Below, piece by piece: positions 1 to 56,466 of a stretch of 56,466 nucleotides of DNA. Source of the stretch: Promethearchaeota archaeon (GTDB taxonomy: Archaea > Asgardarchaeota > Lokiarchaeia > Sigyniarchaeales > SOKP01); assembly GCA_048941285.1 (NCBI GenBank), contig JBHLNS010000017.1:1-56466 (forward strand), read 5' to 3'. Below the pieces are notes generated by a model. That model did not search any database, had not been told where the DNA came from, and saw only the letters and a program-made list of their open reading frames with translations. A program made the translations under genes and the position numbers. Position 1 is the stretch's first letter, and each line of letters starts with the position of its first letter.

Positions 1-500
1 TCTACAATTTTACTTGGTTCATCATAAGATCGATTAAAATCTTCTTTAGCAAAATGATATAATTTAAGTGCTATATCTTTTTCTGAACCAGATGTATCTA
101 AACCAAGACGTCCTGCAAAATTTTTTAATTTCTCCGGTTCAGAAATTTTAAAAGGTGTTTGACCTTCTACTGTTGCTTTTAGAGTCTTTAAAGTTGTTTC
201 GGTATGATAATGATAGGTTGAGGTACCCATGACATTCCTTAGAAGCATCATGCGCATTGCCATTCCATCTGCAGTAATTCCGCAAACACCACGTTTATCT
301 ATTGATGAGTCAGCTCTACATGGACCATTGGAACATAAATCACAACGTGCACCTTTTAAGCAGAATGGACATCGTTTATCTGGATCCCCCCCAAACCCTT
401 GAGCCTCAAATCGATCCCAGATATTATTCATGCCATCTTTTTTAATTCTTTCATAAGCTTTTTGAACAGATTTATGGTAAGACATTCTTTCGTTTTTCAT
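1..500 (-). CDS. cooS: Anaerobic carbon-monoxide dehydrogenase catalytic subunit (N-terminal part; runs off the window)
   Basis: Not in the ORF track. Manual translation from ATG at 500: MKNERMSYHKSVQKAYERIKKDGMNNIWDRFEAQGFGGDPDKRCPFCLKGARCDLCSNGPCR...GVCGITADGMAMRMMLLRNVMGTSTYHYH. This matches the CooS N-terminus with D/B-cluster cysteines. Confidence 0.88.
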   Translation of the reverse strand, partial: MKNERMSYHKSVQKAYERIKKDGMNNIWDRFEAQGFGGDPDKRCPFCLKGARCDLCSNGPCRADSSIDKRGVCGITADGMAMRMMLLRNVMGTSTYHYHTETTLKTLKATVEGQTPFKISEPEKLKNFAGRLGLDTSGSEKDIALKLYHFAKEDFNRSYDEPSKIV

Positions 501-574
501 AAATAACCACATTTATCCAAATTTTTTAAAATTGTTGTATTTAAAAAATAAATCATTTTCATTTAAGTTTATAT

Positions 575-586
575 TGAACATGTTCA
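575..586. promoter_or_regulatory. Perfect 12-bp palindrome, candidate operator in the divergent cooS / oxidoreductase promoter region
   Basis: TGAACATGTTCA next to an AT-rich TATA-like stretch (TTTAAGTTTATAT). Confidence 0.45.
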
Positions 587-656
587 TACGGATTTGATTT
601 CTAGTTTAAAATAAATAATAATAATGTTAAAATAAGATGAATAGACTAATTATTCT

Positions 657-2009
657 ATGAAAGTTGTAATAATTGGAAATAATATTTCTGGGACCTTTAC
701 TGCTCAAAATATAAGATCTCTCAAGGATGAAGTAGAAATAGAGATATATACTCAAGAAAAATACCCTTATTATACAAGAGTAAAACTCCCAGAATTGATA
801 TCTGAAAAAGTAACCATTAATGATTTAATTGTTTTTAAAGAAGATTGGTATATAAACAAGAAAATTAACTTGTATTTAGATAAAAAGGTAAATAATATAG
901 ACCCTAACTCAAAACTAATTTATATTGAAGGCGTAGAATCACCAATCTCATATGATAAACTTATTTTAGCACTTGGAAGTACTCCTAATATCCCCCCAAT
1001 AAGAAATGCAGTTGAAATGAAAGAAGAAAAGAAAGGTGTTTTTACTCTTCGAAGTATCGATGATGCTTTAGAAATTAAAGATTATATTAAAAAAAAAGAT
1101 GTAGATAATGCAATTATCATCGGCGGAGGATTGCTAGGCTTAGAATTAGCAAATCAAATTAATGATAGTAATTTAAACACGACTGTTGTAGAATTTTTTC
1201 CTCGATTGCTACCCAGACAATTAGATGAAGAATGTGCTCTCATGTTAAAGGAAGAAATTGAAAATCGAGGAATCAAAGTGATTCTAGATACTGTTACAGA
1301 TGAAATAATAGGAAATGGGTTTGTAATGGGTATTAAATTAAAAGGAGGAAATAAGATAAAGACAGATATTGTATTAATTCAAGCGGGTATTACACCTACA
1401 ATAAATATAGCCAAAGAAGCTAAAATTGAAACAAATAAAGGCATAATCGTTAACGAGTATTTAGAAACTAGCGAAAAAGACATATATGCTGTAGGAGATT
1501 GTATTGAATATAAAAATCAAATTTGGGGTATTATTCCTGCTTGTATGGAGCAATCAAAAATAGTTGCGGCTTCTGTACTTGGCCTGAAAAAAGTAGATTA
1601 TAAAGGAACAACTCCAAAAAATACACTTAAAATTGTAGGATTAGAATTAACATCAATAGGAATCATAGATCCTTCTAAAGAAGAAGGTGGAGGTTGGAAT
1701 ATACTGAAAAAAGCTGATAAGAAAGATTGTTGTTATCAGAAATTAGTATTAAAGGGAAGCAAACTAAAAGGAGCTATTTTATTTGGTGATAATAAGGTAA
1801 TGTCTTATGTTTATAATAAGATGGAAGAGGATGTTGATCAGAATGAGTTGAAAAGATTATTAGAATTATATACATACATATGTAATAATTGTGGTATGGA
1901 ATATGATGAGGCTACAATGGGAATTCTCTTTAAAGATCTACCTCCTGATTGGAAATGTCCAAATTGTAAAGGCTCTAAAAAAGAATTCAGGATGAAAAAT
2001 AACTCCTAA
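657..2009 (+). CDS. FAD-dependent NAD(P)H oxidoreductase (NirB-N / NADH:rubredoxin oxidoreductase type) with fused C-terminal rubredoxin domain
   Basis: Motifs LILALGS, IIGGGLLGLE and TSEKDIYAVGDC. C-terminal YICNNCG...DLPPDWKCPNC is a rubredoxin motif. Confidence 0.9.
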   Translation: MKVVIIGNNISGTFTAQNIRSLKDEVEIEIYTQEKYPYYTRVKLPELISEKVTINDLIVFKEDWYINKKINLYLDKKVNNIDPNSKLIYIEGVESPISYDKLILALGSTPNIPPIRNAVEMKEEKKGVFTLRSIDDALEIKDYIKKKDVDNAIIIGGGLLGLELANQINDSNLNTTVVEFFPRLLPRQLDEECALMLKEEIENRGIKVILDTVTDEIIGNGFVMGIKLKGGNKIKTDIVLIQAGITPTINIAKEAKIETNKGIIVNEYLETSEKDIYAVGDCIEYKNQIWGIIPACMEQSKIVAASVLGLKKVDYKGTTPKNTLKIVGLELTSIGIIDPSKEEGGGWNILKKADKKDCCYQKLVLKGSKLKGAILFGDNKVMSYVYNKMEEDVDQNELKRLLELYTYICNNCGMEYDEATMGILFKDLPPDWKCPNCKGSKKEFRMKNNS

Positions 2010-2034
2010 ATATATTTAAAGTAGGTGAATAAAA

Positions 2035-2184
2035 GTTACAATTTATCGATGTAAAATATGTAATTATATTTATGATAATACTGAAAAAGATAAACCTTTC
2101 GAAGAGTTGGACGATGAAGAATTCAGATGTCCAAAATGTAGGTCATCAAAGAAATTTTTTGTAGAAAAACAAACACTCCGCTAA
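2035..2184 (+). CDS. Rubredoxin-like protein; non-canonical start (ATA 2029, GTT 2035 or ATT 2041)
   Basis: Not in the ORF track. (V)TIYRCKICNYIYDNTEKDKPFEELDDEEFRCPKCRSSKKFFVEKQTLR*. GGTGA SD-like motif at 2024-2028; in-frame TGA at 2026-2028 and no ATG/GTG/TTG before the first CxxC. Confidence 0.8.
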   Translation, partial: VTIYRCKICNYIYDNTEKDKPFEELDDEEFRCPKCRSSKKFFVEKQTLR

Positions 2185-2325
2185 TTTATTTTATACTAAT
2201 TTAAATCTTTAACTCTTTGAAATGGATTATCTTTATAAAATATTAAATCAATATTTTTAATATATTTTCAATTTAAATCCATAAAATTAAATTGGACAGA
2301 TATACAGAAAGAGATGAGATAAATT

Positions 2326-2463
2326 ATGGGAAAGTGGGAATGTCAAGCATGCGGATATGTTTATGACGAAGAAGCTGAAGGTACTAAATTTGAAGATTTA
2401 CCAGATGATTGGACTTGTCCTGTTTGTGGTGTTGGGAAAGACATGTTCGAAAAAATCGAATAA
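2326..2463 (+). CDS. Rubredoxin (45 aa)
   Basis: Below the ORF-track size cut-off. [45 protein letters not shown] has the classic two CxxCG motifs and is followed by a T-rich tract. Confidence 0.95.
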
Positions 2464-2607
2464 TTATAAAAATCTACTTCTTTTTAATTTTTTTTTATTG
2501 TTTTTTTTCACACAAATTTTATAATAAATAGCATATAACTTTTTAATTTGACTTGAATTACTATTAAAAAACAAATTATAAACCTAATAAATGAAGGTGA
2601 AATTAAA

Positions 2608-3813
2608 ATTACGCATTTAGAGTTAATGAAAGACATTTTTTATGTTGGCTATGTAGATTGGGAAGTACGCAATTTTCATGGATATTCAACTAATCGAGGT
2701 AGCAGTTATAATGCATACATTGTTAAAGGAGAAAAAACTGTACTTATTGATACTGTTAAACGTCCTTATTTTGAATATTTTTTGAAAAGCATTAAAGAAG
2801 TGTGCGATCCTTCTGAAATTGATTATTTTATCACAAATCATGTTGAGATGGATCATTCTGGCTCATTTCCGTTAATTCTTAAGCATTTACCCAATGCTGA
2901 ATTAATTGCTTCGAAAAGAGGAGTTGATATATTAGAAGCTCATTATCATGATGAATTAGATAATGAAATATTTAAAAAGATGAGAGCTGTTGAGGAGGGA
3001 GATACATTGGACATCGGAAAAGGTAAAAAATTTACATTTATTCCCATCCCAATGATCCATTGGCCCGATTCTATGGTATCTTTTATGACTGATGAAAATG
3101 GTAAGAATGTTTTGTTTTCTAATGATGCTTTTGGACAGCATTTTGCATCATCAAAACGATGGGATGATGAAAACGATCTTGCTGAAGTTTTCCAAGAAGC
3201 AGAAAAATATTATGCAAATATCTTACTCCATCTTTCAGGGTTGATTGAAAAGGTTATCCCAAAGGTGGGAACTTTACCAATCGAGAACATATGTACTTCT
3301 CATGGAGTTTGTTGGAGAAGTCATATTCCTGAAATCTTAGAGAGGTATACTAAGTGGAGTAAAGGAGAAATTGATGAAAATAGTGTAATCATTATATATG
3401 ATACAATGTGGGATAGTACAGCAAAAATCGCTAAAGCTTTAACTCAAGAAATTAAGCATCGAGGTATTCCGGTCAAAAGGTACAGATTAGCTAACGCTGA
3501 TTATTCAGATGTAATTACTGAAGCAATGAAAGCGAGAGCTATATTAATTGGAAGTCCTACCCTAAATAATGGATTATTTCCGACAGTAGCAGAATACTTA
3601 TCTTATCAAAAAGGTTTAAAACCCATGAATAAGGTTGGTCTTGCTTTTGGCTCATATGGCTGGGGTGGAGGGGCTGTAAAAGAAATTGTTGAGTTCATGA
3701 AGGCTGCTAAAATAGATGTAATGGAAGACACTATAGAAGTTAAGTTTGTACCAAAACCAAAAGAATTAGATTTTAAAGAAATTGTAGATAAACTGATTGA
3801 GAAGATGGGATAA
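2608..3813 (+). CDS. fprA: Flavodiiron protein (FprA family); probable ATT start at 2608, first ATG at 2626
   Basis: GSSYNAY, NHVEMDHSG, HWPDSM, FSNDAFGQH, SHG diiron motifs plus a flavodoxin domain (YDTMWDST, FGSYGWGGG). GGTGA lies 7 nt before the ATT. Confidence 0.93.
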   Translation: MTHLELMKDIFYVGYVDWEVRNFHGYSTNRGSSYNAYIVKGEKTVLIDTVKRPYFEYFLKSIKEVCDPSEIDYFITNHVEMDHSGSFPLILKHLPNAELIASKRGVDILEAHYHDELDNEIFKKMRAVEEGDTLDIGKGKKFTFIPIPMIHWPDSMVSFMTDENGKNVLFSNDAFGQHFASSKRWDDENDLAEVFQEAEKYYANILLHLSGLIEKVIPKVGTLPIENICTSHGVCWRSHIPEILERYTKWSKGEIDENSVIIIYDTMWDSTAKIAKALTQEIKHRGIPVKRYRLANADYSDVITEAMKARAILIGSPTLNNGLFPTVAEYLSYQKGLKPMNKVGLAFGSYGWGGGAVKEIVEFMKAAKIDVMEDTIEVKFVPKPKELDFKEIVDKLIEKMG

Positions 3814-3828
3814 GGAGAGGGTATAAAA

Positions 3829-5007
3829 ATGGATTTTTTGTTAAATGAAGAACAGAAAAAATTACAAAGTAAAGCAAGAGAGTTTGCAATTCGTGAAGTA
3901 TTGCCGGTTGCGAGAAAATATGATGAATCTGAGGAGTTTCCTTTACCAGTTATTAAAAAAGCATGGGAAGAAGGACTATTAAATTTAGGGATCCCTAAAG
4001 AGTATGGTGGCCCTGGTTATGGCCTATTAAGCTCTTGTATTGTTGTTGAGGAAATCTCATCGGCATGCCCTGGTATAGCTACTTCTATTTTTGATAATAA
4101 TCTTGGTGCTGAACCTATAGTAATAGGCGGAAATGAAGAACAAAAGCAAAGAATATTAACTGAATTAATAAATGAGTTTAAATTGATAGCATTTGCCACA
4201 TCTGAACCAACTATGGGTTCTGACGTTGCTGGAATGAAATGTATGGCACAAAAAGATGGAGATGAATATATTTTAAATGGGAATAAGTTTTGGATTACCA
4301 ATGGAGGATATGCGGATTATATTACGGTATTTGCAACAATAGATCTTGAGAAAAAACACAAAGGGATAGCAGCATTTATAGTAGATAGTAAAAGCGAAGG
4401 AGTAAAACTGGGTAAGCATATCCCCAAATTAGGTCAAAGATCATCAAATACTGTATCAGTTGGTTTAAAGGATGTTAGAATCCCAAAAGAAAATATTCTT
4501 GCCAAACCGGGAAGAGGATTTGTGTTAGCTATGCAAACTTTCGCTCATACACGTCCCGCGATAGGTGCTTTTGCTGTTGGATGTGCTCGTTCAGCAATGG
4601 AATACTCTATAGATTACGCTCAAAAGAGAGAAGCTTTCGGAAGGCCAATTGGAAATTATCAAGCTATTCAAGAAAAGATCGCCAATATGTATAAAGATAT
4701 CGAAGCTGCACGATTATTAACATATAAAGCAGCATGGGAGGCTGATCAAGGTATGGATAATAATTTGAGTTCCTCAATTGCTAAAGCATTCGCTTCAGAT
4801 GTTGCAATGAATGTAACAACAGAAGCAGTGCAGATTTTTGGAGGATATGGATACTTAAGGACATATCCAGTTGAAAAACTATTTAGAGATGCAAAATTAT
4901 ACCAAATATACGAAGGAACAAGCGAGATTCAAAGAATTGTTATTTCACGATTTGTTATGAAAAGATATGAACATGCTATGCCTTTTCTAGGTAAGAAAAG
5001 AAATTAA
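3829..5007 (+). CDS. Acyl-CoA dehydrogenase
   Basis: AFATSEPTMGSD, LNGNKFWITNG, AVQIFGGYGY and IYEGTSEIQR motifs. Confidence 0.95.
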   Translation: MDFLLNEEQKKLQSKAREFAIREVLPVARKYDESEEFPLPVIKKAWEEGLLNLGIPKEYGGPGYGLLSSCIVVEEISSACPGIATSIFDNNLGAEPIVIGGNEEQKQRILTELINEFKLIAFATSEPTMGSDVAGMKCMAQKDGDEYILNGNKFWITNGGYADYITVFATIDLEKKHKGIAAFIVDSKSEGVKLGKHIPKLGQRSSNTVSVGLKDVRIPKENILAKPGRGFVLAMQTFAHTRPAIGAFAVGCARSAMEYSIDYAQKREAFGRPIGNYQAIQEKIANMYKDIEAARLLTYKAAWEADQGMDNNLSSSIAKAFASDVAMNVTTEAVQIFGGYGYLRTYPVEKLFRDAKLYQIYEGTSEIQRIVISRFVMKRYEHAMPFLGKKRN

Positions 5008-5038
5008 AATTTTTTTTATTAACTTTTATTTTTACTCA

Positions 5039-5530
5039 TTAACAGGTTTTTTTTTTCAATTTACTTATTTTAAGAAAATCATAATAAGTTTTATAAAATT
5101 TGCGTTGACATAAATTATCACAGAAAATTTTAAAATTAGAGTCCAGCCAAATAGTCTTTAGCTCGTAAATTTTTAAATAACTATGAAATTTGCTAAATTT
5201 ATAGATATCTATCACCGTTTGGCAATATAAACAATTTCTTTCTTTTAATTCGAGCTCTATTTTCTTTAATTCATGAATCTTAAGGTATCTAACACATTCA
5301 CATCAATGGAATTCTAAAATTGGAGCTTGTCATAATTTTAAAATATATTCTGGAGTAAAATTAACATTATCACTCAAAAAATCATAAATATTCAGATCTT
5401 TACTACAATTCCAACAAGTCCTTTTGTTAAAATTTTTTTCTACTTTAACTAGTTCTCTTAATTTTTGAATACTGTCCCATAAATCAGCATAATTTAATTT
5501 TTTTGAAAAATGGACATGTTTGAAATTCAA
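5039..5530 (-). pseudogene. Two-repeat Cys-rich (zinc-finger-like) ORF of 163 codons with two in-frame TGA codons; pseudogene or recoded gene
   Basis: The frame of track ORF 5330..5530 continues through TGA 5330-5332 and TGA 5303-5305 to TAA at 5039. It gives a second CxxC...W...CxxxC repeat. Confidence 0.6.
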
Positions 5531-5600
5531 TCTTATATCTAATTATATTAAATAATTATTATTTCATATTTTTATAATAACCTCTTATAACCATTAAGAA

Positions 5601-6149
5601 TTAACTATCATTCAAAATTTTTTTAGCAGCTTTTATAAAATTGTTACAAATTAGCGTTGGTTTGATTCCAAGTGTTTTTAATTCATCTAAATGTTTATCA
5701 CCATGTCCTGTCGTTAGAAAAATTGTATTACAACCCGATTTTATTCCAAATTGTATATCTGAAGGGTGATCACCAATCATCCATGATTCATTAATATCAA
5801 CGTTAAATTCTTTAATGATATCATCCATAAATTTAGTTTTAGGTTTCCTACATTCACAATTTTCTTCTTTTAAATGAGGACAGAAATAGGTCTTTAAAAT
5901 TTCTATTTCTTGGTTCTTCAAGACATTTATTAAATGATTATTGAAATTTTGAAAATCTTGTACTGTATAATAACCTCTGCTTATCCCTGATTGATTTGTT
6001 ACAATAAAAAAAATAAAATCTTTCTTGAGTATGTGTAATCCTTCAATCACTCCATCTAATAATTCAAAATCTTCCAATTTATAAGCATAATTTTTGTCTT
6101 CAATTAAAGTACCATCTCTATCTAATATAATTGCTTTCTTTTTATTCAT
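5601..6149 (-). CDS. HAD-IIIA phosphatase, GmhB / histidinol-phosphatase-like
   Basis: LDRDGTL, VTNQSGI, CPH...CECRKP and MIGD motifs. Confidence 0.88.
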   Translation of the reverse strand: MNKKKAIILDRDGTLIEDKNYAYKLEDFELLDGVIEGLHILKKDFIFFIVTNQSGISRGYYTVQDFQNFNNHLINVLKNQEIEILKTYFCPHLKEENCECRKPKTKFMDDIIKEFNVDINESWMIGDHPSDIQFGIKSGCNTIFLTTGHGDKHLDELKTLGIKPTLICNNFIKAAKKILNDS

Positions 6150-6161
6150 TAAAACTCTCCA

Positions 6162-7517
6162 TCAAAAGAATATAAAAACTATAACTGCGAGATAGATTAT
6201 TCCGAGGACAATATGCAGTAAAGCAAAAAGTCCGCCAACCTTTAACAATTTCTTATAATTCATGCCATCAACACAATATTTCGTTGACAGGTCTAATGTC
6301 ATCATATCTGCAGCGCTCCCTTGAGGTAAAAAATTGCCACCAAGATTTATCCCCAAAATAAATGCAATTAATAACGGAACTGATGAATAACCATCAATTA
6401 TTAAAATTTGAATTATTGGAATAAAAAGGACTGTAACGGGAACATTATCAAGAAAAGCTGAGAGAATAGATGATATAATCAAGATTAAAATGCATAATAA
6501 AAATAAGTTAGCTGGTGCTATAGCTACCACAAAATCTTCGATAATTGCAATAATACCGACTTTTTCAAAACAAAATACCAGCACAAACAAACTTATAAAG
6601 AAGAAAGGTAACTTGAAATCAACTTTTTTGAAGTAATAAGAAATATCAGGCTTTCGCTTTCCAGCCTCCCTTCTCCTAGGATTAATAAACACAAATAAAA
6701 GCATTCCAAGAAGTCCTACAAAGAGAATATTGGGTATTATAATTAACAGGATAAAGAAAATCAATAAAGCTCCTAAATTGCGGTAAAAAACCTTAGCGTT
6801 AATAGATTCTTCCAATATGATTAATTCATGTTCCTCAATATGTTCAGTTTCCAAAGATTCGTCAAATTCAGTACAATGAGGTATCCAAATTTTCCTTAAG
6901 TTTTTTTTAAGAATAAAATAATCTAAAAGAAATAAAGTCAGAAATGTGGCAATAATAAAATAGATTGAAAGGCTGGTGAAAAACCAAGCTGTTGGAAGTG
7001 TAAATCTACTCGAAATTAATATATTTTGCGCTGAACCAAAGGGAGTTAAAGTGGCTGCTAGATTTATACAAATAGTCATTCCCAACAATATCGGAGTTGG
7101 ATTTATTTTCATTTTTTCACTTGTAATTATTATCATCGGTATAAAGATAATAACAACTGATATATCTTCAATAAAGGCAGCACTTAATGTTGAAATTAAA
7201 CAAATTACCCAGAAAAACCTCCTGGTATTGGTGTGAAATTTTTTTGTTATTCTTGATGCAATTTCTTGAAAAATTAATTGCTCCTCTAAAATAGCTACTA
7301 TTGTAAATACAGAAATTAAGAAAAAAATAACAGGCCAATCTATTGCTAAAATGAATTCTTCAATAGATATTGGTGTGGGTGAAAAAATGAAAGTTGCTGT
7401 AGCAGCAGCTAACATTGCTAACACACTATAAGTTAAAAAATCTGTTTTTTCACTAAAAAGGGCAATTATAACAATAATAAAACAGAAGATTACAAATAAT
7501 TGTAAAAATAGGATCAT
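6162..7517 (-). CDS. SLC13/ArsB/NhaD (IT superfamily) permease
   Basis: Polytopic hydrophobic protein with LTPFGSAQNI, SAFLDNVP and NLGGNFLPQGSAA motifs. Confidence 0.85.
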   Translation of the reverse strand: MILFLQLFVIFCFIIVIIALFSEKTDFLTYSVLAMLAAATATFIFSPTPISIEEFILAIDWPVIFFLISVFTIVAILEEQLIFQEIASRITKKFHTNTRRFFWVICLISTLSAAFIEDISVVIIFIPMIIITSEKMKINPTPILLGMTICINLAATLTPFGSAQNILISSRFTLPTAWFFTSLSIYFIIATFLTLFLLDYFILKKNLRKIWIPHCTEFDESLETEHIEEHELIILEESINAKVFYRNLGALLIFFILLIIIPNILFVGLLGMLLFVFINPRRREAGKRKPDISYYFKKVDFKLPFFFISLFVLVFCFEKVGIIAIIEDFVVAIAPANLFLLCILILIISSILSAFLDNVPVTVLFIPIIQILIIDGYSSVPLLIAFILGINLGGNFLPQGSAADMMTLDLSTKYCVDGMNYKKLLKVGGLFALLHIVLGIIYLAVIVFIFF

Positions 7518-7641
7518 GCTTTCTGTGTTATAATAAAATTTAATTCATTTCGATATTAACTATTGTGTTCTAAATGCTTAAAATTTCATTATTTCCATAT
7601 TTTAAAAAAATAAAAAAAAAGATATTTGGTTATTTTCAAAT

Positions 7642-8028
7642 TTAACTTTTCCATAAAAAGTGCAAATTACAATATTCTCGAGCCCAGAGACCTTCTGGAT
7701 TAGCAACGGTAAAAATTGCTTTAGGCTCAACACCAGGCTTTAAGAATCTCCTTTCGTAGCATCCATCTTTACAAATTATTTCAATCCACATTATATAATG
7801 CTCATTAGTCATTGGATGAGGAGTTCCCATTGAGATTCCTACGTCAACAGTAACTTTATTACCATTAACAGTAATTTTGGGAACATGTTTCTCTGTCTTC
7901 CAGTCCTTAGTTTGTTCCTGCATTAATTTCATTGATTCTCCGCAACAAATGGTTTCTGGAGATGCAGGATGTAAAATTTCAATCACTTTTCCGCAGATGG
8001 AGCACCTGTAAATCTCTTTTTGATTCAT
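7642..8028 (-). CDS. dfx: Desulfoferrodoxin (2Fe superoxide reductase)
   Basis: CSICG...CCG centre I; EKHVP, HPMTNEHYI and CNLH centre II. Confidence 0.93.
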   Translation of the reverse strand: MNQKEIYRCSICGKVIEILHPASPETICCGESMKLMQEQTKDWKTEKHVPKITVNGNKVTVDVGISMGTPHPMTNEHYIMWIEIICKDGCYERRFLKPGVEPKAIFTVANPEGLWAREYCNLHFLWKS

Positions 8029-8121
8029 TTTTATTCACAAATTCTTAGTTTTTTGTTCTTTAATTCATATAGTTTAATTTTTAAAAATTTTCATTTTAAA
8101 TTAAAAATCATTTTATTTTTT

Positions 8122-8712
8122 CTAGAAATCTTCACATTTCTTTCTATAGTACTCCCGTGGATGGTCACAGGATGGACATTTAAAGTTTTTAGGTAATTCA
8201 TCCATTTCAACTTCATATCCACATTCCATGCAAACCCAAACAACTTTCTTTCCGCGTTTGAAGAAGACATCATCACCAACTAATTTTAAGAGTTTACCAT
8301 ATCTCTCAGAATGGTGTTTTTCAGCCTTTATAATTGCGCGTACTCGTTTAGCAATATCAGGATATCCCTCTTTTTCAGCGGTCTCAGCTATATCAGGATA
8401 GAGAGTTTGCCATTCCATGTTTTCTCCCGCTATTGCCGATTTAAGGTTTTCAATCGTATTTCCAAGTGTTGTCGGGAATTCAGCATCAGGAAGTACTTTC
8501 ATTTCATCAAATTTTTCTTCTTTCTTGAACGGTTGGAGCATTTTATAGAACCAGCTACCATGCTCTTTTTCCTGATCTGACGTTTCATCGAATATTTTTG
8601 ATATCAGCACATATCCATCTTTTTTTGCTACTTTGGAGAAGTAATTATATCTATTACGTGCTTGAGATTCCCCAACGTAAGCTGTGTATAGTTTTTTCGC
8701 AGTTTCTTTCAT
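8122..8712 (-). CDS. rbr: Rubrerythrin
   Basis: GESQARNRY, EKEH and EKHH diiron motifs; C-terminal CMECG...CPSC. Confidence 0.95.
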   Translation of the reverse strand: MKETAKKLYTAYVGESQARNRYNYFSKVAKKDGYVLISKIFDETSDQEKEHGSWFYKMLQPFKKEEKFDEMKVLPDAEFPTTLGNTIENLKSAIAGENMEWQTLYPDIAETAEKEGYPDIAKRVRAIIKAEKHHSERYGKLLKLVGDDVFFKRGKKVVWVCMECGYEVEMDELPKNFKCPSCDHPREYYRKKCEDF

Positions 8713-8837
8713 AATTTTTTAACCTCCATGTTATAAATTGGAAATTCGTTATATATGAATATACTTGGATTTAAATTATTTCTCCTTTATTTTAACTTTT
8801 TTACTTATAATTTAAAGAAAATCGGAAAAAAAATAGT

Positions 8838-11234
8838 TTAATAATAAGTATCTGTCATTCTATTTTCTTCTAGCTCTATAGGGTACCCTTTTCTATGCCA
8901 CATCATCATTCCACCTGTCAAATTCCGGATATCTTTAAATCCAGCTTGGGCTAAAATTTGAGCAGCCATCATAGAACGTGAACCAGAGTGGCAAATTGAG
9001 ATAATTTCCTCATTTTTATAATTCTTAATAATATCTGGATTATTTAATAGCTCACCTAGAGGAATTAATCTAGTATTTTTGATATGTCCGTGTTGACTGT
9101 TATATTCTTGTGGTGATCGAACATCAATCATAAGGGCTGGTTCGTCTTCAGTACCTATTCGCTCAAAAAGCTCATCAGCACTAATATTTGAAACTGGAGG
9201 GGCATCAAGAGGTCTCAGCTCTCTTCTAGATTTTTTTATAATGGGAGTTACAATTTCACTAGGTTGCACTTTTTCTAATGTAGCAACTAACATCCCCTTT
9301 TCTTTCCCAAGATGTACCAATTTTATCGTCTTGTTCAATTTAGAATATGCTTCAACGCTAGATTTAAATCCAGGATCAGTAGCATAAACCTTTAATTTCT
9401 TATGTTCTGGTAATGTTTCAAGTCCTTTAATCAATGCATTTAGAGGACCAGGACATGAAAGTCCACAAGCATCCACTTCTATGTAATCTTTACTTTCAGT
9501 AGCCTTTTCATGTACATATTCTTCGATGACGTTTTCGGATCCTCCACATGCCGCCATTATTTCTTCTGTGGTTGCATTTGCCATCTCATAAATTTTAAAG
9601 CCTCCAGTTAATTCATAAACTTCTTTAAATCCACTTTGTAATAGAATTCGTAATGCTAAGTAGCTTCTATACCCTACTTCACAATAAACATATATCGGTT
9701 TGTTATTTGAAATTTCTTTTACTCTCTCTCTTAGTTCTTCAATTGGAATGTTTATTGAACCATCAATAGATCTCGCAGAAAATTCGTCTTTAGTTCGAAC
9801 ATCTAATAATATACTTCCATTATTCCTGATATTATTGAAATCATGCCACTGAAAAATTGGCATATCTTTTCTAAGATAATTAGAAGCAACAAAACCTGCC
9901 ATATTTACAGGATCCTTAGCAGAACCATAGGGTGGTGCATAAGTTAACTCAAGTTCTTCTAAATCAAACACAGTGCCATTGAATTTTATTACAGTTGAGA
10001 TCACGTCTATTCTTTTCTCTGTACCTGGACCTCCAACTGCTTGTGATCCTAGAATTTTCCCAGTAGGAACCTCAAATATTAATTTTAAGGTTATTGGAAT
10101 TGCTCCAGGATAATAGCCTGCATGATTGTTTGGATGGATATAGATTTTGTCATAGTTTAAATCAAGATTCTTTAATTGTTTTTCAGTCAGACCAACTGAA
10201 GCAACTGTGAGATCAAAAATTTTGACAACAGAAGCTCCTAGAACCCCCTTGTATTCTGAAACTTTTCCAGCAATATTATCTGCTGCTATTCTTCCTTGTT
10301 TGTTTGCAGGTCCGGCTAATGCAATTGATGTTGGTTTTTTAGTTTGAAAATGAACAACTTGAATAGTATCACCCACAGCATATATGCTTGGATTAGACGT
10401 TTGCATTTTATTATTTACTATAACGTATCCTCTGTCATTGACATCTAATTTAGCTTCTTTAGCTAGTTTACTTTCTGGTCTAATTCCAATAGATAATATA
10501 ATGATTTCTGTTTCTATTATCCTCCCACTTTTTGTTTTAACAAGAGGTTTATCATTATCATTTCTACCAAAAGAATCGACAGGATCTTCTAAAACTAGGC
10601 AAACCCCATTCAATATTAGCTCTTGATGGATAAATTGTGCAATTTCCTTATCAATAGGGGGCATGACTTGATCCAACATTTCAATGATCTTGACTTTTAC
10701 TCCTTTTTGTGTTAAATTTTCTGCCATTTCTAATCCAATAAAGCCTCCTCCAACCACAACTGCTTGTTTAATATGAGATTTTTCTACATAATCACGTATT
10801 TTTATAGCATCTGGAATTGTCCATACTGTAAAATAAGGGATCTTATCAAGGCCATTAAATTGAGGAACTATTGGTTTTGAACCAGTTGCTATGACTAAAT
10901 AATCATATTCAAGTTTATATTCATTAAAATGTTTTAGATCCTTCACTATAACGTTTTTATTGTCTTTATTTATAGAAATTACTTCGTGATTAACCCGGAC
11001 ATCAATATTAAACCTTTCAAGGAACCTTTCTGGCGTTACTAGTTCTAAAGATTCACGATCTTTTATTATATTCCCAACATAGTAGGGTAACCCACAATTT
11101 GCAAATGAAACGTATGCGCCACGATCTAACATAATAATTTCAAAATCTTCCCTTAATCTTCTTAATCTAGCAGCAGTTGAAGCTCCCCCTGCAACTCCAC
11201 CAACTATCACTACTCTTTTCATCACAATTACCAA
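8838..11234 (-). CDS. CoA-disulfide/persulfide reductase fused to rhodanese, TusA and a second rhodanese domain
   Basis: GGVAGGAS, SFANCGLP and YAPPY (CoADR/Npsr); YCEVGYRS (rhodanese 1); DACGLSCPGP (TusA); ICHSGSRS (rhodanese 2). Confidence 0.9.
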   Translation of the reverse strand: MVIVMKRVVIVGGVAGGASTAARLRRLREDFEIIMLDRGAYVSFANCGLPYYVGNIIKDRESLELVTPERFLERFNIDVRVNHEVISINKDNKNVIVKDLKHFNEYKLEYDYLVIATGSKPIVPQFNGLDKIPYFTVWTIPDAIKIRDYVEKSHIKQAVVVGGGFIGLEMAENLTQKGVKVKIIEMLDQVMPPIDKEIAQFIHQELILNGVCLVLEDPVDSFGRNDNDKPLVKTKSGRIIETEIIILSIGIRPESKLAKEAKLDVNDRGYVIVNNKMQTSNPSIYAVGDTIQVVHFQTKKPTSIALAGPANKQGRIAADNIAGKVSEYKGVLGASVVKIFDLTVASVGLTEKQLKNLDLNYDKIYIHPNNHAGYYPGAIPITLKLIFEVPTGKILGSQAVGGPGTEKRIDVISTVIKFNGTVFDLEELELTYAPPYGSAKDPVNMAGFVASNYLRKDMPIFQWHDFNNIRNNGSILLDVRTKDEFSARSIDGSINIPIEELRERVKEISNNKPIYVYCEVGYRSYLALRILLQSGFKEVYELTGGFKIYEMANATTEEIMAACGGSENVIEEYVHEKATESKDYIEVDACGLSCPGPLNALIKGLETLPEHKKLKVYATDPGFKSSVEAYSKLNKTIKLVHLGKEKGMLVATLEKVQPSEIVTPIIKKSRRELRPLDAPPVSNISADELFERIGTEDEPALMIDVRSPQEYNSQHGHIKNTRLIPLGELLNNPDIIKNYKNEEIISICHSGSRSMMAAQILAQAGFKDIRNLTGGMMMWHRKGYPIELEENRMTDTYY

Positions 11235-11294
11235 TTTAAATATAATATATTGTATATCTTAACCTTTTTTAGAGGGGAATTAATATAAATTTGG

Positions 11295-11320
11295 TTACTA
11301 TAAGTTAGTAAGATTACTAA
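11295..11320. promoter_or_regulatory. Overlapping inverted repeats, candidate regulator site between divergent genes
   Basis: TTACTA-N5-TAGTAA (11295-11311) overlaps TTAGTAA-GA-TTACTAA (11305-11320). Confidence 0.3.
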
Positions 11321-11351
11321 ATAATCCAATATTATTATTAACGATATTAAA

Positions 11352-12485
11352 ATGGATGAAAATGAATTTTTAACCCAAATATATTCATGTGTAGACTGTA
11401 AGGATTGTATGGAAGTATGTGATACTTACAAGGTTACTTCCGATGAGATAAAATCCCCTAATGGAAGATTAAAAATAGCTGAAAAAGTTTTTTCTAATAA
11501 TGTGATTACTGAAAATGAAGTTATCGGGCTCTACACTTGTACATTATGTGGATTGTGTGATTTAATTTGTCAGCAAGATATTCAAATCTCAGAAATTATT
11601 CATTCTTCAAAAGTTAACCTGGTAGAAAAAGACCAAGCACCATTAGAAATACATAATAAAATAATAAAAGAGATTATTGAAAAAGATAACTCGGTTGGGG
11701 GAAATCCAGATCAAAGATTAAATTGGTTACCTGAAAACCACAAAAAAAAAGAAGAGTTTGAAAAGAAAGATTCAGAGACTTTATTATTTTTAGGGTGTAT
11801 GTCTTCATTTCGAGTAAAAGAAAGTGCTCTTGCCCCCTACGAAATTTTAAAACTTGCTGGTTATGATTTTAAAATTTTGAAAAAAGAACCATGTTGTGGA
11901 GAATATGTATATTCCGCGGGGAATCTTAAACTGGCTAAGCAAATTTTTAAAGATAACATTAAAATTTTTAATAAAATAGGAATAAAAAATTTAATAGTTA
12001 CATGTGGAGGATGCTTATATGCCTTTGACAAAGTTTATAGAAAATATTTTAGAGATTTCACTATAAATGTCAGGCATATAATTGAAGTTATTTATGAGTT
12101 AGTCGAAAATAATAAAATCTCATTAAAATCATTAAATAAATCAATTACATATCATGATCCCTGCCGTGTAGGAAGAAAATATAGAAGTGGTCCTCTCTAT
12201 TCTGAACCTCGAGAGCTTTTAAAGAAATGTGGTTTAGAAATAAGAGAATTAACTCATAATCGTGAAGAATCACCTTGTTGTGGAGCCGGTTCTGGAATTA
12301 GAGGCGTTGACAGTAGTATTTGTATAAAAATTGGTAAAGAATTATTTACTAGCGTAGCAACACAAGATATAGCTACATCATGTCCTTTATGTGTGTTTAA
12401 TTTTAGATATGTTAATTATAAGAATCAAACGGAGAAAGAAAGTAAATATATAACAGACTATATTTTAGAATCAATGAAAAAATAA
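11352..12485 (+). CDS. Fe-S oxidoreductase, HdrD/GlpC-like (two [4Fe-4S] motifs plus two CCG domains)
   Basis: CxxCxxCxxxC twice; EPCCG, YHDPC, SPCCGAG and TSCPLC. Confidence 0.88.
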   Translation: MDENEFLTQIYSCVDCKDCMEVCDTYKVTSDEIKSPNGRLKIAEKVFSNNVITENEVIGLYTCTLCGLCDLICQQDIQISEIIHSSKVNLVEKDQAPLEIHNKIIKEIIEKDNSVGGNPDQRLNWLPENHKKKEEFEKKDSETLLFLGCMSSFRVKESALAPYEILKLAGYDFKILKKEPCCGEYVYSAGNLKLAKQIFKDNIKIFNKIGIKNLIVTCGGCLYAFDKVYRKYFRDFTINVRHIIEVIYELVENNKISLKSLNKSITYHDPCRVGRKYRSGPLYSEPRELLKKCGLEIRELTHNREESPCCGAGSGIRGVDSSICIKIGKELFTSVATQDIATSCPLCVFNFRYVNYKNQTEKESKYITDYILESMKK

Positions 12486-12492
12486 AAAAAAA

Positions 12493-13293
12493 TTAACCTC
12501 TATAGTCTAAAATTATTACAGCATCCACAAACAGTTCGTAATTTTCATCTTCATCGAAATCGTGTATAACTACTTTTTCTACTTCGTCTAGTTCTCCTTT
12601 GATTTCATTAAGTTCTGATTGCTGTAATATCTTTACATCAGATTGTTTCAATTTTTTCGCGATTTCCACAGTTCCGGGAATTTCTTTTGCAGAAGTTACC
12701 ACGATAACTCTTCCAGTATATTCAGTTAATTTAAGGGCTAATTCCAAAGATGCATCCCCCGTATCAACAATCAAGGTTCTCTTCTCTTTAAATTCTTCAA
12801 GGTTAGGAACCTCTAGATAAACGCCCTTCCCCTTAAACTCATCTAAACCTAATATTACTCGCACTTCTAGCTGACATGAAGTAACTACTTCTACTTCTGG
12901 CTTTGTACCCTCACGATAATTATTTATGGCTGCTTTTAAGGCATCTGCTGCAAGATTTGAACAATGCATTTTGATGGGAGGTAAACCATCTAATTCTTCT
13001 GCTACATCGCTTCTAGTAATATTATATGCATCATCCAATGTCATTCCTTTCGCCATCTCAGTTACCATTGATGAAGTTGATACAGCAGATCCACACCCAA
13101 ACGTTTTGAATTTAATATCATCAATGATATCTTCGCCTTTATCATTCTTTTTTACTTTTATGAATATTTCCATTAAATCTCCGCATACTGGATTCCCAAC
13201 CTTCCCATATCCGTCAGGATTCTCAATTATTCCTACATTTCGTGGATTCCTAAAATGATCCATTACCTTATCACTATATTTATGTACACTCAT
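12493..13293 (-). CDS. iscU: IscU/NifU-N Fe-S scaffold with a C-terminal thioredoxin-reductase-like Rossmann domain
   Basis: YSDKVMDHFRNPRNVG, GNPVCGD, FGCGSA and LPPIKMHCSNL, followed by about 120 extra residues. Confidence 0.9.
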   Translation of the reverse strand: MSVHKYSDKVMDHFRNPRNVGIIENPDGYGKVGNPVCGDLMEIFIKVKKNDKGEDIIDDIKFKTFGCGSAVSTSSMVTEMAKGMTLDDAYNITRSDVAEELDGLPPIKMHCSNLAADALKAAINNYREGTKPEVEVVTSCQLEVRVILGLDEFKGKGVYLEVPNLEEFKEKRTLIVDTGDASLELALKLTEYTGRVIVVTSAKEIPGTVEIAKKLKQSDVKILQQSELNEIKGELDEVEKVVIHDFDEDENYELFVDAVIILDYRG

Positions 13294-14484
13294 TTATTTT
13301 TCCTCCTCTTGTAATTTTTTTAATAAATCTGAAGGTGTAAGTGGAGATAAAATTCTTAATCTTCTCACTATTCCCGGTAATACTTCTAAAATTTTATCAA
13401 TATCTTTTTCTGCTGTGAATCTCCCTAAAGATAATAATAAACTACCATGTGCTTCTTCATGCAATAGACCACATGAGATAAGCGTATGCGATGGTTCTAG
13501 AGTTTTTGAAGAACATGCTGATCCTGTTGCTACCTCCACCTTTGCGTCCTTTAGAGATAGAAGCAATGATTCACCCTCAATATAATCAAACCGGAAATTA
13601 GCATTATCAGGCGTCCTTTTCTCAGGATGCCCATTTAAATATGATTTAGGTATCTTTAACACTTCCCTAAATAATTTATCCCTAAGGGTTTTTAAACGAG
13701 CAGCTTCTTCATTTATTTCTGTTCTCATTATTTCAGCTGCCTTAGCAAATCCTATTATTCCCGACATATTTTCAGATCCAGACCTCATACCTTTCTCTTG
13801 ACCTCCTCCAATGAGAATAGGATTTACTCTTACACCTTTTTTAATGTATAATGCCCCTACTCCTCTTGGGCCATATATATCATTCGAAGATAAAGTTAAT
13901 AAATCAAAAGGGATTTTTAACACGTCAATAGGTATTGTACTTTCACTTGCCACAGCATCAGAATGAAACCAGATTTTTTTCTTTTGAGCAAGCTCTGAAA
14001 TTTCTTTTACAGGTTGAAGAGAGCCAATTTCATTACTAGCCGTAGAAATCGAGATTAGAATTGTCTCATCAGTTATTAATCTCTCAAGTTTATTCACGTT
14101 AATAATACCAAATCTATCCACAGGAACTCTACTCACTTTAAAGCCTTGTCTTTCTAAATATTTTCCAATATTTAAGATGGAAATATGCTCAATCTCTGAG
14201 ATGATAACATGATTTCCTCTTTTTTGATTTCGAAGAGCAGCACCAATTATTCCCAAATTGTTTGATTCTGTAGCTCCAGATGTAAAGATTATCTCTTCTG
14301 GACTTGGGGCGTTAATAAATTCAGCAACTTTAAGACGAGCTTCTTCTAATGCATTAGTAGCATTATATCCATAATTATGTAATGAAGATGGATTCCCAAA
14401 ATCTTTTGTAAAATATGGTTTCATAGCCTCAAAAACACGAGGATCTACAGGTTTAGCTGCTTGGTAATCTAGATATACACTCAT
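13294..14484 (-). CDS. iscS: IscS/NifS-family protein with the PLP-binding Lys replaced by Asp
   Basis: GNPSS, FTSGATESNN, EH and GSACSS are present; SSNDIYGPRG replaces SxHKxYGPKG. Confidence 0.9.
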   Translation of the reverse strand: MSVYLDYQAAKPVDPRVFEAMKPYFTKDFGNPSSLHNYGYNATNALEEARLKVAEFINAPSPEEIIFTSGATESNNLGIIGAALRNQKRGNHVIISEIEHISILNIGKYLERQGFKVSRVPVDRFGIINVNKLERLITDETILISISTASNEIGSLQPVKEISELAQKKKIWFHSDAVASESTIPIDVLKIPFDLLTLSSNDIYGPRGVGALYIKKGVRVNPILIGGGQEKGMRSGSENMSGIIGFAKAAEIMRTEINEEAARLKTLRDKLFREVLKIPKSYLNGHPEKRTPDNANFRFDYIEGESLLLSLKDAKVEVATGSACSSKTLEPSHTLISCGLLHEEAHGSLLLSLGRFTAEKDIDKILEVLPGIVRRLRILSPLTPSDLLKKLQEEEK

Positions 14485-14500
14485 CTTTTTTTACTCTTTT

Positions 14501-14755
14501 TTATTTCATTTTTTTAAAAATGAATATTAAATCTTCCCCTTCTTTTTTAAATTCTACCACTTTTGTATCAGTTCTTTTAGCCCATCTTTTAAGATCTTCT
14601 TCTGCTGCGGGATCATCTGCAAGAACTTTGAAGCATTGCCCTACATTAAGCGTTTCACTCAAATTTCTTACCTCAAATAATGGTTCTGGGCAATATAAAC
14701 CTCTCGTATCTAATATCTCATTAATCTCAACTTCTTTACTTTGTTCAGTATTCAA
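14501..14755 (-). CDS. tusA: TusA/SirA sulfur carrier
   Basis: LDTRGLYCPEP and VLADDP motifs. Confidence 0.9.
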   Translation of the reverse strand: MNTEQSKEVEINEILDTRGLYCPEPLFEVRNLSETLNVGQCFKVLADDPAAEEDLKRWAKRTDTKVVEFKKEGEDLIFIFKKMK

Positions 14756-14970
14756 TTTAAAAACCTCCTTGAAAGGATTTTATTTAATTTTTTTCCTTGA
14801 GATATTATGATTCAATAAGAGTATAAATCTTCTGATTATAATTTAATATACTTTAATTCTATCTAATAAAGATGTATAAAATACATAGAAATAGGAATTT
14901 ATAAATTATAAATTCTTGTTGATTTATTCTTAGATAAAATGGATATATAGAAAAATATATTACAACAAAT

Positions 14971-15606
14971 CTAGTCTAATCCAGCAAGTTTTTTTATATG
15001 TTTTACACCATCGACAGCATCATCAGCAAAATCGTCTGCTCCAAGTTTTTTAGCAAGCTCCATATTTAAGGGAGCTCCTCCAACGATTAGTTTAACTTTA
15101 TCACGAACTCCTGCTGCTTTTAAAGCTTCATGAACAACTTCAATGTGTTCTACAGTCATAGTCAATAAAGAACTTAACGCTACTATAGTAGCTCCTGTCT
15201 CCTTAACTTTATTCACAATTATATTCTCATCAACGTCCATCCCCAAATCATACAGTTCGAACCCAGAGCTTAATAAAAGAGACCCTAAAATATTTTTTCC
15301 TATGTCATGGTTATCTCCTTTGACCGTAGCTATAATAATTTTCACTTTATCCTCTGATTTGTCTGAAGCAGCTAATGCTGGTTTCAAAATACTAAAAGCT
15401 TCCTTCATCGTTTCTCCAGCTAAAACAAGTTCAGTCAAATAATATTCTTTTTCCTCATAACGACGTCCAACCTCATCCATTCCTATTGTTAACGAATTTA
15501 ATATATCAAATGGATCCTTTCCTTCATCTAATGCTTGCTTCACAGCATCGGCAATATCATCTACTTCTAATTCAATTACTAATTCGGTTAGTTTTTCAAA
15601 ATCCAT
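14971..15606 (-). CDS. Corrinoid (B12-binding) methyltransferase cognate protein, MtaC/MttC type
   Basis: Four-helix cap, GDNHDIGKN, SSLLT and VGGAP motifs. Confidence 0.92.
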   Translation of the reverse strand: MDFEKLTELVIELEVDDIADAVKQALDEGKDPFDILNSLTIGMDEVGRRYEEKEYYLTELVLAGETMKEAFSILKPALAASDKSEDKVKIIIATVKGDNHDIGKNILGSLLLSSGFELYDLGMDVDENIIVNKVKETGATIVALSSLLTMTVEHIEVVHEALKAAGVRDKVKLIVGGAPLNMELAKKLGADDFADDAVDGVKHIKKLAGLD

Positions 15607-15739
15607 AAATATCTCCTTTCTTCACAAATTAAATAAGGGAATTAATATTAAAGTAAATTAAAATTCTCCTTTAAATCTTATTTTTGAAAAAAAAACCTAT
15701 CTTCCAATAGTAGCTAAGTTCAAAAATTTAAAAAGAGAG

Positions 15740-15892
15740 AGAGGGAGATGAGAAAAAATCAAAATCTCAACAAGTTTGTTTAAGATTTTGTAAAATTTAG
15801 TTTAGTTACCATTTTAATTAGGAAATTCCACGAAAAGGGGAATCCCTCTTTTCATTAGGGGATATTATTTGTATTTTCTCAATCTTCCCTCT
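15740..15892. ncRNA. Candidate structured RNA or MITE-like inverted-repeat element
   Basis: Outer arms 15740-15756 and 15874-15892 are complementary with two 1-nt bulges and enclose two hairpins. Confidence 0.4.
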
Positions 15893-16118
15893 ATTGTATA
15901 ATTAGGATTCTTTAATATTTAAATTTAATTTAACATTAAGCAAAATTACTAAAAATCAAATTTCAAAAATTTATAAGTAGAACACCTATAGATTTAAACA
16001 TTCAATATATCAGTATTGAATTCATAAATTTTTATTAAAATTAAGTAATTTTCCGAGTATTTATACAATTAGTTAAAATTGACACTAAAGATTTAAATAA
16101 ATAATAATTATAAACATC

Positions 16119-16916
16119 GTGCCAGATATTGATAATTCTATAGAGGATTTTAAGCAAGAAAATTTAGTAGGAGAAAATAAAAATACCTCAAAAGCTGATC
16201 TCTTAGAAGATTTAGGTTCAAAATATGCAATTCTTTGTGTAGACTTGTTTAAGGACTATGAAATTGGTGATTTTATTGTACGAGCAGTTGATAATGTATC
16301 ATTATCAATTCATAATGGAGAATTTTTAGTCATTAAAGGTCCCAGCGGGGCAGGTAAAACTTCATTTTTAAACCTAATAGGAGGTTTGGATTCACCTAAT
16401 AAGGGCATATTATATTCTTATGGTGTTAAAATTTCAGACATGGAGGAAGAATCATTAACAACCTGGAGACTCTTAAATACAGGTTTTATCTTTCAGAATT
16501 ATAATCTTATTAGCACTCTCACTGCTGAGGAAAACGTTATGTTTCCTATGAATCTTTCAGGTGTAGCTTTTAAGGAACAGAGAAAAAGAGCACAAGAATT
16601 ATTAAATAAAATGGGTCTTTTTGATCGTAGAGAACATTTACCCTTTCAGCTTTCCGCTGGAGAACAACAAAGGGTCGCAATAGCAAGAGCTTTAGCAAAT
16701 GATCCTCCTATGATCTTAGCTGATGAGCCAACAGCTAATCTAGATAAAAAAACTAGTCAATTTATTAGAGACCTTTTTAAAAATTTAAAAGATGATGTTA
16801 GAACGATCATTGTCGCTACACATGATGACTATTTAATAAATTTAGCAGACAGAATTCTATCTTTTGATGATGGAAAAATAGTAAATGAAAAAATCATAAA
16901 AAAATTTGACAAGTAG
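16119..16916 (+). CDS. ABC transporter ATP-binding protein (LolD/MacB type)
   Basis: GPSGAGKT, LSAGEQQRVAIARAL and LADEPTANLD motifs. Confidence 0.93.
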   Translation: MPDIDNSIEDFKQENLVGENKNTSKADLLEDLGSKYAILCVDLFKDYEIGDFIVRAVDNVSLSIHNGEFLVIKGPSGAGKTSFLNLIGGLDSPNKGILYSYGVKISDMEEESLTTWRLLNTGFIFQNYNLISTLTAEENVMFPMNLSGVAFKEQRKRAQELLNKMGLFDRREHLPFQLSAGEQQRVAIARALANDPPMILADEPTANLDKKTSQFIRDLFKNLKDDVRTIIVATHDDYLINLADRILSFDDGKIVNEKIIKKFDK

Positions 16917-16931
16917 GAATAAAAAAGCAGA

Positions 16932-18842
16932 ATGTCGTCATTTGATTTTGCATTGAAAGATTTATATCGGAAGAGGCATTCTAATTATCCATTTTTAATT
17001 ATTATTATATTAGTCGTTGCTTTTACTGAGTTTTTGATATATTTCACCTCATCAATAGGCTTGAATCTATTCATTCAGCCTTCATTTCTAAATACTTATT
17101 ATTTTTCTGGTGGAATAAGTTTAGCTTATAAACAATTTAATAACCTAATTCAAATACTATTTATCTCATTAACTATCACAATTGTTGTTGCTATTAGTAC
17201 TACATTAATTATTTCCAAAAAAAAAGATATCGCTATAATGAAATCTTTAGGTACTCTTCCCAGAAAATTATATAGCTTTTATTTGCTTGAGGTATATATT
17301 TTGTTTTTTGTTGGTTTTATTCTAGGGATAATTTTAGGGCTATCGATATTTGGAATATTTGCTTTAATTTTATTTTTGCTTAATTTTACAATTTTAATTC
17401 AAATTGACCTTTTTTATACTCCGTTTATTTTTTTTTCTTGTATAATAGGTATCTTTTTCGTTAGTGGTTATGTAATAAGGAAAATTGGGAAACAGAAAAT
17501 AATCCAAACTTTCTCTAAAGATATTCCTTATAATTACAATGCGGGAAAACCCTTAAAATTTATACCAAAATGGTTAACTTCAATTGGATTTAATATTAAA
17601 ATTGCTGTTGTTAATACAATGAGAAAAAAAGGTGAATTCAAGAGATATTTAATATTATTTTGTATTATTGGACTTCTAATATTTACTTTAGGCTTAGGAA
17701 CTATTATATTAAATTTATCGTCTCGAGAGTGGATAAATAATGCACAAAATGAAAATATTATAATAATTGGGCATAAGGACGTTGTTTATAACTATTCTAT
17801 GATGTATAGAATGTTTTCTGATCCTGATCTTTTAATCAACGAAAACAGTATAAATTTTACAGAAACAAAATATTTCTTTAATTTATCTGACATAAATAGT
17901 TTAAATAGCATTGAAGATATTGAAAAAATAGATGAAAGGATAATAAGTTTTTATGATGTTAAAGAGCTTACAGGTACACACATTACTGGAGATGGATCCT
18001 ATGTAACCGTTGGTAAAGATCGAGAGGGGAACATACCGATCATTGGCGTGAATCCTAAGAATATAATTCAACATTTTGAGATTGAAGGAAAATTTTTTAA
18101 TGAAGAAGATGCTTTCGATAACATGACAATTGGAGATGGTTTAGCTTACAACTTTTTCGAATTTCCACTTGACCAAAGATTAGAACTTACAGAAGTTGGT
18201 AAAACATTTCATATCTCGGGAATGATTATCGATAGTTTTTATTCTGGGTGGTGTGGATACATAAGTATTAATGAATCGAGGAAAACATTAAATCTAGTAA
18301 ATGATGAAGTCAATTTAATAATGCTAAAGTTAAATCCTAGTGCTTATCAAGGAATTTATGAAATATTTGAAAATGTAACTAATTCAATTGGAGATGATTT
18401 TATTTATTTAAGATTAGACCCTGTATTTCAAGGAAATTTAATATTTGTTAGCTCATTGTCTATATATCCAATACTTTTAATCATAGTAATATCGATAATT
18501 GCAATTTTATCATTATATAATTATCAAAAATCAGGAATAATGGAAAAAGCTCAAGATTTTCTAATAATGCGTGCTATTGGTTCAAAAACAGGATCATTGA
18601 AAAAAATTCTCTTCATAGAGGCAGTTTTTGTATTATTTCCTTCGTTATTATTAAGTTTAGCAATTGGCATGATAGTAAATTCCTTATTTTTATTTAAGCA
18701 AGTGTATTTACCTCCATTATATGTACCTTTTATCTTCCTTTTATTTTTATTTTTGATTTTTATGGGATTTAATTTCTTAAGCCTATTTCCTTTAATTAAG
18801 AAAATTAATAAATTTTCAATAAAGGATTTCAATCTCTACTAA
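16932..18842 (+). CDS. FtsX/MacB-like ABC permease
   Basis: Two FtsX-type signatures (DIAIMKSLG, DFLIMRAIG), multiple TM helices and an extracellular domain. Confidence 0.85.
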   Translation: MSSFDFALKDLYRKRHSNYPFLIIIILVVAFTEFLIYFTSSIGLNLFIQPSFLNTYYFSGGISLAYKQFNNLIQILFISLTITIVVAISTTLIISKKKDIAIMKSLGTLPRKLYSFYLLEVYILFFVGFILGIILGLSIFGIFALILFLLNFTILIQIDLFYTPFIFFSCIIGIFFVSGYVIRKIGKQKIIQTFSKDIPYNYNAGKPLKFIPKWLTSIGFNIKIAVVNTMRKKGEFKRYLILFCIIGLLIFTLGLGTIILNLSSREWINNAQNENIIIIGHKDVVYNYSMMYRMFSDPDLLINENSINFTETKYFFNLSDINSLNSIEDIEKIDERIISFYDVKELTGTHITGDGSYVTVGKDREGNIPIIGVNPKNIIQHFEIEGKFFNEEDAFDNMTIGDGLAYNFFEFPLDQRLELTEVGKTFHISGMIIDSFYSGWCGYISINESRKTLNLVNDEVNLIMLKLNPSAYQGIYEIFENVTNSIGDDFIYLRLDPVFQGNLIFVSSLSIYPILLIIVISIIAILSLYNYQKSGIMEKAQDFLIMRAIGSKTGSLKKILFIEAVFVLFPSLLLSLAIGMIVNSLFLFKQVYLPPLYVPFIFLLFLFLIFMGFNFLSLFPLIKKINKFSIKDFNLY

Positions 18843-18943
18843 AAATTTTTATTTTAGTAATAAGATAAGACGGATTGGGGATAGTAAAGTTAAATTTTAA
18901 TTTCTAAAATTGTATTATTCTAATATATAGGTGATTCTTTTCC

Positions 18944-20260
18944 ATGTCTGTTGATGTGTTAAAAGCTCGTATCAGTGAATTAGAAGGCGAAATTAATAAA
19001 AAAAGTAAAGAAATCAATAATCTACTTGATAGAATAGAAGAACTTGAAGACAATATTATGAGATTGGAGGCTTTAATCCCAGAAGAAGATACGAAAAAAA
19101 AAAGCAGAAAGCAGCAAGCAGTTGATTCAAAATTGGCAATTGAACTTGATGAAAAAGACAGACAAATTAGAGAATTAAAGAATAGCATGGGATTTTTAAG
19201 AAAAGAGAAAGTACAACTACAACAAGAATTAGATAAGATAAAAGCCCAACAGGGTGAATCTTCAGTCATCAGAGTTGAAGATTTGAGAAAAACATCCCCC
19301 CTTAATATGCTCGTAAAAGAACTACAAGATAAAGTAAATAACCAACGCTCAATAATTAATAAGTTAAGATTTCAAAATGTTGGAAATGAAGATCTCAGTA
19401 ATCAACTAATTCAAAAAAAAGAAGAGCTTGAGAAGTTAAGATCAGAAAATGTAGCTCTAAAGCAAAAAGTAGAAGAATATAACAGTGTATCCAAAGATAA
19501 AAGCAACGATTCAATACCAAAGGAATTAATAGGAGACCTACAAAGCCAATTGACTAAATCTAAAAGACAGATAACAGAATTAAAACAAATAATTGAAAAA
19601 TCAGATAAAAAAAGCAAAAAAAATGAAAAAGATATTACAAAAATAAAAGGATATAAAAAGGAGATTAATGAGCAAAAAAATCAACTAAAACAAAGAGATA
19701 ATGAAATAAAAGAATTAAAGAAAGAAATTATTTCTTTGCAAAAAGCAGACATTTCAGCAAATTTTGAACAAGATAATATGCGTCCAAAGAAAATGATGGA
19801 TACATTAAAAGATGATCTACAAAATAAACTAAATAGAGCAAAAATAAAAATACAATCGCTTCAAACTGAACTCACGAAATTTCAAGATGCAGAGACTGCA
19901 GAACCAGCGGGACCTAGAAAAGAGTTAGAAGGAAAGCTTAAAATGCAAAGAGAAATGGCTGTGTTTCTTCAAAAACAACTAAACACAAAGGAAGAAGAAG
20001 TTGAAACAATTAAAAATGAGGCTGTACAAATAAAAGGTAAGTATAGACAATTAGAGAATCAGTTGAGATTGAAAGATGACAAACTTAATGATTTACAACG
20101 CCAATTGGATAGTATTAATATTCAAAATCAAGTTCACCATCCAAGGGAAGATCCCGACTTAGATTTGAGAATCAGAGAGCTTAAAAATAGACTTGAGAAT
20201 TTACAAAAATTAAATAATGAGCAAAAAATAGAAATTTCCCAGTTACGAAAAAAGATATAA
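18944..20260 (+). CDS. Long coiled-coil protein, function unknown
   Basis: K/E/Q/L-rich heptad pattern throughout; no enzymatic motif seen. Confidence 0.8.
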   Translation: MSVDVLKARISELEGEINKKSKEINNLLDRIEELEDNIMRLEALIPEEDTKKKSRKQQAVDSKLAIELDEKDRQIRELKNSMGFLRKEKVQLQQELDKIKAQQGESSVIRVEDLRKTSPLNMLVKELQDKVNNQRSIINKLRFQNVGNEDLSNQLIQKKEELEKLRSENVALKQKVEEYNSVSKDKSNDSIPKELIGDLQSQLTKSKRQITELKQIIEKSDKKSKKNEKDITKIKGYKKEINEQKNQLKQRDNEIKELKKEIISLQKADISANFEQDNMRPKKMMDTLKDDLQNKLNRAKIKIQSLQTELTKFQDAETAEPAGPRKELEGKLKMQREMAVFLQKQLNTKEEEVETIKNEAVQIKGKYRQLENQLRLKDDKLNDLQRQLDSINIQNQVHHPREDPDLDLRIRELKNRLENLQKLNNEQKIEISQLRKKI

Positions 20261-20270
20261 AATTATCAAA

Positions 20271-21251
20271 ATGGAACTTATTATTTTAGGTAGCGCAGCT
20301 GCAACTCCCATTAAGGAAAGGAACTTACCGTCCGTAGCTTTAAAATATAAAAACCAGATTCTTTTATTTGATTGCGGGGAGGATTTTCAACGCCGATTCG
20401 CAGAAGCCGGTCTAAAATTTAATAAACCAATGAAAATATTTATTACTCATTTTCATGGTGATCATCTTTTAGGACTCCCTCCCTTCCTGTTTCGTTTAAG
20501 TTTAAATGATAGAACGGCACCAATGATGATCTTTGGACCCCGAAATCTTTTTCTTTATCTTTATATCCATAGAAAAATTCTTGGATTAAAAGCCAACTAT
20601 CCAATTAAGATTATAGAGATCGATCATCACAATCAAAAATTATTAGAATTTGATGGATTAGATTCTGAAATACCAAAAAAGACATTCAATTTAAATGATA
20701 ATACGATCCTTGATTCCAAATATTATCTTATACAATATGCTTTAGTAGAACATTCTATAACTACTTTCGCATATGCATTTGTAGAAAAACCACGATGTGG
20801 AAAATTTGATCCTGAACGTGCGAGAACTCTAGGTATTCCTGAAAGTAATCTTTGGAAAAGATTACAGGAAGGAGAAATAATTGAATTCAAAGGAAAAACA
20901 ATAGATCCCTTTAAAGAAAAAATTGTTGGGCCAAAAAAACCGGGCAGAAAGATTACATATTCAGGAGATTTAGCTCCAAGTGATTCTTTAATTCAATTAG
21001 GAAAAGAGTCTGATATTTTGATTCATGAAGCAACATTTGCTAAATCTTTAGCAGAAATTGCTAAAGAAAAAAAACATTCAACTACCGTTGATGCCGCTAA
21101 TGATGCCAAAAAAATGAAAGCAAAACAGCTCATTTTAACCCATATTTCTGCTCGATACCAAGATGATGCTTTAAAGTTATTGCAAGAGGCTAAAGTCATT
21201 TTTCCAAATACAATATTAGCAGAAGATCTACTAAAAATTGAATTAAAATAA
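20271..21251 (+). CDS. rnz: Ribonuclease Z
   Basis: LFDCGE, THFHGDH, exosite arm, YSGD, HEATF, HST and LTHISARY motifs. Confidence 0.95.
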   Translation: MELIILGSAAATPIKERNLPSVALKYKNQILLFDCGEDFQRRFAEAGLKFNKPMKIFITHFHGDHLLGLPPFLFRLSLNDRTAPMMIFGPRNLFLYLYIHRKILGLKANYPIKIIEIDHHNQKLLEFDGLDSEIPKKTFNLNDNTILDSKYYLIQYALVEHSITTFAYAFVEKPRCGKFDPERARTLGIPESNLWKRLQEGEIIEFKGKTIDPFKEKIVGPKKPGRKITYSGDLAPSDSLIQLGKESDILIHEATFAKSLAEIAKEKKHSTTVDAANDAKKMKAKQLILTHISARYQDDALKLLQEAKVIFPNTILAEDLLKIELK

Positions 21252-21299
21252 CCTAAATAGAATTTTTAAAAGAAGATGACAAAAAATAATATTTTTTTT

Positions 21300-21509
21300 T
21301 TAAATTCCCCCTGCTATATGGGGAAGTATTATGATCTCGTCCTCTTTACCAATTTTCGTTTCTGGAGTCGATTTTTTCCCATTTACAAGAATTCCAAAAT
21401 ATTTATCTTCCAAATTAAGTTCTTTCAATAAATCAGCAACTGTCATAGTTCTCTCTGGTTTATATGTTTCAAAAAGTCCAGTATCTAATAATTCACTAAT
21501 CTGTTTCAC
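21300..21509 (-). CDS. ThiS/MoaD/SAMP-like ubiquitin-fold protein
   Basis: TVADLLKEL, ILVNGK and DEIIILPHIAGG-I motifs. Confidence 0.85.
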   Translation of the reverse strand: MKQISELLDTGLFETYKPERTMTVADLLKELNLEDKYFGILVNGKKSTPETKIGKEDEIIILPHIAGGI

Positions 21510-21753
21510 TTTGTAAAAAACACCAATTCAATATATTTAATTATTTATTATATGTTTGTAATAATATTTAATATTATTTCTTTAGATTCAGAATGCGGTA
21601 AACTCTTGTTTTTGAAAGTTTTGTTTAGAGTTATTTTAAGTAATCAATTATGGGCTTTTTGTTTAGTTGAAACACATTTTTATAAAATCCAATTTTTTTT
21701 ATTTTTACATTAATTTCTATATATAAGCTGTATTTTTTTGAGGAGATAATAAA

Positions 21754-23406
21754 ATTATTGAAGAAGAAGAATTCGTTGAATACACGGAATTTTTAGATAA
21801 AATAAGAAGATATGAATCTAAAATAAAACAAACCAAAGATCCAACAGAACGAAACAAAATTATACAAGAAATGGTTTCAGAGTCAATAAATTTTTCAAAT
21901 GAAATTGCTCAATCTGGAGAATTTTTTGAAGCAGGGGATTTTCTTTATTCTGTTGCAGAAATGATGGAATATATTGATTTTTCTGAAGCTCTTAAATTAT
22001 ATAATGAAATAATTGAATTGTACCAAAAACAAATTGTGGATTATAAACTTCAAGCGAAATTACGTGAAATTGCTGAACTATATTTAAGAATTGCAGAAAT
22101 TTATCGTGAAAAAATAGTAGATTTTCAATTGGAGAAAAGAAATATCTTAAATAGTATCAAATTTTTACAACAAGAGAGTGAACTTTTAAAAGAATTTAAC
22201 GAAACAAGAAAGATCGCACAAAATTATCAAAATATCGCAGATTTATTCTTAAAGTTCTCTGATTTTGAGAATGCTATAAAATTTTATGAGAAAGTTATTA
22301 ACATTTCTAAAAAACATAATTATTTTGACATGCTCTCTTTCTCTTATCAACAGATAGGATCTTGTTATGAAGAAATTGACGATTATAATAAATCCCAAGA
22401 TGCTATCTTGGATGGTGTAGAATTCTTCTCTGTATTAGCAACTAAATTTGAAGAAAAAAATGATAATATCACACTTGCTCAAATTTATCAGATCTTAAAA
22501 AATTTATATAAGATTTTGGATAAGCAAGATCAATATGTAAATTTCTCTAAAAAAGAAGCAGGAGCTTATATCGACTTAGCAGAAACATTAGAAAAGACAC
22601 TAGAAAACTATTATAAAATTGCGAGGTACTATCGAGGTGCTGGACTATGTTATCAAGATATACAAAATAATCTGATTGAGTGTGCTTCTTGTTTTTTGTT
22701 GGCTGGGAACTATTCAAAAAAAATTGAAGACTACAACCAAGCAGCAACAAACTTTTTTGATGGAGCAAATATTTTTAAAGAAATTGAAAATTTTGAAATG
22801 GCATATAAACATTATGTAGAGGCTGGAGATAATTATTGGAAGACTGGAAGTTACAACGAATCTACTGAAAGCTATCTGAATGCATATGATGTTGCAATTG
22901 AAGGGGAATTAGAATACAATAGATTTGGAATTTTCAATCAAATAATAAGAGGTTTAAATAAAATAGCTGAAGAAGGATTAAAGAATAAACAATTTTTTAC
23001 AGCAGCTACCTTAATTTTGGAAAGCCTAAAATTTTATGAACAGCTTGATACCGCTAAAGATTACCTTTTGAGGGAAATGGTTAACAACTTATATCGTTAT
23101 TACTATCGAGCAGCAAACTTAAAAAAAATTGGATATTCTCACATTGTTCTAAGTTATGTTTTAGCCTCCATTTCATGCATTTTAAATGGTAAATTAGATA
23201 AAGCCGCGAAAATAATCTCTGAAATTGAATCTGAAGGAACTATGGTAAAAAAGTACAAAGATATGATAATTATAATGATTGAAAGAGTTTCTGAAGGGAA
23301 ATCTGTTGAATTAAATAATTTTCCTTTCGATTTACAGAGAATAATCGAATCTTCAGAAGAAATAATGTTTCTTTTAAGACTTTTTAAGGGTTTTAAGATA
23401 AAATAA
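21754..23406 (+). CDS. TPR-like helical repeat protein, alpha-SNAP-like; probable ATT start (first ATG at 21871)
   Basis: Repeated A-x-x-Y/F-x-x-A helices. The frame is open 39 codons upstream of the ATG, to an ATT behind GAGGAG, with an in-frame TGA at 21739. Confidence 0.7.
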   Translation: MIEEEEFVEYTEFLDKIRRYESKIKQTKDPTERNKIIQEMVSESINFSNEIAQSGEFFEAGDFLYSVAEMMEYIDFSEALKLYNEIIELYQKQIVDYKLQAKLREIAELYLRIAEIYREKIVDFQLEKRNILNSIKFLQQESELLKEFNETRKIAQNYQNIADLFLKFSDFENAIKFYEKVINISKKHNYFDMLSFSYQQIGSCYEEIDDYNKSQDAILDGVEFFSVLATKFEEKNDNITLAQIYQILKNLYKILDKQDQYVNFSKKEAGAYIDLAETLEKTLENYYKIARYYRGAGLCYQDIQNNLIECASCFLLAGNYSKKIEDYNQAATNFFDGANIFKEIENFEMAYKHYVEAGDNYWKTGSYNESTESYLNAYDVAIEGELEYNRFGIFNQIIRGLNKIAEEGLKNKQFFTAATLILESLKFYEQLDTAKDYLLREMVNNLYRYYYRAANLKKIGYSHIVLSYVLASISCILNGKLDKAAKIISEIESEGTMVKKYKDMIIIMIERVSEGKSVELNNFPFDLQRIIESSEEIMFLLRLFKGFKIK

Positions 23407-23594
23407 AATTAACGTGATGCTATTTTTACTTTATTGTATATTCTTACCTATTTAGGATAAACACTTAAATATATTAAATTAGACTTTCATTGTAATATTA
23501 AAATGAGATTTCTGAAATTTCTAAAATCATATTAGCTATTATTTAATATTAGATTAGATAATTTCATTAATCAAATCCAAAGAGGAGATAAAAT

Positions 23595-24737
23595 CTGAAA
23601 AAAATTAATAAAATTCTTGTAATTTTAGCATTTAGTGCCATTTTCATAGGAGCTACAATACCATTTTCTCTACTTATTTTTGGTGGAAAACCAAATCCAC
23701 CTCAACCAAATTATGTACGTATATATGTCAATTCCACCATTCATGACCAGTTATTCTCTGAAATATCACGATATAAACAAGATATTATCAATCAAGGTTA
23801 TACAGCAGATATTATTGCTTGGTCAAATAGATCCATTTATGATTTAAAACAAGATTTAGTGAATGCCTATTCACAAGGACTTGTGGGGGCTGTATTAATA
23901 GGGCAACTCCCTATTGCCCAGTATGATTATATGGGGAGTGTTTTCGCTTGCGATTTCTTTTTTATGGATCTCGATGGATTTTGGTTTGATGCAAATCCAC
24001 CGATTCCCTTTAATGATGGGATTATGGACTATCATGACAATTCTACTGGGGATTTATATCCAGAAATTTGGATTGGACGTATTAATCCGGAATGCTTGAC
24101 ATTATCTAATTATACAAAAGCATACAAAGAGTATTTCAACCGAAACCATGCTTACAGAACTGGTTCGCTTTCTCGTCCACATAAAGCTTTATTATACATC
24201 GATGATTCATGGTCTTTTTGGTGGGATGAATATTTAAGTAATTTCACTGCGTATAGCAACATCGATTGTTTTTACGATAATTCTACTACAACACCAACTT
24301 TATATAAGCAGAATTTGACTCAAAATTATGAATTTGTACAAGTTTTAGTTCATTCTGACCCCTTTGATCATTATTGGGGCGTGGGAAATCCTCCCTCAGA
24401 AGGATATTTAAATTACTTAGAAATAATGAATCTAAATACACAACCGCTTTTTTATAATTTATATGCGTGTTCTGCTTGTAATATAAATACTATGGATAAT
24501 ATAGGAACTCATTATCTTTTTTCAAATAATACTTTAACTGTTGTTGGATCATCGAAGACAGGGGGAATGAATATGTATCAAAGTTTTTATGATGATTTAG
24601 GTAATGGATTATCCTTTGGAGAAGCTTTTAGAAAGTGGTTCTGGAATCCTTATTATGGACCATATGGAGATTCATACTCACATTCTTTATCAATGGGCAT
24701 GATTATTCTTGGAGACCCTCTTTTAACCATAATATAA
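23595..24737 (+). CDS. Secreted or membrane-anchored peptidase C25 (gingipain-like) family protein; probable CTG start
   Basis: GAVLIGQLP, PEIWIGRI, VHS...YACS and ILGDP motifs. An 88-codon upstream extension starts (L)KKINKILVILAFSAIFIGATIPFSLLIF, is signal-like, and follows GAGGAG. Confidence 0.72.
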   Translation: MKKINKILVILAFSAIFIGATIPFSLLIFGGKPNPPQPNYVRIYVNSTIHDQLFSEISRYKQDIINQGYTADIIAWSNRSIYDLKQDLVNAYSQGLVGAVLIGQLPIAQYDYMGSVFACDFFFMDLDGFWFDANPPIPFNDGIMDYHDNSTGDLYPEIWIGRINPECLTLSNYTKAYKEYFNRNHAYRTGSLSRPHKALLYIDDSWSFWWDEYLSNFTAYSNIDCFYDNSTTTPTLYKQNLTQNYEFVQVLVHSDPFDHYWGVGNPPSEGYLNYLEIMNLNTQPLFYNLYACSACNINTMDNIGTHYLFSNNTLTVVGSSKTGGMNMYQSFYDDLGNGLSFGEAFRKWFWNPYYGPYGDSYSHSLSMGMIILGDPLLTII

Positions 24738-24823
24738 TTCATAAATTTTTTTTTTACAATTATAGAAATGTTCTAAAAACAGAAGAAATAATAATATCTT
24801 TTGTTTCTTTATAATTTTCTAAC

Positions 24824-25483
24824 ATGAATTTAAAAAATATAGTTTTAAGTTTTGATTTAGATAACACTTTAATCGATAATAGAGAAGGTATTGTCGAATC
24901 TTTTAATTACGCATTAAATAAGCATGATATACCTAAATTGGATAACACTATAATAGAGAAAATGATTGGAATACCTCTGAATGAGATGTTTGCCAAAGCA
25001 ACGAATAATGATCCTTCACCATTAATTTCAACATTTAGAGAATACTATGGAAAAAAAGGGATATACCAAGCAAATTTGTTACCTGGAGTTAAATCAAAAT
25101 TAAAGCAATTAAAGGATTTAGCTTTCACTTTGGGTATTATAACCTCTAAAAAGCAAGAAATGGCGGAGAGAATCGTAGAAATCTTAAATGTTCGGAATTA
25201 TTTTAATTATATATTAGGAGAAACAGAAGATAGGAAACAACTAGGAAAACTAGATCCAACTTTAAAAAAAATTCTTAATAAAAAATATCCAGGATATAAT
25301 ATTATTGTTATTGGAGACCACCCTAAAGATGTAATGCTTTCAAATGTTTTAAACTGTCCATTTATAGGAGTATTAACGGGACATCATTCAACTAATCAAT
25401 TAAAAGAAATAAAAAATGGAAAATCAGTAATAATTAATTCGGTTAGCGAATTAGAAATTGATCTGATATACTCTATAATCTAA
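24824..25483 (+). CDS. HAD-family phosphatase (phosphoglycolate phosphatase-like)
   Basis: FDLDNTLID, ITSK and IGDHPKD motifs. Confidence 0.88.
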   Translation: MNLKNIVLSFDLDNTLIDNREGIVESFNYALNKHDIPKLDNTIIEKMIGIPLNEMFAKATNNDPSPLISTFREYYGKKGIYQANLLPGVKSKLKQLKDLAFTLGIITSKKQEMAERIVEILNVRNYFNYILGETEDRKQLGKLDPTLKKILNKKYPGYNIIVIGDHPKDVMLSNVLNCPFIGVLTGHHSTNQLKEIKNGKSVIINSVSELEIDLIYSII

Positions 25484-25546
25484 AGGGTTTTCATCTTGAT
25501 AAAATAGAATTAAAAAAGAGAAAAAAATTAAAAGAGTGTATCTATC

Positions 25547-27013
25547 TTATTCTTTTGACCAAGATTCATATTCTTTCATAAATTCTTCTGGTTTCCACTG
25601 GGTATCCATAAATTTTGGGATTCCAGAACTATCTCTAGGCCCTACAACTACGAAAGCATTTGCTTCGTCTTCTAACGCTCCACTCAAACGAGCCGCCATA
25701 CCGGGGATTACTAATATTCTGTGATTCACTTTATCAAAAGCTCCAAATTCTTTTACTGCTTCTGCAATTCCACCAGCATTAAATTGACCGCCAGCAACTG
25801 CGCTTTCAATCCCTATTCCCTCAGTATCAACCACTAAAAGCCAACAGTTTAAATTTGCACCTTGTAAATCCTGTTCAACAGGTATCTTTGTCATTCTATA
25901 ATTACTTGTAACGAATATTGGAGCCATATCTCCAGGTTCTCCAACTTTATAAATACCAGGATCAACAGCGGGATAAATTCTTGGATCTGAAAATACACTT
26001 TGACGCAATGTCATTAATGCTAAGAGAGCCCAGATTTCTTCTTTCTTCTGACCAGTGTGTAAAACAATAAGATTTGTATCTATTGATTCCATTATTGCGC
26101 CCATAATCACTTCTTGATATTGATGTTCCCAGAGATCCTTTTCCTCTCCTACTTTCACCTGACTCCAATATGCTGCAGGAACACCCATAACTGGCCAACC
26201 TGCATTCACATCTCTTTTATCTATTGCTGCAGTTCTTAATTGCATAACATTATCATATGTCATAGAAAGATTACCAGGGCCAAAATAAGTTCCTGAATCT
26301 AAAACAATCTCATTTAAGCCAAATTTATGTAAAGTAGCACTTAATGACATTAATTCATCTAAATTACTAGAAGTAATAGCAACAGGTAGATTATTTTGAA
26401 TTGCAAATTTGCCAATCTGTTCCCATGTATCCTTAGTTATAGCATAAAGTAAGGGTTTTCTATCCTTAATCAAACCTGCAGCTCCTAATAGAATATCAGG
26501 ATTAAAACTACATAACATAATCGGCAGATCTGAAATTTCAGCTATTTTCTTAGCTGCTAATTTGAATTGATCACCATTTCCGGAAACATTTCTTAATGCA
26601 ATTCCATCTAATGTAAGAACATCTCCAATTCTTTCTATCTTAAGATCTGTTAGATATTTCACAATTTCTTCTAAATCTGCATCATCATCAGCAATTTCCA
26701 TGAAAATTCCCGTTTGATTATAGAAGGTTAATTGATGACGCATTAATATTTCTTCTCCACCAATTGTAACTGCTCTTTCTCCTGTTCCAATGATGACAGG
26801 TTTTTGCGGGGGGGTTATTATTTTAATAAGTTTATCTCGATTTTTTGCCTGTTTGGGATCCTGCATTAAATGGGTACAATCTTGTACTTTAATTTTTCTT
26901 TCAAGAATATCGGTTGCAAAAGCCATACAAGTATCATATCCACAATCCTTACAATTGCTTTTATCTAAAAGTGCATATACTTCTAAGGGACTTGGTCGTG
27001 CCATTTTTGACAA
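25547..27013 (-). CDS. cdhE: Acetyl-CoA decarbonylase/synthase gamma subunit (corrinoid Fe-S protein large subunit)
   Basis: NCKDCGYDTCMAFA...C, IGGEEIL, FSDPR, VTSNY and VGPRDSSGIP motifs. Confidence 0.92.
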   Translation of the reverse strand: MSKMARPSPLEVYALLDKSNCKDCGYDTCMAFATDILERKIKVQDCTHLMQDPKQAKNRDKLIKIITPPQKPVIIGTGERAVTIGGEEILMRHQLTFYNQTGIFMEIADDDADLEEIVKYLTDLKIERIGDVLTLDGIALRNVSGNGDQFKLAAKKIAEISDLPIMLCSFNPDILLGAAGLIKDRKPLLYAITKDTWEQIGKFAIQNNLPVAITSSNLDELMSLSATLHKFGLNEIVLDSGTYFGPGNLSMTYDNVMQLRTAAIDKRDVNAGWPVMGVPAAYWSQVKVGEEKDLWEHQYQEVIMGAIMESIDTNLIVLHTGQKKEEIWALLALMTLRQSVFSDPRIYPAVDPGIYKVGEPGDMAPIFVTSNYRMTKIPVEQDLQGANLNCWLLVVDTEGIGIESAVAGGQFNAGGIAEAVKEFGAFDKVNHRILVIPGMAARLSGALEDEANAFVVVGPRDSSGIPKFMDTQWKPEEFMKEYESWSKE

Positions 27014-27178
27014 TTCTTTTAGTTTGATTTTTTTTCTAATTAGAAAAATGTATATATGTGTAGTCTAATTTTAAATTGAATTAAAAATTTGGTTTTTTAA
27101 AATTCAACTCTACTTATCTGGATTTAATTCGTAGATTAAATAGTAAGTTTTTAAAAAATTTTTAAATTTAATCAGTTA

Positions 27179-28636
27179 ATGGATAAGCTTAAAAAAGAGT
27201 CAGAGGATCTTTTTTCTTTATTTTATCCACAACATATCGCATTTATAGGCGCTTCAGAGAGCTCGAGATTAGGCTCAATGATGTATTTACCCGCTTTTAA
27301 AGAATCTATTTGGGCAAATACTTTTTATCCAATTAATCCGAAACACGATAGAATATTGGGTTGGAAATGTTACCATTCCGTTTTAGAGGTTCCATACCCT
27401 ATTGATACAGCATATATATCATTAAAAACAGATTTTGTCCCAAAAGCGTTAAAAGAATGCGTTCAGAAAGAAATAAAATGGGTTATTATCTTTGCTTCAG
27501 GGTTTTCAGAAACTGGGGATTCCAAGGGTAAATATTTAGAGGATGAACTTTTAAGGATTATAAAAGGTTCAAAAACAAGAATAATTGGACCTAATTGCAT
27601 AGGACCTCTAAATGCTGAAATGGGGATGGCTATTACTTTTGCTTCTCAAAAAGGTGTTTTAGGAGGCGTATCCTTTATGTCACAATCCGGAGGGCACTTA
27701 ACCCAGTTAGTTGATGTAGGATATAAGCGTGATATAAGATACCATTATGGTATTAGTTTCGGTAATCAAATTGACCTAAATTGCGTAGATTTTATGAATT
27801 TTTTTCGTCAAGATTCTAAAACATCTTTAATTGCAGCTTATTTAGAATCCACTGGGTCAGCAAAGGCATATGATTTGTTTAAAGAACTTAAAAATACTAC
27901 TAAAATTAAGCCAGTAATATTATGGAAGGGTGGGTATACTAAAGAGGGCTCAAGAGCTGCTTTTTCACATACAGGAGCCATGGTTTCGAATAATAGATTA
28001 TGGAAGTCGATGGCTAATCAAACTGGAACAATCTTAGTTAAAGATAATGAAGAATTTTGGAACACTATTAAAACCTTTGAGTTATTATATCCAAATTACA
28101 TTCCCAGAGGAAGGAATGTAGGAATTATTACTCCAGGAGGAGGGGCCTCCGTCAATATAACAGACTTATTTGCAAATCAAAATCTTTTGATACCAGAGCT
28201 AACTCTCGAATCACAATCAAAAATTGGGAGAATTTTGCCGGATGTAAATGTAAACATTAAAAATCCTATTGATTTAGGTGCCTCAGGTTTTATTTTGGAT
28301 ATTTTTACTCAATGTATTAAGGTTGTAGCTAATGATCCTAAAATTGATATAATTATAGTTCCACTCTGGCCAGATCATATTTTTCGCCATGTTTTTAAAA
28401 GAATGATTGCAATACGAGATACTATATTAAAACCGTTTGCTTTTTGTTTACCAAATATAGCTGATGACGGTCTTTTAGCTAAAAGATTTAATTCAGCAAA
28501 AAAATTATTACACAAAAAAAGAATCCTGTATTTCATATCATTAAGAAATGCAGCGAAAAGTATCTCATTTTTATGTAATTATGTAGAGTTTTTAAAAGCT
28601 CAAAACATCCCTATTAATAAACCAAACTTTGGATAA
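27179..28636 (+). CDS. NDP-forming acyl-CoA synthetase alpha-subunit family protein
   Basis: IGAS, SGFSE, IIGPNCIG, SQSGG, SHTGA (phospho-His) and NPIDLG motifs. Confidence 0.9.
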   Translation: MDKLKKESEDLFSLFYPQHIAFIGASESSRLGSMMYLPAFKESIWANTFYPINPKHDRILGWKCYHSVLEVPYPIDTAYISLKTDFVPKALKECVQKEIKWVIIFASGFSETGDSKGKYLEDELLRIIKGSKTRIIGPNCIGPLNAEMGMAITFASQKGVLGGVSFMSQSGGHLTQLVDVGYKRDIRYHYGISFGNQIDLNCVDFMNFFRQDSKTSLIAAYLESTGSAKAYDLFKELKNTTKIKPVILWKGGYTKEGSRAAFSHTGAMVSNNRLWKSMANQTGTILVKDNEEFWNTIKTFELLYPNYIPRGRNVGIITPGGGASVNITDLFANQNLLIPELTLESQSKIGRILPDVNVNIKNPIDLGASGFILDIFTQCIKVVANDPKIDIIIVPLWPDHIFRHVFKRMIAIRDTILKPFAFCLPNIADDGLLAKRFNSAKKLLHKKRILYFISLRNAAKSISFLCNYVEFLKAQNIPINKPNFG

Positions 28637-28649
28637 AATAAATTTGCTA

Positions 28650-28970
28650 TTAAATTCTCTCAGAAATTCTTTTTAAATATAATTTCATAAAAAATCGTTG
28701 ACTCATACAATAATTATACTTTTGATTTTGAGTTAGATCTTGAGAATTTTTTAAGATAAAATGAATTTTTTCTATCATATTAAAATGATTATCTAGAATT
28801 GGATCTTGCATTTTAACCTGAAACATATTATAAATTTTTTCTTTATGAGATTTTGATTCAGATTGGTGACTTTTGTGTAAATTATCTTCATAAAAAATAA
28901 CAGATTCATCAAAAAGTGAACCGTCTTGAAAGCTCCTAAAATAATTTTGCTCTATATTTCCCGAACTCAT
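28650..28970 (-). CDS. Hypothetical protein
   Basis: 106-aa ORF filling an otherwise empty interval; no motif recognised. Confidence 0.5.
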   Translation of the reverse strand: MSSGNIEQNYFRSFQDGSLFDESVIFYEDNLHKSHQSESKSHKEKIYNMFQVKMQDPILDNHFNMIEKIHFILKNSQDLTQNQKYNYCMSQRFFMKLYLKRISERI

Positions 28971-29293
28971 ATTAATAATGACCTTATAGATTATTTTACT
29001 AATACTATTATTTTACTTATATTAATTTCAGAGGAAACCTTCTATTAATCCATTAATATAATTATTCTAATTTCTCAAAATTGAGCTAGTAAAGGAAATA
29101 AAAAAAGGAGCAAAGAAGGAATGCAAAATTCAAAAGTTAATAAAAACTAGAATATTAAAGGCGAAATCCAATGTAAGATTGAAAATTTTGCTTCCCTTCC
29201 AAATAATTCGTCTATATTAAACTATAAAAATATCACAAAATATTGAAAAGTCATTTCAGAAAATTAAAAAAAAATTAAAATTCAAAATTAGAA

Positions 29294-29815
29294 TTAATAG
29301 TATTCTTCTTTGGTAAGTAATAGCGCGAAGAACCCATAGAAAAATATATTTATTAAACAACTTATTATTGCTAAAACTAAAATATCGTCAGGAACCCACC
29401 CATACATTACAAATAAATTACTTTGAGAAAAGGGGCTTAACCATGCTCCAATAATTACTGAACCAGTACTTATAACTGATGTTAAAAGCCACCCTCCAAA
29501 AGATTTGATTTTACTTTCTCCAAACCTCCCAGCAAGAATTGCTGCTATTAAAGGAGCAACTAAATATCCTATCCCTAATATCAAATAGTTCATATTACTA
29601 TGAAGAAATGGTTGTGCTATTGTCCAATTAAAAATTATGGATGGCGTACTAATTATTGAGCCAAATAAATAATATAAAATCATTAAAGGGGAGGTTTGAA
29701 GTATCGTGAACAAAGCATCAAAACCTATACCAATCGCATAATAAATAATAGTAAAAATAAAATTTAAACCGACAAAAGTAAGTATACTAAATAAAAACGC
29801 TTTACCAAATCCCAT
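29294..29815 (-). CDS. Hypothetical integral membrane protein (about 5 TM)
   Basis: Hydrophobic helices throughout; APLIAAILAGRFGE segment. Confidence 0.8.
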   Translation of the reverse strand: MGFGKAFLFSILTFVGLNFIFTIIYYAIGIGFDALFTILQTSPLMILYYLFGSIISTPSIIFNWTIAQPFLHSNMNYLILGIGYLVAPLIAAILAGRFGESKIKSFGGWLLTSVISTGSVIIGAWLSPFSQSNLFVMYGWVPDDILVLAIISCLINIFFYGFFALLLTKEEYY

Positions 29816-29989
29816 TTTGCTAAAACTCTTTTTATTGGTGTAATATTATAGCTTATTATTTTCAAGGAAGTTATGAGTTTTAAATTTTAGGGTAAAATAA
29901 TTTTTTACGTTAATTAACGATAGACAAGTAATTACAGAATATTTACTCAAAATTTTAATAAATTATGAAATCCTAAAGAGAGTATTACT

Positions 29990-31018
29990 ATGAAAAGAGA
30001 CAATGAAAAGTTTAATCTTGGAAAGCTTAAACATGATTACTTAGCTCAGTTACTTTCAGAAATTGAAATTCAAGATAAGAGAGTAATAATGGGCTCTAAA
30101 ATTGGGGAAGATGCTGCTGTTATTGATATACCGGGTGAAAATTATCTAGTAGCAAAAATTGACCCAATTACGTTTGCAACTGATGAGATTGGGTATTATG
30201 CCGTCATAGTAAATATTAATGATCTCGTATGTACAGGAGCTAAGCCAAAATGGTTTCAATCGACTATATTATTACCTTCTAATTTAACAACAAGTAATAT
30301 GATTGAAGAAATATTTAATAAGATACATAAAACGTGTAAATCAATGGAAGTAACAGTCATAGGAGGTCATACTGAGGTAACCCCAGGACTTACAAGACCA
30401 ATCGTAATTGGGTCTTTAATAGGAGAAGTAGAAAAAAATAAACTTGTACTTACTTCTGGAGCTGAATCGGGAGATGCATTAATTTTAACCAAAGGTATTT
30501 TTATCGAAGGTACTTCTATCATTGGTCGTGAAAAAGAGAAGGATTTGCTGAATAAGGGATTCGATGAAAATTTTATTAAAAAATGTAAGAATTATCTATA
30601 TAATCCTGGAATAAGCGTATTAAATGAAGCTCTCTTAGCAAATGAACATTTTCGAATTAAATCTATGCATGATCCTACGGAAGGTGGTGTTTATACTGGA
30701 ATAGCGGAAATGAGTATAGCTTCAAAAACGGGTGTGATAATTAATGAAAAACAAATAAATATTTTACCAGAATCAAAGATCTTAAGTAAAATATTTAATC
30801 TTAATCCATACAATTGTATTGCTTCAGGAGCCTTATTAATTGCTGTTAAGCAAGAAGATTCATCTGATTTAATTGAGTTTCTTGGAAAAAGTAAAATATT
30901 TGCCAAACAAATCGGTAATTTTACTTCAATAGATAAAGGATTAATAGTTCAGAAAGAAAGTGGAAATAAAGAATTACTTAAATACTCCGAAACTGATGAA
31001 ATTACAAAGATTCTGTAA
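29990..31018 (+). CDS. AIR-synthase-related protein (PurM/HypE/ThiL superfamily)
   Basis: GEDAAV, NINDL...GAKP, IGGHTE and MHDPTEGG motifs. Confidence 0.88.
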   Translation: MKRDNEKFNLGKLKHDYLAQLLSEIEIQDKRVIMGSKIGEDAAVIDIPGENYLVAKIDPITFATDEIGYYAVIVNINDLVCTGAKPKWFQSTILLPSNLTTSNMIEEIFNKIHKTCKSMEVTVIGGHTEVTPGLTRPIVIGSLIGEVEKNKLVLTSGAESGDALILTKGIFIEGTSIIGREKEKDLLNKGFDENFIKKCKNYLYNPGISVLNEALLANEHFRIKSMHDPTEGGVYTGIAEMSIASKTGVIINEKQINILPESKILSKIFNLNPYNCIASGALLIAVKQEDSSDLIEFLGKSKIFAKQIGNFTSIDKGLIVQKESGNKELLKYSETDEITKIL

Positions 31019-31052
31019 TTTTCAATCTTATGTCAAAATGAAATTTTAAAGT

Positions 31053-31065
31053 TGTCAATTTGACA
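31053..31065. promoter_or_regulatory. Inverted repeat TGTCAA-T-TTGACA, candidate protein-binding site
   Basis: Perfect 6-1-6 palindrome, with another TGTCAA half-site at 31031. Confidence 0.35.
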
Positions 31066-31186
31066 CATTTATCCTTTCTTGACTAAGATTTTTATTTTTA
31101 AATTTTTATTTTATTAATAATAACAATATAAACTTAGGTTTGTTAACATTCTTATAATTAGCTAAAAAGTTTAAACTAGATTAAAC

Positions 31187-33109
31187 GTGGCTTATAACGA
31201 ATTAAAATATATTATTGAACATCTTATAAATACATCGATTAATGAAGATTATAGTTTTAATACTATTAATAAGGTACTATTTGATATCTTAGAGAAAAAA
31301 AATACTAAGTATGAAGAATTCAAAAATCATGTCAAATTAAGATGGGAAGCTTTTCAAAAAAAGAATCAAAATCGCATAATAAAAAAAACCTTCACTTCAT
31401 TTTTCTATGAAAGCTTTCACGATTTATTCAGTTACTTTCTACAAGAGTTTTTTGGCTTTACTGTAAATTCCCTCGAGTTATTTACTAAAGAAAAAATATC
31501 TGAAAAAATAATATTTTTTGAATATAACTATCTTTTAGATCCAAATGAAGAAAAAATATTTATCAAAATTTCTGATGATTTTCAAGTCGATCTACTATAT
31601 GGTTTTTCAATATTTACAGGATACCTTTATTTTATTGTTCGACTTTTAGGAATGGTTGTTAGAAATGCAATCGAAGAAAATATTTTCATTCTCCTTGATG
31701 CAATTATTATTGAAAACGGGGAATTTAATAAAAACTTGAATTTTTTAATAATTTGTAAGGATAGTAAAGATGAAATCTTTGAAGCTTATTATAATATGGT
31801 TCTTTATTATTTCTTGAGACAAATAAAAGGTATTCCAGAAAAATATTTTGAGAGATTATATAAGGGAAGAGAAAAATTATATGAGATCGCTATAAATGAA
31901 TATTCTACCTCACAAGAAAAATTAGTAGATCTATTATATTATTTCTATAAGAAATGTAATTTACTTCAAAGTTTTTCCCCCTTATTAGACTTTTTCAATT
32001 TTGTAGGTGCTAGAGTGGAAGATTCAGTATTTTCCAAGTTGGATATTATAAAAAAAGAATTCCTTATTAACCTTGACTATTCAACTGAAAAAAAAAATGC
32101 TATTATCAAATTTTTTCAATATCTTGACAACAAATCTACCTTATACTCTACTTTCCAAGCAAATAATTTGCCTTCAGCGAAATCACAGTTCAATCTATTC
32201 TTACTATATATGAAATATTATTTTGGCAGTGGATTAGAGGCATTAGAAGTGGGGGATTTACTTTTTTTACCAGAGGTTTTTAAAACCACATTAAATCAAT
32301 ATAATAAAAAGTTTGATGATGTTATAGGGGCAAATACAATTAAAAACATTAAAGAATTTTTAAATTACTTATCGACACTTTCAAATATCCATAATATCGA
32401 ATTATTTTTTTATAAGGTTTTTAATAAAAATGTATCTCAACTGAATTATGGTTTTTTCAAAACATTTTTAAAAAGCTTTAATTCAAAATTTTCTCAGAAA
32501 ATAACTCGTGAAAATGAAATTCTTACAGAAAATCCAGAAAATTCTCCTTTAACCTTTCAGATTATAGTCGATCATATATGTCGAATTCTTTATGTATTAA
32601 TTGATAAAATATTCATACGTTCTTCTCCAAATGAAGCCTCTAGTAATTTCATTGATCCACGCAGTCGCTACATTGGGAAAAATATTGCCTTAAGGGTTTT
32701 AGAACTTTTTGTTTTTCAAGATATAAATTATTCTGACGACGTATGGCCAGATTATATCATTAGTTTAAACAAAGAACAGCTTAGGGAAGAATTGAAACCA
32801 TATAATGTGGCACTTCCAGAACAACATTTCTATACTCTCGAAGAATTAATACAAATTATGATTACTTATACTGTCCAGTCTTTCTCTGATCAACCTTTTT
32901 TCGAAGAGTGGATAATATATGAGATTATATTACCGTTAAATAATATTATTAAAGAAATTCGGAATTCAGTTAGAGATCCAACCAATGAAATTGAAGTATA
33001 TAAAAAAGTAAGTGAATATTTAAGTACAGATATACAAGATGAAAAAATTAAAAAAGAATTTGATTTTTTTTGCCATCAATTAGCTCTTTTTTGGAGAAAT
33101 GTTGAATAG
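31187..33109 (+). CDS. Large hypothetical protein (helical, F/Y/L-rich)
   Basis: 640-aa ORF; no motif recognised. Confidence 0.8.
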   Translation: MAYNELKYIIEHLINTSINEDYSFNTINKVLFDILEKKNTKYEEFKNHVKLRWEAFQKKNQNRIIKKTFTSFFYESFHDLFSYFLQEFFGFTVNSLELFTKEKISEKIIFFEYNYLLDPNEEKIFIKISDDFQVDLLYGFSIFTGYLYFIVRLLGMVVRNAIEENIFILLDAIIIENGEFNKNLNFLIICKDSKDEIFEAYYNMVLYYFLRQIKGIPEKYFERLYKGREKLYEIAINEYSTSQEKLVDLLYYFYKKCNLLQSFSPLLDFFNFVGARVEDSVFSKLDIIKKEFLINLDYSTEKKNAIIKFFQYLDNKSTLYSTFQANNLPSAKSQFNLFLLYMKYYFGSGLEALEVGDLLFLPEVFKTTLNQYNKKFDDVIGANTIKNIKEFLNYLSTLSNIHNIELFFYKVFNKNVSQLNYGFFKTFLKSFNSKFSQKITRENEILTENPENSPLTFQIIVDHICRILYVLIDKIFIRSSPNEASSNFIDPRSRYIGKNIALRVLELFVFQDINYSDDVWPDYIISLNKEQLREELKPYNVALPEQHFYTLEELIQIMITYTVQSFSDQPFFEEWIIYEIILPLNNIIKEIRNSVRDPTNEIEVYKKVSEYLSTDIQDEKIKKEFDFFCHQLALFWRNVE

Positions 33110-33601
33110 ATCTAAAAAAATTGGAAATTGATTTTGAATATCTATTATAGGGACATTAAATATAGCATTTTTAGTGATTTGTTTTGTACAGATTACTCCT
33201 GAAATCATTTTTACATTTTCCGTTAATTGTTCTTCAATCTCGTTTAAATTAGATATACATAGAACAGTTGGATTATTTAGATTCCGAAAACCTTCTGTAA
33301 ACGTTAAATCCGGTTTAAATGGCCCTGAATGTAACCATTTTAAGAAATTTCCAAATTGATCTTCCTCTATTTTTGTAAAAATAGCAGTTTCATTACTAGC
33401 ATTTTGAATTACAGAAAAAATTGCTCCCGCTTCATTAAATCTATAAGAATCTTTTCCCTCATCATCAACAGGATGATGCTTTACGTTTTTTATTACAGAA
33501 ACATTGTAATTCATTGTGTTTCTTAATAATTTTATAGCACTTGTAATAAAAAATGTTTTTCCTGAACCCGAATATCCCACAACATCTATAAATGAAATAA
33601 T
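33080..33601 (-). CDS. mobB: Molybdopterin-guanine dinucleotide biosynthesis protein MobB; probable ATT start (33601 or 33598)
   Basis: (I)ISFIDVVGYSGSGKT, GKDSYRF..AGA and EGFR motifs. The track start at GTG 33580 removes the beta-strand before the P-loop. Confidence 0.85.
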   Translation of the reverse strand: MISFIDVVGYSGSGKTFFITSAIKLLRNTMNYNVSVIKNVKHHPVDDEGKDSYRFNEAGAIFSVIQNASNETAIFTKIEEDQFGNFLKWLHSGPFKPDLTFTEGFRNLNNPTVLCISNLNEIEEQLTENVKMISGVICTKQITKNAIFNVPIIDIQNQFPIFLDLFNISPKKS

Positions 33602-33785
33602 ATTTCACGCTAATTAATTTTTGATAAAAATATATTTAATTAAATCTACGATAATTAAGCTAATTTATACTCAATTCTTTTTCTTTCTTTATTTATTTTA
33701 ATGAAAAAAAAATATATTACTCTTATTTCTATTATTTATTTAAATAACATTTTTCTAAATCATTACAGTAAACTTTGTTAATCAA

Positions 33786-35774
33786 ATGATTAGCTCAAAT
33801 ATATTTGTTTTTGATGCGAATTTTTTTATTTGTATGCTACAAATTAAAGCACGTAACATTTTAGGAAATTTAAGAAAAGTAGCAGAAGATTTGGGCTATA
33901 AATATTATATTTCTCAATCCGTCTTTGATGAAATTAAAGCCCCTCATACATATAAAGATAAAATGAAGACATTCATTACTATAGAAGAAGTCTCTCTTGA
34001 TGAAATTCATTCAATTAAAAATTATCTTAACCAATATAATGTTAGATTTCCCGCACAAGATCCAGATCTCACTCTCGTATGTATCGGAGACAGATTATTA
34101 AAAAATAATAATTTATTACCTGTTCATCTTGTTACAGACGATTTTAAACTAGCTAAAAATACAAATTTGCTTTATAAAGGAAAAATAGATATCTTGTCAC
34201 TCTCAAGTTTTCTATTAAAATTACAAAGAACAACATCGGATTCTCAGATGCGAAAATATTTTGAAGAAATTTGGAAGAGAAGTCTAAATTATACATTATC
34301 ATATATGATTGAACGTTCTAAAATTTATCCTGCAGAGCAAAAAATAACTTGGTTAATTGAAAAAGCGATAGCTGTTACTGAAAGTTCAATTTTAACTCAA
34401 GATGTAGAGATTGAAAATCCCGATACTGGTATGAAATTCGAGATTGGTGCTGTTAAATATATAAATGAAATTGATATTGCAGAGAAATATATTGCAAATC
34501 AAGCTATCCCTCAAAGTGAAGAAGAAAAAATATCAGGGATTCTAAAATTTTTAGAAAATCTGAAGATTTCAAGAGAGTATATAATTCGAGCTCGCAAAGC
34601 TATAACCAAAAGTGAAACAAAAGATGCTATAAAATTATTAAAAACGGGGAATGGCTTCTTAGTATCTCTACTTCAAGTTGCTTCAGGACAATTGACAAAT
34701 TTAAAGGATTATGAGATTGTTGAACAATTAATATGTTCTGAAATTAGTAAGATGGAATTTTTAAGAGCATTTTTATTAGTTTCGCTTGGCCGTATTAATA
34801 ATGCTATCGATTCACTTGAAAGAGCGGCATTATTCTCTATTATAATTCATAATTATAAAACTTGTTTAACTTTAAATTATCTCAAAGCCTTGATCTATTT
34901 ATTTCATGGGCTCTATGAAAATGCTATCAAACAATATAATTTTTCTGAAGAGCTAGCTGACATTTATGAAGATGATAAACTACGTCTTAAATGTTTAATT
35001 GGAAAAGCGATAGCAATTTATATTCAAGGTGAAGATAGAAATATGGCTATGAATATTATGGAAGAAATCTCGAAAATTGATTTAGATAAAAATTTTCTTG
35101 ATGCCATTATTGTATTTAGTGAACTAGGAGATTATTTCTTAGCGTTAGGACATTCTCAAATTGCTGCAAATCTTTATAACCAAGCATTAGAAATTTCAAT
35201 CGATTACAAATTGTCATTTAAAAGTGAGATATTGATTGAAAAATTAAAACGGGCTTATATAGCAACGGTGTTAGTTGGATATTCCGCAGAAGATATGATT
35301 GATAGATTAGATCTTCTATTAGATAAAGCCTATGCAATTAAAGATATTGAGAAATATAATGAGCAAATTAAGAAGATTGCTAGTTTTAATGAATTATTCT
35401 ATACCCCTTTTGAACATATTTCCGGAAAGAAAAAAATTATTCCTTACATGAATCTTCCAAACGAATTGAAAGAAGATTATTTGGAAGTAGTTCACTTTGA
35501 GAAAAATAAGGAAAAAGAAGGTGAAATTCTATTTGTAGTCTCCCATTATGAACTTGGATTACTTGGAATCAAATTGAAAACAAATGAGAATGTTACGGGG
35601 ATTGCTGAAAATTACACTTTAAAAATAAAATCTGGTGCAAAAGTTAAAATATACGAACCAGAAGCAACTTTAAGAAATACTTTCTTGATTAGAGCTATTA
35701 TAGAAGTTGTTGATGATAATCAAGTTCAAATTAAATACACACTTCCAAGTTTCTTCAAACAATTAAATTTATGA
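33786..35774 (+). CDS. PIN-domain protein with C-terminal TPR repeats
   Basis: FDANFF, SVFDEI, DPD and LVTDDFKL acidic PIN motifs, followed by TPR-like helices. Confidence 0.72.
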   Translation: MISSNIFVFDANFFICMLQIKARNILGNLRKVAEDLGYKYYISQSVFDEIKAPHTYKDKMKTFITIEEVSLDEIHSIKNYLNQYNVRFPAQDPDLTLVCIGDRLLKNNNLLPVHLVTDDFKLAKNTNLLYKGKIDILSLSSFLLKLQRTTSDSQMRKYFEEIWKRSLNYTLSYMIERSKIYPAEQKITWLIEKAIAVTESSILTQDVEIENPDTGMKFEIGAVKYINEIDIAEKYIANQAIPQSEEEKISGILKFLENLKISREYIIRARKAITKSETKDAIKLLKTGNGFLVSLLQVASGQLTNLKDYEIVEQLICSEISKMEFLRAFLLVSLGRINNAIDSLERAALFSIIIHNYKTCLTLNYLKALIYLFHGLYENAIKQYNFSEELADIYEDDKLRLKCLIGKAIAIYIQGEDRNMAMNIMEEISKIDLDKNFLDAIIVFSELGDYFLALGHSQIAANLYNQALEISIDYKLSFKSEILIEKLKRAYIATVLVGYSAEDMIDRLDLLLDKAYAIKDIEKYNEQIKKIASFNELFYTPFEHISGKKKIIPYMNLPNELKEDYLEVVHFEKNKEKEGEILFVVSHYELGLLGIKLKTNENVTGIAENYTLKIKSGAKVKIYEPEATLRNTFLIRAIIEVVDDNQVQIKYTLPSFFKQLNL

Positions 35775-35806
35775 TAAAATACTTACATTTTATCTAAGGG
35801 TTGAGA

Positions 35807-36079
35807 TTACCTCTTTCTTAAATTCTTATCTCGTTGACTAATTTGATGACCATGGATAGCACAGCTAATACAGTAATATTTAGTTTTACTTGGTGCTTGA
35901 ATAATTGTACCAGCTTTTTTTAATTCTGTGTACATTCGGCTATCAACAAGAGAAACCCTTTTTGTCACTGCCTTTGCTTTACTTCTAGCAACAAATCTTC
36001 CACATTTACTACACTGAACTCTAGCATAATGTCCTTTACTAGAACCACTTCTTCCACCACTTTTTCTTTTTTTTGGAAT
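35807..36079 (-). CDS. rps26e: Ribosomal protein eS26 (S26e), ATT start
   Basis: Not in the ORF track. (I)PKKRKSGGRSGSSKGHYARVQCSKCGRFVARSKAK...KYYCISCAIHGHQISQRDKNLRKR*. Confidence 0.95.
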   Translation of the reverse strand: MPKKRKSGGRSGSSKGHYARVQCSKCGRFVARSKAKAVTKRVSLVDSRMYTELKKAGTIIQAPSKTKYYCISCAIHGHQISQRDKNLRKR

Positions 36080-36239
36080 AGAAATCAGCTACCTTTAGTT
36101 TTTGCTTATTTAGCTTTACTCAATATTCTAAATGAATTATATAAAACTTAAAAAATTTACCCTTTAACGTTAAAAAGTACAAAATAAATATAGAAAATAG
36201 AAATTTTAAGAGCTAAAGAACTACTATTATCATTTTTGC

Positions 36240-36935
36240 TTAACTTCTTAATGCTTTAAAGGTATAATTTAATCTTTGTATAACAGTATAAATTAAAGTA
36301 ACAGTGTATATTAATATACTAATTAAAAAAACTGGTGTGACAGGAACCCTTGTAACAAACGGAACAGAAACCGTTAAAGGTTCATTAAATATGAGAAATG
36401 ATGAAAAGTATAATATTAATTCTATGACGATAGCAAAAAGTAAGAAAAGAATTCGCTCAGCTCTTTCCATAAATCCAATACCTTTCATATTAACGCCTTC
36501 ATTTTCAGCCCTAGAACGTATATAGGAAATCATTATAACTAAAAACAATATGATATACCCTAATAAAAAATCTACTAAACCTCCATAAATTAAAGCCAAA
36601 ACTAAAATTGCGTCAGAAAGTCTATCTAAATTTGAATCCAGAAATGCACCAGCTTGAGTTTCTTTATTTGTTCTTCTTGCTACTTCCCCATCAAATAAAT
36701 CCATAGCCCCGGCTATTCCCATAATGACGGGTATAATCCATGAAAGCCAAATTGAGAAATATAGTCCATAAATAGCAATTATTAATGATGCAACTAAAGA
36801 ACATACAAATCCAATGAGAGAAATCTTGTTAGGTGTAAATTTATGTTTAATCAAAAATTCTACTGGACGATTTATATATTTATTCGAAATTTCTCTCTGT
36901 CGAATTCTTTTATTTATATCTTCGGTTTCATTCAA
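36240..36935 (-). CDS. CDP-alcohol phosphatidyltransferase family protein
   Basis: TPNKIS, DLFDGEVARR...GAFLDSNLDRLSD and SYIRSRAE motifs. Confidence 0.92.
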   Translation of the reverse strand: MNETEDINKRIRQREISNKYINRPVEFLIKHKFTPNKISLIGFVCSLVASLIIAIYGLYFSIWLSWIIPVIMGIAGAMDLFDGEVARRTNKETQAGAFLDSNLDRLSDAILVLALIYGGLVDFLLGYIILFLVIMISYIRSRAENEGVNMKGIGFMERAERILFLLFAIVIELILYFSSFLIFNEPLTVSVPFVTRVPVTPVFLISILIYTVTLIYTVIQRLNYTFKALRS

Positions 36936-37005
36936 GTTTTTATTAAATCCTATAATCTCATTATTTCGATTAATATTTTTAAAATACTTTCTAATAAAAA
37001 ATTTA

Positions 37006-37599
37006 TTATATTCTCATTATATATAATTTCACTAATCGAATAATTGAGGAAGCTAAATATGATTGATTTCCAAAACTTAATCTGGGAATTTTTAATGTTA
37101 ATAATTCTTCTGAATTAAGAAATTCATCTTCTTGACTGCCTAATATGAAAACAACATTTTCTTTTTCATGAATATTATTAAATAGTAGGAAAAAATCTTC
37201 TCCTTTTTCTTGAAGTATATATATATTATAATTTATTTTTTTGAAATACATAATTGCTTCAATAATCCCTTTATTCGATTTCTTTAACGAGTTTAATGGA
37301 TTGAAGGGTTGTTTTATATTAAGATTCTTCTGTATGAAACTAGCAAAATAATCTGTCAACAGAATTTCATTTTTTGGAAAATTAGCATAATTTAAATTCT
37401 CGAAAGAAAAAATAAAAGTGCCATAACGATCTAAAAATACCCAAATTTGAGTATTTTCATCAAAATTATTATTCTTTTTTAGTGCTGCTAAAATACATCT
37501 CGAAATTACATCTAATCTTCCTGAGGAACTCGGAATATCTTTTATGTTATAATTATCAACGTTTACAGTTTTAGATTTGATAAAGAAGATAATAGCCAT
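37006..37599 (-). CDS. trmY: tRNA (pseudouridine54-N1)-methyltransferase TrmY-like SPOUT protein
   Basis: SSGRLDVISRC, FILGS and LSFGNQSYLAS motifs. Confidence 0.78.
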   Translation of the reverse strand: MAIIFFIKSKTVNVDNYNIKDIPSSSGRLDVISRCILAALKKNNNFDENTQIWVFLDRYGTFIFSFENLNYANFPKNEILLTDYFASFIQKNLNIKQPFNPLNSLKKSNKGIIEAIMYFKKINYNIYILQEKGEDFFLLFNNIHEKENVVFILGSQEDEFLNSEELLTLKIPRLSFGNQSYLASSIIRLVKLYIMRI

Positions 37600-37714
37600 A
37601 ACATTAGCAATTTATTTAATATATTAGAAACAATTTTTTAATTAAAATTATTATATTAAGAATTAATAATACCATAATCCAAATAATCATAATTTAAAAT
37701 TTCAAGGTATTAGC

Positions 37715-38650
37715 ATGGATGAAATTGATATTTCACTCTCAATGGCTTTGATGGTTAATTCAAGAATACCTTACAAAGAATTGGCTGAAAAATTTGATAT
37801 GAGTGTGAATTCAATTCATAAAAGAATAAAAAACCTAGTAGATCTAGGAGTAATACAAAGATTTAATGCAAAATTAGGATTCCCCAACTTTCCAAGGATA
37901 GCTAATATTATTATATTTGGGTTTTCAAATCTAAGACAAAAAAAACTTTTGATTAATAAATTAGGAGAAAATGAAAATATATATAATGTTACGCAAGGGA
38001 GCGGCAATGCTTTATATATACATGCATATCTTAGGAATATTGGTGAATTAGACACATTAGTGTCATTTGTTCGAAAAATAGGAAATTTAAAGGATTTCAT
38101 TATTGGCATTGATAAGGAAATGCCACCAATTGCTTTAGAAGAATTAAATCTTAAACCTCCTTCTGATTTGGATTATCTTATTATTAATTCATTAAAAAAC
38201 AATTCGAGGAAGTCAATTTCTGACATTTCACTTGAAGTTGGAGCCTCAACTAAAACAATAAGAAGAAGATTAGATCGCTTGACCGAAGATTTTCTTGTTC
38301 AATTTCAAATAGATTGGTATCCTGACAAAACGGGGATAATAACTTCAATGATAAATTTAAAATTAGATTCCAATGTAATTATTGATGATAAGGATTTTGA
38401 GGAAAAATTAAAAAAAAAATTAGGATCAAAATTACTCATTACTTGGTCGTTTAGTAACCTTCCTAATCTTAAAATTATTTTGATATGGACTCAATCCATG
38501 AAAGAACTTCAAGAATTACAAGCTTTGCTTTTATCCGAGAACTATGAAAAGGTTGATCTAACAGTACTAATTGAAGGAAAAATGTTTTCAAGTTGGGTTG
38601 ATACATACTTAGAAGATAAAGTAGTTGAAATTAAATCGAAATCAAAATAA
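37715..38650 (+). CDS. Tandem Lrp/AsnC-family transcriptional regulator
   Basis: Two wHTH plus effector-domain repeats (NSRIPYKELA and NSRKSISDIS). Confidence 0.88.
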   Translation: MDEIDISLSMALMVNSRIPYKELAEKFDMSVNSIHKRIKNLVDLGVIQRFNAKLGFPNFPRIANIIIFGFSNLRQKKLLINKLGENENIYNVTQGSGNALYIHAYLRNIGELDTLVSFVRKIGNLKDFIIGIDKEMPPIALEELNLKPPSDLDYLIINSLKNNSRKSISDISLEVGASTKTIRRRLDRLTEDFLVQFQIDWYPDKTGIITSMINLKLDSNVIIDDKDFEEKLKKKLGSKLLITWSFSNLPNLKIILIWTQSMKELQELQALLLSENYEKVDLTVLIEGKMFSSWVDTYLEDKVVEIKSKSK

Positions 38651-38984
38651 TCAACAAAGTCATATTTTCTTTTTTCCAACTATTAAATATAATAATGGGA
38701 ACTAAAATTAAAGAATTGATTTATATATAGATTTTTAAATTTTTTTATAGGGCCTAAAAAGAATCAATTTAAAAATTCAATTAAAAAGAAATTGATTTCA
38801 TCAGGTATAATTTTTCACCCATGTGGGTTAAAAAAGTCCCAAATATCTTATACTTTTTTCCTTTTTTAGATAGACTAAGTTCGCATTAATTTTAAATACG
38901 TTTTTTCATGATTCAATATCAAAAATTGGACTAAAAATGTTTTATAATATTTTAAAAGTTAAATTAAATAACAATTAATGTAAT

Positions 38985-39818
38985 GTGAAAAAAATGGAAG
39001 AAACAAAAATTAGAACAAAACCATATGAAAAACCCGAAAATATACGTTATCCTAATAGTGAAATATCAATTGATGTTAGAGATCTTAAGAAACATTTTAA
39101 AGGGAGGAAGGGTTTAGATGATGTTAAAGCTGTTGACGGAATTTCTTTCAAAGTTAAATCTGGTGAACTTTTTGGTTTTTTAGGACCAAACGGGGCAGGA
39201 AAAACTACAACTATTCAAATGTTGATTGGATTACTTAAACCTACTGATGGGACTGCACTGATAAATGGTTATGACATTCATGAAGATCTACCAAATATTA
39301 AAGAATTAATTGGAGTTTGTCCTCAAGAACCTGCAGTTTTTAAGCAACTCTCTGGCAGGGAAAATATTGCGCTTTTCGGGAATCTTCATTTAATGCCTAA
39401 AGATGATCTAAAAAGAAGAACTGAAACTCTGTTAAATACTTTGGATCTTGCAAGAGCTAGTAAGAGAAAGGCTAAAGGGTATAGTGGCGGTATGCTTCGT
39501 CAATTAAATTTAATTATTGCATTAATTCATGATCCAATGATTTTGTTTTTAGACGAGCCCACAGTTGGAATGGATCCACGAGTTCGAAGAAAAACATGGG
39601 AATTTATAGGAAGCCTAAAACAAGTAAATAAAACGATTTTCTTGACTACTCATTATATTGAGGAAGCAGAAGCATTATGTGATAGAGTTGCTATAATAGA
39701 TTATGGGGAACTGCTGGATATAGGTTCACCTCAAGAATTAATGGAAAAATATAAATCAAATAACTTAGAGGGCGTTTTTATGAAAATTACAGGTAGAAGG
39801 ATTATGGAGGGGATGTAA
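38985..39818 (+). CDS. ABC-2 exporter ATP-binding protein
   Basis: GPNGAGKT, YSGGM, LDEPT and TTHY motifs. Confidence 0.93.
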   Translation: MKKMEETKIRTKPYEKPENIRYPNSEISIDVRDLKKHFKGRKGLDDVKAVDGISFKVKSGELFGFLGPNGAGKTTTIQMLIGLLKPTDGTALINGYDIHEDLPNIKELIGVCPQEPAVFKQLSGRENIALFGNLHLMPKDDLKRRTETLLNTLDLARASKRKAKGYSGGMLRQLNLIIALIHDPMILFLDEPTVGMDPRVRRKTWEFIGSLKQVNKTIFLTTHYIEEAEALCDRVAIIDYGELLDIGSPQELMEKYKSNNLEGVFMKITGRRIMEGM

Positions 39819-40559
39819 ATGAAATTACAACGAATTTTAGCACTATTAAGTATGGAATTAAAAAAGCTAATTCGAGAACCAGCCTTTTTATTTCTAATGC
39901 TTCTATTTCCAGCGGTACTTACATTAGTTTTTGGTTTCGCTTTCAGTGATCCCGCACTGGGGATAAGTTTTGATGCTATGGCACCAGGATTATTTGCTTA
40001 TGCTTGCATATTTATAATCATGACAGTTGCTCAGTCTTTTAGTGATATAAGAGAACAAGGCTTGTTAAGAAGATTAAATACAACTCCTATGACTTCTGGA
40101 GATTTTATGGGAAGTCAAGTTATTTCAAATATGATTATAGCAATGATGCAGGTACTAATAGTGTTCCTTCTTGCCTTACCATTTGGATTTAGTCCTAACG
40201 CTAATATAGGAGGGCTACTGTTTGCATTTCTATTAATGGCGATTTTCTCTCTTAGTTCTGTGGGATTAGGGCTCATAACCGCAACAATTGCTAAAAACTC
40301 TGGTACTGCTACTGGATTGTCTTTTATTTTTATATTACCTCAGATGTTCTTTGGAACATTTATACCGATTACTGATACTACAAGACTCATTGCTATGGCT
40401 CTTCCAAGTTATTATGCAACTGATGCAATATCATCAATATATAGCGGAGCTTCTTTATTTAGTAGTAATATATTAATCGATTTTGCTTTTATTTCGATAG
40501 TAAGCATTACAATTGTAATAATTGGGATACTGCTATTCAAAAAATATGGTAACAAATAG
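39819..40559 (+). CDS. ABC-2 type permease
   Basis: Six TM helices, REQGLLRRL motif; abuts the ATPase stop codon. Confidence 0.9.
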   Translation: MKLQRILALLSMELKKLIREPAFLFLMLLFPAVLTLVFGFAFSDPALGISFDAMAPGLFAYACIFIIMTVAQSFSDIREQGLLRRLNTTPMTSGDFMGSQVISNMIIAMMQVLIVFLLALPFGFSPNANIGGLLFAFLLMAIFSLSSVGLGLITATIAKNSGTATGLSFIFILPQMFFGTFIPITDTTRLIAMALPSYYATDAISSIYSGASLFSSNILIDFAFISIVSITIVIIGILLFKKYGNK

Positions 40560-40587
40560 ATAATTATCTTTTTTTATTTTTTTTTAA

Positions 40588-41607
40588 TTATTCTTTATTA
40601 TATTGAATATTTAAATCTCTAACAACTGTTGAAATCTTTTTTTTATACTTAGTGATTAAATAGAAAGTAGAAGACATTACAATAAGACTTAAAACAATAC
40701 CTATTATTGCCGCTCCATAATCATTTGTAATCCAACTTAATAAAGGGATCCACGGAGAAACTAAATTTTCAAGCCATGACTCACCATATAAATCTATTAA
40801 TACGCGTTCTAATCCATCGGGAGAATTAGATAGAAAACCTAGTGTGAATCCTATAGCAATCATCAATAGTAATGTTCCTATAACAATGAATACTGAAGAA
40901 ATTGGCCTTTTATATTTACCAATATTAAGAGAATATGTTTTATTTAGCATTTTTGGCTCTGTTGTAATAAATTCTGGTTTTACTTTACATATATAGAATA
41001 CAATCAAACCAGAGATTATAGCTTCACCTATACCAATTAAAAGATGCCAATAAACCATCGCAGGGATTGCTATTTCAATAGGAACTGCTCCAGCAAGAGT
41101 TAATTCAATACCGCACATAAATGCGGCTAAAATAATAGCAATATAAGATCCTAATGCCGTACTAATTGTAATTTTAATCTCTTTCTGAAGCCTGGTTTTA
41201 TTTAGCATTTTTACTATGAATAAAACGATATAGAATCCAATTATTCCTCCAATTATTCCCATATTGAACGCATTTGCTCCTAACGCTAAAATTCCTCCAT
41301 CTCCAAATAAACTTTGTACTAATAAAACTAAAAAGAGGATAATTAATGATGCCCATGGACCTAAAATGACCGCTATTAGTGTCCCCCCAACTAAATGACC
41401 CGAAGTTCCTCCTGGAACAGGGTAGTTTACAAATTGGAAAGCAAATATTACTGCAGCTAAAACCCCTATATATGGAACTAATTTATCGGAATCTTCCTTC
41501 TCAAACATTCTACCCATCTTGAAATATCCAAAAATCATAACTGTAATAACTATTATCCATAGGCTAATAGTAGTAATAGGATCTAATAAACCATCTGGTA
41601 TATGCAT
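40588..41607 (-). CDS. Co/Ni ECF transporter substrate component CbiM/NikM fused to a PDGLE (NikN-like) domain
   Basis: N-terminal MHIPDG, GTSGHLVGG and SPDGLE motifs. Confidence 0.92.
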   Translation of the reverse strand: MHIPDGLLDPITTISLWIIVITVMIFGYFKMGRMFEKEDSDKLVPYIGVLAAVIFAFQFVNYPVPGGTSGHLVGGTLIAVILGPWASLIILFLVLLVQSLFGDGGILALGANAFNMGIIGGIIGFYIVLFIVKMLNKTRLQKEIKITISTALGSYIAIILAAFMCGIELTLAGAVPIEIAIPAMVYWHLLIGIGEAIISGLIVFYICKVKPEFITTEPKMLNKTYSLNIGKYKRPISSVFIVIGTLLLMIAIGFTLGFLSNSPDGLERVLIDLYGESWLENLVSPWIPLLSWITNDYGAAIIGIVLSLIVMSSTFYLITKYKKKISTVVRDLNIQYNKE

Positions 41608-41760
41608 TTTTAATATACAAGAGTTAATTTTTTTTATAATGAATAATTAAAATAATACTAAATTATAACAGAGTATGAAAAGTTATAAATATTACTTTTT
41701 TAAAATTATTATAATTACTTCAGAAAGATTCTTTTATAATAACTCACGGTCGATTGGATC

Positions 41761-42564
41761 TTGAACACGGCATTACCTTTTAGACATGAGGATGAAAAGC
41801 TTTATTTAAAGAAAATACACCCTTTAGTTCGTCTAATCCTGCCATTTATTTTAGTTGTGCCCTTTCTAATAATTGAAGATATTTATCTAATATTTACAAT
41901 TCTTGTAATTACATTAATTATTGATATACTTCTACGACTAAATATTCTAAAAATAGTTTCAAGATTAAAGTTAGTAATTCCTTTTGTTTTTTTAATTACA
42001 ATCTTTATTCCAATATATGTGGGAGAGACTCTTTTGTTTCATTTTTATATTGGAATAAGAATTAATGTATATGCAGAGGGTTTAAATCTTGCTTTAGTTA
42101 TTTTTTTAAGAGTTTTTGTGGCATTGATTATATTCATGTCATTTTTTTCTTCATTAACTTATTCTGAATTTATAAATGCTTTAACTAGATTAAGATTGCC
42201 CTCTATATTTATAGGTTCTTTAATAATAATGCTACATTATATCCCTATCTTAGCAGGTTCTAATAGAAAAATAATAGAAGCACAGGAAATGAGAGGTAAA
42301 AAAATTATATCATATTGGCAAAAATTAAAGACTCACGCTTATATTATGGGTAAAAGTATTATAATGAATATGGAGCGAAGTGAAAAGTTATATGAGAGTT
42401 TAAAGATGCGCGGATTTAATGGTAAGATTACATTTGCTTCAAGAAAGTTTAAGGTGATAGATTTAGTTTTATTAATATCATTTATTTTAATGATAATTTA
42501 CTTCATTTTTTTTATTAATTTGGAATCAATTTATCAAGGGGTGTTTAGTCTATTTTTGCCTTAG
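41761..42564 (+). CDS. ECF transporter T component (CbiQ/NikQ)
   Basis: HPLVRL, AQEMRG and SLKMRGF motifs; TM helices. Confidence 0.88.
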   Translation: MNTALPFRHEDEKLYLKKIHPLVRLILPFILVVPFLIIEDIYLIFTILVITLIIDILLRLNILKIVSRLKLVIPFVFLITIFIPIYVGETLLFHFYIGIRINVYAEGLNLALVIFLRVFVALIIFMSFFSSLTYSEFINALTRLRLPSIFIGSLIIMLHYIPILAGSNRKIIEAQEMRGKKIISYWQKLKTHAYIMGKSIIMNMERSEKLYESLKMRGFNGKITFASRKFKVIDLVLLISFILMIIYFIFFINLESIYQGVFSLFLP

Positions 42565-43301
42565 AAATAGAAAATTTAAATTTTAGTTATAATTCTGGAT
42601 TTGAAATAAAAGATATATCTTTTAAGTTAGAGAAAAATACTATAAAAGCATTAACTGGAAATAATGGATCTGGTAAAACCACCTTATTGCGGTTAATAGT
42701 TGGGTTAATAAAGCCAAAATCGGGTATAATAAAGGTATTTGATGAAATTCTTTCAACAAATAAACTGAGACTTTGGGAAATCAGAAAAAACATAGGTTTT
42801 CTGTTCCAAAATCCTGATGATCAATTATTTGCGCCTACTATAGAAGAAGATATTAGCTTTGGAGCTAGAAATTTGAAGTTAGATGAGGAGGAAGTTAAAT
42901 TAAGAGTTAATTGGGCCTTAAAAGCTGTAGGATTATCGAATTTCCGAAGTCATTCACCATTTGATCTTTCTTGGGGTCAAAGAAAGAGAGCAGCCTTAGC
43001 AGGTTTGCTTGTAATGAAACCTAAATTATTGATTTTAGATGAACCTTTTGCAAATCTAGATTTTAAATCAATATACAACCATCTTGTAATTTTAGAAAAA
43101 TTAAGAAAAGAAACGGATATAACTATATTATTTACAACCCATAATTTATTTTTTGTAGAACACTGGGCCGATGAACTTATAGTCTTAGATAATGGGCGTG
43201 TTATATTCGGAGGACAACCTAATCAAGGGTTAGGAGATGTAAATATTAAGAAATTACTTGGCTCTTATGATGATATTCTAGCTTTATTAAATAAGGATTA
43301 A
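42552..43301 (+). CDS. ECF transporter ATPase (CbiO/NikO); ATT start required
   Basis: Walker A GNNGSGKT lies upstream of the track's TTG start (42687), and an in-frame TAG sits at 42546. FQNPDDQLF and LDEP motifs. Confidence 0.9.
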   Translation: MFALEIENLNFSYNSGFEIKDISFKLEKNTIKALTGNNGSGKTTLLRLIVGLIKPKSGIIKVFDEILSTNKLRLWEIRKNIGFLFQNPDDQLFAPTIEEDISFGARNLKLDEEEVKLRVNWALKAVGLSNFRSHSPFDLSWGQRKRAALAGLLVMKPKLLILDEPFANLDFKSIYNHLVILEKLRKETDITILFTTHNLFFVEHWADELIVLDNGRVIFGGQPNQGLGDVNIKKLLGSYDDILALLNKD

Positions 43302-43384
43302 TAGTAAATTATTACAAAAATTTTCTATAAAATTAATTTTAAATTTGCTTAATTTATATTCTAATAAACTCCTGGTGAACAAAT

Positions 43385-43885
43385 ATTCACTTAGTACTAA
43401 CTTTTTTTCATCAGATTAACGGTCCAAGTGTTTTATTATCTTATCCCGATGTTAAATTAGAAGAAAATATCATAGAATCACTAATCAAATTTTTTGATTT
43501 AAATATTAATGAAACGTTTTTTGAAATCGTTCTCATAACAAAAAAAAAGAAAATTATTAATTTTCATTTTGAGATACCTTCTGAGTGGGCACGTGGTAAA
43601 AAGGAGTTTGCTATGCTCTCTTTGATAATGAAAATTGAATATAAGAGTGAAGATCTTTATGCATTCCTCGTAGACTCGAGCTACAAAATCTTAAAAACAG
43701 AGAACGTTTATAAAGCATTTTATAAAGACTCAGATTTTCATTATAATGATATCGAAATCGATCTTAACTATGAGATAATAAGGAAAATACTTTTTAATTG
43801 TTTAACAAGTTTAATATCAAGAATAGAAGATAAAATCAAAGGTATAAACAAAAAAGAACCATTCCGCTTTTCTAAAAATTCTTAA
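43385..43885 (+). CDS. Longin/uDENN-like domain protein (folliculin/NPRL2-like), ATT start, 166 aa
   Basis: The track ORF extends 76 codons upstream: (I)HLVLTFFHQINGPSVLLSYP...IINFHFEIPSEWARGKKEFAMLSLI. GGTGA at 43374-43378; in-frame TGA at 43376. Confidence 0.65.
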   Translation: MHLVLTFFHQINGPSVLLSYPDVKLEENIIESLIKFFDLNINETFFEIVLITKKKKIINFHFEIPSEWARGKKEFAMLSLIMKIEYKSEDLYAFLVDSSYKILKTENVYKAFYKDSDFHYNDIEIDLNYEIIRKILFNCLTSLISRIEDKIKGINKKEPFRFSKNS

Positions 43886-43909
43886 TTCTTGCCCTGTTTT
43901 AAATTATTA

Positions 43910-44225
43910 AATTGTCGCCTGAAACACTAACACGATCTTTTTCATTTCAAGGTGCTTTACCATTCAAATCAAAGGCGTTCTCTCATGTCAGGCATTTAAA
44001 ACCATGGGATATAATCATGTCGCAAATCTGGGTTGCTGACTCTACTGTCATCGCTGTGGTTTTTACCATCACTCTGTAAAGAGCCCGTATAATTTTTGCA
44101 TGTACTGATTATTAAACTCCGAATATTCGCATTAATTTGCACTACATAATCATTTTATCATCATATGAGTCCTCGAGCATGCGGTTATTCCATCATCGTC
44201 TTCCCATGAATATAATAGACCTGTA
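43910..44225. ncRNA. Candidate structured ncRNA or box C/D-like sRNA cluster
   Basis: About 37% GC (112/300 counted over 43921-44220), well above neighbouring spacers. No convincing ORF; several hairpins and C/D-like boxes on the minus strand. Confidence 0.4.
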
Positions 44226-44309
44226 AAGATAAAAATTTTACTGAAATTAAAATTCTAATAAATAATCATAAGCAAGTCAGTATAAAGTAATTCATGAGGC
44301 AAATTTTCT

Positions 44310-44780
44310 TTATAACATACCCATAGAATCGGATCTAAATAATTCCTTTACTTCTTTGCCTAGCTCTGCTTGATCAGCTTGTAAATATCTATTCAAAATG
44401 ATAGTAATCTTTGGTGCCCATTTTTTCATAGTGGCTCTAATAAATCCGATCTGAGCATTTTTATCAGCTACAATACATAAAACTCCTTTTCCAACTTTCA
44501 TTGAAAAAATCATACCCTCAAGGTATTCTGTAATTTGTAGATCTATTGCCCCATAACCAAGGATGTGACCTTGCTCTTCTCCTGCAACAAAGACTGCCCC
44601 TCCTATAGCCCCAATCTTGTCAACAGAAATCCCATTTTCACCGGAAAACTTAAATTTAGCTTGACTTAGAATGGTTATTCCTGTATCATCAGTGATGAGT
44701 GCAAACTTTAATCCCGGCGTACTATTTATGATTAAAGTTAAAATTTTCTTTAATTTAAGCTCATCTTCGGAATAACTCAA
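44310..44780 (-). CDS. Roadblock/LC7 (LAMTOR-like) domain protein
   Basis: TPGLKFALITDDTGITI...GVLCIVADKNAQIGFIR pattern. Confidence 0.8.
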   Translation of the reverse strand: MSYSEDELKLKKILTLIINSTPGLKFALITDDTGITILSQAKFKFSGENGISVDKIGAIGGAVFVAGEEQGHILGYGAIDLQITEYLEGMIFSMKVGKGVLCIVADKNAQIGFIRATMKKWAPKITIILNRYLQADQAELGKEVKELFRSDSMGML

Positions 44781-44988
44781 ACATTTATCAACCTATTTGT
44801 TATTATCTTTTTCTTATTAGTTTCATTAAGATTAAAGAATAGTTATTTAAACCAAACTTTATATTTTTACCTTATCCTCACTTTAGATAATGAAGAAATT
44901 ATAAATATAAAAATTTAAGTAAACTATTTGTTTTCGTACGATACGCAATAAAAAACAATTTTAGACTCTTATTAATACATTTTTTTCC

Positions 44989-45336
44989 TTAGAAAAGCTC
45001 CTGTGACTTAAGCAAACCTTTTAGAGGTTTTAATCGACTCTTATATTCTTTTGATTTTTCTAATAATACTAATAATTTGTAATTTTTAGATTTGTCTAAA
45101 TCTCTTTTGATTTGAACAAGATTAGTATCCTCTATAAAACCCCCTTTTTTAACTATCGCAGATAATGCTAATGTATTTTCGAGTACCCATAACTTTTTCG
45201 AAATTTTCGAAGCAATCGGGAATCCATGACGATCTGTAATAATTCCAGCAACAAAGCTAGGAAAATTTTTTTCTATCCTATATAAAAAATAATTTACCTC
45301 ACTTTCGTTTATTAGCTTATCCATTTTTGTTAGCAC
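44989..45336 (-). CDS. Divergent Roadblock-like protein
   Basis: FVAGIITDRHGFPIASK, typical of the Roadblock N-terminal beta-hairpin. Confidence 0.55.
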   Translation of the reverse strand: MLTKMDKLINESEVNYFLYRIEKNFPSFVAGIITDRHGFPIASKISKKLWVLENTLALSAIVKKGGFIEDTNLVQIKRDLDKSKNYKLLVLLEKSKEYKSRLKPLKGLLKSQELF

Positions 45337-45480
45337 CTAATCTATCAATATGATCTAATTAAAGTTATTTCAACATTAAATGTTATATTATGGAGATAAT
45401 ACAGATTTTAAATTAGAAGAAGATTCTAAATAAAAAATTAGAAATTTATATAGATAAGTATTAGATATATTGGTATTTTA

Positions 45481-46458
45481 TTATTTATTGTTTCTCTTTA
45501 ATGAAATCCCCAAGTTTAAATTTTCTACTAGTTCACTAAAACGATTTCTAACAGTTACTTCTGTCACACAGCTAATACGAGCAATCTTTCTTTGAGTTCT
45601 CCTTTCATTAGATAAAATACAGGAAGCGTAAATTGCAGCAGCACAAACACCCGTAGGTCCTCTACCAGAAGTTAAACCACGTTCTTCTGCCATTCTAATT
45701 ATTGTTTTTGCCGTTTTCTGGCACTTATTAGTTAACCCTAACTCTGAAATAAATCTTGTAAGAAAGTCTATCGGTTTAGTTGGATTTAATTCTAAAGATA
45801 ATTCATTAGATATAAATCTAAAGGATCTCCCAATTTCTTTCTTATCTACTCGTGCAACCTCGGCAATCTCATTTAAAGTGCGTGGAACTTTATACATTCT
45901 ACAAGCAGCATATAAACTGGCAGCAGCTACACCTTCAATACTTCTTCCGCGAATTAAATGAGCCTCAACTGCATCTCGATATATTTTAGCTGAACATTCT
46001 CTTAAATTTTTTTGAAGATCAAGATTAGAAGCCATACGATCAAGTTCACTTAAAGCAAATGTAAGGTTTCTCTCAGTTGCATCAGATACTCTTATGCGGC
46101 TTTGCCACTTTCTAAGTCTATATATTTGGCCTCTTAATTTAGCCGGGATTTCCTTTCCAAAAATATCCCTATTCTTCCAATCTATCATAGTACTAAGCCC
46201 TTTATCATGTATCATGTAAGTCATAGGAGCCCCTGTTCTTGTTCTCTTCTTTTTTTGGTCAGCGTCAAAAGCTCTCCATTCTGGTCCACGATCGATATGT
46301 TTTTCAGAATGCACTAAACCACATTCCTCACAGACCAATAATCCTCTATTCTCATCAAAAAATATATCTTTGCCACATTCATTACAAATATCAATATCTG
46401 TATTTGAGTCTTCCCCTAATACAGATTTCGGATCTCTCCAACTTGAAATACTATACAC
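45481..46458 (-). CDS. tfb: Transcription initiation factor IIB
   Basis: Zn ribbon CNEC...[26 protein letters not shown] and TEVTVRNRF motifs. Confidence 0.97.
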
Positions 46459-46511
46459 CCTTTTTTATAATAAATTTGATTTTTAAAAGAATTGTTAAAA
46501 ATTTTTAAAGA

Positions 46512-46766
46512 CTAATTTATTTTTGTGTAGATTTTATCATCGGGGTTAAAACTCTGATTTGACATGGCTTTTATCGATATGAAAGGAAAATCTATTGGAC
46601 CGAATACATCTTTAATGAATCCAATTTTCTCGTATTTTTCATTATAAATGGAATTTTTTATAATTTGTTCTAATTTGTTATTCCATTGTTTCGCTCTAAA
46701 AATTTGATGATTTTTCGATGATTTTCCAATATAGAATAGATTCAATTTAGCCCAGTTCTTTTTCAA
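46512..46766 (-). CDS. gar1: Gar1/Naf1-family H/ACA RNP protein
   Basis: IGFIKDVFGPIDFPFISIK motif; lies directly upstream of tfb, as in many archaea. Confidence 0.8.
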   Translation of the reverse strand: MKKNWAKLNLFYIGKSSKNHQIFRAKQWNNKLEQIIKNSIYNEKYEKIGFIKDVFGPIDFPFISIKAMSNQSFNPDDKIYTKIN

Positions 46767-46915
46767 GAGATCTCCTTGCGAGTGGATGAAAGTTAATTTA
46801 AAATAAATGATGGTGGTTAATATTTAAATATAATGGTTTTCAATATCTTTTCTTACAAAAGTGGAAATTCAATTAAATAAGGAGTTTTTCCTTGAATTAC
46901 CGAAAAAATGACATC

Positions 46916-48013
46916 TCAAATATAATTTTTCTGTAACTGATATTTTTTTCTGCAATCACATTCATATATGTTCAGATCTATTTCATTTAAATTCTGTTTA
47001 AGTACAAAATTCTTAAGTCTATCTTTTGCAGAACTCTCGCATTCTTTCTTTAAACAATTATGAATTCCTCTTTTTGTTCCTGCTCCAGAAGGGGCCGATA
47101 ACAGGCGTATACTTTTCAAATCCTCCTGACTTATAGATTTCTTTATACATTTAAAAAGTGAATAATACCATGGCGGTCTATATCTATTCTGAAACCATAA
47201 GTATTCAGTAAGAGTTCCTCTTTGAATATTCGTTGGATTTATAGATATTGAATTCACACCTAATTCTATTAATTTTTTTATTGAATAAGAACAATCATCA
47301 ATTGCTGATTGTTCATTCAGAAAAGGTGGTTTAAATAACAAATACACTTTCACACCAATATCTTGTTCTTTGCATTTATCCAAAGTACTTTTAAAGTCTT
47401 TAAATAGAACTCCTTTGTTTATAAAATTATTCCTGATATAATCATCTACACTCTCAAGTCCAATAGCAATTTCAAGATATTTTTTATTAAATTGGGCTTT
47501 TATTTCTTCAAGCATTTCTGACCTAATAAATTCTAATCGTGATTCAATAACTATTTCTTTAATTTTTTCAACCTTTGAGACTTTCTCATAGATATGGTTT
47601 CGAATTTCTTTGGAAATCTCATTTTCATCTAAGAAACTTCCAGAATTGAAGATCTTAAGAATATAATTATTAGAATCTTGCTTTATTTCGTTTATTTTAT
47701 CATTAAATGCATAATCAAATTGACTAATAATATGAGAAGTCGAAATATCTTTATTAGTGGCATCTAGATAGTATCCACACATAGAACATCCTCCATGCTT
47801 GCTTAATGCCCAGTTGCATCCTTTAGTTCGCAATATAATTGTAAATTCTTTTCCAATTTCATTTCTAAGTCTTTCTTTCTTAGTCCAAAAACTAATCGGC
47901 CGATCCAATTGCTCTTCTCTATAATTAAGCTTTCTTTTTAGAGATTTTTGTTTAATAGAGTTAATTTGCGCAACTATCTTATTATCTTCACTATTCAAAT
48001 TTTGGTCATTCAT
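46916..48013 (-). CDS. Archaeosine biosynthesis radical SAM protein RaSEA
   Basis: ILRTKGCNW...GGCSMCGY, KIFNSGSFLD, YRPPW and RGIHNC motifs; overlaps arcS. Confidence 0.88.
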   Translation of the reverse strand: MNDQNLNSEDNKIVAQINSIKQKSLKRKLNYREEQLDRPISFWTKKERLRNEIGKEFTIILRTKGCNWALSKHGGCSMCGYYLDATNKDISTSHIISQFDYAFNDKINEIKQDSNNYILKIFNSGSFLDENEISKEIRNHIYEKVSKVEKIKEIVIESRLEFIRSEMLEEIKAQFNKKYLEIAIGLESVDDYIRNNFINKGVLFKDFKSTLDKCKEQDIGVKVYLLFKPPFLNEQSAIDDCSYSIKKLIELGVNSISINPTNIQRGTLTEYLWFQNRYRPPWYYSLFKCIKKSISQEDLKSIRLLSAPSGAGTKRGIHNCLKKECESSAKDRLKNFVLKQNLNEIDLNIYECDCRKKYQLQKNYI

Positions 48014-50081
48014 TAATTTTTACAATTCTCCCGCTTTTTGAATTTTTTAAAAAATTAGATCCCACAATTAATTCTCCACTTCCAAGAATTCTTTTCTTTG
48101 TTTTATCTAATATTACGACTTGATTATTTGGGATAAGATCTGAACTATAATCCAAAATTCCCGGTCTAAATAATGTATTTCCTAATAGTTTTTCTCCATC
48201 AAAAACAATGTAATTTCCTTTTTCTAAGTGATGAGAATGGACGAGTCTTTCAAGACCTACAATAGTTAATTCAATTTGACCCGTTGGAAATTTAAATATT
48301 CCCAATTTTTCTCGAGTTTTTAAGTCCTCTAACTCGATCTGATTTACATATCTGTTTTGAACGATTTTTAAACCATTAGAAATAATGTTATTACCTACGC
48401 CCTGCCCAAATTGATAATCTAAAATTTTGATAGATTTTCTTGTCCAAGTTTTAGAATAATTTTCGTAATTTAAACTGCTTTTCTTAGTCTTATAATTGTT
48501 CTTGTACTCAATGATTAATTTCTCTAAAGATTGGAGCGACTCATGTGATGTTACTTTATCAAAAATTTCAGAAAAAATGAACTTATGAGGTAAATCCGAA
48601 GCTGCCCTATTTATAATTTCAAGATATTCATTTTTTAAATGACAAATGATTGGTATATTTGGATCATATTTTTCGATTATTTTAATAAGCATATTTGATG
48701 ATATATTTATTTCTTCATTATCCCATTGACCAGTAACGGAAATATCATAAGAATTAACGGGGTAAATATTTTCTAATTGTCTAGGAATGCATCCTAAGGG
48801 TGAGGTCAAAATTATTTCTTGAAAAGCAGGAAAATCGGGAAACTTTCTAATTACATTATAAAATTTTTTATGAGATTTAGATTCTGAATATGGTTTTTTG
48901 GCTGAGCATGGGAGTAAAATTATTAAACTAGTCCAAGGTTCTGGTTCAAAATTATTAATGGTTCGTTCCCTATATTGTTCAAAATCTGGTCTATAATAAG
49001 ATGATGGCCCCAGGCACCTTATAATTTTACCTTTTTGTTTTATTGGAGTTTCATATTTAAAGATATTATAATATTCTTTATCCAAAGTCTTTAACATCGA
49101 AATTAAGTTAGTATCATCAAAACAAGACTTTTCTACAAATGCCCTAAAATCCTCAAATTTCAAAAACTGTTTGATTTTATTCATATAATTGTTTGCTGTA
49201 GTCAAATTGTGTAAACTCAATAAATCAATTTTTTCAGCAGAATATTTATCATCTAATATTTTAGTTAAATTACTTCTACATGCTGAACATGAACAAGGTA
49301 AATATTTTATTTTATATATCGGTAATAAATATTCTATTGTATCATAGAAATTTTCAGCAGATAAGAATAATAAGTAAGATGAATCAATCAGATCTATTCC
49401 TAGATATATTAATAATGGGTAATCTTTTGGAATTATTTTCCCAGAAGCCATTATTAATAAATTGTTATCCAATTCTGTTTTTATTTTGATAATGCTCTTT
49501 ATAATGTTTCTAAAGTTACTAAGATTATCAAACAACCCAGATAGATTTACAATTTTTATGTTTTCAAATTCTCGAAAAATTGGGATATAGAGATCTAACA
49601 ATTCCGCATAATCAAAAAGTCTCAAAGTTATGCCAAAATTTAAACTTGGATATTTTTTTAAAATATCTTGAATAGTAAAAAGATAATTTTTTATTTCTTT
49701 TAATGCAAATTCTTTGCTTATACTTGTTGTGGGGATATTAAACGGAATAAGCGATATAATATTATCTTTCGATAATACATTACTATTTTTCAATAATATT
49801 TCTTCGAATTTTCTTAATGTACCCGCATATGTAAAAATAAATCCATTGTTTCTAAATTTCTCTCTTATAAACCCTACTTTCAAGAAGAAATCCTTAGAAA
49901 TTGTAAATAACTCATGATTTTCAAACTCTTGAACAAAGTTAAATTGTTTCATTAAAGAGCTTTTTATTGGGATGATTATATTAGGAGTTTTGATATATAA
50001 TTTCCGTTCCTTTGAAAAAATGATACGCCCAATTCTTGAAAAACCAATCCTATTGTTTAAAATCTCAAAGAAATATTTCAT
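48006..50081 (-). CDS. arcS: Archaeosine synthase alpha subunit (TGT-like N-terminus, PCSxxKPY domain, PUA)
   Basis: LLPCSAKKPYSESKSH, TSPLG.IPRQLE, YDISVTGQWD and a C-terminal PUA domain. Confidence 0.88.
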   Translation of the reverse strand: MKYFFEILNNRIGFSRIGRIIFSKERKLYIKTPNIIIPIKSSLMKQFNFVQEFENHELFTISKDFFLKVGFIREKFRNNGFIFTYAGTLRKFEEILLKNSNVLSKDNIISLIPFNIPTTSISKEFALKEIKNYLFTIQDILKKYPSLNFGITLRLFDYAELLDLYIPIFREFENIKIVNLSGLFDNLSNFRNIIKSIIKIKTELDNNLLIMASGKIIPKDYPLLIYLGIDLIDSSYLLFLSAENFYDTIEYLLPIYKIKYLPCSCSACRSNLTKILDDKYSAEKIDLLSLHNLTTANNYMNKIKQFLKFEDFRAFVEKSCFDDTNLISMLKTLDKEYYNIFKYETPIKQKGKIIRCLGPSSYYRPDFEQYRERTINNFEPEPWTSLIILLPCSAKKPYSESKSHKKFYNVIRKFPDFPAFQEIILTSPLGCIPRQLENIYPVNSYDISVTGQWDNEEINISSNMLIKIIEKYDPNIPIICHLKNEYLEIINRAASDLPHKFIFSEIFDKVTSHESLQSLEKLIIEYKNNYKTKKSSLNYENYSKTWTRKSIKILDYQFGQGVGNNIISNGLKIVQNRYVNQIELEDLKTREKLGIFKFPTGQIELTIVGLERLVHSHHLEKGNYIVFDGEKLLGNTLFRPGILDYSSDLIPNNQVVILDKTKKRILGSGELIVGSNFLKNSKSGRIVKINE

Positions 50082-50234
50082 TGGTTTTGTTTAGAGATAT
50101 TATATGATGTAAAATTTTTACTCTTAAATAATGAAATCTCCCAAAGTTATTAAGAATTTAGTCAACTAAAGCAAAATTTAAAATTTGCATTTAGAATAGC
50201 TTTTGACCATTTTTTTTGTTATAAAATAATTAAA

Positions 50235-51518
50235 TTAAAAAATTTTGAAATTAACATCTGGCTTTAGCTCATCTAATACAAAATTCGTAAACGTATCTTC
50301 AATTTCTTCTGAAATATACAAATCTCTTAAAAAGGTTGCATAATCTTCAATTTCCTTTACTCTTACGATTGCAAATAGTCCATATTGCTCACCTATTCGA
50401 AATAAATCTGTGATATTTTTATTTTTATCCAATTTTAAGGCAAGTTCATTATATTTTGACGGATCCTTAGGTTTTATTCTAACAAAATACTTTCCATTGA
50501 AACCGATTTTTTTTGGATAAAAATTTATGGTATAATTTAATATAACTCGTTTTATTTCAAGTTTTTTTATTCTGTTATGAATAGTCGATTGAGAAATGTC
50601 TGTATTGTATTTTTCCTTTAAAATTTTCTTTATCTTATAAGTAGATATGGGTTTTAGACCTTGATTATCTCGTAATATAGTTAAAATTGTGAAATCAATA
50701 TTATCTATTTCAAAATGAGGATCAAATTGTTGTTTATCTAATGTTATATCAATTTTTCTTATACTTTTGATTATTTTTTTTTTTATTATATCTATTTTTG
50801 AAACATTATTAAGACCATTTATCACTATTTTTCCATTTGAGAAAACTAAAATTGTTACAGGAGAATTTTCAATTTTTAATACTAAACCTGGAAATCTCTC
50901 AGGGTTGTATTCAATATCCCAATTATTTCGAGCGATTTGCCTTATGTCGATTTTTGTAGGTAATTCAATTTCTATATTCTCATTTATATGCTCTTTTTTT
51001 TCTACTATAGTATCCAATAACTGCAAAATTTCCTCTTCTAAAGGCATTATTGATTTTCCTAAACTAATTCCATTTGTCTTAAACACCTTAATAGTCTCAA
51101 TGATTTGATATTTTTTAAAATATGACTTTGCCATTATAGTATCTATAGTATTTAATATTTGATAGTATTCCTGAGGAGATTTGAAGAGAAATAAGGCAAA
51201 TAAAGAAAAATCTCCTATTATTCCATCCAACATTCTTAATTGAGGTATTTCCAACAATCTTTTGACTAACTCAGGTTCTTTTGGGTTAGTCTTGATTTCA
51301 AGCATCACAAATTTCAAATTATTGGGCTGAATATTTGGATTAATATTAATTGTGAAATTTGTAATTATTTTTTGATCTCTCAAACCATCAAGTTTATTTT
51401 GATATGTTTGTCTAGAAAGTCCAATTGCACCGGAATTTTTTGAAATGATAAATTTGGTTTTTCCGCTTAAATTTTTGATGAATTGTTGTACTTCATACTC
51501 ATCATTTATTCTACTCAT
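50235..51518 (-). CDS. Tandem Lrp/AsnC-type regulator with an inserted TBP-like domain
   Basis: Lrp repeat 1 (about aa 1-150), TBP repeat (about aa 180-258, EYNPERFPGLVLKI...LVFSNGKIVING) and Lrp repeat 2 (about aa 270-427). Confidence 0.82.
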   Translation of the reverse strand: MSRINDEYEVQQFIKNLSGKTKFIISKNSGAIGLSRQTYQNKLDGLRDQKIITNFTININPNIQPNNLKFVMLEIKTNPKEPELVKRLLEIPQLRMLDGIIGDFSLFALFLFKSPQEYYQILNTIDTIMAKSYFKKYQIIETIKVFKTNGISLGKSIMPLEEEILQLLDTIVEKKEHINENIEIELPTKIDIRQIARNNWDIEYNPERFPGLVLKIENSPVTILVFSNGKIVINGLNNVSKIDIIKKKIIKSIRKIDITLDKQQFDPHFEIDNIDFTILTILRDNQGLKPISTYKIKKILKEKYNTDISQSTIHNRIKKLEIKRVILNYTINFYPKKIGFNGKYFVRIKPKDPSKYNELALKLDKNKNITDLFRIGEQYGLFAIVRVKEIEDYATFLRDLYISEEIEDTFTNFVLDELKPDVNFKIF

Positions 51519-51645
51519 AATATTACACTTTTACAAATTTTTGATTCACTATTAATTAAATGTTAAATTATATATTTAAATATTTGCATTTAACCAAAAA
51601 AAGATTTATAAATTAATTAAAATTAATATTCTTACAAAAAAGAAA

Positions 51646-52923
51646 GTGATTTGTATGGTAAATTATAAGGTAGCAGATGAAAATTTAGCCAATCAAGGAA
51701 AAGAAGCACTTTATATTGCTGAAAGTAAAATGCCAGTCACAGCAGAAATAATTCGAGAACGATTTTCTAATGAAAAGCCCTTAGAGGGAATCACTATTGC
51801 AGGTTGTTTACATGTAACAAAAGAAACTGGTAATTTAGCTCGAACTCTTAAAGCGGGGGGTGCAGAAGTATATCTTTGTGGAAGCAATCCATTATCGACT
51901 CAGGATGATGTAGCAGCCGCTTTAGTAAAGGAAGGAATAAACGTTTTTGCGTGGCACGGTAATACAGATGAGGAATTTTATTGGTGTATAAGACAATGCC
52001 TAAATGCTAAACCGAATATTTTAATTGACGATGGTGCTGATATGATTGTAACCGCACATCAAGAATATCAAGAACTAATTAATTCAGGAACTATCATCGC
52101 ATGTCAAGAAGAAACCACAACTGGCGTCAAAAGATTTAAAGCGATGGATAAAAAAGGAGTTTTGAAAGTACCACTCTTTCCAGTTAATGATGCTCGTTGT
52201 AAAAATCAATTTGATAATGAATTAGGAACTGGACAAGGAATTATTGCGGCGATTTATGGAATGCACGTATTATTTGCAGGGAAAAATGTTATTGTGGCAG
52301 GATTCGGTCATTGCAGTAGCGGGATGGCATTGAGAGCACGTGGTTTGGGTGCAAACGTAATCGTTACTGAGATTGATCCGATTAAAGCACTCCAAGCTAA
52401 ATTTGCTGGTTATCAAGTTATGCCTATTTCAGAGGCTTTACCCATCGCAGATATTATTTTAACTGCGACGGGATGCAAACATGTGATATTACCTACAAAA
52501 GAAAATTTTGATGCTCTTAAAGATGGAGTCATTTTAGGTAATCTAGGACATTTTGACATTGAGATTCCAACTAAGGAAATTTATGAATACGCTAAAGAAA
52601 TCAAGCCAATAAGAAATAACGTCGAGGAAATCATTTTTCCTGATGATAAAAGAACCTATTTACTTGCTAAGGGAAGACTTGCTAATCTAGTGCTTTCAGA
52701 AGGACACCCTGCTGAAGTAATGGATATGTCTTTTGGTTTACAGTCATTAATGTCCGAGTATATTGTTAAAAATAAAGAAAAATTAAGACCAGGAATGATT
52801 GATATTCCCAGTGAAATTGATGACGAGGTTGGTTTCTTAAAACTCCAGTCCTTAGGCGTTGAGATTGACAAGCTTACGGATGAACAATACAAATATATCC
52901 ATGGCTACGAAGAGGGAACATAA
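51646..52923 (+). CDS. ahcY: Adenosylhomocysteinase (start possibly ATG 51655)
   Basis: CLHVTKET, SNPLSTQDDVAAAL, DDGAD, EETTTG and GHPAEVMDMSF motifs. Confidence 0.93.
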   Translation: MICMVNYKVADENLANQGKEALYIAESKMPVTAEIIRERFSNEKPLEGITIAGCLHVTKETGNLARTLKAGGAEVYLCGSNPLSTQDDVAAALVKEGINVFAWHGNTDEEFYWCIRQCLNAKPNILIDDGADMIVTAHQEYQELINSGTIIACQEETTTGVKRFKAMDKKGVLKVPLFPVNDARCKNQFDNELGTGQGIIAAIYGMHVLFAGKNVIVAGFGHCSSGMALRARGLGANVIVTEIDPIKALQAKFAGYQVMPISEALPIADIILTATGCKHVILPTKENFDALKDGVILGNLGHFDIEIPTKEIYEYAKEIKPIRNNVEEIIFPDDKRTYLLAKGRLANLVLSEGHPAEVMDMSFGLQSLMSEYIVKNKEKLRPGMIDIPSEIDDEVGFLKLQSLGVEIDKLTDEQYKYIHGYEEGT

Positions 52924-53018
52924 ATTTAAAGATTTAATTAGGTATTTTTTAATATTTTCTTCTTTTTTAGAGTAATTTTTAAGTGATTCTTAAATATAAA
53001 AACAAAAAGCACTATTTA

Positions 53019-53867
53019 TCATCTAATTTTAGGGGGTCCTCGAGAGATAATTTTTTTAATATTATCTAATGAATCACGGCCAGGATATATTAATTCAACA
53101 AACCAAGTTATCCCAATATTAAGAAAAGTATTTTTGAATGACCAATCATCATCTTTTTCTAAACCTGTTGAAATAAAAGGTTTAATAATATCATAAGAAT
53201 CAAAGGAACTTCTATATTGTTTTATGTATTTTATAATTTCTCTATACTCATTTGGGGATAAAGCGTCTTCAGAACCTGCTTTAAGTGGAAATACACCTTC
53301 ATATTGGGCTGCCCTCTGAAATGGTTTCTTATAGGGCCAATTTCCACCAACCCAAATCGGAATTTTCTCTTGAAAAGGTTTTGGAAAGAATTCTACTTCT
53401 TTAATATTAAAAAACTTTCCTTTAAATTTAAAGGGCTTATTAGCCCATAAACCTTTTAAAATATGTAAAGATTCATCCAATTTTCCACGCCTGATTACTC
53501 GATCAGTATTTTCTCCGAAATTACTAAAATCTGAATCAGCTCCTAAACCAATCCCTAAAACCATTCTTCCTTTTGATAAGCGATCAAGAGTAGATACTTC
53601 TTTTGCAATTATCCATGGTCTTCTTCTTGCCAAAGGAGTGACTGTTGTTCCTAATTTAATTCTTTTTGTTTTTACTGCAACTGCTGATAAAATTATCCAT
53701 GGATCTAAAAATGCTTGCATTTTATTTGAGGAAAAGAAGACATGATCCCATAAGAAGAACCCATCCCAGCCATTATTCTCGCTTAAAATTGCTAAATCAA
53801 CATAATCTTGAGGATCATTGGTTATACCATAATTAGCGATATAAATTCCAAATTTATTTTTTGGCAT
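53019..53867 (-). CDS. LLM-class flavin/F420-dependent oxidoreductase
   Basis: GFFLWDH, DPW, LDRLSKGRMVLGIGLG and IPIWVGG motifs. Confidence 0.9.
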   Translation of the reverse strand: MPKNKFGIYIANYGITNDPQDYVDLAILSENNGWDGFFLWDHVFFSSNKMQAFLDPWIILSAVAVKTKRIKLGTTVTPLARRRPWIIAKEVSTLDRLSKGRMVLGIGLGADSDFSNFGENTDRVIRRGKLDESLHILKGLWANKPFKFKGKFFNIKEVEFFPKPFQEKIPIWVGGNWPYKKPFQRAAQYEGVFPLKAGSEDALSPNEYREIIKYIKQYRSSFDSYDIIKPFISTGLEKDDDWSFKNTFLNIGITWFVELIYPGRDSLDNIKKIISRGPPKIR

Positions 53868-53990
53868 TATTAGAAGCGTTATTTTTTTTATAATACCTTA
53901 ATTTTAATGAAAGATTTATATAATAATAAAATGGGTTAAAAATTTCTAACTTTCATTTTTAACTCCAGGTTCCTTAAAGAATTTCAATTA

Positions 53991-54503
53991 TTGGTAAATA
54001 TGAAAGAAAATATAGATTTAAATTTAGAAGATTTGCTTAAATTGATGAGATATTCTTTTCTTAGGTTGGATGGTGCCTGGTTCATGGCTTCAGCAGAGAA
54101 ACTTGGCTTGGAAACGGCGACAGAGTTAGATATAAAAGCATGGGAGATGTTCTCTGAAAGGTTAGGAAAGAAAATCGCTTCAATAATAAATTTGAAGGGC
54201 GATTTCTCTCAAACATTACCAAAACTAATGAAGATCCAACATAAACTTATGAATATGAATTCAGAAATAGAAGTTATTAGTAAAAGTAAAATAATTCACA
54301 GAGTTTTAGAATGTGAAGTTTGGAGAATGGTTCAGAAAGTATGGGCTCAGGATGCAATACCTTGTCACAAAGTCACACTAGCAAGTATTAGAGGCTTGCT
54401 AAAAGGAGCTTTTCCGGAACAAGAATTCATTTTAGAACATAAGAAGAAAATCCCATTAGGAGATCCATACTGTGAGGTTGAAATTTCTGTTAAAAAATCA
54501 TAA
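53991..54503 (+). CDS. DUF6125 / V4R-like metal-binding protein
   Basis: LDGAWF, three spaced Cys (ECEVW, PCHKV, GDPYCE). Confidence 0.65.
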   Translation: MVNMKENIDLNLEDLLKLMRYSFLRLDGAWFMASAEKLGLETATELDIKAWEMFSERLGKKIASIINLKGDFSQTLPKLMKIQHKLMNMNSEIEVISKSKIIHRVLECEVWRMVQKVWAQDAIPCHKVTLASIRGLLKGAFPEQEFILEHKKKIPLGDPYCEVEISVKKS

Positions 54504-54879
54504 CAATTATTTATTTTTCAGGTTTCTTCTTTTCTCTTTTCAATTGTAAAAAATAAGTATTTCTATGGACATCATTGAGTTCTTTTATTAATAAATGCCT
54601 GAGATTTTAATTTTTATTACTTCAAAGCAGTAGTATAGTAAATATTGAGTTTTCTATATCCAAAATTCTATCCTTTATTGCTGTTTGAGTAAATTTCGAT
54701 TTTAAAATCCTATTTTAATATATGTAAAGCAACTACTTAATTTCTGGAAGAGTTTGAAGGTGTTTTAAAGAAAAGTATTGATTCTTTTAATTTAGATTAA
54801 TAAACAATTTTTTTATTATGATAGTACACAAATTCCCTTTTAATTGATTGAAAAGAAAATTTAGATATGATACTAAATA

Positions 54880-55797
54880 TTAGACAAACAAATTTTTATT
54901 TTTTATCATATCAGACACTTTTACATCAGGGTGATGATATTTTTTATTATAAGCAACAATTTCACCATAGATTGCATCATTTGGACACCAAACATAACAA
55001 GCATAGCAATTTTCACAGTGATGTTGCCACTTTGGTCTATTCTCAATGATCTTTATATTATTTACTGGACAAATCTGAGCACAAATTACACATCCATTAC
55101 AATTCTCATTAACTTCAAAACTTTTGTCAGCGAGACGAATAAAATCCTCAAACGAATATTTAGATTTATCTGTAGAGATTTTTGCTAGTTTTCTATACCG
55201 AGAACGGAATGTAATTTTTGATAAGGAGCGTAAAGGAGAAGAAATTATTTTAGTAAAGGATGGAGTCGTCTCAAATATACCTTTATTATGATTATTAATA
55301 TGGTTTAATATTAACTCGAGTTTCTCTGACCATGCTTTGTATAATTCCTGTTGCTTTTCGGAATCTTTTACGATTTCTTCTTGAGCTCTAATTTTTTTGT
55401 TAAAAATTGCTCTTTTAATTTTTACTCCTGGAGAATATGGAACACTCATCATTACAGTAAATCCTGCATCTAGTTCTCCGCCTTGATTTTGGAGCAATTT
55501 TTTTAAATATATAATTGTTCTTCCTGGTCCACCTGCGTGGGTACAAATTGCAAATATGTATTTGGAATCAAGATTTTTCATCTTTTTTACAAATTGCTCA
55601 ACAATGAGGGGAACTCCTCCAAAAATTGCATAATAGACAGGAAAAACTATTCCGATCATCTCAGCTTTAGATATTATAGTATTTTTGTCTGTTAAAGAAG
55701 GTATAGATATAAGAATACCATCTACTTTTTTTGCTACATCACAGGCTACTATCAAAGAGTTTCCTGTTCCTGTAAAGTAATAAATCTCTGGTTTCAT
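54880..55797 (-). CDS. EFR1-family flavodoxin-ferredoxin fusion protein
   Basis: YYFTGTGNSL and GIVFPVY, plus two CxxCxxCxxxCP motifs. Confidence 0.9.
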   Translation of the reverse strand: MKPEIYYFTGTGNSLIVACDVAKKVDGILISIPSLTDKNTIISKAEMIGIVFPVYYAIFGGVPLIVEQFVKKMKNLDSKYIFAICTHAGGPGRTIIYLKKLLQNQGGELDAGFTVMMSVPYSPGVKIKRAIFNKKIRAQEEIVKDSEKQQELYKAWSEKLELILNHINNHNKGIFETTPSFTKIISSPLRSLSKITFRSRYRKLAKISTDKSKYSFEDFIRLADKSFEVNENCNGCVICAQICPVNNIKIIENRPKWQHHCENCYACYVWCPNDAIYGEIVAYNKKYHHPDVKVSDMIKNKNLFV

Positions 55798-56135
55798 CCA
55801 ATTCTTAACCTCGTGTATCTTATAATCATTTATTATTTCTATATTTTATTATTTTAAAAAAAGAATATTATAGAATAAAATTTTATAATAAGTAGTGCAT
55901 TCTTAAAAAGATAATTGCAATTAACGTTAGAATTCATTTATATAGTCTTATTTTCGTATGTTTAATGTTATCCTTTTCATTATAAGGGTTCCAGTTGTTT
56001 TTAAAGCCCATTCTGATTCCAATTAAACACAAAATGATCATGCTAATCCCAAAGAGCCAGAACTAGAAGTTAAATGGGGCTTTCTAAAATTAATTTACAG
56101 ATAATTTGATAAATTTAGTGAAGAATACCATTTTA

Positions 56136-56465
56136 TTATGGTTTTGGATTTAAAATATCGTCGGCATTAACTTTTTCTCCGTAAACCTCATAAGCGAGAG
56201 CTTTCAAACCATCTAATCCAAGAGGTTCTTCTCTGAGTTTTTCTGATTTCCAAATTTTTAATTTTTTAAATTCTTTTACAATTTCTGAAGTGTATTTTAA
56301 TTGTTGCGACCTGACTTTTGAACAGAAATCACATTTTTTAGGTTCTGGTATAATCATATTGATATGCACTCCTTCTAGTTTGATATATTTCTGTGTTAAA
56401 TCTCTAGCTCTTTTAATTTCTTCAAAACTTGGCTTTTCCGCTATAGTAACGAGCCTAAGAGAGCC
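56136..56465 (-). CDS. ArsA/Get3 (TRC40) family ATPase, C-terminal part (starts beyond the window)
   Basis: Frame is open to the window edge: GSLRLVTIAEKPSFEEIKRA...VHINMIIP..KCDFCSKVRSQQLKY...EEPLGLDGL. Confidence 0.82.
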   Translation of the reverse strand, partial: GSLRLVTIAEKPSFEEIKRARDLTQKYIKLEGVHINMIIPEPKKCDFCSKVRSQQLKYTSEIVKEFKKLKIWKSEKLREEPLGLDGLKALAYEVYGEKVNADDILNPKP

Positions 56466-56466
56466 A

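Follow-up and report, generated by a model that had tools for sequence, protein, structure and literature searches.

The regulator gene and its neighborhood

The DNA analyzed here (the window) is a 56,466-nt stretch of contig JBHLNS010000017.1 from a Promethearchaeota archaeon. An ATG-start open reading frame encoding 427 aa plus a stop codon was found on the minus strand at 50235..51518. [quoted passage not shown] The frame was found to be open, the peptide quoted for aa 180–258 (nt 50745–50981) matched letter for letter, and the numbering, including that of F209 and F226, was correct. The encoded protein was divided, from its N terminus and with all parts on the minus strand, into: (i) a divergent Lrp-like unit of aa 1–152 (51063..51518) with a putative wHTH and a RAM-like domain; (ii) a linker of aa 157–181 (50976..51050), counted within the insert, in which the model places a helix at residues 160–173; (iii) a single TBP repeat of aa 182–256 (50751..50975), composed of a short S1, H1, S2, the stirrup, S3, S4, S5, and H2, and carrying F209 and F226; (iv) a post-insert linker of aa 257–270 (50709..50750), delimited by alignment with insert-free orthologs and of low pLDDT at 261–268; and (v) a C-terminal Lrp/AsnC unit of aa 271–427 (50238..50708) with a putative wHTH and a RAM domain. 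The helix-carrying linker is missing from the 318-aa orthologs described below and from a short-linker subgroup of the family, and its alignment columns are gapped in 21 to 40 of 94 family members.

The gene lies back to back with ahcY, encoding S-adenosyl-L-homocysteine hydrolase on the plus strand (51646..52923; PF05221, E 5e-62; PF00670, E 2e-41), and is directly followed on its own strand by an ArcS-type gene (48006..50081, minus strand) recognized by its TGT and DUF5591 domain matches. Most of the neighborhood given in the earlier note held, including the divergent hydrolase and the ArcS-type, Gar1, and TFIIB-repeat (TFB, 45481–46458) proteins encoded downstream on the same strand; the neighbor it had named RaSEA gave a weak radical-SAM match (27.1 bits versus a cut-off of 29.5). 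When 29 related loci were compared, all had ahcY next to the regulator gene in divergent orientation, and the ArcS-type gene was downstream in 28, with the contig of the 29th ending first. Since they share this ahcY/ArcS-type neighborhood, the insert-bearing and insert-free forms of the regulator gene are positional orthologs.

The AT-rich region common to the regulator gene and ahcY (51519..51645, 127 bp, unstranded) is 113–140 bp long across 30 loci and strongly conserved, with blocks at 80% or more, two of which contain TTAATTAA and a TTTAACCAAAAA...TTTA element. TATA-like elements were detected at TTAATTAA and TTTATAAAT, while the inverted repeats consist of overlapping AT-rich palindromes alone, and no operator sequence is proposed. 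The arrangement suggests that the region is likely an operator combined with two divergent core promoters, and that ahcY is a likely target of the regulator, which would connect this regulation with the SAM/SAH methyl cycle. No RNA run with the locus was among the 20 runs listed, a result with no bearing on its expression.

A TBP lobe between two Lrp-like units

The flanking units were examined separately and together. The C-terminal unit alone matched PF01037 (AsnC_trans_reg/RAM) at 30.2 bits and the whole protein at 42.9 bits, against a cut-off of 25; the N-terminal unit alone scored 17.2 bits, under that cut-off, and was assigned by its alignment with the C-terminal unit (BLASTP E 2e-6, 30% identity over 90 aa) and by the order of helices and strands in the model. 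The wHTH profiles likewise scored below their cut-offs (HTH_AsnC, 15.2–17.4 bits versus 27; HTH_24, 18.8 bits versus 21.9), and a putative wHTH is suggested by (i) a three-helix pattern in the model, and (ii) an alignment with PH1519 that spans the full length of the latter including its HTH. Residues 270–419 matched FL11/PH1519 of the PDB at E 7.5e-11, the strongest sequence matches of the protein were DNA-binding Lrp regulators, and no NirD-type family was present among the five Pfam families (E up to 10) and 18 NCBIfam families listed. The protein is thus shown to be a single-chain tandem Lrp/AsnC regulator, with two units per polypeptide that each combine a probable wHTH with a RAM domain.

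Residues 184–255 matched the Pfam TBP family PF00352 at 63.4 bits (E 1.8e-17; gathering score, 22.9 bits), and the NCBIfam TBP models matched over the same stretch, which settles in the affirmative whether the insert hits the TBP profile. The Pfam match covers profile positions 11–84 of 85, in line with the degenerate first strand that had been noticed from the letters, as no position in the first half of the parental S1 is retained in more than 15 of 94 family members. Among solved TBPs, the best E-value was obtained with Sulfolobus TBP 1mp9 (phmmer against PDB sequences, E 2.6e-20). A lobe of TBP is built of a strand, a helix, four strands, and a helix; the DSSP order E-H-E-E-E-E-H was recovered for the insert in both the full-length model and a model of the lobe alone (aa 176–264, 23-row alignment; pLDDT 75.1, pTM 0.63). 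When the lobe-only model was used in Foldseek, ranks 1 to 44 were all TBP chains (TM 0.60–0.71, rmsd 2.7–3.6 Å), with RNase HIII far below (E 0.13, TM 0.41). Thus, the insert is a genuine single TBP lobe and is predicted by these models to fold as such. The full-length model was of lower quality (pLDDT 63.5, pTM 0.34), such that its arrangement of domains is not to be trusted. One PF00352 stretch was found in the fusion protein versus two in each of the canonical TBPs encoded on contigs C94 and C35; with one lobe and an incomplete S1, the fusion protein is not a general TATA-binding protein.

We also asked whether assembly chimerism or a frame artifact could have created the fusion, an explanation for which nothing was found and which we regard as having practically no chance of being true. 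The homologs were taken as the best 120 of 485 matches with E ≤ 0.001, drawn from 8000 scored candidates; of these best 120, 95 proteins of 393–443 aa combine PF01037 with PF00352, and the remaining 25 are 318–324 aa in length and lack PF00352. These sequences derive from NCBI, JGI, ENA, and Logan and are labeled as Lokiarchaeia, Promethearchaeota, or other Asgard MAGs, and the fusion is encoded at the same locus in 16 other genomes. As to the coverage of both insert junctions (the ends of nt 50709–51050), each was bridged by contigs of two studies: a 755-nt contig of run X1, possibly from the source sample, covers 50378–51132 with no differences, and in the second study an 802-nt contig (run X2) covers 50336–51137 with 15 differences. 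An apparent joint (50254->50765) in a contig of run X1 was taken as spurious, its shorter side being just 21 letters. The recurrence of the architecture, the same-locus genomes, and the junction-spanning contigs together refute the artifact, and in anatomical terms it is correct to describe the protein as an Lrp/AsnC-type regulator with a half-TBP of its own. A search with the insert region alone (word-limited) returned 20 proteins, all of the same Lrp-TBP family, and is uninformative on other architectures.

Distribution and origin of the inserted lobe

The distribution of the regulator was surveyed in 301 genomes of the phylum, with the gene counted at E ≤ 1e-30. At this threshold, the host gene was detected in the present genome and, within its Lokiarchaeia-type family, in 64 of the 68 further genomes, and in none of 232 genomes from 29 other families of the phylum. 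The insert was found in 17 of the 65 gene-bearing genomes of the family, comprising 8 of 22 in the genus of the window and 9 of the 25 gene-bearing genomes of a second genus, and was not found in seven other genera of the family. Two genus-level groups thus retain the insert, and the insert-bearing proteins form 94 distinct full-length clusters. To the question of whether orthologs have or lack the insert, the answer is that positional orthologs of both kinds exist: the 318-aa and 427-aa forms align end to end and differ by exactly the linker-lobe-linker segment, in place of which the insert-free forms have an inter-unit linker of about 8 residues. No insert-free 318-aa paralog was found in the present genome. 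The insert is thus an optional module, being absent from positional orthologs with almost the same promoter. A stand-alone 88-aa TBP repeat was considered as a conserved partner and rejected, as its best matches across 80 other genomes of the family were at most 48% identical.

A gene tree was built from 64 genes after removal of the insert columns; genome G099, whose gene is broken across two contigs, was excluded. All 17 insert-bearing genes were placed within one 20-row clade (SH-aLRT 99), the other three rows of which are insert-free genes that nest among the 17. The best tree required a minimum of three changes in insert state, and none of 500 label shuffles was this low. When the 17 genes were constrained to a single clade, the AU test did not reject the arrangement (p 0.11, delta lnL 33), the group having been named post hoc from the tree. 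A single gain of the insert is well supported by this phylogeny. A secondary loss of the insert appears likely but is not established, given the AU result and the post hoc naming of the group.

Comparison with six reference repeats revealed that the insert is closest to the N-terminal lobe of the canonical TBP of its own genome (contig C94), with 37–62% identity across inserts. The N-terminal lobe ranked strictly first for 25 of 27 inserts and was tied for the other two; the copy in the present genome is 49% identical to its own TBP N-lobe. Judged by these identities, the N-lobe of the host's own TBP was copied into the short linker between RAM domain 1 and wHTH 2. Copy and parent differ widely in their rate of change. 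Mean identity is 95.6% for the parent N-lobe (16 insert-bearing genomes, 120 pairs) and 50% for the captured lobe (17 genomes, 136 pairs), a mean divergence of 4.4% versus 50%, such that the captured lobe has evolved about 10 times faster. The Lrp flanks of the same 17 genes have mean identities of 0.77–0.82, with the N-terminal unit at 0.82. Values of dN/dS (Nei-Gojobori, 12 pairs) were 0.15–0.44 for the TBP core, 0.04–0.16 for the N-terminal Lrp unit, and 0.07–0.18 for the C-terminal Lrp unit, a constraint that is 2–5 times more relaxed on the lobe than on its flanks. As estimated from these ratios, the lobe is under purifying selection that is far weaker than that on the scaffold or the parent TBP lobe.

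Residue conservation was counted in the 94 full-length insert-bearing proteins. F209 and G229 are invariant (94/94), and L192, I195, Y204, P206, P210, G211, and G257 are each conserved in at least 90%. The stirrup is the best-conserved part of the lobe (Y204, 85; P206, 88; F209, 94; P210, 93; G211, 90, each of 94), and it is retained together with most positions of S2 to S5, including K/R208 (91), F209 (94), K/R215 (77), F226 (81), K/R230 (86), and V/I232 (83), which we take from the TBP-TATA crystal-structure literature to be the DNA-facing positions of the sheet; F209 and F226 would presumably be the DNA-kinking phenylalanine pair of a TBP lobe. F226 is substituted in 13 of the 94 proteins, and the S5 threonine is retained in just 35. 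In the first half of S1, which in TBP forms the center of the saddle and the seam between the lobes and provides the central Asn/Val base contacts, the parental Asn is found in 15 of 94 proteins and the two Val residues in 1 and 0, with gaps in 21 to 40. The helix surfaces are variable. The copy in the present genome has a D where 93 of 94 members carry G.

An insert with this profile might be a nearly dispensable passenger, i.e., a linker domain that is tolerated with little or no regulatory role and is kept mainly since its misfolding would harm an essential Lrp scaffold. The optional presence of the lobe, the placement in the best tree of insert-free genes with near-identical promoters inside the insert-bearing group, the low identity of the lobe (0.50) relative to the flanks, and the D at an otherwise glycine-bearing position are each consistent with a passenger. 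We nonetheless consider this unlikely, as dN/dS is well under 1 in all 12 pairs, the lobe has been kept through two genus-level groups and 94 distinct clusters, two of its residues are invariant, and no secondary loss of the lobe is established by the AU test.

Possible roles of the lobe and relation to known systems

Of the roles that the earlier note had offered for the lobe, that of touching or blocking AT-rich promoter DNA survives, and a saddle rebuilt by dimers and the recruitment of TFB are the less likely readings. Because it is optional and incomplete, the lobe is probably an accessory part and not a private TBP. We tentatively favor, as a working explanation that may well prove wrong, that the lobe provides an accessory half-saddle contact to adjacent AT-rich DNA. 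According to this model, the Lrp units would bind the conserved AT-rich region that separates the regulator gene from ahcY and thereby regulate ahcY and/or the operon of the regulator itself. The TBP lobe, tethered beside wHTH 2, would lay the face of its β-sheet onto a nearby AT-rich minor groove, and this contact would add affinity or a local kink, or cover one of the two TATA-like elements; the lobe would tune the regulator and would not replace TBP. Since the linker of the insert-free forms is just about 8 residues, the insert is presumed to lie near the N terminus of wHTH 2, close to the DNA-binding side. The accessory contact is favored by the DNA-facing residues, which are largely kept in the 94 members, and has a precedent in the single TBP-like domains known from stand-alone proteins and from RNase HIII; the range of dN/dS in the 12 pairs together with the TBP-lobe fold suggests that the lobe is still functional. 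The same reading is weakened by the loss of the first half of S1, the infrequent S5 threonine, and the replacements of F226, as well as by the rate of the lobe, far faster than its parent and laxer than the Lrp flanks; moreover, the conservation of Y204, P206, F209, P210, G211, and G229 is not specific to DNA binding, as these residues also determine the fold.

The conserved stirrup could instead point to a module for protein contact, a possibility that we view as doubtful though not far-fetched. In such a case, the stirrup or helices would bind TFB, TBP, RNA polymerase, or the RAM surface of the same protein, and the lobe would recruit, sequester, or auto-inhibit, with the contact between Ptr2 and TBP made intramolecular. 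The main contact of TBP with TFB lies on the C-lobe, by way of the C-lobe stirrup; for a methanococcal TBP, the N-terminal stirrup is reportedly able to assemble TFB as well, in work attributed to Ouhammouch et al. in 2009, which would favor this role. The claim that Ptr2 works by recruiting TBP has published precedent, and the available part of the archaeal Lrp review (PMC2995911) describes Ptr2-type activators as touching TBP directly, with residues of the RAM surface involved. Counter to a contact with TFB, the stirrup of the insert is N-type (NPE[KR]F) and unlike the EPEVF in the C-lobe of the TBP of the same genome. The helix surfaces that would serve as an interface are variable, and folding alone would conserve the stirrup.

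We also weighed whether the lobes of two chains in an Lrp oligomer might pair into a rebuilt saddle that would sit on a TATA box and either nucleate a pre-initiation complex or block one. Lrp proteins oligomerize and could in this way bring two lobes together, both Phe positions are mostly retained, and TATA-like TTAATTAA and TTTATAAAT are within the promoter region. However, the part of S1 that would form the seam is missing, both lobes of the pair would be N-type and so without a C-type stirrup, and the lobe is optional while the promoter is unchanged; thus we hold such a saddle to be improbable. Homodimer prediction (two copies of aa 176–262, 87-row alignment) gave a score of 0.01 against a mark of 0.42, with the fold of the lobe uncertain in one run, and is neutral on pairing. 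[quoted passage not shown] If true, such a paired-lobe substitute or competitor would represent a naturally occurring halfway form linking general to gene-specific transcription factors, and this in the archaea most closely related to eukaryotes.

In archaea and eukaryotes alike, transcription initiation universally uses TBP as its platform, and among the gene-specific regulators of archaea the Lrp proteins are the best studied. A natural protein that combines Lrp units with a TBP lobe provides a ready-made case for asking what one lobe can do, and the insert-free orthologs at the same locus serve as a natural control. The fusion bears on how the general transcription machinery is reused for gene-specific control and on how regulator architectures are born through the capture of host domains, within a protein family confined to one uncultured Asgard family among the genomes searched. 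No published description of an Lrp-TBP fusion was found in the article texts searched, in which the fusion is apparently undescribed, although supplementary tables of Asgard comparative genomics may list the architecture. Lrp or AsnC had no occurrence in the available part of PMC3597702, nor did 'tandem', 'fused', or 'fusion' in that of PMC2995911, nor Lrp, AsnC, or Asgard in PMC7221094. PMC11188069 was set aside as a description of the fusion, as its mentions of a TBP domain concern adaptin-like domains.

When compared with known systems, the fusion protein resembles the archaeal Lrp/AsnC proteins (FFRP: FL11/PH1519, 2cyy, 1ri7, and 2e1c; LrpA, 1i1g; E. coli AsnC, 2cg4), with which it shares the RAM domain joined to a putative wHTH and which it matches by sequence (PH1519) and fold. 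The setting is also alike, with the gene beside a divergent metabolic gene and an AT-rich conserved control region. In contrast to these proteins, it joins two units in one chain, with the N-terminal unit under the Pfam cut-off, and has a TBP lobe within the inter-unit linker. Named activators of the family for comparison are Ptr2, LysM, and Ss-LrpB; whereas Ptr2 recruits free TBP, the fusion protein has a TBP lobe built in. Two Lrp-like units per chain are also found in the NirDL/AhbAB siroheme decarboxylase (4czc), which was at rank 10 when the full model was used in Foldseek, yet the fusion protein is only 10% identical to it, at an rmsd of 28 Å, and has no NirD-type profile among the families listed for it.

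The insert itself shares its Pfam family, fold, and stirrup motif with the N-lobe of archaeal TBP (the host's own TBP on C94; 1mp9, 2z8u, and 1pcz/1ais), the closest fit being to 1mp9 (TM 0.71, rmsd 2.7 Å); it differs from archaeal TBP in being single-lobed, in having lost the first half of S1, in being without a C-type stirrup, and in its roughly 10-fold faster evolution. Single TBP domains that work alone and are recruited into other proteins were described by Brindefalk et al. (2013), and the available part of that work (PMC3597702) places such domains in stand-alone proteins and in the N-domain of RNase HIII, which is the substrate-binding domain of that enzyme according to the available part of PMC4132731. 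The insert resembles the monopartite TBP-domain proteins (91–96 aa in Thermococcales; TbpA of halobacteria), RNase HIII, and DNA glycosylases in being a single TBP domain outside TBP (PMC3597702, available part). Unlike the monopartite proteins, which are stand-alone and of at most 150 aa in the same source, it is embedded in a protein of 427 aa; and unlike the TBP domains of the enzyme fusions, for which RNase HIII is just a remote fold match, it was copied recently from the TBP of its host. Overall, these comparisons place the fusion within a known regulator family, as a variant specific to one lineage that on present sequence evidence arose when half of the cell's own TBP was captured.

Tandem-Lrp gene tree and residue 257 of the regulator

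The gene tree of the tandem Lrp/AsnC regulators was built from 64 genes (loci L014-L077). The genera to which the collection assigns its genomes were found to be dispersed across the tree, with 16 label changes for 9 genera, and each of the two large genera was found to include both insert-bearing genes and distant genes that are free of the TBP lobe. Together, the dispersed genera and mixed gene types suggest either that alleles have been exchanged or sorted within the Lokiarchaeia-type family or that the tree is poorly resolved. Residue 257 of the regulator (window 50748-50750), located directly C-terminal to the last helix (H2) of the TBP lobe, is Asp here versus Gly in 93 of 94 family members.

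Other reading frames of the window

The divergent neighbor ahcY is listed with a GTG start that may be too early (window 51646-51657); most related loci align only from residue 4 onward, and the window has an ATG codon at this residue. A 156-aa ORF on the minus strand (44310-44780) matched MAPKK1_Int (Roadblock/LC7-like) at 23.5 bits, below the cut-off of 25.

TBP repeats elsewhere in the genome

Single TBP repeats were also detected on two other contigs of the genome, both on the minus strand: (i) a stand-alone repeat of 88 aa on C1 (108588-108851; L005:1495-1761; PF00352, E-value 3.3e-21), with a complete first strand and two small zinc-ribbon-like ORFs adjoining its gene; and (ii) a repeat forming the N-terminal part of a Ras-family small GTPase fusion on C29 (L004:3-725; PF00352, E-value 1.8e-20; PF00071, E-value 1.2e-28), the frame of which is incomplete and runs past the contig end. 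The stand-alone repeat looks specific to this genome, as a search of the 80 other family genomes revealed no match above 48% identity. For the GTPase fusion, relatives were identified in 3 of 80 other family genomes, with open frames of 451-515 aa. Among the two-lobed TBPs, the canonical protein (L001, contig C94; L078-L092) begins with a long extension rich in Asp and Glu, a feature shared by all 16 genomes that were compared, and a 200-aa frame on C35 represents a second two-lobed paralogue, which is just 31-44% identical to the canonical TBP when compared lobe by lobe.
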